DNA of 39,203 nucleotides from a virus (lineage: Duplodnaviria > Caudoviricetes), in the IMG/VR virus record IMGVR_UViG_3300031949_000097, positions 1 to 39,203 of that record; one strand, given 5' to 3'. Both the position numbers and the translations under genes were made by a program. How positions within the stretch are numbered: position 1 is the first letter of the stretch; every line of letters begins with the position of its first letter. Below are positions 1 through 39,203 of this stretch, piece after piece. The notes beneath the pieces were generated by a model that saw only the letters and a list, made by a program, of their open reading frames with translations, did not search any database and was not told the DNA's origin.

Positions 1-45
1 GTCCCTGGGCATCGCGCCAGAGATTCGATCCCCCTATCCCCCCTG
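1..45 (-). other. Left genome end, putative cos-proximal sequence
   Basis: Minus strand reads GGGGGATAGGGGGATCGAATCTCTGGCGCGATGCCCAGGGAC directly after the HNH gene, resembling the G-run/AATCTCTG...GAC sequences found between HNH and P27-type terS in cos phages (recognition from memory). Confidence 0.55.
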
Positions 46-399
46 GAGCGCCCTACGACGCGCACGGTCCTGCCTCTGCTTCCATGAGTTGTGACACGCT
101 TCGCACAGCGCCTGCCAGTTGCTCTCGTCATCGGCGCCGCCCTGGCTCAGCGGGATCTTGTGGTCGAGCACCGTCGACTCCACCCCGCAACCGGGCCTCA
201 TGCACGTCAGATGGTCGGCCAGGAACGCCGCACGCCGGCGCCGGTGTCCAGCATCGTAGCCCCGGCGGGCGGCGGAGGGACGCGCCTCGTCCTGGCGCTT
301 CCGGGCCTCGCCACGGTGCTCCTCGCAGTGGCCCGACGGACCGCGGATGAGGACGCCGCAGCCCTGGTGCCGGCAGGGATGGGAGCTGAGCCATGGCAT
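34..399 (-). CDS. cos-associated HNH endonuclease (HK97 gp74-like terminase cofactor)
   Basis: C-x4-C...C-x2-H N-terminus, RRGYD, C-x4-C, LDHKIPLSQGGADDESNWQALCEACHN motif; lies immediately upstream of terS on the circular map. Confidence 0.9.
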   Translation of the reverse strand: MPWLSSHPCRHQGCGVLIRGPSGHCEEHRGEARKRQDEARPSAARRGYDAGHRRRRAAFLADHLTCMRPGCGVESTVLDHKIPLSQGGADDESNWQALCEACHNSWKQRQDRARRRALQGG

Positions 400-809
400 C
401 AGTTGTATCTCCCGACCGTGATCTCGGTCCTTGGCTCGCGGCTCCGATCGTGCCGTTCCACGCTCATGCTCACGATCTGCCGGTCGTTACGCCAGAGCAT
501 CCCCGGGCCCGCGGCTCGGCGCTTCATCCTGCGTGGGGAGAGCGCATCCATGATGAGCTTGGCCAGGTTGTCGATGTCAGCGCCCCACAGCCGAGCGGAG
601 TAGAAGGTCAGCCGCATCCAGTAACGGCCGCCTTCATCGTCGAGGTGCCGCCTCAGCATCTGGGCGGCGTGCCAGGCGATGAAGCTCTCCGCGTAGCGCG
701 TTGCCTTGGGCGTGTAGGTTCGGCCCCGACCCCAGCGAGGCCGTCCCTTCGAGCAGGGCTCGCCATGCAGCACCAGGTGGAGCAGCACGGGTCCGGGCTC
801 AGCAGGCAT
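399..809 (-). CDS. rusA: RusA-like Holliday junction resolvase
   Basis: GEPCSKGRPR...TYTPKAT, DIDNLAKLIMDAL and WRNDRQIV motifs; ATG at 809 within ORF 399..1517. Confidence 0.88.
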   Translation of the reverse strand: MPAEPGPVLLHLVLHGEPCSKGRPRWGRGRTYTPKATRYAESFIAWHAAQMLRRHLDDEGGRYWMRLTFYSARLWGADIDNLAKLIMDALSPRRMKRRAAGPGMLWRNDRQIVSMSVERHDRSREPRTEITVGRYN

Positions 810-1062
810 CGGATTGGCTGGGTTGGGGGTGGAGCGTGTTCTTCCTCCCCCCGGAAAGATTCCCCTCCCGGGCCCGATCCTTGAGCTTCTGGACGTCGAG
901 GCAGGCCTGGCAGCATCGGCGTCCTGGCACGACGCGCTTGCTCGCGCAGCGACGGCAGAGGCTTTCGAGCGCGCGCCGGTCATACTCATCCTGGTGCCTC
1001 TTGCGTTCGCGCGTATGGAGCCGCCTGCAGCAGGCGCACCGCGCCTCACACGGTCGGGGCAT
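799..1062 (-). CDS. Small Cys-rich, probably zinc-binding hypothetical protein
   Basis: 87 aa with CxxxCxCC, CRRC and CQAC; packed between neighbouring genes. Confidence 0.6.
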   Translation of the reverse strand: MPRPCEARCACCRRLHTRERKRHQDEYDRRALESLCRRCASKRVVPGRRCCQACLDVQKLKDRAREGNLSGGRKNTLHPQPSQSDAC

Positions 1063-1261
1063 CGGCCTTGGGCTGCGGGTCCTCCCGGCTCCAGGCCAGG
1101 CGTAAGCCGCAAGTGGGGAAGTACATGATGACCAAGATGAAGGTGACGCTCGGTCGCTGAAGCCCCAGGTTCACCAGCGTCCGCCACTGGAAGCCGACCA
1201 TCCAGGTGGGCCGCTCTCGGAAGTGACGTGCCTGGAGGAAGCGCCAGCGACCGAAGATCAT
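1046..1261 (-). CDS. Hypothetical protein
   Basis: 71 aa; ATGA overlap with the upstream ATPase stop. Confidence 0.55.
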   Translation of the reverse strand: MIFGRWRFLQARHFRERPTWMVGFQWRTLVNLGLQRPSVTFILVIMYFPTCGLRLAWSREDPQPKADAPTV

Positions 1262-2961
1262 GCGGAATCGAACAGCATGTCGCTGGCGCGCAGCTCGCCC
1301 CGACCTTCGATGAGCTCCAGGACGCGCAGCTTCGAGAGGGCGTTGTTGAAACCCCCGCCGTCCGGAGCATAACCGGCGACCGAGGCGAGCTCTTCCCTCG
1401 TGACCGATTCCGGATGCCTGGCGCAGAGAACGCGCAGGATCTCCCGCTCGGCCTTCGGCAGCTGCGCCTGCCAGTGACCGGCCAGGGCCGCGCCGGTCGG
1501 GAGCGGCTCGAAGTCACCCAGAGCCTCGACGCCTATCTGCGTCGCCTCGATGAGGCCCAGGCCGACATTGCGGATGAATCCCGCCACGCGGAGCGCCGAG
1601 ACTGCATTGGTGAAGCCGCCGCCCTTCCAGGCGTAGCCCGTGACAACGGCGACGTTCCGGACGCTCTTGGGGTGGCCGAACTGCGCCAGCGCGGCCAGGA
1701 TCCGGCGCTCGGCGCGGGGGAGATGGCCATTCGATTCCCGGACGCCCGCTGCATGCAGAAAGTCGCGCTCAAATGGAGTGGTGCCTGTCCTCGCGGCCGG
1801 CGCCGGAGCGCGGAACGGTATGGGCGCCCGCGGCGGGGGCGGGGCCGGCTGATTCGTGGCCGCGGCGATCGTCCGCTGCGGCTCCTTGATGGCCGACTGC
1901 ACGGGCTCGCTCGCGTTGAGGACCCGCAGCTGCAGGCTAGCGTGCTCGAGCACGGCCTTCTCGAGGCGCCGCACCAGCTTCTCCTCGAGGACCTGGACCT
2001 CGATGCGCTTGTCGACCGGTTTCTCCACGGTCGCTGTCGGCCGGGCGGCGAGCTGGCCCTTGAGGCTCCGGATCTCCGTGCGCAGGTCGGCCTCCGTCTT
2101 GGCCTTGCGCTCCTGTTCGGCCGGCAGATCCGACAGCTTCGGCAGGAGCGCCTTGATTCGGTCAGTGGGGGGCGGCGGCGCCGCGGCGAGCTGCGTCCCG
2201 ACCTTCGGATGCGTGGTCCGGACGGGCCCGACATGGATGCGCCGCACCTCGTTCGTCAGGGCCGGGCCGAACGCGAAGAAGTCGCCATCCCCCAGGGTCT
2301 TGAGTTCCTGCCATCGTTCCTTCCCGAACCCCAGCTCGTCCAGCGCGCGCTTCACATCCACGTCGAGGTTCGTGCGGCCGATGAGCTTGTTGGTGCACTC
2401 GGCCGCGGCGTCCTTTGACAGCTTCGCCAGGCGCTGGGTCGCCAGGACCGCCGCAAATCCGCGCTTGCGCCCGCGGGTGCAGAGGTCCTTGACAGCCGGG
2501 GCGCTCTCGGCGTCGCCCATGCCCTTCTCGGGGCAGAAGACGTGCGCCTCGTCCACGACGATGATCGTCGGGTGCCAGAGCTTGCGCGGTGCGTCGATCA
2601 CCGCCTCGAGGAACGCTTTCACGAATACCTTGCGCTGGTCCAGCGGGAGGTCGTAGAGATCGAGAATCGCCGACGCCCCGATCTCGAGGAGACGCTCGGC
2701 CAGGAGCCCCGCGATTCGCGGCTCGGCCGAAGTGTCCCCGCCTTGCCGCGCCGCGAGGACATAATCGAACTTCTCGCGGAGGGTGAAGAACTCCCCCTCG
2801 GGGTCGATGACCAGGTGCTGCACGGCGCCGTGCGTCTCCTCCAGGAGGCGCCGCAGGGCCCATGATTTCCCTGCACCGCTCGACGCCTGGATGAGCATCC
2901 GGGTGACGATCAGCCGGCCGACATCGCCGGCGAAGCCGTCCGCCAGGTGGAACTTCTTCAT
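1258..2961 (-). CDS. HerA/FtsK-superfamily P-loop ATPase with coiled coil and two C-terminal winged-helix repeats
   Basis: Walker A ASSGAGKS, IDPEGE, Walker B IIVVDEAH, RGRKRG and ATQR motifs; duplicated LPxAERxIL...GY...GGGFxNAxSxLR domains; GGAGG SD and ATGA overlap. Confidence 0.88.
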   Translation of the reverse strand: MKKFHLADGFAGDVGRLIVTRMLIQASSGAGKSWALRRLLEETHGAVQHLVIDPEGEFFTLREKFDYVLAARQGGDTSAEPRIAGLLAERLLEIGASAILDLYDLPLDQRKVFVKAFLEAVIDAPRKLWHPTIIVVDEAHVFCPEKGMGDAESAPAVKDLCTRGRKRGFAAVLATQRLAKLSKDAAAECTNKLIGRTNLDVDVKRALDELGFGKERWQELKTLGDGDFFAFGPALTNEVRRIHVGPVRTTHPKVGTQLAAAPPPPTDRIKALLPKLSDLPAEQERKAKTEADLRTEIRSLKGQLAARPTATVEKPVDKRIEVQVLEEKLVRRLEKAVLEHASLQLRVLNASEPVQSAIKEPQRTIAAATNQPAPPPPRAPIPFRAPAPAARTGTTPFERDFLHAAGVRESNGHLPRAERRILAALAQFGHPKSVRNVAVVTGYAWKGGGFTNAVSALRVAGFIRNVGLGLIEATQIGVEALGDFEPLPTGAALAGHWQAQLPKAEREILRVLCARHPESVTREELASVAGYAPDGGGFNNALSKLRVLELIEGRGELRASDMLFDSA

Positions 2962-3266
2962 CGTCCTCCCTTGCTGTGGGTCGTCGACGTGGCTCTTGAT
3001 GCGATCCTCCCCCGTGGCGCCTGAGCGGGGGTCGCCCCGGGCTCCGGCAACTGGCGGTCCGCCGGGATGAACCCCGAGCCCGCCACATGGCCCGTCACGC
3101 GCAGGAAGTCAACCTCGACCTTGGCCGAGTCGATGATCTTCTTCGCCACGTCGGCGATCGCCCGGGCACGTTCGATCTCCAGCGGCTTCTCCGGATCCTT
3201 GAGCTGCTCCAGCGTCTCGAACAGGTGATTGCGGAGGTCCTCGATCTTGTTCTTCGTGCCGCTCAT
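2958..3266 (-). CDS. Conserved phage hypothetical protein (KNKIEDLRNHLFETLE family)
   Basis: ATG at 3266 after GGAAGG; motif DLRNHLFxxLE...IERAxAIxxVAxxII typically found next to phage HNH_3 genes. Confidence 0.8.
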   Translation of the reverse strand: MSGTKNKIEDLRNHLFETLEQLKDPEKPLEIERARAIADVAKKIIDSAKVEVDFLRVTGHVAGSGFIPADRQLPEPGATPAQAPRGRIASRATSTTHSKGGR

Positions 3267-3907
3267 GACGCCTTCCTCCGTATCTGACGCATCAAGGCGC
3301 CGCGCAGCTGGATGCACTCGGCCAAGGCCTTGGGCAGGCGATGGACCGAGTTCCGTCGCATCAGCTCGCGGCGCGTGATGAGCTGGAGGTTGCCGAGGCG
3401 GATATCGGTCCTGTCGCCGTTTCTGAAGACGACCGCATGGCCCAGAGGGACGCGCCCGTGCCGCTTCTCCCAGACCAGGACGTGCACGAACCGCCAGTTG
3501 AAGCGGCTGGTGAGGGTTCGGTCGTCGCTGACCTTTCTCTTGCGGTAGCCGTCCGGATCGACGACTTCGGTCCCCACGGGGACCCAGGTGTCCGGCTTGT
3601 TGCCCTTCTTGAACTGCGTCTCGGCCATGCGACCCCGCGTCCAGCCCGGGCGGCGCAGTCCCTGGTTGGCCGGGACGTGGCCCTTCTGGAATCGGGATCG
3701 CGCGCCGACGTTGTCGCCACGCCGCAGCCGACAGGCCGCAGGGCTGGCCATGTAGGTCGCGGTCTTGCGGAGCCCGAGCCGGGCGGCCATCTGGTAAACG
3801 GTCCATGGCTTGCGGCCCAGACGGTGCGCCAGAACAGCCGTCGAGACGCGGGGATACTGGTCGTGCACGATGTCCAGTTCCGGCCCGGACCAGCGCCTAC
3901 GGTTCAC
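3263..3907 (-). CDS. HNH endonuclease (HNH_3 type) with N-terminal HTH and FxKG repeats
   Basis: RFQKGHVPAN and QFKKGNKP repeats; HVLVWEKRHG...VVFRNGDRTDIRLGNLQL; GTG start overlaps the upstream stop. Confidence 0.85.
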   Translation of the reverse strand: MNRRRWSGPELDIVHDQYPRVSTAVLAHRLGRKPWTVYQMAARLGLRKTATYMASPAACRLRRGDNVGARSRFQKGHVPANQGLRRPGWTRGRMAETQFKKGNKPDTWVPVGTEVVDPDGYRKRKVSDDRTLTSRFNWRFVHVLVWEKRHGRVPLGHAVVFRNGDRTDIRLGNLQLITRRELMRRNSVHRLPKALAECIQLRGALMRQIRRKAS

Positions 3908-4731
3908 TTCTTGGCTGCCTTCTTCACCTTGGCCCCGGGCTTTGCAGGCGTCTGCACCGGCGCCGCCTGGTCGAGGATCTTCTGGACGTCCACGCCGAAG
4001 GCCCGGGCCTGTTTGACTAAGGCCTCGCCTTCGAACCCGATGTCGTCGACCGCCACGCGCACAAGGGCGAGGAAGGCGGCGTGCCGGACCAGGTCCTCGG
4101 TGGTCTTGCCGCGCGGGACCAGGACCTCCGGTGTCAGCCCGACCTCCCTCTGGAAGGTGGCCATCATCCAGCGATCCTCGCCGACGCCTCGGATGAGGGT
4201 CTGCGCCAGGAGGCCGCCGGCCCGGGTGGGCGCCTTCTTCACCGCCTCGGCGAGCGCGGACCATATCGCCGGCGCCGCCTTCTTCCAGCGCGCGTCCTCG
4301 GCCGCGCGCCGGGCCTCCTCCTCCTGCTGCTTCTTCCGCTCCAGCTCTTGGGCCGTGCGCGGCTCCTCGCCCTTCGCCACCGCTTTCGCGACGGCCCGTT
4401 GGCGCTGCTTCTTGGCGCGCGCCCGATCGGCCCAGTGCGCCAGGCACTTGTCCTTGTTGATGCAGGCCATGAACGCCTCGCCTTGGCCGGGGCCGCTGGC
4501 GACGTACGCCACGCGGCACCAGTCGCAAGTCTTCGATCGCTCGTGCCCGTCGGCGCGCTTCCAGGCCTTCGACCCGTACACACGCTCGGTGCCGGCGTGG
4601 CGGACCGCATCGCCGGCCTGGTAGTCGCGGGTGACGAGGATCGGCTTCAGCTTCTCGCCGGCGTGCGCCTCGAGGACGGCGGCCGTCTCGGGGAACAGGA
4701 AGCTGTCGACGTGCCCGGGCTCGCTGCGCAC
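3904..4731 (-). pseudogene. Probable C-terminal half of the interrupted ParB-like gene
   Basis: 275-codon ORF without a visible SD; KTCDWC...CINKDKC and a charged helical region resemble C-termini of long phage ParB-like proteins; joins in frame to 6952..6221 if 4729..6220 is removed. Confidence 0.55.
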
Positions 4732-4922
4732 ACAGCGGCGGCGAGCATCCGCTCGACGTCCTTCTCGGTGATGCCATCCTTGGCGATGAGGGCGTCCATC
4801 GTCGTGCGGCGGACGACCTCCTGCAGCTCGGTCTCTTCCCGCTCGACTGAGCTGGGGAGCGGCGCGAGCTCGGGCTGGTCCGCTGTCGCGGTTGTCGTCT
4901 TTGGTCTCTGTTCGGGTGCCAT
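4647..4922 (-). pseudogene. Hypothetical protein, apparently truncated at the insertion junction (~4732)
   Basis: Strong AAGGAGG SD before ATG 4922; sequence turns low-complexity after ...MLAAAV where it enters the ParB C-terminal ORF out of frame; a second in-frame ATG lies at 5054. Confidence 0.5.
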
Positions 4923-5050
4923 CGTCTCCTCCTTGAAAGGTGCGTTGTTGCCGATCAGGCGCGCCGGAAGCGGAATGATCCGCTCCGTTCTGGGGCTGAA
5001 CAGCGGCCCGGGCAACGGCTGGATCGGCGAGTACCCCGAGCGCTGCCGGC

Positions 5051-5239
5051 TCATACGGAGCCCCTCGTCGTGCGGTCGCCGCGCATTCGGTTTCTCGTCG
5101 TCAGCACCGGGTCGCACACGTGAAGCTGCCGGTCGAGGGCGGTCTTCAGCGTGCAGCCGCAGCCGGGGCACTTCTCGGCGTCGGCAAACATCGGTCGCGG
5201 CCGGCTCTTCGGTTCGGGGACGCTGTGGTGGTAGCTCAT
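5051..5239 (-). CDS. Small hypothetical protein with CPGC...HxC
   Basis: 62 aa; GGAGG SD; ATGA overlaps on both sides. Confidence 0.6.
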   Translation of the reverse strand: MSYHHSVPEPKSRPRPMFADAEKCPGCGCTLKTALDRQLHVCDPVLTTRNRMRGDRTTRGSV

Positions 5240-5451
5240 GCAGCCCTCCACGGCAGATCGGCGACCTCGCGCCAGTCGGCGAGCAGCGCGAGCGAGCCCA
5301 TGCTGAATCGGAGCCAGACGGTGATCGCGCCGTCGTTCAGGTGCGCGGCGAGGTACGGATAGCGGCGCCCTTCGTTCGCGCCCAACAGGATGCGACGACA
5401 GCCGTCTCCCTCGGGCCTGGTGTTGGTCAGGGCCTGCTCAAGCTGCGTCAT
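5236..5451 (-). CDS. Hypothetical protein, paralog of 10122..10340
   Basis: MTQLEQALTNTRPEGDGCRR...LADWREVA versus [20 protein letters not shown]...LQSWRHVA; GGAGG SD. Confidence 0.75.
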   Translation of the reverse strand: MTQLEQALTNTRPEGDGCRRILLGANEGRRYPYLAAHLNDGAITVWLRFSMGSLALLADWREVADLPWRAA

Positions 5452-5708
5452 CTCGACCTCCATGCCCTCGGCGCCGGCTGCCGGGGATCGAGGATCGGCG
5501 CCGGCGTCAGCAGGGCGCACGTGAGGGACCAAAGCGCCAGCGCGACGATCAGCGTGACAGCGGTGAAGCGCAGGACCGCGCGTCCGTGTGTCCAGCACCA
5601 CGCCTCGACCGCCTCCCGCCGGCTCGGGCGCCAGTGGCCTCGCGTCTGCCGGATGGGTCGCACCCGGCGCGAGGGGCGCGGAAGATCAGGAACGGCGTGC
5701 AAGCTCAT
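5448..5708 (-). CDS. Small membrane protein
   Basis: Hydrophobic stretch FTAVTLIVALALWSLTCALL; ATGA overlaps. Confidence 0.65.
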   Translation of the reverse strand: MSLHAVPDLPRPSRRVRPIRQTRGHWRPSRREAVEAWCWTHGRAVLRFTAVTLIVALALWSLTCALLTPAPILDPRQPAPRAWRSR

Positions 5709-5926
5709 GGACGGTAGACTCCATCGCCCTCATTGAGAGCCTGCGAGATTGAGTCGGGGAGTGGGCAGCGGTGCGTCTTGAGTTCCTCGGCCAGCTTCTT
5801 CGCCCACTTCCCCGCGAGGGAGCGGCAGACCATGACGGCCGTGCACCGATCGACGCCGAGGTTCTGGAGCGCCAGCATCGCGCGGTTCCTGTGCTCGTCG
5901 TTCCGTGCTGCGACTGAGTAGGGCAT
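5705..5926 (-). CDS. Hypothetical phage protein ending SISQALNEGDGVYRP
   Basis: 73 aa; TGATG overlap; C-terminal ALNxGDGxYRP motif is recurrent in small phage proteins. Confidence 0.7.
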   Translation of the reverse strand: MPYSVAARNDEHRNRAMLALQNLGVDRCTAVMVCRSLAGKWAKKLAEELKTHRCPLPDSISQALNEGDGVYRP

Positions 5927-6171
5927 CAGCTCTTGACCTCCGCTTCCTGCGCCACTTCCTGCCGGACCGCCTCACCCCGCCGGCAGGCATCGCACAACGG
6001 CATCCCATCGAGCAGGTACTCGATGGCCCGCAGTTGGCCGATGAGCAGCGGGCGGGAGGCGACACGACCAGGACCAAAAGCTTCTGTGAAGCGGATGATC
6101 ATGTCCGCGATGTCCGACATGAACCGAGCCCGAACCTTGTTGTCGTTCCAGCAACCGCCGGCATGTTTCAT
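5926..6171 (-). CDS. Hypothetical HxxxC...CxxC protein, paralog of 12071..12325
   Basis: MKHAGGCWNDNKVRA...DIADMII...SRPLLIGQLRAIEYLLDG..CDAC aligns by eye with MTHSGPCWHDHAVRA...EIADLII...SRSLLLGQLRTVEYLIEG..CGSC. Confidence 0.8.
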   Translation of the reverse strand: MKHAGGCWNDNKVRARFMSDIADMIIRFTEAFGPGRVASRPLLIGQLRAIEYLLDGMPLCDACRRGEAVRQEVAQEAEVKS

Positions 6172-6952
6172 GGCAGCGCCTCTTCCCCCTCGCCCCCAGA
6201 CGGAGCCTGTCCACAACGAACACCGCCGCCTGGATGTAGCTCGCGAACTCGCGCACGCTGACCGCCTTGACCTCCAGGTACGGGTCGGCTTTGAGCGCCT
6301 GGCAGGATTCCTCCTCGGTCTTGCCCTCAAAGGGCAGCTCGCCGTGCTGCTCCTGGAACAGCCCGCGGATCTGGTAGGCGTTCCCGTTGTTGTGGACCGC
6401 GATCGCCCGCTTCTGATCGGCCGGCTTCAGCCGGGCGAGCAGGATGGCGTGGCCCGCGTCGAACTTCCCCTCCAGGAACAGCCGCTGCGCCTGCGGGACC
6501 AACTGCAGCAGCTTCATCCGGTCGTAGACATACTTCTCGCTCCGGCCGATGCGCGCTGCCACCCTGGCCACGTCGTAGCCGGTGCCGGGCATCAGCAGCC
6601 GCCGGTAGCCGTCCGCCTCCTCGAGGGGATGGACGTCCTCCCGCTGGTCGTTCTCGATCACCAGGACCTCGAGGAGCTCCGTGTCGGTCATCTCGCGCAC
6701 GACGACCGGCACCGCCTCGAGGCCTAAGGCCTTGGCGGCCCGGTAGCGCCGGTGGCCGGCGGCGATCTCGTAGGCCTTGCCGTTCTTGCGGACCAGGAGC
6801 GGCGTCAGCACGCCCTTCTCGCGGATGGAGGCTTCGAGCTCCTTCAGCCCCTCGGGGTCGAACCGCTGGCGCGGGTTCTGCTTGGACTCGAAGAGATCGG
6901 CGATCGGCATGGCCGGCCGGTACTCGGTTGCGGGTGTGACGTGTTCGCTCAT
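5972..6952 (-). CDS. ParB/Spo0J-family protein (N-terminal ParB and HTH domains), apparently interrupted near 6221
   Basis: NPRQRFD...LKELEASIREKGVLTPLLVR...YEIAAGHRRYRAA...IENDQREDVHPLEEA plus HTH; the tail after residue 244 overlaps another gene out of frame. Confidence 0.88.
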   Translation of the reverse strand: MSEHVTPATEYRPAMPIADLFESKQNPRQRFDPEGLKELEASIREKGVLTPLLVRKNGKAYEIAAGHRRYRAAKALGLEAVPVVVREMTDTELLEVLVIENDQREDVHPLEEADGYRRLLMPGTGYDVARVAARIGRSEKYVYDRMKLLQLVPQAQRLFLEGKFDAGHAILLARLKPADQKRAIAVHNNGNAYQIRGLFQEQHGELPFEGKTEEESCQALKADPYLEVKAVSVREFASYIQAAVFVVDRLRLGARGKRRCHETCRRLLERQQGSGSVHVGHRGHDHPLHRSFWSWSCRLPPAAHRPTAGHRVPARWDAVVRCLPAG

Positions 6953-7518
6953 GACACCTCCAGTGGCCGGCGGTGGGCCGGCTTGATTTCGCGCTCGGCG
7001 ATCTCGTCGAAGGCTCGCCGGACGCGCGCGGCATAGGCGCCCAGTTCCACCAGGCGGGCAAGCAACTGGCGCGCGCCGGATTCCGAGAAGTTGGTCTTGC
7101 CCTCGCGGTTGGTCGGGTAGACGGTCGACAGCCAGCCGCCAGCTTCCATGCGGACGCCCCGATCGCACTCCAGGCAGGCACGCGCGGCGCTAGAACCGGC
7201 CCGCTCGACGATGCGGAATCCGGTCCCGCCGCACGGTTGACAGGGTGCCTTGGCCTCCTCCTCGGCGCTCGCCGTCAGGGCCCGGGCCGCCTCGAAGTCG
7301 CCGATCCGGGGGAGCCGCGGCTGGGCCAGCTCGACCGGCTTGGGGAAGCCGAAGCGGCTCTGCTCCGACAGGCAGTAATCGCGGGCGTTCTCCAGGACGT
7401 CCTCGTCGGACCGGTCCCGCAGGATGATCCAGTAGGCGTCGCGCTCGTTCTGCGCCAGCTTCGTGCGGAACGCCCCCTCGAGGAAATTCATGGCGACGAT
7501 AAAGCCCTGCTCGGTCAT
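6949..7518 (-). CDS. Replication-associated protein (helicase loader/inhibitor-like) with zinc ribbon
   Basis: Directly downstream of the initiator; AYW..L.D...FPKPVEL helical N-terminus; CQPCGGTGF...CLEC. Confidence 0.65.
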   Translation of the reverse strand: MTEQGFIVAMNFLEGAFRTKLAQNERDAYWIILRDRSDEDVLENARDYCLSEQSRFGFPKPVELAQPRLPRIGDFEAARALTASAEEEAKAPCQPCGGTGFRIVERAGSSAARACLECDRGVRMEAGGWLSTVYPTNREGKTNFSESGARQLLARLVELGAYAARVRRAFDEIAEREIKPAHRRPLEVS

Positions 7519-8423
7519 GGCTTGTGTCCCTCGAGGAGCTTGCGGTGCTCGGGTGGCCGCCAGGCGTCGGAGCGGATGCGATCCCCCAGGCCGGCGGTCC
7601 TGGGGCTCCTCCTCGGCTCGTCCTGCCAGCGGTCGCCGTTCAGCCAGGTCGCGGGGTCTGGCCAGCGCGGCACGAACTCCATGGCCGCCTGGAGCTCGAC
7701 GCGCTCGGCCTTCTGGCGCGCGACGGCCTCTAGGAGTTCCTCCCGGGTGGCTCCGCGCTTGCGGGCGCCCCGATAGGCCCGTTCGGCACGGCGCGGGGCC
7801 GTGTGCACGGGATAGGCCAGATACCACTCCCGGAACTCCCCGGCCGCTGCGAGGCCGTTGCCGTTCGCATGCCCCCCTGGGGGGGCTGTAGGGGGGATCT
7901 GATCCTGTTCCTGATCCTGTTCCTGCTCCTGATAGAACGAAGGTCCTTTTTGGTCCGATATCGATCGCTCGATCGGCGGTCGTGAGCACCCTTCGCCAAA
8001 GGCTTTGGCGAAGCCTTCCCCTAAGGCTTCGGCGAAGGCTTTCATGTAGGCATGGATCTCCAGCTTCATCGGGCACTCCGGGATCTCATCCCAGGTGGGG
8101 CGCCAGCTGCGGATGACGTTCGGGCTCTCCGGCTCGCTGTAGTAGATGGCCTTCGGCACCCAGACCAGGGGTCCGCTCCAGTCGGCCTTGACCATCCCGC
8201 GGCCGGCGATCTCGAGGTAGTGGCGCCGGAACGCCTTCAGGGGCCAGCGCAGGTCCTCGGCCAGGGCGGCCTCACCGGCGCGGAAGACCCCGGCGATGTT
8301 CGTGGTCAGCGGGCTCGTCAGCAGATAGATCCAGAGGCCCTGGCCGCACGGCGGGATCGGCGTAAGGGTCCGGAACTTCTGGTCACCCCATATACGAAGG
8401 TCGATCTTGCGGTAGCGGGCCAC
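7515..8423 (-). CDS. Phage replication initiator / replisome organiser
   Basis: MARYRKID..IWGDQKF...LWIYLLT N-terminus; internal AFAE and QEQDQ repeats; C-terminal FREWYLAYP...PATWLNGDRWQDE; GAGGAGG SD. Confidence 0.85.
   Translation of the reverse strand: MARYRKIDLRIWGDQKFRTLTPIPPCGQGLWIYLLTSPLTTNIAGVFRAGEAALAEDLRWPLKAFRRHYLEIAGRGMVKADWSGPLVWVPKAIYYSEPESPNVIRSWRPTWDEIPECPMKLEIHAYMKAFAEALGEGFAKAFGEGCSRPPIERSISDQKGPSFYQEQEQDQEQDQIPPTAPPGGHANGNGLAAAGEFREWYLAYPVHTAPRRAERAYRGARKRGATREELLEAVARQKAERVELQAAMEFVPRWPDPATWLNGDRWQDEPRRSPRTAGLGDRIRSDAWRPPEHRKLLEGHKP
7899..8046. repeat. Iteron-like repeats inside the initiator gene (putative origin)
   Basis: 6-bp CTG(A/T/C)TC tandem at 7899-7931; 12-bp period AAGGCTTTGGCG/AAGCCTTCCCCT/AAGGCTTCGGCG/AAGGCTTTCATG at 7999-8046; perfect 11-bp inverted repeat at 7991-8013. 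Confidence 0.6.
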
Positions 8424-8634
8424 GCGCCCTCCTCAGTTCGTGCGGGGTTCGGCTGGGTGCCGTACTTCGTGTCGAGCCTCCAGACCTGGGCCTGCACCTG
8501 TCCTCGCTCAGGACCTCGATGGCCTTGACGAGGGCGGCGCGGATGCCCGTCTCGTACTCAGCCTTTGAGCAGACCACGCTCCCGCCGCGGTCTGCGATCT
8601 TGACGGCCGCGATCGCCCGCGTGTCCTGCCTCAT
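8383..8634 (-). CDS. Hypothetical protein (3' end uncertain)
   Basis: ATG 8634 overlaps the upstream stop; C-terminal half is low-complexity and overlaps the initiator start. Confidence 0.4.
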   Translation of the reverse strand: MRQDTRAIAAVKIADRGGSVVCSKAEYETGIRAALVKAIEVLSEDRCRPRSGGSTRSTAPSRTPHELRRARGPLPQDRPSYMG

Positions 8635-8975
8635 GTCGCCAGGTCCCCACGGCTCACCGCCGGGGTGGTTGGCGTCACGCCTGGAGGCGTGGCTGGCTCC
8701 GTCCACCCATACTCGCATCTGCCGCACGCGCGATGAAGCGCTTTCCCCTGGTGCCGGTTGCAGCCGCTGCAATAAGCGATCGAGATCAAGGTCGGCAGCG
8801 GGGGCGGGAAACGGCTCCCGCCGAAACCGTAGTAACAGGCTGGCCACTCAAACACCGTGCCGCACATCGGACAGGTCAGCTCTTGACATTCCTCGATGCG
8901 CCTCCTGAGCAAGCCCCGCTGGTGTGTGTGGATCGTCCGCACGGGACCATCGCCGATCCAGACCGAGATCGACAC
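8631..8975 (-). CDS. Zinc-ribbon hypothetical protein
   Basis: CPMC, CSGC and CGRC; GGAGG SD before GTG 8975. Confidence 0.65.
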   Translation of the reverse strand: MSISVWIGDGPVRTIHTHQRGLLRRRIEECQELTCPMCGTVFEWPACYYGFGGSRFPPPLPTLISIAYCSGCNRHQGKALHRACGRCEYGWTEPATPPGVTPTTPAVSRGDLAT

Positions 8976-9381
8976 TATTCCTCCGGCTCCGGGACCGCCC
9001 ACCAGCAGGCGCAGCCGTCGCGGGTGCCGCGGCGCATGATCAGATGGGGCTTGCCCGGCACCTGCAGGGGCCCGGGTGGGTTGGTCAGGTCGCTCAGCCG
9101 GCGGCCGATGACCTGGCGGATCCCCTCGATGCCGATGCGCGCGAGCACCAGGGGAAGCGTCGGGGCCGCGATCGCCGCCAGCTCGGGGCATGTGAGGCCC
9201 GGATGGTCCCGCACCAGCTGCAGCGCCATCCGCTGATGCTCCCCTAGCTTCACGCTCCCGACGATCGCTTCCGCCGCCCGGCGCGAGGTCGGAGGGTCGG
9301 TCCGCCCTACCAGGTGACGGACGGGCGGCTCGAACAGCGGGCCGGCGCCGCGGACCTCGGCGGGATCGGAAGACTGGCGGC

Positions 9382-9385
<4 letters not shown>
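8975..9385 (-). CDS. Winged-helix DNA-binding protein (RxTDPxTSxxAA type)
   Basis: GRTDPPTSRRAA...HPGLTCPELA...GRRLSDL...W motif set. Confidence 0.7.
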
Positions 9386-11744
<2,359 letters not shown>

Positions 11745-11758
<14 letters not shown>

Positions 11759-12074
11759 TGTGGATTTCCTGCGGGCTGTATTCGCGCTGCCGCACGACCC
11801 TGTATGACCCAGGGGCGATCGTCACCGGGGCGTGTTCCTCGTGCTGCAACGTCGCGCCCGCGGTTCCCACCTTGAGGAAACGCACATCGCCCCGCTCGAG
11901 GAGCATGACGTCCTCGTCGAGCACGGCATGGGCGTGCCCGGTCGCCTCGCCATAGGCCAGCACGATGCGGCCGCGCTCCCGCGGGACCTGCGTGGCCCCC
12001 TTGGAAATCGCTCTGGCACGAACCAACATCACGTCACCCTGGCGGAACTGCTTCGGGCTCTTGCTCTTGGTCAT
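11745..12074 (-). CDS. Conserved His-rich partner of DUF6745-like proteins
   Basis: FRQGDV, LAYGEATGHAH, LQHEEH and YRVVRQREY motifs; GGAGG SD; overlaps the DUF6745-like start. Confidence 0.85.
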
Positions 12075-12325
12075 GTGACCTCCATGGTTGACGTAGCGGG
12101 GACATCCGGGGTGCGCCTCGTCAGTTCCTCGATGTACAGCCGGCAGGAGCCGCAGACGATGCCTTCGATCAGATATTCGACGGTGCGCAGCTGCCCGAGC
12201 AGCAGCGACCGCGAGACCAGCGATGCACCCTTCCGCTGGACGTGCCCGATGATGAGGTCCGCGATCTCCCCCATCTCCGCGGCGCGCACGGCGTGGTCGT
12301 GCCAGCACGGCCCGGAGTGCGTCAT
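12071..12325 (-). CDS. Hypothetical HxxxC...CxxC protein, paralog of 5926..6171
   Basis: ATGA overlaps on both sides; paralogy visible by eye. Confidence 0.8.
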   Translation of the reverse strand: MTHSGPCWHDHAVRAAEMGEIADLIIGHVQRKGASLVSRSLLLGQLRTVEYLIEGIVCGSCRLYIEELTRRTPDVPATSTMEVT

Positions 12326-12486
12326 CCGAGCAGCCCCACGAGGCCGATCCCGAGGGCGAAGCCCGCCAGGAAAACGAAGATGCCGGCGCCTGCAAGGAGC
12401 GTCCAGAAGACCGCGCTCGTCCGGCGCGGCGAGATCAACGCCGGCGGCCGGTAGAAGGCGCGATTCAGCTTCAGGACCTCCGGCAT
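12322..12486 (-). CDS. Small membrane protein (54 aa, not in the ORF track)
   Basis: Manual translation MPEVLKLNRAFYRPPALISPRRTSAVFWTLLAGAGIFVFLAGFALGIGLVGLLG; GAGG SD; ATGA overlap with the next gene. Confidence 0.7.
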   Translation of the reverse strand: MPEVLKLNRAFYRPPALISPRRTSAVFWTLLAGAGIFVFLAGFALGIGLVGLLG

Positions 12487-12489
12487 GCC

Positions 12490-12702
12490 CTATTCCTCAT
12501 TGAAGTCAATGAACGGCTCCACCACTTCCGATGCCTGGACGGTGTCGAGCACGAGGCCCTGGTCGTGCGCCCAGCCGGCCGCCCGGTTCACGGCGAATCC
12601 GATGCTCGTGTCGCGGACATACACGAGGGCCCACGACTGCTCGCTGGCTCCAGCTCCGAACGGGATCGCCTTGGTCGACACGCGGCAGCGGAAGAGTTTC
12701 AC
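12490..12702 (-). CDS. Hypothetical protein, first clear gene of the early operon
   Basis: 70 aa with globular composition; GAGGTG SD 5 nt before GTG. Confidence 0.7.
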   Translation of the reverse strand: MKLFRCRVSTKAIPFGAGASEQSWALVYVRDTSIGFAVNRAAGWAHDQGLVLDTVQASEVVEPFIDFNEE

Positions 12703-13724
12703 GCCGGCACCTCACGGAGCCCTGGATCGATCAGCATGGGCGTGACGGCCCCGGGGCGGTCCGTAGCCCCCGGAGCCGCCTGTCCACTACGAAGCCGGGA
12801 GCGCGGCCGCCTTGGCCCGGCCGCGCCTCGAGGGAACCCCCGGCGGGCCCCAGACGAGAGCAGGTCCGCGTCCTCCCCCGAGGGCGTGCGGAAGGCGCTG
12901 GATCGCAAAGGCGCCCGACCGGGCCGCAACCCCCGGTCCCTGCCCGCCGGCACGACGCCGGCATGGACGAGTGCGAAGCCGCGCCGATGCTGCACGGGAT
13001 CCGGCGCGCGGTCGCCTGCCGTCTCAGGCTGCAGAAGGCCGCGGCCCGGGTAGGGCATCGTAGGGGCCCCGGGCCTGGTGTCCCATCGCCGCCCCTGCAG
13101 CTCCGGCGATGCGGGCTCTTGACCTTCGGACGGTCTAGCCAGCTGAGGAACTCCGGCTGACGTGGTGCGCCGGCCTATTGCCCGCTCTTGGGTTGGGTAT
13201 GGATGAGGCCGAGACGGGCGGCGCCGCGGCGCCGCCCCTGACCCGGGCACTACGGTCGGTTGGATGTGACGGGTATGATGAAGCCGTGACCGCCCGTCGC
13301 AGCTTTGGCTCCCCGTCTGGATGCTCGCGCTTCGAGTGGACCTGGCCGGGGCGCTGCTATCGATCCGGGCGGCGTTGTCCCGTGGGGGGAACCCCGGGAC
13401 GTCCTGCTCATTCGACTTGGAAGGAGGGACGCTCATGGGGGCGGAGCCGTCCCATGGCTTGAGGATCGCAGGCTGGGGGAAACCGGGGGATACGTCGGAC
13501 ACACAATCCGATGCGTCCCCTAATCCACAGGGGTGCGTCGGACTTTTTGGGCGAGGGGTCAGGGCCGGAGCGGGTCCCGTGCTAGACTTCCGCCCCTCTG
13601 GGGCGTGCGCCCATAGCTCAGCTGGATAGAGCGTCGGACTACGGAAACTGCTGGCCTCCAGCGCCGCGAACAATCCGCTCTCCGCGCCTCTTTTTCTCAC
13701 CATGAGGGGCTGAACGCCGGTCAC
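12699..13724 (-). CDS. Possible attP-spanning 341-codon ORF (low-complexity product)
   Basis: GTG overlaps the integrase TGA and has a GAGGTG SD; its TGA overlaps the GTG of 12490..12702; the product is P/R/G/A/S-rich with no recognisable domain. Confidence 0.35.
   Translation of the reverse strand: MTGVQPLMVRKRGAESGLFAALEASSFRSPTLYPAELWAHAPEGRKSSTGPAPALTPRPKSPTHPCGLGDASDCVSDVSPGFPQPAILKPWDGSAPMSVPPSKSNEQDVPGFPPRDNAARIDSSAPARSTRSASIQTGSQSCDGRSRLHHTRHIQPTVVPGSGAAPRRRPSRPHPYPTQERAIGRRTTSAGVPQLARPSEGQEPASPELQGRRWDTRPGAPTMPYPGRGLLQPETAGDRAPDPVQHRRGFALVHAGVVPAGRDRGLRPGRAPLRSSAFRTPSGEDADLLSSGARRGFPRGAAGPRRPRSRLRSGQAAPGATDRPGAVTPMLIDPGLREVPA
12744..13450 (-). ncRNA. Candidate large structured RNA / leader (chain of hairpins)
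   Basis: Back-to-back inverted repeats, e.g. 12801-12826, 12917-12938, 13043-13075, 13084-13111, 13216-13237 (perfect 22-bp palindrome), 13268-13298, 13377-13400; strand inferred from operon direction. Confidence 0.45.
13486..13544. promoter_or_regulatory. Cluster of att-core-like motifs (pseudo-att palindrome plus half site)
   Basis: GGGGATACGTCGGA-cacacaa-TCCGATGCGTCCCC (13486-13520, 7-bp spacer) and GGTGCGTCGGACT (13532-13544), the latter exactly inverted at 13739-13751. Confidence 0.6.
13580..13588 (+). promoter_or_regulatory. Extended -10 promoter for the tRNA half
   Basis: TG-C-TAGACT followed by a GC-rich discriminator, 18 nt upstream of the tRNA 5' end. Confidence 0.6.
13607..13645 (+). 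tRNA. 5' half of tRNA-Arg(ACG), putative attP identity block
   Basis: GCGCCCA-TA-GCTC-AGCTGGATA-GAGC-G-TCGGA-CTACGGA gives acceptor strand, D arm, 5' anticodon stem and loop; the expected TCCGA and T arm are absent; 75 bp from the integrase stop. Confidence 0.88.
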
Positions 13725-14800
13725 TTCTCCACCTCATCAGTCCGACGCACCTTGGGCGGCCCGAAGAAGACGGCCCCCTGCTGGATGAACTCCTCCGACA
13801 GGTGGGCGTAGCGCTGCGTCAGGCTGATGCTCGAGTGGCCCATGTACCGCTGCAGCCGGTAGACGTCGAGCCCGTTCATGATCGCCCAGCTGGCGAAGGT
13901 GTGGCGCAGGTCGTGGAAGTGGACGTCTGTCAGCCCCGCCTTCTTCCGGGCGTGCTCGAAGGCGGTCCGGACGCTCTTCATGCCGCGGCCGTTGTACTCG
14001 AAGACCAGGTCGCCCGGTGGGCCCGGGCGCAGCGACCGCAGGGTCGCGTCCAGGTCGACGTCGATCGGCACGATGCGCTCCCGCCGGCTCTTGGTGTTCT
14101 CGCGGCGGAAGACGAGCACGTGCCGCTCGAGGTCGACGTCGGACCAGCGCAGCGTCAGGAGCTCCGACAGCCGGCCGCCGCAGTGCAGCGCCGCCACGAT
14201 GATCTTCTTCAGGTGCACCGCGGCCGCCAGGATGAGCTTCTTCGCCTCCTCGTCCGACAGGTAGCGGGTGCGACCGGACGATTCCCGGAACTTCAGGACC
14301 TGCTTGACCGGGTTGGGACCGCGGTGATAGCCGCGGGAGATCGCCCAGGTGAAGAACCGCGAGAGCGTGGCGCGCTGCCGGTTGATCGTCGGGCGGCTCA
14401 CACCCTCCGCGATGCGCGCGGCGATCATCGACTCGATTTCCTTGGTGCCGATCTCGGTGATGCGCAGCTCGCCGAGGTGGCGCCCGAGGATGCGCAGGTT
14501 CGACGGCGTGGTCCTCTTGTCGTCGCTGTAGAGCGATCGATACGCCAGGAACTCCTCCGTGACGTCACGGAAGCGCTTTCCGAAGAGGGCCACGCTGAGC
14601 TCGTCTGGGAACATGCGCGGCTCGAGCTGGGGGTCCCGGGCCGGGGATGTCGAGCGTATACGTCGAGAATCCTCGCTGCGCAAGGAGAATCTGGAAACCC
14701 CTCGGCGCCGGCTGTCGGGACGAGGCGGGCCCTGCTGGAGTCCGGCATCGAACAACCGGCGGCGCCGAGGAGTCACATTGGAAAATTGAACGGTGTGCAT
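13721..14800 (-). CDS. int: Tyrosine integrase
   Basis: Catalytic set GGRLSE (R), NTKS (K), HDLRHT (HxxR), MGHS (H), QRYAH (Y); ATG 14800 has a GGAGG SD (alternative ATG 14614). Confidence 0.95.
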   Translation of the reverse strand: MHTVQFSNVTPRRRRLFDAGLQQGPPRPDSRRRGVSRFSLRSEDSRRIRSTSPARDPQLEPRMFPDELSVALFGKRFRDVTEEFLAYRSLYSDDKRTTPSNLRILGRHLGELRITEIGTKEIESMIAARIAEGVSRPTINRQRATLSRFFTWAISRGYHRGPNPVKQVLKFRESSGRTRYLSDEEAKKLILAAAVHLKKIIVAALHCGGRLSELLTLRWSDVDLERHVLVFRRENTKSRRERIVPIDVDLDATLRSLRPGPPGDLVFEYNGRGMKSVRTAFEHARKKAGLTDVHFHDLRHTFASWAIMNGLDVYRLQRYMGHSSISLTQRYAHLSEEFIQQGAVFFGPPKVRRTDEVEK

Positions 14801-14825
14801 CCCACCCTCCAGCAGAGACGCGTGG

Positions 14826-14854
14826 AGTGTGGGGCGTCGGAGTGAGAATGTCAA
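14826..14854 (-). promoter_or_regulatory. Sigma70-type promoter for int
   Basis: TTGACA-N17-CACACT, 25 nt upstream of ATG 14800; the spacer contains the GCGTCGGA motif. Confidence 0.6.
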
Positions 14855-15027
14855 GCACGGAGACAGAGGTTTGGGCTGATTTTACAACCGTGTCAGCGCG
14901 GACACGGGCTGGCGGTTGCCCGGACCCGCGGCCGCCGGCGGCGCCGCATCGCCGGGGCATGGATGACCACGGATCCGGGCCCCCGGGGAGGTGGCCGGGG
15001 CCGCCGGCGCGGGGCGCGCCGACCAGG

Positions 15028-15681
15028 TCAGAAACGCCAGCCGATTGCCGCGCTGGCGCCGTTCGTGTCGATGTCCCGTTTCCCGAAAGCCCGCTCCCTG
15101 GTCGCGTAGACCTTCAGGAAGGCACCCTCCCCTCCCGTGATGATCCCGCCCCGCAGGCTCAGGCTGTGGTCCTGGGCGACGTCGCCGGTCCAGTAGAGGT
15201 ATTGACCCCCGAAGAACGGCCGGAGCTTCGCCTTACCGATGCGCAGCTCGAGGGCGGCGCCAAAGCCCGTCCCGGTCGTCGACTTGCCGTGCTCCGGGTC
15301 GGAGTAGCGGAACTCGACCGCCGGGCCAGCTACCGCGGGGCCCAGCTTGGCGAGGCCCTCGGCCGAGAGCGCGGCCGTGGCGCCGACGCCCTCCGTGTCG
15401 GAGTAGGACCCGCCGGCGCTCAGCTCGATGGGATAGTCTCCGGCCAAGGCTGGAAACGAGACCAAGCACAGGAGCACTGCGGCGATCGCCCAGACGGGCC
15501 GAAATATTTGACCGACGGCCCACCCGACCCAGTAGAACGCCCATCGCATCGGCGCGCGGCGCGCCCTGTAGAGGTTGCCGAGGCCGCACATCGTCCTCTT
15601 CGCGCCGTGCTCGACGCCGCTCGCCATCGCCTGCGGCATCCACTCCCAGGGAACCCTCGTTCCGTTGTCCGTGAAAGTCAT
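15028..15681 (-). CDS. Outer-membrane beta-barrel protein (small, Lom/Ail-like size) with long N-terminal extension
   Basis: Signal-like WAIAAVLLCLVSFPALA-G, alternating amphipathic strands, C-terminal IGWRF beta-signal; AAGGAGG SD. Confidence 0.75.
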   Translation of the reverse strand: MTFTDNGTRVPWEWMPQAMASGVEHGAKRTMCGLGNLYRARRAPMRWAFYWVGWAVGQIFRPVWAIAAVLLCLVSFPALAGDYPIELSAGGSYSDTEGVGATAALSAEGLAKLGPAVAGPAVEFRYSDPEHGKSTTGTGFGAALELRIGKAKLRPFFGGQYLYWTGDVAQDHSLSLRGGIITGGEGAFLKVYATRERAFGKRDIDTNGASAAIGWRF

Positions 15682-15790
15682 GGATCTTCCTCCTTCCGCA
15701 GTTGAACCGGCTTCGTCTTGACCGACTCCACCGACATCTCCAACCTCAGCACCGGACCGTCCATGTACCTGTCCTCCGATCGAATCGGGT

Positions 15791-16138
15791 TCACTTCGCG
15801 GGGATGTATTTGACCTTCCTGAGCCAGACCCCGACCGCGGCCAGGTAGCCGCCCAGCGCGAGGGCGTAGGGCTGGGCCCAGGACAGCCAGCCGCAGGCGC
15901 GGCTGGCTGACGCGATGCACAGCGCCAGGAGGTCCGGATTGGTGACCAGCGCCACGAGGGCGCCGAGGCCGATGAGGACGGCGCCGATCAGGCGCCGGTA
16001 GTTCGCCAGCGCATTGAACGAAAGGACCCGCTTCAGCAGTCCGGCAACCACTTTCTCCTTCATCTTCAGCTCCTTCCGGCGCGCGACCCGCCGCGCCCAA
16101 GCCTTCGCGAATAAACCCCAGAGCACCGGGATAGGCAT
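15791..16138 (-). CDS. Membrane protein, holin-like
   Basis: Two hydrophobic segments (LIGAVLIGLGALVALV; YALALGGYLAAVGVWL) with a basic C-terminus, in the lysis region. Confidence 0.6.
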   Translation of the reverse strand: MPIPVLWGLFAKAWARRVARRKELKMKEKVVAGLLKRVLSFNALANYRRLIGAVLIGLGALVALVTNPDLLALCIASASRACGWLSWAQPYALALGGYLAAVGVWLRKVKYIPAK

Positions 16139-16827
16139 CAGGCCGCCCGGCTCCTTCGATGAGTCCTGGCCATCGCGGCCCAGCGCATCTCCTCCAGGCC
16201 CCCCACCTCGATCAGCCGCACGGCCTCCTTGCAGATCCCGAGGCGTCTGCCGATCGCCTCCAGCGTCATCCGCCTCCGGCCACGGACGCCGTATCGCCCC
16301 GTGATGACGTACCGGGTCCGCGAGTCCAGAGTCAGCAGCAGCTCCCTCACCTGCTCCGCGGCGTCACGCCCCTCGAGCGCGGCCAACGGCGAAGCGAAGA
16401 CCTGCTGCTCCAGCCGCTCCTCCAGCGGCACGAGAGTCCCGGCGGCGCCGCGGTCCTCGAGTGGAAGAGCCTGTGGCCGACACCCCGCGCCGACTTTCCT
16501 CTGCGGGATGTGGACCGGCGCCATGAGCTCGCCCACGAACACCTGGATCGACCGCCTCACCCAGGCGATGGCATAGGACATGAACAGGACCCCGCGGCCG
16601 GGATCGAATCGCTTCATGGCCTCGAATAGGCCGAGGACGCCATGGGCGACCAGGTCCTCCATGTCCAGGCCGCTCCACCGGTAGCGCGCCGCCGCCTGGA
16701 TCACCAGGGGGACGTTGCAGAGAATGAGCCGATGCAGGGCGTCGGTCTCGCCCGCCTGCGCGCGCGCCACGAGCTCGAGCTGCTCGCGCGGGCTGACTCG
16801 CGGCATCTTCCCCGGGTAGCGCCTCAT
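16138..16827 (-). CDS. Sigma-70 family RNA polymerase sigma factor (RpoD/RpoS/RpoH-like, shortened region 3)
   Basis: AQAGETDALHRLILCNVPLV...RY..SGLDMEDLVAHGVLGLFEAMKRFDPGRG..FMSYA..WVR (region 2); TLEAIGRRLGICKEAVRLIE (region 4). Confidence 0.92.
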   Translation of the reverse strand: MRRYPGKMPRVSPREQLELVARAQAGETDALHRLILCNVPLVIQAAARYRWSGLDMEDLVAHGVLGLFEAMKRFDPGRGVLFMSYAIAWVRRSIQVFVGELMAPVHIPQRKVGAGCRPQALPLEDRGAAGTLVPLEERLEQQVFASPLAALEGRDAAEQVRELLLTLDSRTRYVITGRYGVRGRRRMTLEAIGRRLGICKEAVRLIEVGGLEEMRWAAMARTHRRSRAA

Positions 16828-16828
16828 G

Positions 16829-17227
16829 TCACCGCCCGTCCACCGGCATGCCGGCCCTGTTCCTGCCGGTCAGCTCGACGATGCGCGTCCACGCCCCGGT
16901 GACATGCTTCTGCGTCTCGATCTGTGCCTCGGCCAGGCGGTCCGTCGCCTTCACGAGGCTCGCCAAGCTGTCAGCCACGCTGCCCACCTTGCCGGTCAGG
17001 ATCGTCAGGTCGATCTCCAGCTGCCGCAGCTTCGGCGAGTCGACGCCCTGCGTCACGGCGAGAGCGTCGACCTTCTGGGCGAGCAGCAAGACTGCGCTCT
17101 TCTCCTCGGCGATGTGCTTCCCCTGCCGCAACCTGGTCTCTCCCCACTGGCGGACGGCACCCAGGAGCTGGTTGGTCAACGCGGCCCCTGCGATGAGGGC
17201 GGCCCAGTGGGCCGGGGTCATCTCCAT
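16829..17227 (-). CDS. Membrane-anchored coiled-coil protein (holin or spanin-like candidate)
   Basis: Hydrophobic N-terminus plus heptad-like region, directly downstream of the endolysin. Confidence 0.6.
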   Translation of the reverse strand: MEMTPAHWAALIAGAALTNQLLGAVRQWGETRLRQGKHIAEEKSAVLLLAQKVDALAVTQGVDSPKLRQLEIDLTILTGKVGSVADSLASLVKATDRLAEAQIETQKHVTGAWTRIVELTGRNRAGMPVDGR

Positions 17228-17252
17228 CGCGCATCCGCCATCAGGACGTGCC

Positions 17253-17672
17253 TCATGCGGCGCCCACCTTGTGTGCGTCCAGCCAGGACGTGTACTGCTG
17301 CAACGTGAACCCCGGATGCCACTCGATGTGATCCCAGTCCGGGTGCGTCCAGGTCCCGCCCCAGATGCAGCCGTGCCGGATCGCCGCCAGACCGAAGAGT
17401 CGATAGCGCGGGTCCGCGCCGTCCTTGACGTAGGCTCCCTCCCTCGTGATGACCGAGCCGTCCACGGCGAGCCCGAACTGATGCCAGCCGATCGCCACCC
17501 GGGACAATCCGGCCGCGACCGCCGCCGCCTGCGCCGTCATCAGGCGGAACGTGTCGGCCGCCCGAATCGTGCTGCCGGGGTAGTGCTCATCGAACTCCGC
17601 CTGCGTCTCCTGAAGGATCGCCTTCGCGATCGGCTGGAACAGGGGATGCAGGTCCTCCAGGCGGTTGCTCAT
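17253..17672 (-). CDS. Endolysin, M15-family (L-Ala-D-Glu peptidase-like)
   Basis: RLEDLHP, TFR...Q, WHQFGLAVD, WGGTW..PDWDHIE zinc-peptidase motifs; ATG 17672. Confidence 0.88.
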   Translation of the reverse strand: MSNRLEDLHPLFQPIAKAILQETQAEFDEHYPGSTIRAADTFRLMTAQAAAVAAGLSRVAIGWHQFGLAVDGSVITREGAYVKDGADPRYRLFGLAAIRHGCIWGGTWTHPDWDHIEWHPGFTLQQYTSWLDAHKVGAA

Positions 17673-17758
17673 CCAGGCATCGCCACGGCCAGGCCTGCCG
17701 CCATCATGTCGCCGTCGACGACCCGGAGGATGTCGGCGCGGTACGGGTTGAGGCGCAT
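17669..17758 (-). pseudogene. 29-codon remnant resembling a thermonuclease (SNase) N-terminus
   Basis: Manual translation MRLNPYRADILRVVDGDMMAAGLAVAMPG; YxAxxxRVVDGD is the SNase first motif; overlaps both neighbours. Confidence 0.5.
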
Positions 17759-19797
17759 CAGTTGACGCTCCTGCCGGCCTCGTACCAGTTGGTCCCATCG
17801 CAGACCAGGCGCGTCGTGTCGTCGGGGGTGTAGACGAAATTCCCAGCCAGCTTGAGGTTGCTGCCGTCGGTCAGTCCCGTTCCGGCGGCGGTCCCGGTGA
17901 AGAGCAGCGTCACCTTGGTGCCGTTCGCGGCCGCGGTGATCGACGTGATGTTAGCCGTCCCGGTGATCGTGTAGGTCCCCTCGCCCATGAGGGTGACGGT
18001 CGCGGCGCCGGCGATGCTGGCGCGCGGCGTGAAGTTCGCGTCGTTGACGGTGGTCTTGCCGGCGCCCGTGAAGGCTCCCGAGCTGATGACCCCCGTCAGC
18101 TCCGCAAAGGCGCTGCCGGTGGTCTCCTGATTCTCGACGTCCCACCGGGTCGCGCCGCCGGCGAGAGAGATCGAGCCGCCCCGCCACTTCGTCGTCCAGT
18201 TGGCGTGGTCGGGCGCGCTGGTGAAGAACAGTCCCCGGAGGGTGCTGGCCGAGTCGGCGACGTTGACGACGCAGTCGACGTCGTTCAGCTCCAGGCTGAG
18301 GGCGAGAGCGCCAGACTCCGCGCACCCGGCGTCGGGGACCACGGCGCAGGAAGCGGCCGCGTTGCGGCTCGCGTTGGTCGTCGTCACCTCGATGCGGGAG
18401 TGGGCGATGCGGAACGAGGTCGGAGTGGAGCCCGGTCCAAGGATCGGTCCGGCGAAGCAGCCCCAGCCGGCTATGGGGTCGCCGGTCTGGGTGGAGCTGA
18501 CCTTGATGATCGCGCCCTCGATGACGACGTTGGGCTCCGCCTCGTCGCGGACGACGGCCACGCACCACGGATCGTCGGGGCCGGCGAACTGGCCCCCGCT
18601 CGTCGCCTTGCAGTCGACCTCGAACTGGTCCCCGCGGCTCAGCAGCTTGGTCTTGTTCTGGGCTTCGAAGGCGGTTACCGTCCCGCGATAGTAGTTGGCC
18701 GCGCTGCTCGTCGTGGCCCAGCCGCCAGAGACCGGCCTGTCGCTGTTGCCCCAGGGGGCCGAGCCGTCAATGATGCCGATGTTAGAGTTGGTCACGTACG
18801 CGATACCGGCATCCGCCTGCACGCCGTTGCCGATGTGGCCGAAGGTAATGTTGGCGATCCCGGCTTCGCTGATGCCGTTGATGGAGTGGACGCGGGTGGT
18901 CTGCCTGTCGACCCCCATGATGGATACGTAGCCAATGCCGGCCAGAATCTCGTCGTAGTCGCCCGGGTGGACGACGATCACGTACCGCTTCGTGGCGCTG
19001 GCATCTCCGAGCGCCGTGATCGCGGCTAGGGCTCCGCCCACCGTGCTGAATTGGTAGCCTGACTTGCCGACGTGGATCTCCGTCCCCGTGAACATGTAGA
19101 GCCCGCCCCATGTCGCGGCGCCGTCGAGGGAGATGCGCGGGTAGGGCGGATTGCCGCTCGGCAGGAGATCGAGCCGGCGCATCGCTTCCTGGAAGGTCCG
19201 CCGGACATTCGACTGGTCATAGGCGGCGAAGGTCATCAGCCCGTCGGTCGTGATCGTGGCGACCGACCTCTTGCCGGTGGTGTTCGACCCGGCCACCTCG
19301 CCCGTTCCGCAGCCGCAGGTGAACGTGCCGATGCCGCTGGAGACGAGCGACGACTCCAGGGTGGACGAGTTGTTGCAGGTCTTCCAGGCCGTGAAGCCGT
19401 CGCTGGCGTTGGCCCACAGCGCGCCCCAGGTGTTCGCCCCCGATGGCAGAGCCCCCTTGGTCACGATGAAGTTCTTCGACCCCGACGGGAAATAGCTGAT
19501 GCTGGCCGGGCCCCGGGCCGTCAGCCCGCTCTGGTTGCCGGCGTAGACGGCGAAGCGCACCTCGCCCGCGCAGCTCCCCGACACGAACGAGCTGGCCGTC
19601 GGCGCAATGGTGGGGTCGGTCATCGTGAAGTCCTGCTTGACCGTGAAGGGCTTGAGGGCGCTGAGGGCCCAGTCCCGCCCCTGCAGGATCGCCTCGGTGA
19701 TGGCGTACCCCGCAGCTCGGGCCGCGGGGTCCCACGACAGCAGCAGGCCGGCCGCCACCAGCGTTCCGACCAGGAGTCCTTGCTTCCAGCGTCTCAT
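17758..19797 (-). CDS. Tailspike/fibre-like beta-helix protein with N-terminal signal peptide
   Basis: MRRWKQGLLVGTLVAAGLLLSWDPAARA signal; ALAAI...DASATKRYVIVVHPGDYDE beta-helix cap; fibre-type C-terminus ...LVCDGTNWYE; last gene of the tail block. Confidence 0.72.
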   Translation of the reverse strand: MRRWKQGLLVGTLVAAGLLLSWDPAARAAGYAITEAILQGRDWALSALKPFTVKQDFTMTDPTIAPTASSFVSGSCAGEVRFAVYAGNQSGLTARGPASISYFPSGSKNFIVTKGALPSGANTWGALWANASDGFTAWKTCNNSSTLESSLVSSGIGTFTCGCGTGEVAGSNTTGKRSVATITTDGLMTFAAYDQSNVRRTFQEAMRRLDLLPSGNPPYPRISLDGAATWGGLYMFTGTEIHVGKSGYQFSTVGGALAAITALGDASATKRYVIVVHPGDYDEILAGIGYVSIMGVDRQTTRVHSINGISEAGIANITFGHIGNGVQADAGIAYVTNSNIGIIDGSAPWGNSDRPVSGGWATTSSAANYYRGTVTAFEAQNKTKLLSRGDQFEVDCKATSGGQFAGPDDPWCVAVVRDEAEPNVVIEGAIIKVSSTQTGDPIAGWGCFAGPILGPGSTPTSFRIAHSRIEVTTTNASRNAAASCAVVPDAGCAESGALALSLELNDVDCVVNVADSASTLRGLFFTSAPDHANWTTKWRGGSISLAGGATRWDVENQETTGSAFAELTGVISSGAFTGAGKTTVNDANFTPRASIAGAATVTLMGEGTYTITGTANITSITAAANGTKVTLLFTGTAAGTGLTDGSNLKLAGNFVYTPDDTTRLVCDGTNWYEAGRSVN

Positions 19798-19806
19798 CGC
19801 TCCCCC

Positions 19807-19851
19807 AAAAGAAAAGGGCCCGCCGCAGGTGTCGTGCCCCACGACGGGCCC
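19807..19851 (-). terminator. Rho-independent terminator immediately upstream of the spike gene
   Basis: GGGCCCGTCGT...GCGGCGGGCCC followed by TTTTCTTTT on the minus strand. Confidence 0.7.
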
Positions 19852-19915
19852 CTCTCTCTCGTCTTCAGAACCGCCCGGTTCATGAGGCCGGGCGGCGGTC
19901 GACCTCGATCTTAGA

Positions 19916-20701
19916 TCACGAGTTCACCGGAATGGCGGTCCACCGGTGCTCCCAGCGGTCCATCCGGTAATCGGTCGTACCCGCGGCCGGCGTGACCGCG
20001 CCCCACATGAGCCTCAGGACGACGCTGTCCGGGATGTTCGTCGTGAACGGCGACCCGGAGATCTCCGCGCCGTCGATGTAGGCCCGGACCTGCAGCGTGG
20101 CGCCGCCGCCGGATCGCGTGAACTCCATCCTCAGCTTCTGCCAGGCGGCCCGGTTCCCGATGTTATCGGTCTGCGTCGGAACACCGCCCTTGGCGACCCT
20201 GAACCGCCACTTGCCGGCCGCCGTGCCCTTGAAGAAGCCGATGCAGTTGGCTTCGGTCGCCGGCGTGGCAACGCCGGTATCGTTGTATCCGACGATCATG
20301 TTGTCGGGTGCGGCGCCGCCGATATCCTGCACCCGCGCCTCAAGGAAACCGACCATGTCCTGGTTCAGCCGGAACGAGCACTTGGTGAGCCTGGACTGCA
20401 GGACCTTGGTCGCGGCCGTGGCCACGGTGTTGATCCGGATCACGTGGTCGCCGCTGCTCGCCATCATTGTGTCGAAGCCCGCGGAGGTGCCCGTCACCTC
20501 ATATATTGAGTTGACGTCGACGCCGCCGGCGCCGCCGCTGCTGCTGAAGAAGTCGTCGACGATGGCGTTCTGGCTCTGAGCGAGCAGCTGCGCGATCCGG
20601 GCCTCGTGGTCGTCCTGATTGTCCCGTAGCTGGCGCATGTCGTCCTGATTGACCTGGTGCTTGTAGGCCGTCTGCGCGTCGGTCAGCCGGACGTAGCTCA
20701 T
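19916..20701 (-). CDS. Tail-associated protein (short coiled coil plus lectin-like beta domain)
   Basis: LRDNQDDHEARI...DDF then a beta-rich domain; position after the tail hub gene. Confidence 0.65.
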   Translation of the reverse strand: MSYVRLTDAQTAYKHQVNQDDMRQLRDNQDDHEARIAQLLAQSQNAIVDDFFSSSGGAGGVDVNSIYEVTGTSAGFDTMMASSGDHVIRINTVATAATKVLQSRLTKCSFRLNQDMVGFLEARVQDIGGAAPDNMIVGYNDTGVATPATEANCIGFFKGTAAGKWRFRVAKGGVPTQTDNIGNRAAWQKLRMEFTRSGGGATLQVRAYIDGAEISGSPFTTNIPDSVVLRLMWGAVTPAAGTTDYRMDRWEHRWTAIPVNS

Positions 20702-22368
20702 CAGACAACCTCGTAGCCGGGCGTGCCGTCCGAGAAGTTCCCGCCGCCCGGGGGACCGATGTACATGTACTCGCGCTCCGCGGCGCTCGCGGCGTCGTAG
20801 TCCGGGAGACCACCGGGCGGGCCGATGAAGGACGGGCGCGTGAAGTTGGCGTCCTGCAACAGCAGCTCGACGCGGGCCATCTTCATGTTCTCGTTCCGCT
20901 CCACGACCTCCATGCGTTTCAGCGTCAGGCCGGGCGTGGAGCTGGCGGGATTGGGGATCCGCGGGTGGGACAGCAGCAGGTCCTCCCCGACCTGGATCGC
21001 CCGCTTGCGCATCGGCACCCGGGTCCTCACCTGGTAGGGCGCGTCACTGCATCGCCGCAGGATGACGGATGCCCGGCCCTGGGCCAGGCGGACCCCGCTC
21101 TCGCTGCCCTTGAAGCCCGTCGATTCCTCCCGGACCTCGGGCTCCTCGCCCGTCGTGGCCTGGTCGGCGGTGTCCTCGAGCGTGACGACCTGCGCCGGCG
21201 ACCCGCCGCCCATGGCCGAATCGACTCCGAGGACGACCCGGTTGACGTGAGAATCCAGGTCCCGACCCGCTTCCCAGGACAGAATGTCGTCCTCGGTCAG
21301 CGTGGCCAGGCCGGCGGCGATGTCGTCCGGGTAGGGCGCCCGGAACGCCCGGAAGCCGATCGTGCCGTCGAGCAGGACGCGGGGATAGCCGAGCCAGCGG
21401 TAGAGGTTGCCCTCCAGGAAAGTCGAGCCACGGACCGGCTTGGTGATCTCGAAGCGCCAGACGGCCGAGGGGTAGATGCGGTCCCGCTCCTTGATGATGC
21501 CGGTCGTGTCGATGTCCGCGGTCGCGATCGAGAGACCAGTGGGCTGGCCGAGAGCCCTGACGAGCGGCCAGGAGCCGTTCGCGAAGTCGCCCGTGAGCAG
21601 CGCCAGCATGATGTTGAACGGGTTCCCCTCCAGGACCGTCGAGGCGGCCCGCACGGGGTCCCCCGCCTTGTACTTGTAGGTGGTGACGGGATCGATGAAG
21701 ACCTCGTTGGTCGTGTCCCGGACCTGCTGGACGACGACCTTCTCTTCCGCGCCGGGGTTGGCGCCGTCGGTGCTGGGCCCCAGGAACAGGCGGTCCCCCT
21801 GGTGCCAGGCAGTCGGGTCCCCGTTCGTCTTGAAGACGCCGACGCCGGCGACCTGGTCCTCGAAGAAGGCGAGCTCGATCTGCTGACCCCGGGCGTCGGC
21901 GTTCAGGCAGATGGTCTCCTGCTGGGCCCGCCGCAGGTCCCCCAGGGCGAACTCCCAGAGACCACCATCCATGGAGACGTCGACGCCCCGGATCTGCGCC
22001 TTGGCCCAGACCGCGTAGTCGGCTTCCGCCAGGTCCGCGTACCCCGAGAACAGCGTGACCCTGCGGTTCACCAGGGACGCCAGGGTCGGGCTGGTCTTCT
22101 CATTCGCGAACAGGTCTCCGATCTCGTCGTCCCGGTTGACGAGCTGCATCGTGAACAGGTTCAGCGATGTCCGTCCCTGCAGCTGGCTGACCTTCTGCCC
22201 GACCAGCTCCGGCAGGTTCAGCAGGCGTTTCTTCGTCGTGGCGGCCGACCGCACCGGCCCCGTCGAGAAGTGCTTGGACGTCAGGCCGTCGATGGCGATG
22301 AAGTAGACGGGGCTGCGCGCGCCGGCGTTGGTCCGGGCCGTCCAGTTGGCATTCGGGTTGTAAGGCAT
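20701..22368 (-). CDS. Tail tip / hub protein (Tal-like)
   Basis: 555 aa, beta-rich; ...IQVGEDLLLSHP...MEVVER OB-fold-like C-terminus; positional inference. Confidence 0.65.
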   Translation of the reverse strand: MPYNPNANWTARTNAGARSPVYFIAIDGLTSKHFSTGPVRSAATTKKRLLNLPELVGQKVSQLQGRTSLNLFTMQLVNRDDEIGDLFANEKTSPTLASLVNRRVTLFSGYADLAEADYAVWAKAQIRGVDVSMDGGLWEFALGDLRRAQQETICLNADARGQQIELAFFEDQVAGVGVFKTNGDPTAWHQGDRLFLGPSTDGANPGAEEKVVVQQVRDTTNEVFIDPVTTYKYKAGDPVRAASTVLEGNPFNIMLALLTGDFANGSWPLVRALGQPTGLSIATADIDTTGIIKERDRIYPSAVWRFEITKPVRGSTFLEGNLYRWLGYPRVLLDGTIGFRAFRAPYPDDIAAGLATLTEDDILSWEAGRDLDSHVNRVVLGVDSAMGGGSPAQVVTLEDTADQATTGEEPEVREESTGFKGSESGVRLAQGRASVILRRCSDAPYQVRTRVPMRKRAIQVGEDLLLSHPRIPNPASSTPGLTLKRMEVVERNENMKMARVELLLQDANFTRPSFIGPPGGLPDYDAASAAEREYMYIGPPGGGNFSDGTPGYEVV

Positions 22369-23012
22369 CAGCCCAGGTCCTCGCGACAGCTATGGTCGAA
22401 CGCGAACGTGGTGATGAGCTCCTGGACGGGCAGGTCCGAATCGAGGCTCACCATCTTGGGGAAGTAGTCCCGCGACCGGAAGATGTCCCCCGTCAGGTAG
22501 CCGAACTTGAGGTTGTTGAGCGCCGTGACGCTGACGCCGGCCGAGATGCTGGCCACCTCGACGATCTCCTCTTCCTCCCCGGCCGACTCGCGGATCAGGT
22601 ACTTCTTGCCGGCGGTGATCCCCGTCGTGGAGGTCAGCGGAATCACCTTCTGACCAGCCGCCGCCGAACCGTCCAGCGTCGTATCGGCGGTCTCGGAGTC
22701 GTCGAGCGCCACCTGGTAGGGCTGTCCTCGGGCCGCCCACGACCACCAGGCGTGCAGGTCGGCCTCGAACTGCGTCTCCTCGAAGTTCTCCAGGGCGATC
22801 CTGACCTCGTCGAACTGGTGATGGAGATTCACGTCTGACACGCCCCCGCCAGAGAACACCAGGTCCCGGACGGCCCGGCGCTGGTAGCGGTAGAGGGTCG
22901 GTTTGCCCGGGAAGCTCAGGGTGTTGCCGTTCCACACGATCTTAGGCAGCCCCAAGAACGCACCCCCCTCGCCCCAGTCCTCCCAGAAGAAGAGCCTCGA
23001 CGCCAGCGCCAC
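22368..23012 (-). CDS. Distal tail (Dit-like) protein
   Basis: Position before the hub gene; contains a TTL..SAAAG..VIPLTSTTGI..G...EIVEV insert domain. Confidence 0.55.
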   Translation of the reverse strand: MALASRLFFWEDWGEGGAFLGLPKIVWNGNTLSFPGKPTLYRYQRRAVRDLVFSGGGVSDVNLHHQFDEVRIALENFEETQFEADLHAWWSWAARGQPYQVALDDSETADTTLDGSAAAGQKVIPLTSTTGITAGKKYLIRESAGEEEEIVEVASISAGVSVTALNNLKFGYLTGDIFRSRDYFPKMVSLDSDLPVQELITTFAFDHSCREDLG

Positions 23013-23015
23013 CGA

Positions 23016-23690
23016 TCACACCCCCGCGCCCGTCATCATCAGGCTGTTGGGGGGCAGCCCGGCCGCCGGCGGGGTGAAGAACGCCAGGGTCTGCGGCGTC
23101 TCGATGTAGGAGGCCGCGTTGGTGGTCGTCGCGTCGACGACGTCCGTGGTGCCCTCGAAGTAGCAGGTCTGCGCGTAGGCGACGCTCATCGACTGGGCGT
23201 TGGTGTGGCGCCAGACCTCCAGGACCAGGATGTCGCCGTCCTGCACGCCAGACACGGCCGACCCCGCGAACGAGGCCACGATCCCGTCCTCCGTGGCGCC
23301 CCACTCCGGCCCGAGCTGGGAGTCGGAATCCCGGACGTATCCGACGACGGAGCTGCTCGACGGGCGGAACACGTACAGCGAGATGACCAGGCCGGAATTG
23401 GCCGCGGCATTCCCCTCGCTGAACGCGATCCCCAGGCTCCAGGTCTGGGCCGTGACGTCGCCGGCCGCCAGCGCGTCGCTGCTGAAGGAGGTGAAGAAGT
23501 CGTCGTTGTGGTCGGCGTTGGCGAAGCTGTTGTACGTGATGCTGACCTGCGCCGCGCCCTTGGCCGTATTCAGGGCCTTGATGGCGATCCCCGCATCTCT
23601 GCCCCCGACCACCGGCAGGACGGCGGACCTCTCGGTCTCCCCGGGGCTGTCGGTCGGTGTCAGGTTGCGCAGGTAGAGGCGCGTCGCCAT
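23016..23690 (-). CDS. Virion-associated hypothetical protein
   Basis: MATRLYL start with GGAG SD; beta-rich; LMMTGAG C-terminus. Confidence 0.7.
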   Translation of the reverse strand: MATRLYLRNLTPTDSPGETERSAVLPVVGGRDAGIAIKALNTAKGAAQVSITYNSFANADHNDDFFTSFSSDALAAGDVTAQTWSLGIAFSEGNAAANSGLVISLYVFRPSSSSVVGYVRDSDSQLGPEWGATEDGIVASFAGSAVSGVQDGDILVLEVWRHTNAQSMSVAYAQTCYFEGTTDVVDATTTNAASYIETPQTLAFFTPPAAGLPPNSLMMTGAGV

Positions 23691-24013
23691 CAGCGCTCCA
23701 CGACGGCCTGGTCCGGGTAGAGCCAGCGCCCCGAGACCGCATCCCACCTCTTGCCGAGTATGCGATGCTCGCTGAGGTCATCGTCGATCCTCGCGAAGGT
23801 GAACGCACAGCCCTCCAGCGCCTGGTCGAGGCGCGCGGGCCAGGTCATGTAGCCGACCCCCACCAGTCCGTCGGCGTTGGCGTAGTCCGTCCTCGAGCAG
23901 GCGCCTGCCTCGCCCGTGACCTTGCCCTCGGTCCAGACCAGGGTCGGCTCGGTGCAGCCGATCTCGCACAGGCCGCAGCGATTGCACTCTCCACGACGCT
24001 CTATCCTCGACAC
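23690..24013 (-). CDS. Cys-rich protein (GECNRCGLC; YkgJ/CxxCxxCC-like)
   Basis: CxxCxxC...C motif plus C-terminal GCAFTF. Confidence 0.6.
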   Translation of the reverse strand: MSRIERRGECNRCGLCEIGCTEPTLVWTEGKVTGEAGACSRTDYANADGLVGVGYMTWPARLDQALEGCAFTFARIDDDLSEHRILGKRWDAVSGRWLYPDQAVVER

Positions 24014-24029
24014 GCGGCATCCCCACGGG

Positions 24030-25190
24030 TCACGGCACCTTCACGAAATTGACCAAGATGTTCACGGTCACGGTCGCCACGGACAGAGTCGCGGTCCAGT
24101 TGTTGTTGACCGCGGCCTTCTGGGCCCAGGGCGCCGGGAAGGCGATCACGATCCCCCCGCTGGCGGCCAGGGCCAGGATCGCCCGGGTCGTGCCCGCGGT
24201 CGCGTCCTTGATGGTCACGTTCACCGCGGTCGCCGCCTGGTTCGTGATGACCAGACAGACGATGTCGTGGTGCTCGCTCGCGACCGCCGTGCAGATCGTC
24301 GTCTCGGTGGTGGTGTTGACGATCTGCGTATGCTGCGTGTCGTGCAGCTCGCGGGGCGCGAACGGCAGGGTAATGAGGCGGCCGAGGGTGTCGAAGGTCG
24401 CCTTCACCCGGTCCAGCGCGGCGGACACGGCCGACCAGGCCGTCCGCGCGATCCCGCCCACCCCGAGCGGGTTCCCGGAGTCGGCGGCATCGTGGCCGGC
24501 GTCGCCCTGCGCCTGCGCCGCGCTGGCCCCGGTCGGCATCCGGGTCACGTCGACATCGAGGCCGTTGGCAGCGTCGCCCGCGATCAGGGCCCCGGCGGCC
24601 GTCAGGACGACGCAGCGGGCCCCGTTGCGGAGCATCCAGGCCCGGACGGCGTCCCCATCGGCCGAGACATCCGCCGGCGCGGCCGCGCTGGCCCGCCCCG
24701 CCACCAGCACGGGCTTGCCCGTGATCGGGATGTCGTGGTCGTCCTCACCCTGGACCTGGCCCTTCAGGTTCGCGGCCGTCCCCTGGGCGGCAATCACGGG
24801 GACGGGGGTGGCGCGGAGCTCACCATCGGTGAGCGGGCCCGAGACGGGCACGGTCGTCGGCGCCGCGCCGATGTTGACGTCCAGGCGGCCGCCGACGAGC
24901 GCCGCCGGCAGCAGGGTCAGCAGCTTCTTCAGCCGGCCGATGACCGTCAGGGCAGTATCGGCGTCAGCCGTGGCGCCCACCGCGACCAGGTGGCCATCGC
25001 CGGCGCGCACCGGTAGCGCATAGTCGGAGGCGCCCGGGGCGGCGTTCTTCGGGACGATGTCGTCGTCTGGGGTCTGGCCTGCCAGCAGGACTTTCTGGAC
25101 CTCGACGACCTGCGTCGCCTCGGTCTTCTGGAAGGTGGCGACCTTCTTCCCGGTATTATCCGGCGGGACCTGGATCAGGCTGTTGGCCAT
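24030..25190 (-). CDS. Virion/tail-associated hypothetical protein
   Basis: 386 aa Ala/Val/Thr/Asp-rich with internal repeats (HD..xxGxPxxVxGxA; SAxxDxVxA); IQVPPDNTGKKV N-terminus; AGGAG SD. Confidence 0.72.
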   Translation of the reverse strand: MANSLIQVPPDNTGKKVATFQKTEATQVVEVQKVLLAGQTPDDDIVPKNAAPGASDYALPVRAGDGHLVAVGATADADTALTVIGRLKKLLTLLPAALVGGRLDVNIGAAPTTVPVSGPLTDGELRATPVPVIAAQGTAANLKGQVQGEDDHDIPITGKPVLVAGRASAAAPADVSADGDAVRAWMLRNGARCVVLTAAGALIAGDAANGLDVDVTRMPTGASAAQAQGDAGHDAADSGNPLGVGGIARTAWSAVSAALDRVKATFDTLGRLITLPFAPRELHDTQHTQIVNTTTETTICTAVASEHHDIVCLVITNQAATAVNVTIKDATAGTTRAILALAASGGIVIAFPAPWAQKAAVNNNWTATLSVATVTVNILVNFVKVP

Positions 25191-25472
25191 TCAGTGCGGC
25201 TCCTGGAAGTCACGGAGCTCCGGTGGGCAGTCGAAGTAGCAACGGCGCGTCTTCCCGTATCGGGTCCGTTCGGCGGCGTTCAGCAGGCAGAGCTTCATGC
25301 GGCGCGCCTCCTCCCCGTCGATGGGCAGCTCGACGACGACGTACTCCCGCCCGCCGTCCCAGTCGAGGCAGCGCATCTGGCTGGGTGCTCCGGGGATGGT
25401 GGCCCCGTCGTCGCTTCCGCCGCAGCGGACGAGGGCGAGACCCGCGAGGCAGATAAGAGCCGCTCTCCGCAT
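25191..25472 (-). CDS. Putative lipoprotein
   Basis: MRRAALICLAGLALVR-CGG lipobox-like signal; four further Cys in the mature part. Confidence 0.65.
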   Translation of the reverse strand: MRRAALICLAGLALVRCGGSDDGATIPGAPSQMRCLDWDGGREYVVVELPIDGEEARRMKLCLLNAAERTRYGKTRRCYFDCPPELRDFQEPH

Positions 25473-25492
25473 TAGGAAACCTCAGATAGTGG

Positions 25493-25521
25493 TTGCGCGA
25501 AAGGGCCTATGGGCGTATGGT
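25493..25521 (+). promoter_or_regulatory. Promoter of the plus-strand moron
   Basis: TTGCGC-N17-TATGGT, 34 nt upstream of ATG 25556. Confidence 0.55.
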
Positions 25522-25555
25522 TTCGGGACACCTGATGTTCTGGAAGCAGAGCCGG

Positions 25556-25786
25556 ATGAGCACACCACAGCAGCCGTTGAGAGCTCCCTGTCCGCGTTGT
25601 TCGGGCAGCCTTGTCCCCCATGAGGAATCGCCCAACTCGGGCACAGGATGCATCCTGGCGCTTCTTGGCTTGATCCTCTCGCCGGTCCTCATCGGAGTGC
25701 CCTTCGCCATTTATGGTTTCGTGCTGATGGGCAGGAAGCGTCGCTGCTGGTGGTGCCGAGGCTGTGGGGCCATGTTCCCTCCCTGA
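25556..25786 (+). CDS. LITAF-like zinc-ribbon membrane protein (moron)
   Basis: CPRC - hydrophobic hairpin GCILALLGLILSPVLIGVPFAIYGFVL - CRGC; the only convincing plus-strand CDS. Confidence 0.78.
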   Translation: MSTPQQPLRAPCPRCSGSLVPHEESPNSGTGCILALLGLILSPVLIGVPFAIYGFVLMGRKRRCWWCRGCGAMFPP

Positions 25787-25800
25787 GCGGAGCCATCGGC

Positions 25801-27765
25801 TCACGATAGGACCTCCGAGCTGACGAGACGGAAGCCGCCCCGCTCCACCGCCTCGTTGATCAGCCCGATCAGGTTGGCGATGTCCGCGCGGCTGCGGCCG
25901 CCGGCGTCGATGCGGTTCAGGATCTGAGCGGATGGACCGCCGCCGATGGCCGCCCTGGCCTCTCCGCGCAAGCCCCTGATCTGATGCCCGAGCTCGGCGA
26001 TGGCGTCGAAGTCGTCACGGAGGTTGGTTGGCAGGATGATCTCGCCCGGAGTGAGCATGGCTGCAACGGAATCCAGGCCAGGGAAACCGCCCCACACCAG
26101 GCCCCCAGACTGACCGAGTGCTCCTGCTGACGCCGCGGCGCCGCCCGCGGCCCTATCGGCCGCAGCCGCAACCGCGAATCCGGATGGCCCACCAATCAGG
26201 CTGATGGCGCGCAGGATCAGCGTCCTTGCGATCGCCTTGGCGATGTCAGCAAGCAGCTGCTTGAAGAACTGACCCCAGGCGATCTTCGCGCCGAACGCGG
26301 CATCGACGAGCGTGTCCCCGAACTGGAGCGCCGCGTTGGTGCCGGCCCCGCCGATGGCGGTCTGGATCTCCTCCCCGAGTGTCACCACCTCCTGCGTGTG
26401 GCGGGCGGTGATCTCACGGAGCTTGCTCAGGTCCTCCCCGATGGTCGGCAGGGTCTCGGAGAGCTTGAGGAACTGGCCCAGGAGGATGTCGAAGTCCTCC
26501 GGGCTGATGATGCCGGCCTCGGCCAGGGCGGCGAGCTGATTGAGCGATTGCCAGAAGGCATCCGTCTTGGTCTTCAGCTCGGGCAGCGTATCCACGCCGA
26601 GCGTCTTAAGCGTCTCGTTGAACTCCTTCAGGGGATCGACCGCGGCGGTGACGCCCTTGCCCAGCCGCTCCGGGATGCTCTCGGGCTTCTTGGTCTTCAG
26701 CTCGTCGATGATGCGGGCCAGCTCGGCGAGGGCCTTCTGCCCGGCGCTGCCGGCCAGGGCGCCGGCGTCCCGCAGTTTCTGCAGGGTGACGAGGAACTCG
26801 TTGCCCCACTTGGCGGCGTCCTTGAGCTCCTTGGCGCTCTCGGCCCCGAAGAGCGTCTTGGCCAGGTGGGGCGCCAGCTCCACGAGCTTCGCCCAAGTCA
26901 CCACGAGCTGGGCGACCTCGAGGTTCACGTCGATGAGCTGGATCTGCCAGGTCGCCAGCTGGACGCCCATGCGGGCGAGCGCGAGCACGGAGCGGGCCCA
27001 GAGCGTGATCAGCTCCTCGAAGCCCTCCCGGTGTTTCCCCACGAACTCCGTCGCGGCCTTGAGCCCCTTGCTGACGGCGGCCAGGACGGCCCGGAAGGCT
27101 TCGTTCTCGACGGTGGCGCCGCCGATCTTCTGGAGCAGGTCGTCGACGTCGTTGACGATCCGCTTCAACGCAACGCCCAGGCCCTGCCCGAGGGCCTCGG
27201 CGGTGCCCTTGGAGTTCGTCTCCAGGAACTTCACGAGCGCGCCCAGGCGCTCGGTCTTGGGAATGCTCTCGTCGAGGATGATGCCGAGGCGGGACAGGGA
27301 CGCGGTCTGGCCCTGGGCGGCCCGGGCCATCAGCTCGCCGGCAGAGGCGAGGTCCTTCCCGGTCACCGCCGCCAGCTCCAGCGTCGCGCGTGTGACTCGC
27401 GGCAGCTGATCGACGCCCACCCGGCCGAGCTGGATGAGCGTGGCCATGACCTCCTGGATGGCCTCGTCGCTCTGGCCGGTGGAGTCCTGCAGGTCGGACG
27501 CTAGCTGCCCGAGGGCCTCCCTGGCCTCTGCCGTGTTCTCGCCGACGGACCGGAGGGCGACCGCCAGCCGCAGGTCGGCCTCCTCCTGCTTGATGGCCCG
27601 GGCGGTGACCGCGGCGAAGGCGGCGCCCATGTAGGCGGCGCCGGCGGCGACGGCCGTGGCGATGCCCTGGACGGAGGTCAGGGTGGAGACGAGGCTCTTG
27701 AGCACGGCGTCGGCGTCGTTGCGCGCCTTGATGAGGATGTTGACGCTGCGCGTCCTATCGGCCAT
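25801..27765 (-). CDS. Tail tape measure protein
   Basis: 654 aa Ala/Leu-rich helical; VNILIKARND N-terminus; GG.V.GG.PG.DSVAAMLTPGEIIL C-terminal motif. Confidence 0.9.
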   Translation of the reverse strand: MADRTRSVNILIKARNDADAVLKSLVSTLTSVQGIATAVAAGAAYMGAAFAAVTARAIKQEEADLRLAVALRSVGENTAEAREALGQLASDLQDSTGQSDEAIQEVMATLIQLGRVGVDQLPRVTRATLELAAVTGKDLASAGELMARAAQGQTASLSRLGIILDESIPKTERLGALVKFLETNSKGTAEALGQGLGVALKRIVNDVDDLLQKIGGATVENEAFRAVLAAVSKGLKAATEFVGKHREGFEELITLWARSVLALARMGVQLATWQIQLIDVNLEVAQLVVTWAKLVELAPHLAKTLFGAESAKELKDAAKWGNEFLVTLQKLRDAGALAGSAGQKALAELARIIDELKTKKPESIPERLGKGVTAAVDPLKEFNETLKTLGVDTLPELKTKTDAFWQSLNQLAALAEAGIISPEDFDILLGQFLKLSETLPTIGEDLSKLREITARHTQEVVTLGEEIQTAIGGAGTNAALQFGDTLVDAAFGAKIAWGQFFKQLLADIAKAIARTLILRAISLIGGPSGFAVAAAADRAAGGAAASAGALGQSGGLVWGGFPGLDSVAAMLTPGEIILPTNLRDDFDAIAELGHQIRGLRGEARAAIGGGPSAQILNRIDAGGRSRADIANLIGLINEAVERGGFRLVSSEVLS

Positions 27766-27949
27766 GCCCTCTCCCCGCCTGCCGCTTCTTCATGTCGATC
27801 GCGTCCTGCTGGCCACCCCACTGCGCGGCCCAGAGGTCGATCGTCCAGGCCACCATCGCATCGCCCTCCCCAACCAGGGCGCTGGGCCGCGCGCCGTAAC
27901 GCTGGGCCACGCGATCCAGGGCGGTCATCGCGCCCCGGTTGGCGATCAA
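27755..27949 (-). CDS. Tail assembly chaperone T segment (probable -1 frameshift product)
   Basis: LDRVAQRYGARPSAL motif; -1 frame relative to the G gene, overlapping its CAC-CCT-TGA end. Confidence 0.65.
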   Translation of the reverse strand: MIANRGAMTALDRVAQRYGARPSALVGEGDAMVAWTIDLWAAQWGGQQDAIDMKKRQAGRGHGR

Positions 27950-28341
27950 GGGTGGACGGCCGCCGCCTTCTCTTTCGTGAGGCCGCTCAGGTCGAGGATC
28001 TCCTGGAAGAGGACGACCTGGTCCTCGATCGGGAAGTCGCCGGGCGTGGGCCCCACGGTCGGGTCCTCGACCAGCTTGGGCGTCGCCACGCCGGCGAGCA
28101 GCACCCGGCCAATCGACTCGAAGGCCTGACCCGGGTTCGGCCCGCCGCCTGTCTCGATCTGCTTGCGGATGTCCTTGGCCTCGAGCTTCGACAGCTCGAC
28201 CAGGTGCCCCAGCGCCTGCATCAGCCCGGACGGGCTGAGGCGGCGGATCCGGACCTTGTCTCCGGTGCTGATGGTGACATCGCGCGAGCCGATCCCCTGG
28301 AGCTTGTCGGCGGTGAGATAGCCGTTCGTCCCCTCCTCCAT
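27946..28341 (-). CDS. Tail assembly chaperone (gpG-like)
   Basis: Between tail tube and tape measure; GGAGGAGG SD; KVRIRRLS; ends ...VHP. Confidence 0.8.
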   Translation of the reverse strand: MEEGTNGYLTADKLQGIGSRDVTISTGDKVRIRRLSPSGLMQALGHLVELSKLEAKDIRKQIETGGGPNPGQAFESIGRVLLAGVATPKLVEDPTVGPTPGDFPIEDQVVLFQEILDLSGLTKEKAAAVHP

Positions 28342-28364
28342 GCCCTCCTCCTCCCGGCCGCCAG

Positions 28365-29339
28365 CTAGGCGACCGCGCTCTCGTTGTTGATCACCACCAG
28401 CGATAGCATCTCGCCGGCGGTCGGCTTCAGGACCTTGAACGGAATGGTGCTCTTCACGACGCCGGGCCCGGTCACCACGAAGGGATTGCCCGTCACCAGG
28501 CACTTCAGAGCGGTGAAGTCCATGCGGTTGAAGTTGGCGCCGAGCGCCGGGCCCGTGTGCAGGAGCTCCAGCTTGAACAGCGTGCCGGCGTCGAGCTTCG
28601 ACCAGTCGGCCTGGACGGCATCCATCGTGAGGGTGCCGCTGATGGCGCGCCGAGTGTCCGACCGGATCGGCTCGGCGATCTGCTTGGACCCGACGACGCG
28701 CTTCTCCAGGTCCAGGCCGTTGTTGACCGTCAGCTCCACGCTGTCGACCGGGCGCACGACGTCGTCGATCTCGACAGTCAGCTGGTGGCCGGCCACGTAG
28801 GTCGTGACCGACGGGAAGGTCGGGGAGACCGCCGCGATGATCGAGGCGTCCTTGGCGGCGCCGTCGAACTCCACCCGGCCGTTCTGCTCCGGGTTGAACG
28901 AGAAGGTGGCCTGGTTGATCTTGTAGCCGACGGCCCGCAGCTGCGGCGTCGACCCGGCATCCACGTCGCGGTTGACATGGAGGCTGAGGCCCTTCCCCGA
29001 CATGATCGTGTCCTTCAGCGTGATGGTGTGGGTCCAGCTGATCGCCGTCTCCAGCAGGACGGTCGAGACGGACGAGTCGCCGAAGAGGTGCTCGAAGAGG
29101 CGCAGGAGACCGCCGTAGTTGAGCTCGATGGAGAAGGGCCCGCGCGCGCCGAAGAGGCGGTCGTAGAGGTTGCCCTCGCGCTCGTCCAGGTCGCGAACGA
29201 CGGGACGCGCGACCCGGTCCCGTACCGTCTCGATGCCCTCTGAGATGAGCTCGGCGAACTTACTGGCGGCGACCCCCGTCCCCCAGGGCGTCTCCTGGGC
29301 CCAGCCGACAAATGAGTTGCGGCCAAAACCTCCGGGCAT
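28365..29339 (-). CDS. Major tail tube protein
   Basis: G.NSFVGWAQETPWGT, SLHVNRD, VGYKINQATFSF, ELTVNNGL, RRAISGTLT motifs of phage tail-tube proteins. Confidence 0.85.
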   Translation of the reverse strand: MPGGFGRNSFVGWAQETPWGTGVAASKFAELISEGIETVRDRVARPVVRDLDEREGNLYDRLFGARGPFSIELNYGGLLRLFEHLFGDSSVSTVLLETAISWTHTITLKDTIMSGKGLSLHVNRDVDAGSTPQLRAVGYKINQATFSFNPEQNGRVEFDGAAKDASIIAAVSPTFPSVTTYVAGHQLTVEIDDVVRPVDSVELTVNNGLDLEKRVVGSKQIAEPIRSDTRRAISGTLTMDAVQADWSKLDAGTLFKLELLHTGPALGANFNRMDFTALKCLVTGNPFVVTGPGVVKSTIPFKVLKPTAGEMLSLVVINNESAVA

Positions 29340-29521
29340 CAATCACCCCCTGCGCGTCTCGTGGTCCTGGGGGTGGCCTTGTCCGCCGCCTCCCAGTCCC
29401 GCGGGTTCTCTTTCGTGAGGGCCCGGCCGACGTCGTCCGGCACCTCGATGGTCCCGCCGTGGTCCACCTCGCCTGCGCCGGGCACGCTGACGGTGCCGGT
29501 TCCCTCGTATCGGACTTTCAT
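29339..29521 (-). CDS. Small hypothetical protein (MKVRYEG...G..IEVPD type)
   Basis: GAGGAGG SD; TGATG overlap with the tube gene. Confidence 0.75.
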   Translation of the reverse strand: MKVRYEGTGTVSVPGAGEVDHGGTIEVPDDVGRALTKENPRDWEAADKATPRTTRRAGGD

Positions 29522-29531
29522 GCCTGCCTCC

Positions 29532-29951
29532 TCACGGCTGGGCCCGCGGGTAGCGGTAGATGACGTCGACGAAGATGTCGCGGACATAGACCTGGCCGGC
29601 GATGCTCTTGGCCGTTGCGAACCGCCCGCAGCCCGACACCCAGGCGTCGAGCGCCAGGCCCCCGAGGCTCGGGTCGTCCTCGATCTCGGTCTCGATGGCC
29701 GCCCGCAGCGCGTCGAAAGCGTCCTGCGGCGTCTCGCTCGCGATGATGGTGGCGATGCGGAACCGGGCCGTCACCTCCTTCGACCGGGTCGGCGCGCGCT
29801 CCTTGTCGTCCTCGTCCAGGATGGTGTAGGCCGCCGGCAGGCTGGTCTCCTGGTTCCAGAGCCGCCAGTCCGAGCCGGTGGCCCCGATGCTCGAGACTTT
29901 CTTGATCTCGGTCGTCAGGGCTTCTCGGACGAGCTGGTCCTTACTGGGCAT
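29532..29951 (-). CDS. Tail terminator protein
   Basis: LPAA.....DE, IETEIEDDPSLGGLALD, V.Y.Y motifs; position before the tube gene. Confidence 0.78.
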   Translation of the reverse strand: MPSKDQLVREALTTEIKKVSSIGATGSDWRLWNQETSLPAAYTILDEDDKERAPTRSKEVTARFRIATIIASETPQDAFDALRAAIETEIEDDPSLGGLALDAWVSGCGRFATAKSIAGQVYVRDIFVDVIYRYPRAQP

Positions 29952-29957
29952 AGCGCC

Positions 29958-30425
29958 TCACTTCGGGATGGCCACGACCTCGAACGTCTCGCTCGGGGTG
30001 GTGCCGGCGATGTTCCAGCGGGCCCGGACGGCCTGCGGGACCGTCGTCAGCCGGGCCGAGTAGACGGCCGAGGTGACCACCGCCACCTCGGCGACGACCT
30101 TGATGACGTTGTCGGTGAAGGGGCCGGCGCCCGTGGTCGTCGCCTTGACCCGGTCGTCGACGGCGCACTCCGTCCAGTTGGTCCCGTCGGCCGAGCACTC
30201 GAGCCAGACGTCGAACGGGTTGACGGTCCCGGACCCGGCCGTCACCCGGACCTGCACGCTGCAGTTCCGCCAGTTGCCGAGGTCGACGGCCGTGCCGGTG
30301 CCGGGCGCCGTGTGCGCCCCCAGGGCCTCCAGGACGAGCTTCTCCCCGCCCAGGACCGGAGGTGCCAGGAACGTCAGGATCGCCAGCAGGAGGCAGTGCA
30401 GGGCGAGGATGCGGGTCACTCTCAT
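29958..30425 (-). CDS. Signal-peptide-bearing beta-sandwich protein in the neck operon
   Basis: MRVTRILALHCLLLAILTFLAPPVLG signal; V.LECSADGTNW...VRARWNIAGTTPS; GGAGG SD, ATG 30425. Confidence 0.72.
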   Translation of the reverse strand: MRVTRILALHCLLLAILTFLAPPVLGGEKLVLEALGAHTAPGTGTAVDLGNWRNCSVQVRVTAGSGTVNPFDVWLECSADGTNWTECAVDDRVKATTTGAGPFTDNVIKVVAEVAVVTSAVYSARLTTVPQAVRARWNIAGTTPSETFEVVAIPK

Positions 30426-30832
30426 CGGGACCTCCGGCCGCCCAGGCTGGGCGGGATGCCGACCAGGTCGACGACCCGGTCCTCGGTCGCCTCGAGGGCC
30501 GGGAGCGCGAACGGGAACGCGCGGGTGGCGGCGTGCCCGGGCCCCGCCTTCGTGCCGAACTCGAGGAAGTGGGCGAAGAAGGCCTTGCGCTGCAAGGGCC
30601 CGATGCGGGCCTCGTAGTCGATCAGGGACCTCACCTCGACCGTCGACGTGATCGCCGAGCGCACCCGCCGGCTGTGGGTCCTGCTTTCCATCTCCTCGGC
30701 CACCAGCTTGGAGGCCTCCTTCAGGCGGTCCCGGAGCCCTTGCTTCAGCTCGTGGTCGATCTGGGAGATGAAGCCCGTGACCTCCGGGATCCCCAGCGTC
30801 TTGACGTCGAGGAAGAACGTGTTGGGCGCCAT
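30422..30832 (-). CDS. HK97 gp10-like tail completion/neck protein
   Basis: AFFAHFLEFGT...AFPFALPALE motif. Confidence 0.85.
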   Translation of the reverse strand: MAPNTFFLDVKTLGIPEVTGFISQIDHELKQGLRDRLKEASKLVAEEMESRTHSRRVRSAITSTVEVRSLIDYEARIGPLQRKAFFAHFLEFGTKAGPGHAATRAFPFALPALEATEDRVVDLVGIPPSLGGRRSR

Positions 30833-31101
30833 CAGGCGGTCTCCACGAAGTTGCCCTGCAGGTCATAGAGCGCGCCCTGGCAGACCCAATAGAACTCCGG
30901 CCACGGACAGGGTTCGTCAGGAAGCGGCTCGTTCAGCGGCAGGCGGCCGATCCAGTCGCCCCAGTGGCGCTCCCCCGGCGTCGGCCAACCGTTGCACCGG
31001 GCCACGGCACCCTTCCTGCAATCGAAGACGCCGAGGATCTCGTACTGTTGGCCGTCCGGTCGAGGCTCCTTCAGCCGGCGGCCTACGAGCCAGATGTCCA
31101 T
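30832..31101 (-). CDS. Hypothetical protein
   Basis: 89 aa, IWLVG...YEILGVFD...AVA.C; TGATG overlaps on both sides. Confidence 0.7.
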   Translation of the reverse strand: MDIWLVGRRLKEPRPDGQQYEILGVFDCRKGAVARCNGWPTPGERHWGDWIGRLPLNEPLPDEPCPWPEFYWVCQGALYDLQGNFVETA

Positions 31102-32042
31102 CAGGCGGCCTCCAGCAGATAGGGCACGAGCCGGGTCTCCCGCGTCTCGACCATCTGCGCCGGGCGCAGATACGTGATCGAGCCATCCCCCAGGGTCTGG
31201 CTGAGCAGGTGCCCGGTGTCCCGGGTCATCAGCCGATAGACCACGTCCTCGGTCGCCAGTCCGACGATCGACTCCGGGACCCCGGCCAGGCCGGCGAGGT
31301 AGACCACGCGGTAGCGCTTCACGCCGGACGTCCAGACGGCGTCGGAACCCACCAGGTCGATGCGACCACGGCCCCAGTACCGGGGCTGCGTGCGCAGGCC
31401 GGCGAGGACGTAGGTGTGACGCGGGATGACCGTCAGGATCTCCGTCACGCCGCCGGCGCCGTCGTCCCGATACTCGACCGACTCCACGGACGTCACCGAG
31501 ACGAGCGGCCCCGCCGACAACACCAGGCTGCGGGTGCGGCTGCCGTCCAGGTACTCGGTGTAGGACTGCTCGACGAGGGTGCGGCCGAGCCAGGCCTGGT
31601 ACTCGTCGGAGACTTCGGAGATCAGCAAGTCGATGAGGGAATCGAAGGCATGCGGATCGCTCGGCTGGATCGGCTGGCCGGCGGCGTTCTTGAGCTGCAG
31701 GCGGGTGCGCACGCGATCGCGGCTGGTCAGCAGGGTCGCCGAGGCGGCCACGCCGGCCGAGACGACCAGGCCGTAAGGCTCCGTGCGCCCGTCGGCGGTC
31801 GGAACGTCGGGGTTGGTGAGCTCGAGCGTGTAGGTGCCGAGGAGCGAGGGGGTGAGGGTGGCCTGGACCCAGCCCGTGGCGAAATCGATCTTCGTCACTG
31901 CGGTCACCGAGTCGACCGTCCGGTCCGGCTTCAGCAGGTTCTTCGTGATCGCCGACGCCTGGCCGGCCACATAGTTCCCGTTGATGTCCCGGACGGGGTG
32001 CAGCACGCTGATCGGCACCCCGAGCTGGGCCTGGTAGGCCAT
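31101..32042 (-). CDS. Head-tail adaptor (HK97 gp6/SPP1 gp15-like) with N-terminal Ig-like extension
   Basis: C-terminal LTSRDRVRTRL...DSLIDLLI...GRTLVEQSYTEYLDG...PLVSVTSV...RVVYLAG...VPESI; ~100-aa beta-rich N-terminal domain. Confidence 0.8.
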   Translation of the reverse strand: MAYQAQLGVPISVLHPVRDINGNYVAGQASAITKNLLKPDRTVDSVTAVTKIDFATGWVQATLTPSLLGTYTLELTNPDVPTADGRTEPYGLVVSAGVAASATLLTSRDRVRTRLQLKNAAGQPIQPSDPHAFDSLIDLLISEVSDEYQAWLGRTLVEQSYTEYLDGSRTRSLVLSAGPLVSVTSVESVEYRDDGAGGVTEILTVIPRHTYVLAGLRTQPRYWGRGRIDLVGSDAVWTSGVKRYRVVYLAGLAGVPESIVGLATEDVVYRLMTRDTGHLLSQTLGDGSITYLRPAQMVETRETRLVPYLLEAA

Positions 32043-32055
32043 CCGCTCCCCCTAC

Positions 32056-32400
32056 TCAGGCGGCGTGCTTGGCGCAGAACCGCGAGCCCGGCACGACCGC
32101 GCGCTTGCAGGGATTCCCGGACCCGGTCTTGCCGGCGCAGACCGCGTTCGGCTGTCCGCTCTCCGGCGTCTCCGGCGCCGGCTTGACGGCTCGCTCCGGC
32201 TGAGGGCGGGCGCCGGCGCGCAGCCGCACCTCCGGCGCCTCGTCGTAGAGGACGCCCTCGACCGGCGCGCCGGCCGGCGCCTCCTCGGCGGCGGCGCCGT
32301 CGATCAGGCTCTTGCCGGTCTTGTCGGAGCACTCGATGACCTGGCGCGGCGCGTAGGAGAAGCGATCACCGGCGAGGCCCTGCTTCAGCTTGATCTTCAT
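32056..32400 (-). CDS. Post-capsid small protein with C-terminal C3H zinc finger
   Basis: MKIKLKQGLAG..FSYAP..VIE...LI..G.AE domain plus CAGKTGSGNPCKR...FCAKH. Confidence 0.75.
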   Translation of the reverse strand: MKIKLKQGLAGDRFSYAPRQVIECSDKTGKSLIDGAAAEEAPAGAPVEGVLYDEAPEVRLRAGARPQPERAVKPAPETPESGQPNAVCAGKTGSGNPCKRAVVPGSRFCAKHAA

Positions 32401-32470
32401 GATCCCCTCCGAGAGGGGACCAGGGCGGGCCCTCAAGGGCGCCGCCCCGGTCCGGTAACCGATCGGCGCC

Positions 32471-33802
32471 TTACGGCTGCTGCAGGACCCGGACGGCCGT
32501 GCTGCCGCCGGAGACCAGCTGGCCCTCGAGGCGCTGGAATGCGGCGAAGCCGACCTGCAGCGCGTTCATGTACTTCTCGCCGAAACGAATCAGGAACGGC
32601 TGCCCGGCCTTCCGGACGATGTACTTCTTCAACAGGCCGAAGACCATCGTCTCGTTGGTCGTGGCGACGGCGGCGTCCATGGCCTGGTTGATGAAGTAGG
32701 GGCGTCCCATGATGGTGGCGGGCGTCCCGGGCGTGGCGTCGGCCGGCATGAAGAGCGGCCGGCCGTTGCTGTCGACGATCTTCTTGACGACCTTCAGGAT
32801 GTCGTCGTGAAACATGAAGGCGGCGCCGGCCTGGCTGCGGTAGGACGGGTCGACCCCGTGCTCCAGGTTGACGATGTCGCCGTAGGCGATGGCGCCGGCG
32901 GCGGCCGCGGCGATGGGGGTGGTGTCGGCTAGGAGCGCCGTGATGAGGCCGCGGGGCTGCGAGGCGCCGGTCCCCGTGGTTGCCTCGGTATTGAAAATAC
33001 GGCCGATCCGCTCCGCGACGCTCTCGAAGAGGTCCGCCTCGAGATCGAACTCGGTGTCGACCAGCAGCGGCACCGGGACGAGGATGATGTCCGAGGTGTA
33101 GACGTAGGCCTTCAGCGTCACCAACGCGAACGTCGGGTCGACGTTCTCGGCCGCGGCCGTGTTCTCCGTGAGGCGGTGCCCGGTGTTGGCCACGTCGGTC
33201 ATCTTCGGCCAGGGCAGGTCGGCCCCATCCTCGGTCTGGATGACGCGGCAGGCCTCCATGATCCCGGAGAAGGACTTCTCGGCCTTGTCCAGCTCGGGCA
33301 TGAAGTCCTGGGCGATCGTAAAGGCGCCGGCGGCCCCGGTGATGGCGCTGAGGGCGCGCGCCTCCTTGGGGAGGCTGGCCTGGGCCCGCTTGACCTCCGC
33401 CCGCACCTCGTCGTCCCAGGCGCTCGGGTGCTTGGACATGAACGCGATCAGGGCCCGCGTGGCCCGGGCGCGGCTCTCCGGCGTGATGACATGCCGGCGG
33501 TCGCCGCGGAGGTCCTCGGGGACGGGATCACCGTCCCGGCCGGCCCGCCTGGTGTCGAGCTTCCGGAGGTCGGCCTCGCGCTGGTCGTGCTTCTGGCGCC
33601 GATCGAAGTCCTTCTCCTCGGCGTCGATCTCCTTGACGCGCGCCTCGAACTCGGCGTCCATCCTGTCCCACGACGCCTGCTCCTCGGCGGTGAAGGCGCG
33701 CTTATCGCCCTTGTCGTTGATCGTCTTCTTGTTGAGCGCGTTCATCTGCGCCCACAGGGCGAGGTTCTTCTGCTTGAGCTCGGTGGCTTGGGTGGAGGGC
33801 AT
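32471..33802 (-). CDS. HK97-fold major capsid protein with delta domain
   Basis: Coiled-coil N-terminus; GAFTIAQDF, VP..LL.D..FDLE, GTGASQPRG, DSNGRPLF, GRPY.IN.AM, QVGFAAFQRLEG. Confidence 0.95.
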   Translation of the reverse strand: MPSTQATELKQKNLALWAQMNALNKKTINDKGDKRAFTAEEQASWDRMDAEFEARVKEIDAEEKDFDRRQKHDQREADLRKLDTRRAGRDGDPVPEDLRGDRRHVITPESRARATRALIAFMSKHPSAWDDEVRAEVKRAQASLPKEARALSAITGAAGAFTIAQDFMPELDKAEKSFSGIMEACRVIQTEDGADLPWPKMTDVANTGHRLTENTAAAENVDPTFALVTLKAYVYTSDIILVPVPLLVDTEFDLEADLFESVAERIGRIFNTEATTGTGASQPRGLITALLADTTPIAAAAAGAIAYGDIVNLEHGVDPSYRSQAGAAFMFHDDILKVVKKIVDSNGRPLFMPADATPGTPATIMGRPYFINQAMDAAVATTNETMVFGLLKKYIVRKAGQPFLIRFGEKYMNALQVGFAAFQRLEGQLVSGGSTAVRVLQQP

Positions 33803-33962
33803 GGGCGGATCTCCGGTGAACCGTCAGTGTGACAGCTCACCGGGAATCTCCGCCCCGGTGGTGGGTCACGCCCGCCCGCGCTGCTGGCGCCTTGCCGGAA
33901 CGTCCGCTCCGGTAGGTGGCCCGCGGCGACCCGCACAGCGCGGTCGGGGGTAGGGTTAAGGT

Positions 33963-34577
33963 CTAAAGAGCCAGGCGCCGCAGGTGCAGGCACCGACTAC
34001 GCGAGTCTCTCTCTACCAGATCTGCGGGCGCTTGTCCAGCCCCCTTCTTTTGGGCCTCGACCGCCTGCCACGCCTGCATCGACCGCTGGGCGACCTGCGT
34101 GTCGGGCTGGGGGTAGGCCGGGAACGTGACGCCCGGGCTGACCTCGACGAGCGTGACCTTCTTGAGCGTCCGGACCTGGGTGCCGTCCGGCTCGGTGCCC
34201 CACTCGTGGGCGTCGGTGTAGAAGCTGAATGAGCAGCCGGTGACGTCCTTCCGCCGCAGGCTCACCAGGCGGTCGCGGAACCAGGTCGTCGCCGGCGGAT
34301 CGTTCTTGAAGGTCAGCCCGACCTCGTCCTCGGCCAGCTCGAGCGTCCCGGCCTTGTTGCGTCCCAGCACCAGGTCGTTCTCGTGGTTCCAGAGCGCCCG
34401 GATGTCGTGGATCTTGATGGTCTCGGCGAAGGCCCCGGGGGCGATCTTCTCCCGCCAGCCGCCAAGGTCGTCGCTCAGCTGGTTGAAGACGGCGATGTGG
34501 CCCTCGAGCTTGGGTGCCGTATCGTCGCCGACGACGCGCAGTTGCATGGGGAAGTGCCGGACCTCGAGAGTCTTCAT
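33963..34577 (-). CDS. HK97-family prohead protease
   Basis: LEGHIAVFNQLSDDLGGWREKIAPGAF, ALWNHE..LVLGR, GCSFSF, LVEVSPGVTFPAY. Confidence 0.95.
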   Translation of the reverse strand: MKTLEVRHFPMQLRVVGDDTAPKLEGHIAVFNQLSDDLGGWREKIAPGAFAETIKIHDIRALWNHENDLVLGRNKAGTLELAEDEVGLTFKNDPPATTWFRDRLVSLRRKDVTGCSFSFYTDAHEWGTEPDGTQVRTLKKVTLVEVSPGVTFPAYPQPDTQVAQRSMQAWQAVEAQKKGAGQAPADLVERDSRSRCLHLRRLAL

Positions 34578-34662
34578 CGTCTGACCCCTTTCCGTTTCGT
34601 GACCCGTGGCGGGCACCAGTAGCAACGCCTGTGGCGCCTGCCCATGCGTTGTGCCACCTCGC

Positions 34663-34672
34663 ATTGTATCAA
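34663..34672 (-). promoter_or_regulatory. Putative late promoter element TTGATACAAT (copy 2)
   Basis: Contains extended -10 TGnTACAAT, 85 nt upstream of the protease gene; identical to 39172-39181. Confidence 0.6.
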
Positions 34673-34752
34673 TCCGGGCGGCAGAACCGAGTCTCCCCGC
34701 AGGAGGGGGTGGATCGGATAGCCTCCCGGAGTGTAGGCCGCGCGGGCGCTCT

Positions 34753-36810
34753 TCATGAATCCACGACGATGTCGCACGAGCAAAAATTGTGCAGGGGGGG
34801 GTGCCCTATATTGTCGGATGGCGTGAGCGGTCCATCGGTGCCCTCGCCCCCGTCGACGCCCTGGCCGGCGTTGACGAAGTTCTGCTGCACGCCCGCCACC
34901 TTGCCATCGAGCGAGGCGCAGAACGGACAGGCGTCGGGGTTGGCAACCCACCGCAGCACCGTCACGCCGGCGACGACGTAGAGCGTCTTCGCTGCCGCCC
35001 CCATGAACTGGACCGACTCGTTCATGGCGATCTTGCCGGGCCGCTTCTCGCCCCACTCATCGAGCCGCCCCTGCAGCGCCGCGGCCGCCTCCTCCTCCCC
35101 CTGCGACTCGAACTCGTCGATGAGGGCCAGGAGCTGCTGGCGCCCCTCCGAGGCCTCGCGGATGCCGAAGCGCTTCACGTATTCGACGGAGAGTTTCTCG
35201 AGCTCGGGCGACATCTCATCCTTCGGCTCGGCGCCAAGCTCCTCGGCGATGGCGGCCTCGATCAGCGCAGCGTATGCCAACAGGATCGGCTGCATCTTAC
35301 CGGCTGCCCAGGCCCCGTGCGTGTCGTAGAAATCCTCGATGGCCCGGCGCATCTCTGGCAGGCTGCGGCGGCCGCGGGCGTCGGGATTGAGGTGCTGCTT
35401 CAGCTCCTTCTCGATCGCCCCGATTTCGCGTCGGACGATCGTGGCGGCCCGGTCCTCGATGACCGGGCGCTGGGCCTTGCGGATCTTCCGGCGCAGCCTC
35501 AGGCCGCGCGCGCGGATCGTGCCGGCCGGCCTGGCGGCGCGCCGGGCGGGCCCGGCGTCCTTCGGCGGCGCCGGCGGGGCCTCGTTGGTGCCGATCTGAT
35601 CGGCCGGCATCATGTTGAACGGCACCAGGTAGATATCCCCCTGCGGGCCCAGATCGGGAAGATTCTCGAGGTCGCGGACGTCGTTGGCCGAGAAGAAGCC
35701 CCACTGCCGGCCGATTGAATAGAAGGTCCCGCGCGTGGACGTGTCGCCTCGCATCAGACCCTGGAGGGCAAACTCAATGAAAAGCCCCTTCGCACGTTCC
35801 TCCTCTGTCAGGAGCTTCCGGTTCAGCTCCTGTTCCCAGCAGACGACCCAGGGCATGAGGTCGTCGATCACATGCGCCAGGGACGTGTGCTCCACATTGG
35901 TGAAGGTCGCGCGGGAATAGTCGTAGACCTTGTGCGGGTTGACCCCCATGTAGCGGCAGACGTCGAGGACGTTGGCGTTCCTGCTTTCCAGCCACTGGCC
36001 CTCCTCGGGCTTGATGCCGATCTCCTTCCATTCCCAGCCCCTCGGGAACACCGCCGGCGTGTGCCAGTTCTCGGAACCGCCAACGGACTCCTCCCACCCG
36101 GCGCGGACGTTCTTGCGTTTCTCCGCGTCCACATTCGGATAGGGCGTCTGGATGACGCCGGGGATCCGGCCGCCACGCTTGAAGACAGTGGTCCCATACT
36201 TCTGAAGCGAGAGGCCGTGGCCGATACCCTCGCGCGCGGCCGACAGCACCGACATGCCTTTCACCCCATCGAAGCCCATGCCCGGGAAGTGGAGCATCTC
36301 CGACGATTCCCACGGCTCCGGCCTGCCCCCGGAGAGCCGCACTTGATAGAGCAGCGACCCGTCGTCGCTGACCTCCGGATCGACGCGTACGGCGGGAATC
36401 GGCCACAGCTCCCGGATGCGTCCGCCGCGGTCGCGCCGGATGATGGAGTAGCCGTTCCCCTGCAGGACGAGGTTGGCCTGGATGATGCGCCGGAAGTCGA
36501 AGGAGCTGTGCCGCGGGTTGGGCGCGAGATGCAGGAGCTCCGAGAGCGGATGGTCCGTGACGCGGAGCCGGCCGCGCGGCTGTTGCCGCTGCATGACGAA
36601 CAATGGCAGGACGCCCATGCCGTCGGAGAGGACGCGCACGCAGCGCCAGACCGTCGACAGGCGGACGGACGTCGCCTGGCTGACGGGCATGCCGCTGTCC
36701 GAGATGCCGCCCCCGGACCATTCGGAGATCCACCGGGCCATGTCGGTGCCGTCGGTCTCGATGGAGCGGCGCCCGAGCGAGAAGTCGAAGGCCCTGGCGA
36801 GCATGCCCAT
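34753..36810 (-). CDS. HK97-family portal fused to a Mu gpF/SPP1 gp7-like minor head domain
   Basis: VWRCVRVLS...LP, PNP, L.GNGY, EMLHF.G.GFDG.KG.S, TFTNVE, NDVRDLENL; C-terminal RWVANPDACPFCASLDG...PPLHNFCSC. Confidence 0.92.
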   Translation of the reverse strand: MGMLARAFDFSLGRRSIETDGTDMARWISEWSGGGISDSGMPVSQATSVRLSTVWRCVRVLSDGMGVLPLFVMQRQQPRGRLRVTDHPLSELLHLAPNPRHSSFDFRRIIQANLVLQGNGYSIIRRDRGGRIRELWPIPAVRVDPEVSDDGSLLYQVRLSGGRPEPWESSEMLHFPGMGFDGVKGMSVLSAAREGIGHGLSLQKYGTTVFKRGGRIPGVIQTPYPNVDAEKRKNVRAGWEESVGGSENWHTPAVFPRGWEWKEIGIKPEEGQWLESRNANVLDVCRYMGVNPHKVYDYSRATFTNVEHTSLAHVIDDLMPWVVCWEQELNRKLLTEEERAKGLFIEFALQGLMRGDTSTRGTFYSIGRQWGFFSANDVRDLENLPDLGPQGDIYLVPFNMMPADQIGTNEAPPAPPKDAGPARRAARPAGTIRARGLRLRRKIRKAQRPVIEDRAATIVRREIGAIEKELKQHLNPDARGRRSLPEMRRAIEDFYDTHGAWAAGKMQPILLAYAALIEAAIAEELGAEPKDEMSPELEKLSVEYVKRFGIREASEGRQQLLALIDEFESQGEEEAAAALQGRLDEWGEKRPGKIAMNESVQFMGAAAKTLYVVAGVTVLRWVANPDACPFCASLDGKVAGVQQNFVNAGQGVDGGEGTDGPLTPSDNIGHPPLHNFCSCDIVVDS

Positions 36811-36811
36811 G

Positions 36812-37021
36812 TCAGGCTCCCCGCGGCGCGGAGCCGCGTGTTCCGATCAGGACGAGGGCGACGCCGAGTAGGATGAGGCCGGCGCCAGGGTGGAAGAGCC
36901 ATGCCCCGGCCGAGGCGCTCGCGATGCCGAGCGCCACGAGAATGTCGGGCACCGCGTGGGCCGGCCGCGCGGGCGCCACTTCAGAGGGGCTCGATTCGGG
37001 CATCCTCGATTCTCCCCTCAC
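36812..37021 (-). CDS. Small membrane protein between terL and portal
   Basis: DILVALG...GAWLFHPGAGLILLGVALVLIG, typical at this position in HK97-like phages; start uncertain. Confidence 0.7.
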   Translation of the reverse strand: MRGESRMPESSPSEVAPARPAHAVPDILVALGIASASAGAWLFHPGAGLILLGVALVLIGTRGSAPRGA

Positions 37022-38663
37022 TCACCAGGGCGCGCGCCAGCGCCATGACGAGAGCGACTATACCATCTATCCGTTCTCGGCTTTTCCCCTTGCTGGGCTT
37101 CCAGTTGTCATAGGCGTCCTTCTCCAGCGTCACATTGTCGGCGCACCAGTTCAGGACCGGGTGTCCGCCATGCCGAATCTGCCGACGGCGGTAGAGGACG
37201 TCGAGCGCCTTCACCGCCGGAGACATCGCTCCCTTGGACTGCTGCATGCGCAGCACCGCAAAGCCGTCTTCCTGGTCGAGCTCGGTCAAGAGCTTGTGGG
37301 CGTTATACGGGTCGACCGCCACTTCCTGGATGAAATAGTCCTGACCCAGCTCGTTCAGCCGTCTCCGGATCAGGCTGTGGTCCACGGCGTTTCCCTCCGT
37401 GGCGATGAGGGCCCCGTCGTCGCGCCAGACCTCATAGGGAACACGGTCCTTCCTCGAGCGGATCCGGATGCCCTCCTCCGGGCACCAGAAGAACGGCAGG
37501 ACGTCGTAGGCCGTGAGCGGGTCGCCGTATTCCCAGCCCGACACCGCGGCGGCGCCGGGGTGGGTCTCGACCTCGGACTCCGACGGATAATCTGGATCGT
37601 CGGCCTTGATGCTCGAGTCGAACAGCAGCACGAGGGCCGATAGGTCGGTCGTCGTCGACAGGTCGAGCCCGGCGTAGCAGGCCCGTCCCTTCAGGGCCGC
37701 GGCCATGGCTTTCCAGTGAAGCGGCCCAGCGCAGGCCTCCCATTTCTCGGCGTCGATCCATCGCACCGCCTGGTTCAGCCATTCGTTCAGCCGCAGCCGG
37801 CGGAAGGTGTTCTGGAACGCCGGCGACTCCTTCGCCTCCCGGTACTGCTGCTCGAAATCGTCGACCTTGACCGACACGCCCCAGTTCGGGTTGACGCGCT
37901 CCCAGACCTTGGGGTCCTCCCAGTCGTCACCCTTCTGGATGCCGTAGATCACCGGTAGGAACGTGTCGTCCTCGACGAGCCCGTCGCGGACGGCGATCGC
38001 CTTGTCGTACATCTCGCCGCACAGGGTCTTCTTGTTGTAGCCGGCGGTGGTCATCGCGACGATGACGGGCTGTCGCCGGGCGGCGACGCCGGTGCGCACC
38101 GTGTCCCACATCTCGCGGTTGTCCTGGACGTGGAGCTCGTCGAAGAAGATTCCGTGCGGGTTGAGCCCGTGCTTGGATGGAACGTCGGCGCTGAGGACGC
38201 GGTAATAGGAGAGCGTCGACCTGACGAAGAGCTCGCGCTTCAGGATCAGGGTGCGGGCGTTCAGCTCGGGGCTCAGCTCCACCATCTTCTTTCCCTGGTC
38301 GAAGACGATGTTGGCCTGGTCCCGATCGCCAGCGAGGCTGTAGACCTCCGCACCGGACTCGCCGTCCGTATAAAGAACGTCGAGGGCGAGCCCGGCGGCG
38401 AAGGTGCTCTTGCCGTTCTTCTTGGGCACGAAGAGGAAGAGCGTACGAAAACGTCTCAGCCCGTCGGCGATGCGCTTCCAGCCGAAGAACGCCCTGACGA
38501 TGGACGACTGCCACGCCGCCAGCTCGTAGGCCTGGCCGGCCCACTCGCCCTTCGTGTGCCGGAGGAATCGCGGGAAGAAGGCGCATGCCAGCTCGGCGGC
38601 CGCGCCGTCGAACCAGTACTTCGGTGGGGCTTTACGCTGGGGTCTTGCGGCCGCGGCGCTCAC
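36981..38663 (-). CDS. terL: Terminase large subunit
   Basis: HTKGEWAGQAYELAAWQ, VPKKNGKST Walker A, FFDELH Walker B, TTAG, GLDLSTTTDLSA, RIDGIVALVMA; GTG 38663 is the likely start. Confidence 0.96.
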   Translation of the reverse strand: MSAAAARPQRKAPPKYWFDGAAAELACAFFPRFLRHTKGEWAGQAYELAAWQSSIVRAFFGWKRIADGLRRFRTLFLFVPKKNGKSTFAAGLALDVLYTDGESGAEVYSLAGDRDQANIVFDQGKKMVELSPELNARTLILKRELFVRSTLSYYRVLSADVPSKHGLNPHGIFFDELHVQDNREMWDTVRTGVAARRQPVIVAMTTAGYNKKTLCGEMYDKAIAVRDGLVEDDTFLPVIYGIQKGDDWEDPKVWERVNPNWGVSVKVDDFEQQYREAKESPAFQNTFRRLRLNEWLNQAVRWIDAEKWEACAGPLHWKAMAAALKGRACYAGLDLSTTTDLSALVLLFDSSIKADDPDYPSESEVETHPGAAAVSGWEYGDPLTAYDVLPFFWCPEEGIRIRSRKDRVPYEVWRDDGALIATEGNAVDHSLIRRRLNELGQDYFIQEVAVDPYNAHKLLTELDQEDGFAVLRMQQSKGAMSPAVKALDVLYRRRQIRHGGHPVLNWCADNVTLEKDAYDNWKPSKGKSRERIDGIVALVMALARALVSEGRIEDARIEPL

Positions 38664-39150
38664 CGCCGGGCGTCTTCGGCGCGGGCGCCGGCCGCGGCCC
38701 GAAGAACCTCTCGTCGCTGTCCGGGTCCTCTTCACCCTCCGCCACCTCCGCGCGGGAGCGCATCGCCGGCGATAGCCCGAACTCGGCCCCGAACTTCCGC
38801 ACATGCTCTCTGGCCTGGCGAGCGATCAGGACGGCTGGATGGGCGATGGCCGTGCCGCCCACGCCCATCTGCGTGCGCCCCTCGCGCGCGACCGTGTCTT
38901 CGGCCCATTCCAGATCGCTGAGGGCCTGGCACAGGCAGGCGAGCGCCGATCGGTCGAGCTCGGTCAGGAGGCCCAGGCGCCGCAGCATCGGCGCGATCTG
39001 TCGCCAGTGCACCTTGGTGCTGGGGCTCAGCCAATCCGGGCAGCGCGCGCCAAGGGTCGGCTTCAGGCGACGCTTGGGCAGCCGCCGCTTGCCGGGGTTG
39101 CCGCGGAGGATCTTGAGTTCCAAGGGGATGGGCGGTGGTCCCGGGCGCAT
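38632..39150 (-). CDS. terS: Terminase small subunit, P27 family
   Basis: GPPPIPLELKILRGNPGKRRL, PDWLS, LLTELDRSALA, HPAV, EFGLSPAMRSR. Confidence 0.93.
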   Translation of the reverse strand: MRPGPPPIPLELKILRGNPGKRRLPKRRLKPTLGARCPDWLSPSTKVHWRQIAPMLRRLGLLTELDRSALACLCQALSDLEWAEDTVAREGRTQMGVGGTAIAHPAVLIARQAREHVRKFGAEFGLSPAMRSRAEVAEGEEDPDSDERFFGPRPAPAPKTPGGERRGRKTPA

Positions 39151-39171
39151 GCTGATCTGCTCCGGCAACAG

Positions 39172-39181
39172 ATTGTATCAA
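39172..39181 (-). promoter_or_regulatory. Putative late promoter element TTGATACAAT (copy 1)
   Basis: Extended -10 TGnTACAAT 21 nt upstream of the terS ATG; identical 10-mer upstream of the protease gene. Confidence 0.65.
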
Positions 39182-39203
39182 CCTGCGGCCGCGCGCGCGC
39201 GCC

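Follow-up and report, generated by a model that had tools for sequence, protein, structure and literature searches.

Genome organization and absence of repressor genes

The window (the whole stretch of DNA analysed here, 39,203 nucleotides) is a 39-kb siphovirus with its genes all on one strand; our own gene caller placed 53 of the 53 genes called in it on the minus strand. A first-pass annotation, made from the letters alone, had described a single-direction layout without a divergent early operon, as this count confirms, and without any CI/Cro-like gene. The HMM search of six-frame ORFs that it had proposed for XRE, S24 and RHH domains was run on ORFs of 40 aa or more. None of the 504 six-frame stop-to-stop ORFs matched XRE, S24, RHH or Cro (Pfam, E 0.05), and no repressor-family match was found in a PHROGs search of 84 selected window ORFs, both in keeping with that description. 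The contigs of run X1, which may be the source run, are identical to the window over 11502-15190, and because they begin at base 1 and stop at 39198, the loss of a repressor gene beyond the window ends is unlikely. Among the relatives, HTH_3 is missing from three of four genomes with terminal repeats, S24 was found in none of the five genomes searched, and a single XRE was recognized in the 150 proteins scanned. The features of the locus are listed in Table 1.

Table 1. Features recognized or predicted in the window
Feature	Position	Strand	Description
Winged-helix protein	8975..9385	-	Within early operon; best E 0.016
First early gene	12490..12702	-	70 aa, no family; head of early/replication operon
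Relay ORF	12699..13724	-	341 codons; spans attP; overlaps int stop and first early gene start
C-rich tract	13418..13495	-	Candidate Rho loading site in relay ORF; C 36 / G 16
Core-type palindrome	13493..13513		Perfect; another half-site lies at 13536; probable accessory Int sites
Promoter for rebuilt tRNA	13580..13588	+	Phage-borne, extended -10; identical in G003
attP	13607..13645	+	5' half of tRNA-Arg(ACG); anticodon loop 13639-13645 = predicted overlap
Site Y	13687..13707		Inverted copy of X overlap (13700-13694), degenerate arms; after int
Tyrosine integrase (int)	13721..14614	-	297 aa, no N-terminal arm-binding domain
P2	14655..14683	-	Second promoter-like site, probably for int alone; inside invertible segment
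B..B' hairpin RNA	14696..14774	-	About 77 nt; encloses A' (14740-14732), then CCCGCC; predicted two-state RNA
Leader segment A	14798..14815	-	A = 14815-14807; overlaps ribosome site of leader start codon 14800
P1	14826..14854	-	Sigma70-type, TTGACA-17-CACACT; predicted sole early promoter
Site X	14835..14848	-	7-bp overlap 14848-14842 and Int core-type half-site 14841-14835, inside P1 spacer

The comparison set comprised ten genomes, namely, the window (W), eight relatives from viral genomes and a prophage of Acidobacteriota (G363). The gene plan is common to the eight relatives and the prophage, so that the layout, which the first-pass annotation had suggested checking in related phages, is kept. 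Relatives were found with a clade-specific integrase motif, which gave 11 loci; the count of nine applies after the removal of L251, which is unrelated, and of L243 and L250, which are two-integrase elements without the module. G436 is known from a 2-kb locus only. The module is absent around the sister integrases of G430, G355, G132, G337 and L370, and also around a longer sister integrase with an additional N-terminal segment. A single-protein scan yielded no relatives, the tRNA-half pattern had no match in viral contigs, and scans with the promoter pattern, the winged-helix protein and the C-terminal motif added no family members. Among the matches listed from generic-motif alignment scans (viral, genome and metagenome collections), all were distant integrases of at most 42% identity. 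A tail-protein alignment was rejected as a query, the sequences being too divergent. Cultured phages reach 35% identity at most, and a prophage of the family was found in one (G363) of the 119 genomes of the class examined. P0007 and P0023, on long contigs (207 kb and 301 kb), are probably prophages as well.

Integrase and attachment site

Both the integrase and the attP noted in the first-pass annotation are present. The former belongs to the Phage_integrase family (Pfam, E 2.6e-28), with its true start at ATG 14614 (best 26 matches: at least 55% identity, 289-318 aa); in alignment A1 the Int C-termini are variable and charged, and no ssrA-like end was seen by eye. The 5'-half type of attP also occurs in G003, G005 (tRNA-Leu) and G007, and 5' and 3' types alternate within the phage family. 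A host-like tRNA exists in 10 of 401 Acidobacteriota genomes, all 10 of which have CTACGAA, versus CTACGGA in the window, a one-base mismatch to the attP loop. Core-type half-site words number 19 genome-wide, six of them within 13493-14841.

The phage-borne tRNA promoter points at the 3' end of int, and its -10 recurs in the host tRNA promoter of G363. It had been proposed that integration aims the host tRNA promoter antisense into int; because the phage itself brings the same promoter, however, this is not a step of the switch. In the sub-type to which G363 belongs, integration alone would set the host tRNA promoter in the sense direction, upstream of the early genes.

Promoters and the relay of reading frames

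The TTGACA of P1, the promoter already given as P(int) in the first-pass annotation, occurs nowhere else on the genome's coding strand, and an equivalent site heads the module in all nine viral genomes. A strict promoter scan of 11500-16000 listed no site. Between attP and 12702 a single weak 8/12 site was found near 13084 (shuffle mean 0.3), and no promoter-like site was found between attP and the first early gene in any of the eight viral relatives, which agrees with the earlier statement that no clear minus-strand promoter lies there. In nine of nine viral genomes att lies between P1 and the early genes, and recombination at attP would part this promoter from those genes, as had been reasoned. 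A P2-like site (6-8/12 consensus) occurs 52-95 nt ahead of int in all ten genomes, including the window; P2 is closer to int than P1 and had been overlooked.

In all nine viral genomes, successive coupled open frames connect the leader of P1 with the first early gene and pass over attP on the way. The leader of the window shares the reading frame of int (359 aa), and the relay ORF has a GTGA overlap at both ends. As judged from the sequence, these frames link P1 to the first early gene, and thus favor the earlier suggestion that read-through from P(int) would feed the early operon; since they run across attP, integration cuts the relay. A one-ORF link of this kind appeared in 3 of 400 shuffles, and some relay path in 9-38% of shuffles per genome, with end points that were chosen after inspection. 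The +1 frame of the leader through int has no stops in G004 and G363 and 3-9 stops in the eight other genomes, and none of 104 background windows was as open; the G003 leader stops inside int. Neither the 341-aa ORF nor the leader ORF was accepted as a conserved protein: they belong to no family (Pfam and PHROGs for the relay ORF), and the frame that they take with respect to int varies from genome to genome. The C-rich tract is not significant in the window (control fraction 0.099) and is clear in four of the ten genomes.

A predicted invertible segment that splits P1

A predicted second recombination site, missed in the first-pass annotation, is provided by the P1 spacer (site X), which has an inverted partner (site Y). 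The two bound a predicted invertible segment of 1.15 kb that contains int. The half-site of X agrees with the anticodon-stem arm of the tRNA in 8 of 9 positions, and the resemblance of the site arms to the att core arms suggests that Int is the recombinase for the X-Y inversion. The half-site in the P1 spacer is good in seven of the ten genomes and poor in three, and the Y arms of the window fit the core consensus poorly. Y lies at the same position in G003, and a comparison of the X/Y 7-mers between W and G003 shows two compensatory changes at aligned positions. An inverted 7-mer partner exists in all four viral genomes with the leader before int (the window, G003, G004 and G007), with chance counts expected of 0.007 (window), 0.054, 0.007 and 0.131, and in these four the inverted sites with matching overlap flank promoter elements. 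No register-matched inverted partner was found in the five relatives with the leader after int, so inversion is not universal. An inverted joint is not listed in the X1 contigs, which drop rare forms.

In the prophage G363, the segment homologous to this one has the inverted orientation, a state in which the prophage would be silenced. Its P1 is split, with the -35 half on one end contig and the -10 half on the other, and a single shared 7-mer joins the two; the 7-mer plus arm occurs exactly twice in 4.2 Mb, and the -35 of the flipped module departs from the consensus. Un-inverting the segment in silico restores TTGACA-17-GATACT and a perfect core palindrome, as well as the whole relay, with a 457-codon frame that ends in an ATGA overlap and a second ATGA-coupled ORF leading to an early gene; this check was run after the relay had been predicted. 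The two orientations come from different phages, un-inverted in the viral contigs and inverted in G363, and were in no case seen together in one phage.

Integration alone might cut P1 from the early operon, attP being between the two and inside the relay ORF; site Y would then be a relic, and the leader RNA would tune int/leader output. In its favor, five relatives apparently manage with no inverted partner, and Y has weak arms in the window. However, the exact match of the X and Y 7-mers, with their compensatory changes relative to G003, and the inverted state of the sole prophage seen speak against such a reading, which we consider unlikely.

The inversion in G363 could also be an accident, recorded in a single prophage, while the early genes use their own non-sigma70 promoter, of a type that consensus scans overlook, read for instance by the sigma70-family factor that the window encodes at 16138-16827. 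No homologue of this factor was found among the called genes of the relatives, the structural and early genes of G363 look intact, and matched X-Y pairs are kept in four independent phages, so that we regard this as very improbable.

Another explanation is that a protein represses P1. This could be a host repressor, such as LexA, which is the repressor in tectivirus GIL01, or the winged-helix protein, whose gene the first-pass annotation had named as a potential repressor gene. The models do predict a winged helix, MarR/Fur-like in type, but the gene lies downstream of att, in the middle of the early operon, and was found in five of the nine viral genomes and in G363 but not in the other four; it is not placed for the role of a lysogenic repressor. 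Int itself might bind the half-site in the P1 spacer, which is good in 7/10 genomes, as integrase autorepression is known from KplE1 (PMC2951348). However, the P1 spacers share no operator in the alignment, and repression leaves the matched overlaps and the split promoter without explanation. It appears improbable as the whole switch, and Int binding at the spacer could instead add to inversion and integration.

Leader RNA

The first-pass annotation also missed that P1 heads a conserved, switch-like leader RNA, which was recognized in all ten genomes, nine of them with the TTGACA promoter at its head. Segment A' is complementary to A, and the cognate A:A' helix has 9-15 bp in 10/10 genomes and is genome-specific: non-cognate pairing is 8 bp or less, except in the near-identical pair of W and G003. 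(MAFFT alignments were too poor for a covariance model, and a cognate/non-cognate matrix was used in its place.) Compared with shuffles, A:A' gave p of 0.015 or less in the nine of nine genomes tested. None of 63 non-family promoter-pattern sites reached 8 bp; when one -35 mismatch was allowed, 11 windows in the scanned host-contig stretches also reached 8+8 bp.

According to folding models, the probability of A:A' in the nascent RNA is at least 0.93 in all ten genomes, whereas in full-length folding B:B' wins in four and A:A' in six; about half of A' is predicted to be unpaired in the B..B' piece. A:A' is thus predicted to compete with the B:B' hairpin in a two-state RNA that gates read-through. 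Rfam contains no family for the B..B' RNA; matches of the region are at chance level, and none is to a C4-type model (window, E 10; three relatives, E 1). An intrinsic terminator was not found.

These properties also recall RNA immunity of the P4/C4 type, in which a processed B..B' RNA of 61-78 nt would block the leader in trans and terminate transcription, with recombination serving as storage only. The size, the same-strand upstream self-complementary target and the genome-specific pairing fit the logic of P4 CI (as far as set out in parts of PMC4825925), and about half of A' would be free to pair. However, no second downstream target like seqC was recognized (no consistent second perfect match of at least 9 nt in nine genomes), Rfam gave no match, the recombination site in the promoter is left without explanation, and the G363 module has lost its -35. 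We therefore hold this to be quite improbable as the full account.

A proposed repressor-free switch

The first-pass annotation had suggested a repressor-less, integration-dependent lysogeny switch; the absence of a repressor, the P1/att layout and the relay uphold this part, to which the leader RNA and the inversion, both missed, have to be added. We favor, with a probability of roughly 0.6 and from sequence comparison, a repressor-free switch in which integrase-driven inversion and integration would disconnect P1, and the leader RNA would gate read-through. A more specific version, somewhat short of an even bet, is that in this Acidobacteriota phage family integration is carried out by a single arm-less integrase, which also flips the cassette that encodes it through the -35/-10 spacer of P1, while a ribosome-counting leader RNA acts as trigger and gives immunity; that RNA possibly also counts co-infecting genomes in trans.

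In the lytic state, P1 would fire, and a ribosome would load on segment A before A' is made. Translation would then pass on from leader/int to the 341-codon ORF that spans attP, and from there to the first early gene, thereby keeping the 2.1-kb leader from terminating, presumably by Rho. Where loading fails, A' would pair with A and hide the ribosome site, or B:B' would form and the transcript stop, and short Int made from P2 would accumulate. As a lock, Int would recombine X with the inverted Y and part -35 from -10, a form seen in G363 and supposed for the window; after the inversion, leader RNA and int would no longer face the early genes. Int would also integrate at tRNA-Arg, cutting the relay ORF, while the phage promoter and 5' half would rebuild the host tRNA. 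Once a prophage of the window type has been inverted, transcription from the host tRNA promoter would enter the RNA module and int in the sense direction. Induction would require Int to reverse both inversion and integration, and superinfection immunity, if any, would be due to a putative action of A' RNA in trans.

Comparison with known systems

Textbook lysogeny rests on a repressor protein. Even BPs, the simplest known recombination-gated switch, still has one, and its switch needs rep and cro with divergent promoters, an attP that lies inside rep, and degradation tags (sections of PMC3694055). The present system resembles the mycobacteriophages BPs, Brujita and Charlie in that recombination would be the decision event, attP lies within a reading frame, and a simple Int without an arm-binding domain would act both ways without an RDF (same sections of PMC3694055). 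It differs in that the frame over attP is the relay ORF, of no repressor family, no cro was found, one strand only is used instead of divergent rep-int and cro units, and the promoter would be split by a second pair of sites. Thus, in spite of the simple Int, the phage does not belong to the BPs type, with which the first-pass annotation had compared it: attP is not inside a repressor gene, and there are no divergent units.

As in P4 CI and P1/P7 C4, there is no protein repressor, and a short early-leader RNA has a same-strand upstream target (portions of PMC4825925 and PMC2864571); premature termination is predicted, and specificity resides in the paired sequence. The resemblance holds in part, because an Rfam match and a second downstream target are lacking and, unlike in P4/C4, the RNA would be coupled to promoter-splitting recombination in an autonomous Acidobacteriota siphovirus.

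The fimS/FimBE system is an invertible promoter switch, as is that of Hin. In contrast to both, the crossover here would lie inside the -35/-10 spacer, the enzyme would be the tRNA-targeting integrase of the phage, whose own gene is within the segment that flips, and the switch would choose between lysis and lysogeny. As in both, a recombinase would flip a promoter-bearing segment between inverted sites, turning downstream genes on or off (for Hin, parts of PMC8987985). Int sites overlap a promoter upstream of int in KplE1 intS also, but there att overlaps the promoter and Int represses, whereas here a separate core-type site has its own 7-bp overlap and inverted partner (PMC2951348). An attP that provides the 5' part of a tRNA is known but rare, with 159 of 3919 islands in Islander being of the 5'-fragment type (portions of PMC4383910).

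No inversion-based or repressor-less switch of such a kind was found in the open-access literature searched. If true, the combination of promoter-splitting inversion, integration and RNA attenuation without a repressor would be a switch in which the memory of lysogeny is DNA arrangement plus RNA folding. It would be an instance in nature, free of any repressor, of the simple ancestral switch based on recombination that sections of PMC3694055 discuss, and searches for repressors would misclassify such soil phages. The promoter-splitting inversion and integration would form a 2-kb, one-protein unit, testable on plasmids in E. coli without culture of the host.

Genome plan and search for a repressor

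We read the observed one-strand layout, the absence of any detectable repressor, a leader-RNA pairing potential that is conserved, chains of open frames, pairs of matched sites and a single prophage in the inverted state as parts of one switch that would combine integration, a promoter-splitting inversion and leader-RNA gating without a repressor; judged from sequence, its probability is about 0.6.

The 39,203-bp record is a complete virus record, in which terminase, portal, HK97-type head, non-contractile tail, endolysin, integrase and early genes, with an HNH gene last, follow one another. All 53 genes found by our own gene caller lie on the minus strand, as the one-direction layout of the first-pass annotation had it. 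Contigs of sequencing run X1, possibly the source of the record, begin at base 1 and end at 39198, and match the switch region exactly. The 504 six-frame ORFs (at least 40 aa) of the window gave no match to an XRE, S24, RHH or Cro family, nor did 84 selected ORFs searched in PHROGs, which bears out the earlier claim of an integrase and attP without a CI/Cro-like gene. Of the 11 loci obtained with a motif specific to the clade, one was unrelated and two were two-integrase elements; these three were excluded. The remaining eight (G001-G005, G007-G009) are all phages with the same one-strand plan. HTH_3 was not found in three of the four relatives with terminal repeats, nor S24 in the five searched.

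Repression of the early genes by a protein, be it Int, a winged-helix product or a host protein, is distinctly unlikely. An ORF that models as a winged helix lies within the early operon, 4.2 kb downstream of att, and in G002, G004 and the Acidobacteriota prophage genome G363 the XRE genes lie late in that operon on the same strand; the Pfam scan (144 of 210 called genes of four genomes and six ORFs of G363) gave one XRE.

Several other genes were noted. The sigma70-family gene sits in the lysis cassette, and no gene called in the relatives proved homologous to it. The beta-barrel-like gene (family F27) is common to the window and three relatives, with a weak Phage_OMP match in G009. G001, G005, G007 and G008 share one opposite-strand gene, located after the tape measure gene; both copies scanned encode a PDZ-domain protein, possibly a lysogen-expressed moron. 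In G001, two small genes, a HicB/HicA-like pair by eye, are inserted between int and P1; the one scanned had no Pfam match. Elements with a tandem integrase-family gene pair (L266 of G006, L250 of G010, L352 and L355) occur in the same host class, and G006, G010 and L352, with an additional short head-tail gene set, may be satellites.

Features of the proposed switch region and other genes (window coordinates unless a locus is named)
Feature	Position	Strand	Remark
P1	14854-14826	(-)	TTGACA-17-CACACT
P2	14683-14655	(-)	promoter-like
Int start	14614
Site X	14848-14842		7-mer in P1 spacer
Site Y	13700-13694		inverted copy of X
attP	13607-13645	(+)	5' half of tRNA-Arg(ACG), with own extended -10
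Palindrome	13493-13513		perfect, core-type, after att
GGC(T/C)TCATC motif	about 13260-13290; 13190-13215	(-)	after att
tRNA-like copy	13120-13147	(-)	degenerate; D-arm and 3' anticodon-stem arm, no loop
Winged-helix ORF	8975-9385	(-)	structure model pLDDT 68, best E 0.016
DUF6745 gene	10337-11758	(-)	long repeat of 4-residue units
Small partner gene	11745-12074		adjoins DUF6745 gene
Beta-barrel-like gene	15028-15681	(-)	predicted outer-membrane; immediately upstream of P1
Sigma70-family gene	16138-16827	(-)
PDZ-domain genes	L253:10571-11146; L260:10681-11418	(+)
Inserted genes, G001	L252:19311 onward into L253

Integrase and attachment site

Because Int has 297 aa and its 26 best matches 289-318 aa, it is assigned to a clade without an arm-binding domain. 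An attP carrying a 5' tRNA half is a known but rare type (159 of 3919 islands; PMC4383910). Among 401 sampled Acidobacteriota genomes, 10 have matching tRNAs, and the four genomes of this sample with integrase matches all belong to one class (119 genomes). The anticodon loop is CTACGGA in the window versus CTACGAA in host-like tRNAs; the window thus has one mismatch (13644) and G001, G005 and G008 have three, always on the side away from the carried tRNA half, and this clade may tolerate one-sided homology.

The tRNA-like copy, seen in this genome only, is complementary to the attP half at 19 of 22 positions and could base-pair with the anti-tRNA part of the transcript that carries both. The 7-mer of the palindrome has no exact partner and matches the P1 -10 region at 5/7 positions; the palindrome at the equivalent position in G004 and G363 is the inversion site. 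The GGC(T/C)TCATC motif is a possible antitermination or promoter element; by eye, G002, G003 and G363 have similar words.

Promoters and leader RNA

TTGACA occurs on the window's coding strand only in P1, the promoter named in the first-pass annotation. A P1-equivalent site heads the leader-RNA module in all nine viral genomes, and a P2-type site lies 52-95 nt upstream of int in 10/10 genomes; both promoters would be active. The module runs A (over the leader-start ribosome site), B, A', CCCGCC, B'. Although the sequences diverge, cognate A:A' helices reach 9-15 bp in all 10 genomes, and non-cognate ones at most 8 bp, except in the near-identical pair of window and G003. At 63 non-family sites sharing that promoter pattern, pairing never exceeded 6 bp, and a relaxed -35 gave 11 chance windows with pairing in host DNA. 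Folding predicts A:A' in the nascent RNA (P at least 0.93, 10/10) and near balance at full length, B:B' being favoured in four and A:A' in six. When a ribosome fails to load, A' or B:B' would stop read-through.

That this RNA by itself confers immunity is very unlikely; the potential for pairing is conserved, and neither an Rfam match nor a second downstream target was found. Immunity in trans, if any, would be part of the combined switch. The module lies 5' of int in the window, G003, G004 and G007 and 3' of it in G001, G002, G005, G008 and G009, and in every genome on the opposite side of att from the early genes.

Coupled open frames

In the window, leader and int form one frame, and the int stop overlaps a 341-codon ORF; this ORF spans attP and overlaps the start of the first early gene. 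Such a one-ORF link arose in 3 of 400 shuffles. Chains of coupled frames from leader to early gene were found in 9/9 viral genomes, with end points chosen after inspection and a per-genome chance of any path of 0.09-0.385. The G004 leader stays open in the +1 frame across all of int (no stops, versus 3-9 in the other eight; background windows open, 0/104); G007 uses the +2 frame, open in 12/104, and the G003 leader ends within int at an ATGA overlap. Since no protein family is common to these ORFs, translation itself is suggested to matter. No intrinsic terminator was found in the window's switch region, and a Rho-type C-rich tract is clear in four of 10 genomes, the window being a borderline case.

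Inversion

Fim is an example of an invertible promoter. Only one prophage of this kind was found, in one of 119 genomes (G363), with a 60% identical Int and intact-looking structural genes; it is integrated at tRNA-Arg. Its leader-int-att cassette is reversed relative to the early genes, and P1 is split, with its -35 and -10 halves on different end contigs; both halves adjoin the same 7-mer, which with its arm occurs exactly twice in the genome. Un-inversion in silico regains TTGACA-17-GATACT and a perfect core-type palindrome, and opens a 457-codon leader across int (+1 frame, no stops), attP and the second site, linked by ATGA overlaps to a 133-codon ORF and on to an early gene. The un-inverted arrangement is present in G004. 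That the inversion is an accident of this single prophage is highly improbable.

G003 has sites X and Y in alignment with those of the window, differing by two compensatory changes, and in G007 there is an inverted match of 8-9 nt; expected chance counts for matched inverted partners in four genomes are 0.007, 0.054, 0.007 and 0.131. When the window is inverted in silico, P1 is lost, and the RNA module and int come to point away from the tRNA promoter, which would therefore read them in sense. The window itself would undergo this inversion, with Int as the probable enzyme. Against this, its Y site has degenerate arms, none of the listed X1 contigs had an inverted joint, and five leader-after-int phages lack a matched inverted partner. 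In those five, integration alone would cut the relay. That integration alone is the entire switch in the window is unlikely, given the matched pairs and the inverted prophage. The first-pass idea of a repressor-less switch holds as to the missing repressor and P1 lying across att, and is extended by the leader RNA, relay and inversion.

Comparison with known systems

We found no switch of this kind in the open literature searched; as a whole the proposed one would be new, if unproven, each component having a precedent. Lysogeny that depends on a tRNA (PMC10865867) is inapplicable because the tRNA is rebuilt and a full phage tRNA is absent, and KplE1-type autoregulation (PMC2951348) is a possible added layer. 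As in BPs (PMC3694055), recombination would be the decision event; however, the window has no detectable rep or cro and no divergent unit, and so falls outside the BPs definition. The leader RNA logic is like that of P4 CI (PMC4825925), but neither a model match nor a downstream target was found for the window RNA. Invertible promoters (PMC8987985) show a general resemblance, whereas here the crossover would fall in the spacer and the enzyme would be an integrase.

What the first reader, a model, noticed from the sequence alone, without database searches (positions are those of the whole stretch)
12744..13450. About 700 nt chain of consecutive hairpins: possible large ncRNA or antitermination/immunity leader
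Seen: the longest stretch without a credible globular gene is tiled by short stems, e.g. GCGCGGCCG-8-CGGCCGCGC (12801-12826), GACCGGG-8-CCCGGTC (12917-12938), GGCCCGGG...CCCGGGCC (13043-13075), CATCGCCG-12-CGGCGATG (13084-13111), a perfect 22-bp palindrome (13216-13237) and GTCCCG...CGGGAC (13377-13400). The att overlap heptamer CTACGGA also appears in the loop region of the last hairpin (minus strand, 12766-12760). Precedents for RNA-based control are P4 CI RNA, P1 C4 antisense RNA, HK022 put and large phage ncRNAs such as GOLLD. I cannot assign it to any of these.
Basis: partly seen in the sequence, partly recalled or inferred. Interest (0 to 1): 0.7.

Follow-up and report, generated by a model that had tools for sequence, protein, structure and literature searches.

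The report
Ribosome relay across phage attachment site
The hairpin-rich stretch lies inside a long open reading frame, with no recognisable protein, that crosses the phage's integration site; it likely passes ribosomes from an RNA-controlled start to the early lytic genes, so that integration into the host would cut and silence them.

Summary
All six stems are present, and perfect stems of 8 bp or more exceed shuffles (4 vs 0.5). The region as a whole folds no better than shuffles (z -1.5/-1.0), matches no Rfam family and does not align with the same region of 8 related phages. It is not a large ncRNA.

It is the 3' part of a 341-codon minus-strand frame (13724-12699). The frame starts on the integrase stop (GTGA), crosses attP (5' half of tRNA-Arg) and stops on the first early gene's start (GTGA). 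It has no codon bias and no homologue. Yet all 9 family phages examined keep a frame across attP linked to the first early gene (8 unbroken from attP, 1 in two steps); one was fetched after the prediction was made.

There a ~75-nt stem RNA has a segment complementary to its own leader's ribosome-binding site, and the two change together across 9 phages.

Likely mechanism: the RNA blocks translation of the relay, the untranslated leader terminates (Rho inferred), and integration cuts the relay. Translation, RNA processing and termination are untested.

The parts
14826..14854 (-). Predicted main early promoter P1 (TTGACA, 17 nt, CACACT)
   Evidence: Same TTGAC-17 layout in front of the leader in 9 of 9 family phages; below the threshold of the consensus scan
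14798..14817 (-). Leader target (seqA / a1b1-like) holding the Shine-Dalgarno GGAGG and the ATG at 14800
   Evidence: 9 WC bp (11 with G-U) to 14740-14732; second 7-bp patch over the start codon
14698..14772 (-). CI/C4-like RNA: closed stem carrying the anti-leader segment (14740-14732), GCCCGCC (14730-14724) and a second anti-leader segment (14722-14716)
   Evidence: Fold z -2.82; cognate helix mean 11.0 bp vs non-cognate 5.7 bp over 9 phages; no Rfam family
13721..14800 (-). Leader frame, in frame with the integrase (359 aa from ATG 14800)
13721..14614 (-). Tyrosine integrase, 297 aa, probably preceded by its own weak promoter-like site at 14683-14655
   Evidence: PHROG 1, PF00589; P0001; promoter-like site read by eye in several relatives
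12699..13724 (-). attP-spanning open frame, 341 codons; GTGA overlap with the integrase stop and GTGA overlap with the first early gene; contains the whole finding
   Evidence: codon score -0.38 vs +0.29 to +0.65 for real genes; no Pfam, PHROG, homologue or Atlas hit
13607..13645 (+). attP: 5' half of tRNA-Arg(ACG), ending in the anticodon-loop core CTACGGA (13639-13645)
   Evidence: Identical to the 5' half of the complete tRNA in L034; same half in L196 and L226
13580..13588 (+). Extended -10 element, predicted to drive the tRNA rebuilt after integration
   Evidence: Conserved in L196; a TG-N-TACACT equivalent lies at the same place in L226 (read by eye)
13487..13751 (.). attP arm with repeated TCCGA[ACT]G sites (13493, 13507, 13536, 13632, 13741), likely integrase-binding
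   Evidence: 2-5 such sites around att in 4 of 4 relatives checked
13414..13491 (-). C-rich, weakly folded tract (C36 G16), candidate Rho loading site; overlaps the upstream edge of the finding
   Evidence: reached by 36 of 362 other stretches of the window, so weak here; 0 of about 110 in L196, L200, L201
12801..13400 (.).
   Evidence: role inferred
13119..13147 (-). Inverted partial copy of the tRNA D-arm region (19 of 22), followed by TCCGAAGGTC; unexplained
   Evidence: 0 of 300 shuffles against the phage's tRNA half
12490..12702 (-). First early gene (70 aa, own SD GAGGT), head of the early/replication operon
   Evidence: GC3 0.84, codon score +0.45

Best explanation
The hairpin stretch is the downstream part of a 341-codon open frame that runs from the integrase stop across attP to the start of the first early gene, and it likely works as a ribosome relay whose translation, not its protein, is predicted to keep the early lytic operon switched on. 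SHOWN in sequence: promoter-like site; leader RBS; a downstream ~75-nt stem RNA complementary to that RBS with co-varying sequence; a chain of overlapping frames from the leader to the first early gene; attP inside that chain. INFERRED by analogy to P4 CI, P1 C4 and Gifsy orf45: on infection the circular phage transcribes from P1, and ribosomes loaded at the leader run through int and the att-spanning frame, shielding the C-rich tract and hairpins and coupling to the first early gene. As the small RNA is processed and accumulates, it pairs with the leader RBS, translation stops, and the naked RNA is terminated, probably by Rho loading on the C-rich tract with the hairpins as pause sites. Integration then cuts the frame at the tRNA anticodon loop. 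The early operon loses its promoter and the frame's start codon, and the untranslated remnant would block host read-through. The small RNA, left at the other prophage end, would give superinfection immunity.
For: (1) Sense frame open from att to a TGA overlapping the first early gene's start in 7 of 8 phages, the eighth (L198) by two overlapping frames; joint shuffle probability 10^-8.1 for the named frame and 10^-4.6 for any of three. (2) L226, fetched after the idea was noted, fits: promoter, 11-bp leader/RNA helix, 374-codon frame over int, 213-codon frame across att ending ATGA (P 0.11). (3) Control: 4 of 17 unrelated GC-rich integrase loci without codon-position bias have an open sense frame over 480 nt. 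(4) L197 has one 529-codon frame over the whole integrase in the +1 frame: 0 stops over 270 codons vs 3-11 in 8 homologues. In L196 the leader frame ends ATGA on integrase Met65. (5) The segments do not align (3 of 36 pairs show a 27-36-nt match) and lack codon bias, so neither RNA structure nor protein is what is kept. (6) The X2 variant's indels sum to -6 and leave the frame open. (7) Leader x RNA matrix: cognate 9-15 bp, non-cognate mean 5.7; only the near-identical pair window/L196 cross-pairs fully. (8) No repressor found in the window: 60 ORFs against PHROGs, PF01381 and PF00717 six-frame.
Against: No RNA or ribosome data. In this window alone the open frame has P 0.009 (named frame) or 0.03 (any of three), and long frames are common at 70% GC. 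For the first 8 phages the frame was named after looking. The window's GTG at 13724 has only a modest SD. The relay has gaps of 5 nt (L196) and 12 nt (L200), and L226's leader lacks a clear SD. A probable second promoter before int (window, L196, L197, L226) could bypass the RNA. The C-rich tract is not exceptional in the window (36 of 362), L198 (34 of 86) or L226 (0.15). No seqC-like downstream target above background in 10 loci. PF01381 HTH genes occur in 3 of 9 related records (not examined). The host and its Rho are unknown, and no integrated copy was seen.
Confidence: 0.68

Rival explanations
1. The region is attP arm and spacer DNA. The frame is open by chance and the spaced palindromes are protein-binding sites or GC-rich noise. 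Integration still separates promoter and RNA from the early genes, but translation across att plays no part.
For: GC 73-78%; no codon bias; folding at background; integrase-like sites extend to 13124; 4 of 17 control loci also have an open frame.
Against: 9 of 9 phages keep the link with start/stop overlaps in unalignable sequence; L197's stop-free +1 frame over int; antisense frames of the same segments are open in only 3 of 9.
Confidence: 0.12
2. The att-spanning frame encodes a functional, probably disordered protein (for example a recombination-directionality or anti-immunity factor) that integration truncates, as for the BPs repressor.
For: attP inside a gene is known for BPs rep (PMC3694055). 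L199 and L201 share a CxxC...CxxC segment before att: 34 identical, 4 synonymous, 7 non-synonymous codons of 45.
Against: Length ranges from 89 to 529 codons; no homologue, no Pfam, no Atlas hit; negative codon score in all 7 frames scored; the only similarity between window and L196 is around att.
Confidence: 0.1
3. The region is a structured RNA: a large ncRNA or a put-like antiterminator acting through its hairpins.
For: 4 perfect stems of >=8 bp vs 0.5 expected; compensatory changes in one hairpin in one contig; span-limited z of -1.7 to -2.6 in 4 of 6 relatives' post-att segments.
Against: Background folding in this window; no Rfam match; no shared motif or alignment among 9 segments; stem excess absent in most relatives; no own promoter or terminator found.
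Confidence: 0.1

Closest known systems
Satellite phage P4 immunity (CI RNA, seqA/seqC; kil/eta translation)
   Same: Small RNA lying downstream in the same transcript as an upstream complementary site, acting by premature termination (PMC4825925 and PMC3632133, passages). That translation of kil/eta prevents Rho termination is recalled (Forti et al. 1999; not held).
   Different: No seqC-like downstream target found; the target is the RBS of a frame that runs through the RNA itself; attP lies inside the relay; this is a full tailed phage; no Rfam C4/IsrK match.
P1/P7 C4 antisense RNA
   Same: Loop sequences complementary to a ribosome-binding region block translation, and sequence change gives heteroimmunity (PMC12197685, passage). 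Two pairing patches here.
   Different: C4 controls an antirepressor beside a protein repressor. Here no repressor was found and the controlled unit is the early operon. No Rfam C4 match.
Gifsy-1 isrK-orf45-anrP
   Same: An upstream ORF with variable protein sequence, coupled by AUGA to the next gene and controlled by a small RNA (PMC4825925, section 11 read).
   Different: IsrK activates translation; orf45 is short, conserved in nucleotide sequence, and is not described as crossing attP.
Integration-dependent immunity of mycobacteriophage BPs
   Same: attP inside a reading frame so that integration sets the state; the paper's model starts from an Int without an arm-binding domain (PMC3694055, section 4 read), and this Int is similarly short.
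   Different: BPs cuts a degradation tag off a repressor protein. Here integration would cut a translation relay with no conserved protein, and immunity would be RNA-based.
Islands carrying a 5' tRNA fragment
   Same: 159 of 3919 Islander islands carry the 5' fragment (PMC4383910, passage).
   Different: A known but uncommon layout. This family uses 5' or 3' halves in either orientation, always between the RNA cassette and the early genes.

Membership tests
Large phage ncRNA (GOLLD/ROOL-like) or Rfam family, for 12744-13450 | Match to a covariance model | tested here: not met
Large phage ncRNA (GOLLD/ROOL-like) or Rfam family, for 12744-13450 | Structure conserved and covarying among homologues | tested here: not met
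   Segments of 9 phages unalignable; a single compensated hairpin in one contig
HK022 put antiterminator | Promoter-proximal twin stem-loops that modify RNA polymerase (recalled) | tested here: inconclusive
   No promoter found at the region's start; activity not testable
P4 CI / P1 C4 antisense immunity RNA, for 14772-14698 | RNA segment complementary to an upstream leader site of the same transcript, co-varying | tested here: met
   9 of 9 phages, 9-15 WC bp
P4 CI / P1 C4 antisense immunity RNA, for 14772-14698 | Second, downstream target (seqC / a2b2) | tested here: not met
   Best downstream helices mostly 7-10 bp, similar to upstream background, in 10 loci
P4 CI / P1 C4 antisense immunity RNA, for 14772-14698 | Match to Rfam C4, c4-2 or IsrK models | tested here: not met
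P4 CI / P1 C4 antisense immunity RNA, for 14772-14698 | Processed into a stable small RNA that causes premature termination | not testable with these tools
   No RNA run listed
Integration-dependent immunity (BPs type) | attP lies inside a reading frame | tested here: met
   9 of 9 phages
Integration-dependent immunity (BPs type) | That frame is a repressor gene with a C-terminal degradation tag | tested here: not met
   No Pfam match in any of the 8 att-crossing frames scanned; L226's was not scanned

The most novel reading that the evidence does not exclude
These soil phages use a lysis-lysogeny switch without a protein repressor. A sequence-agnostic reading frame threaded through the antisense RNA, the integrase (in frame 0, +1 or +2) and attP carries ribosomes to the lytic operon. 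The antisense RNA closes it reversibly and site-specific integration cuts it permanently, so excision alone rebuilds the lytic circuit.
Probability: 0.5. Interest if true: 0.8.

Novelty: new variant of a known kind. Interest (0 to 1): 0.64.

Why it matters
If true, it joins two known devices, C4/CI-type antisense control and integration-dependent switching, into a minimal circuit in which an ORF is kept only for being open. It would explain how temperate phages with no detectable CI repressor stay lysogenic. It gives a new antisense RNA family whose 9-15-nt specificity segment differs between phages, a ready model for heteroimmunity. It also shows that long, bias-free ORFs across att sites, usually discarded as spurious, can be under selection. 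Each step can be tested with plasmid reporters.

Tried and rejected
- Rfam at gathering and E-value thresholds: nothing credible. The YrlA hit (E 1.4) reflects the tRNA half.
- BLAST against INPHARED phages: the 20 records listed (of 194) match only the tRNA half.
- DNA patterns from the finding or cassette in IMG/VR: one search gave 0 hits; one search gave 1 (the contig of L196); one search gave 3, all unrelated; one search gave 13, of which 2 were known family contigs and 11 were dropped as unrelated-looking. None matched the descriptor.
- The metagenome scan was swamped by generic integrase patterns (2 of 64 parts read) and gave no close relative.
- No RNA holder listed, which says nothing about expression.
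- seqC-like target in the finding: none.
- Plus-strand ORF 13321/13435-13629: rejected because its SD is lost in the X2 variant.
- RNAalifold on a MAFFT alignment of the CI-like RNAs failed because the alignment was out of register. No covariance model was built; per-locus helices and a cross matrix were used instead.
- L203/L204 and L040 have a related leader/antisense cassette of different shape before int, followed by a second integrase. They were left out of the att-frame counts.
- Literature: searches returned no paper; the listings showed none whose title or abstract opening describes an att-crossing translation relay. The library lacks most older J Bacteriol and Mol Microbiol papers on P4, P1 and N15. 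No supplements were read.

Full report
Setting. The window is a 39.2-kb temperate tailed phage from soil, linear and 87% complete by CheckV. Every gene with a family match lies on the minus strand. The order of transcription is packaging, head, tail, lysis, sigma factor, integrase (14614-13721), a gap, then small early genes, DUF6745, replication and RusA/HNH. No repressor was found among 60 of 235 ORFs scanned against PHROGs, nor by six-frame PF01381 or PF00717 searches. attP is the 5' half of tRNA-Arg(ACG) on the plus strand (13607-13645). It is identical to the start of the complete tRNA in L034 and has an extended -10 element conserved in L196. Islander lists 5' fragments in 159 of 3919 islands (PMC4383910, passages). 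The host is unknown.

Observation. The six stems and the CTACGGA copy are as stated. Perfect stems of 8 bp or more number 4 against 0.51 in shuffles (0 of 100); for 7 bp, 6 against 1.84 (2 of 100). Folding energy is ordinary: z -1.52/-0.97, -0.77/-0.36 with limited span. Rfam finds nothing. A 151-nt contig from run X2 keeps the 13377-13400 hairpin through paired changes. This is one low-depth contig, and a hairpin kept this way could act as RNA or as DNA.

A minus-strand frame is open from 13724 to 12699 (341 codons). Its GTG overlaps the integrase stop and its TGA overlaps the GTG of the first early gene. It has no codon bias (score -0.38, against +0.29 to +0.65 for neighbouring genes) and no Pfam, PHROG, homologue or Atlas match. 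On its own it would be dismissed: P 0.009 for that frame, 0.03 for any of three.

Relatives. Integrase searches gave 8 phage loci with this cassette (L196-L202, L226; 46-76% identity for the seven aligned). Two further types (L203/L204, L040) have a different cassette and were left out of the att counts. In 7 of the first 8 phages (window included) a sense frame is open from att to a TGA overlapping the start of the first gene with normal codon bias (GC3 0.83-0.92); L198 does it with two overlapping frames. Joint shuffle probability is 10^-8.1 for the named frame and 10^-4.6 for any frame. The latter is the fair figure, because the frame was named after looking. L226 was fetched after the idea was written down and fits: a 374-codon frame over int, a GTGA overlap, an inserted gene, then a 213-codon frame across att ending ATGA (stops 0/4/3, P 0.11). 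Among unrelated integrase loci with GC of 60% or more, 4 of 17 without codon-position bias have an open sense frame over 480 nt; 11 biased loci of 28 were set aside. L197 uses one 529-codon frame lying over the whole integrase in the +1 frame, with 0 stops where 8 homologues have 3-11. In L196 the leader frame ends ATGA on integrase Met65, and the att frame starts 5 nt after the integrase stop. The post-att segments do not align (3 of 36 pairs share 27-36 nt) and share no k-mers clearly beyond shuffles. The X2 variant's indels sum to -6 and leave the frame open. What is conserved is openness and coupling, not RNA structure or protein.

The RNA. Upstream of att in all 9 phages lies TTGACA-17-(-10), a leader with a start codon (usually with a clear SD; weak in L226), and 45-135 nt downstream a closed stem RNA (window 14772-14698, z -2.82). 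The longest Watson-Crick helix between each leader and its own RNA is 9-15 bp (mean 11.0). Between non-cognate pairs the mean is 5.7, and only the near-identical window/L196 pair cross-matches fully. A descriptor scan of 2435 TTGAC sites in 1.57 Mb of fetched DNA gave 48 hits; 16 of these overlapped an SD, 13 being these cassettes (repeat fetches included) and 3 others not followed up. The cassette lies before int (window, L196, L197, L226) or after it (L198-L202), and att is a 5' or 3' tRNA half in either orientation, but att always falls between the cassette and the early genes. No seqC-like second target was found, in the finding or elsewhere, and there is no Rfam match.

Mechanism (inferred). 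In the circular phage, ribosomes loaded at the leader would run through int and the att frame to the first early gene. The RNA, once accumulated, would block the leader RBS, and the untranslated RNA would terminate. A C-rich tract lies 15-365 nt after att in the eight segments. It is exceptional in L196, L200 and L201 (0 of about 110 control stretches each), modest in L197, L199, L202 and the window (36 of 362), and weak in L198 and L226. In the window it sits at 13491-13414, directly before the hairpin chain, which is the layout of a Rho loading site followed by pause sites (established knowledge; untested here). Integration would put promoter, RNA and the frame's start at one prophage end and the early operon at the other. 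Confidence: antisense RNA about 0.9; frame under selection about 0.85; Rho and the hairpins' role about 0.5; whole model 0.68.

Against. There are no expression data and no integrated copy was seen. A probable integrase promoter could bypass the RNA in four phages. The relay has small gaps in L196 and L200. HTH_3 genes occur in 3 of 9 related records and were not examined. The inverted tRNA D-arm copy at 13126-13147 (19 of 22; 0 of 300 shuffles) is unexplained: L196 has a weaker one (9 of 300) and L226 none. It could pair with the anti-tRNA part of the same transcript or be a relic of an older att.

Comparison. It works like P4 CI and P1 C4 (PMC4825925, PMC3632133, PMC12197685: passages; P4 kil/eta recalled, not read) and like Gifsy orf45 coupling (PMC4825925, abstract and section 11). 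It shares attP-within-a-frame with BPs (PMC3694055, abstract and section 4). It fails membership of each on a defining feature: no seqC or Rfam match, and no repressor. The searches (listings only) showed no description of this combination, but the library lacks much of the older literature. Two earlier unchecked scan notes describe antisense RNAs beside or split by attP in other phage groups; they are leads, not support.

Verdict. The hairpins are real but secondary, and the large-ncRNA reading is not supported. The finding is the controlled end of an RNA-gated translation relay that crosses attP: a new variant of a known kind, interest 0.64.

Noticed in passing
window 14854-14698 (-): CI/C4-like antisense RNA cassette with phage-specific, co-varying target; not in Rfam. 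Deserves its own covariance model from a hand-made alignment.
   Followed up: yes
window 13126-13147 and 13119-13131: Inverted 19/22 copy of the tRNA-Arg D-arm region joined to a 10-mer matching the 3' anticodon stem and variable loop seen in L197; unexplained.
   Followed up: partly
window 13194-13212 and 13271-13290 (+): Imperfect direct repeat, 77 nt apart; 12 nt of the second copy are identical in L196's post-att segment.
   Followed up: no
window 13580-13645 (+): In the circular phage the tRNA promoter would transcribe antisense into the start of the att frame and the 3' end of int.
   Followed up: no
L197 5777-7366: 529-codon frame overlapping the entire integrase in the +1 frame with no stop (homologues 3-11 stops in 270 codons).
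   Followed up: partly
L203 5665-5914 and L040 4663-4965: A second type of leader/antisense cassette (16-17-bp helix) before an integrase followed by another integrase; in L203 the leader frame ends ATGA on the integrase start.
   Followed up: partly
window 10337-11758 (-): DUF6745 protein with a long 12-nt tandem array (four-residue repeats), next to a 110-aa gene at 11745-12077.
   Followed up: no
window 2958-3284 (-) and 16138-16827 (-): Small protein matching phrog_2044 (labelled RNA polymerase beta subunit) among early genes, and a sigma factor inside the lysis region.
   Followed up: no
L199 6984-7723: Two genes resembling a HicB/HicA toxin-antitoxin pair (by eye, label recalled) inserted between int and the RNA cassette; L226 has a different gene inserted between int and att.
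   Followed up: no
L202 about 2860 and L226 about sense position 4135: Shared 28-nt motif (24 of 28) in otherwise unalignable early-region DNA.
   Followed up: no
G001, G004, G008: HTH_3 (PF01381) genes in three related records; whether any is a repressor was not examined.
   Followed up: no
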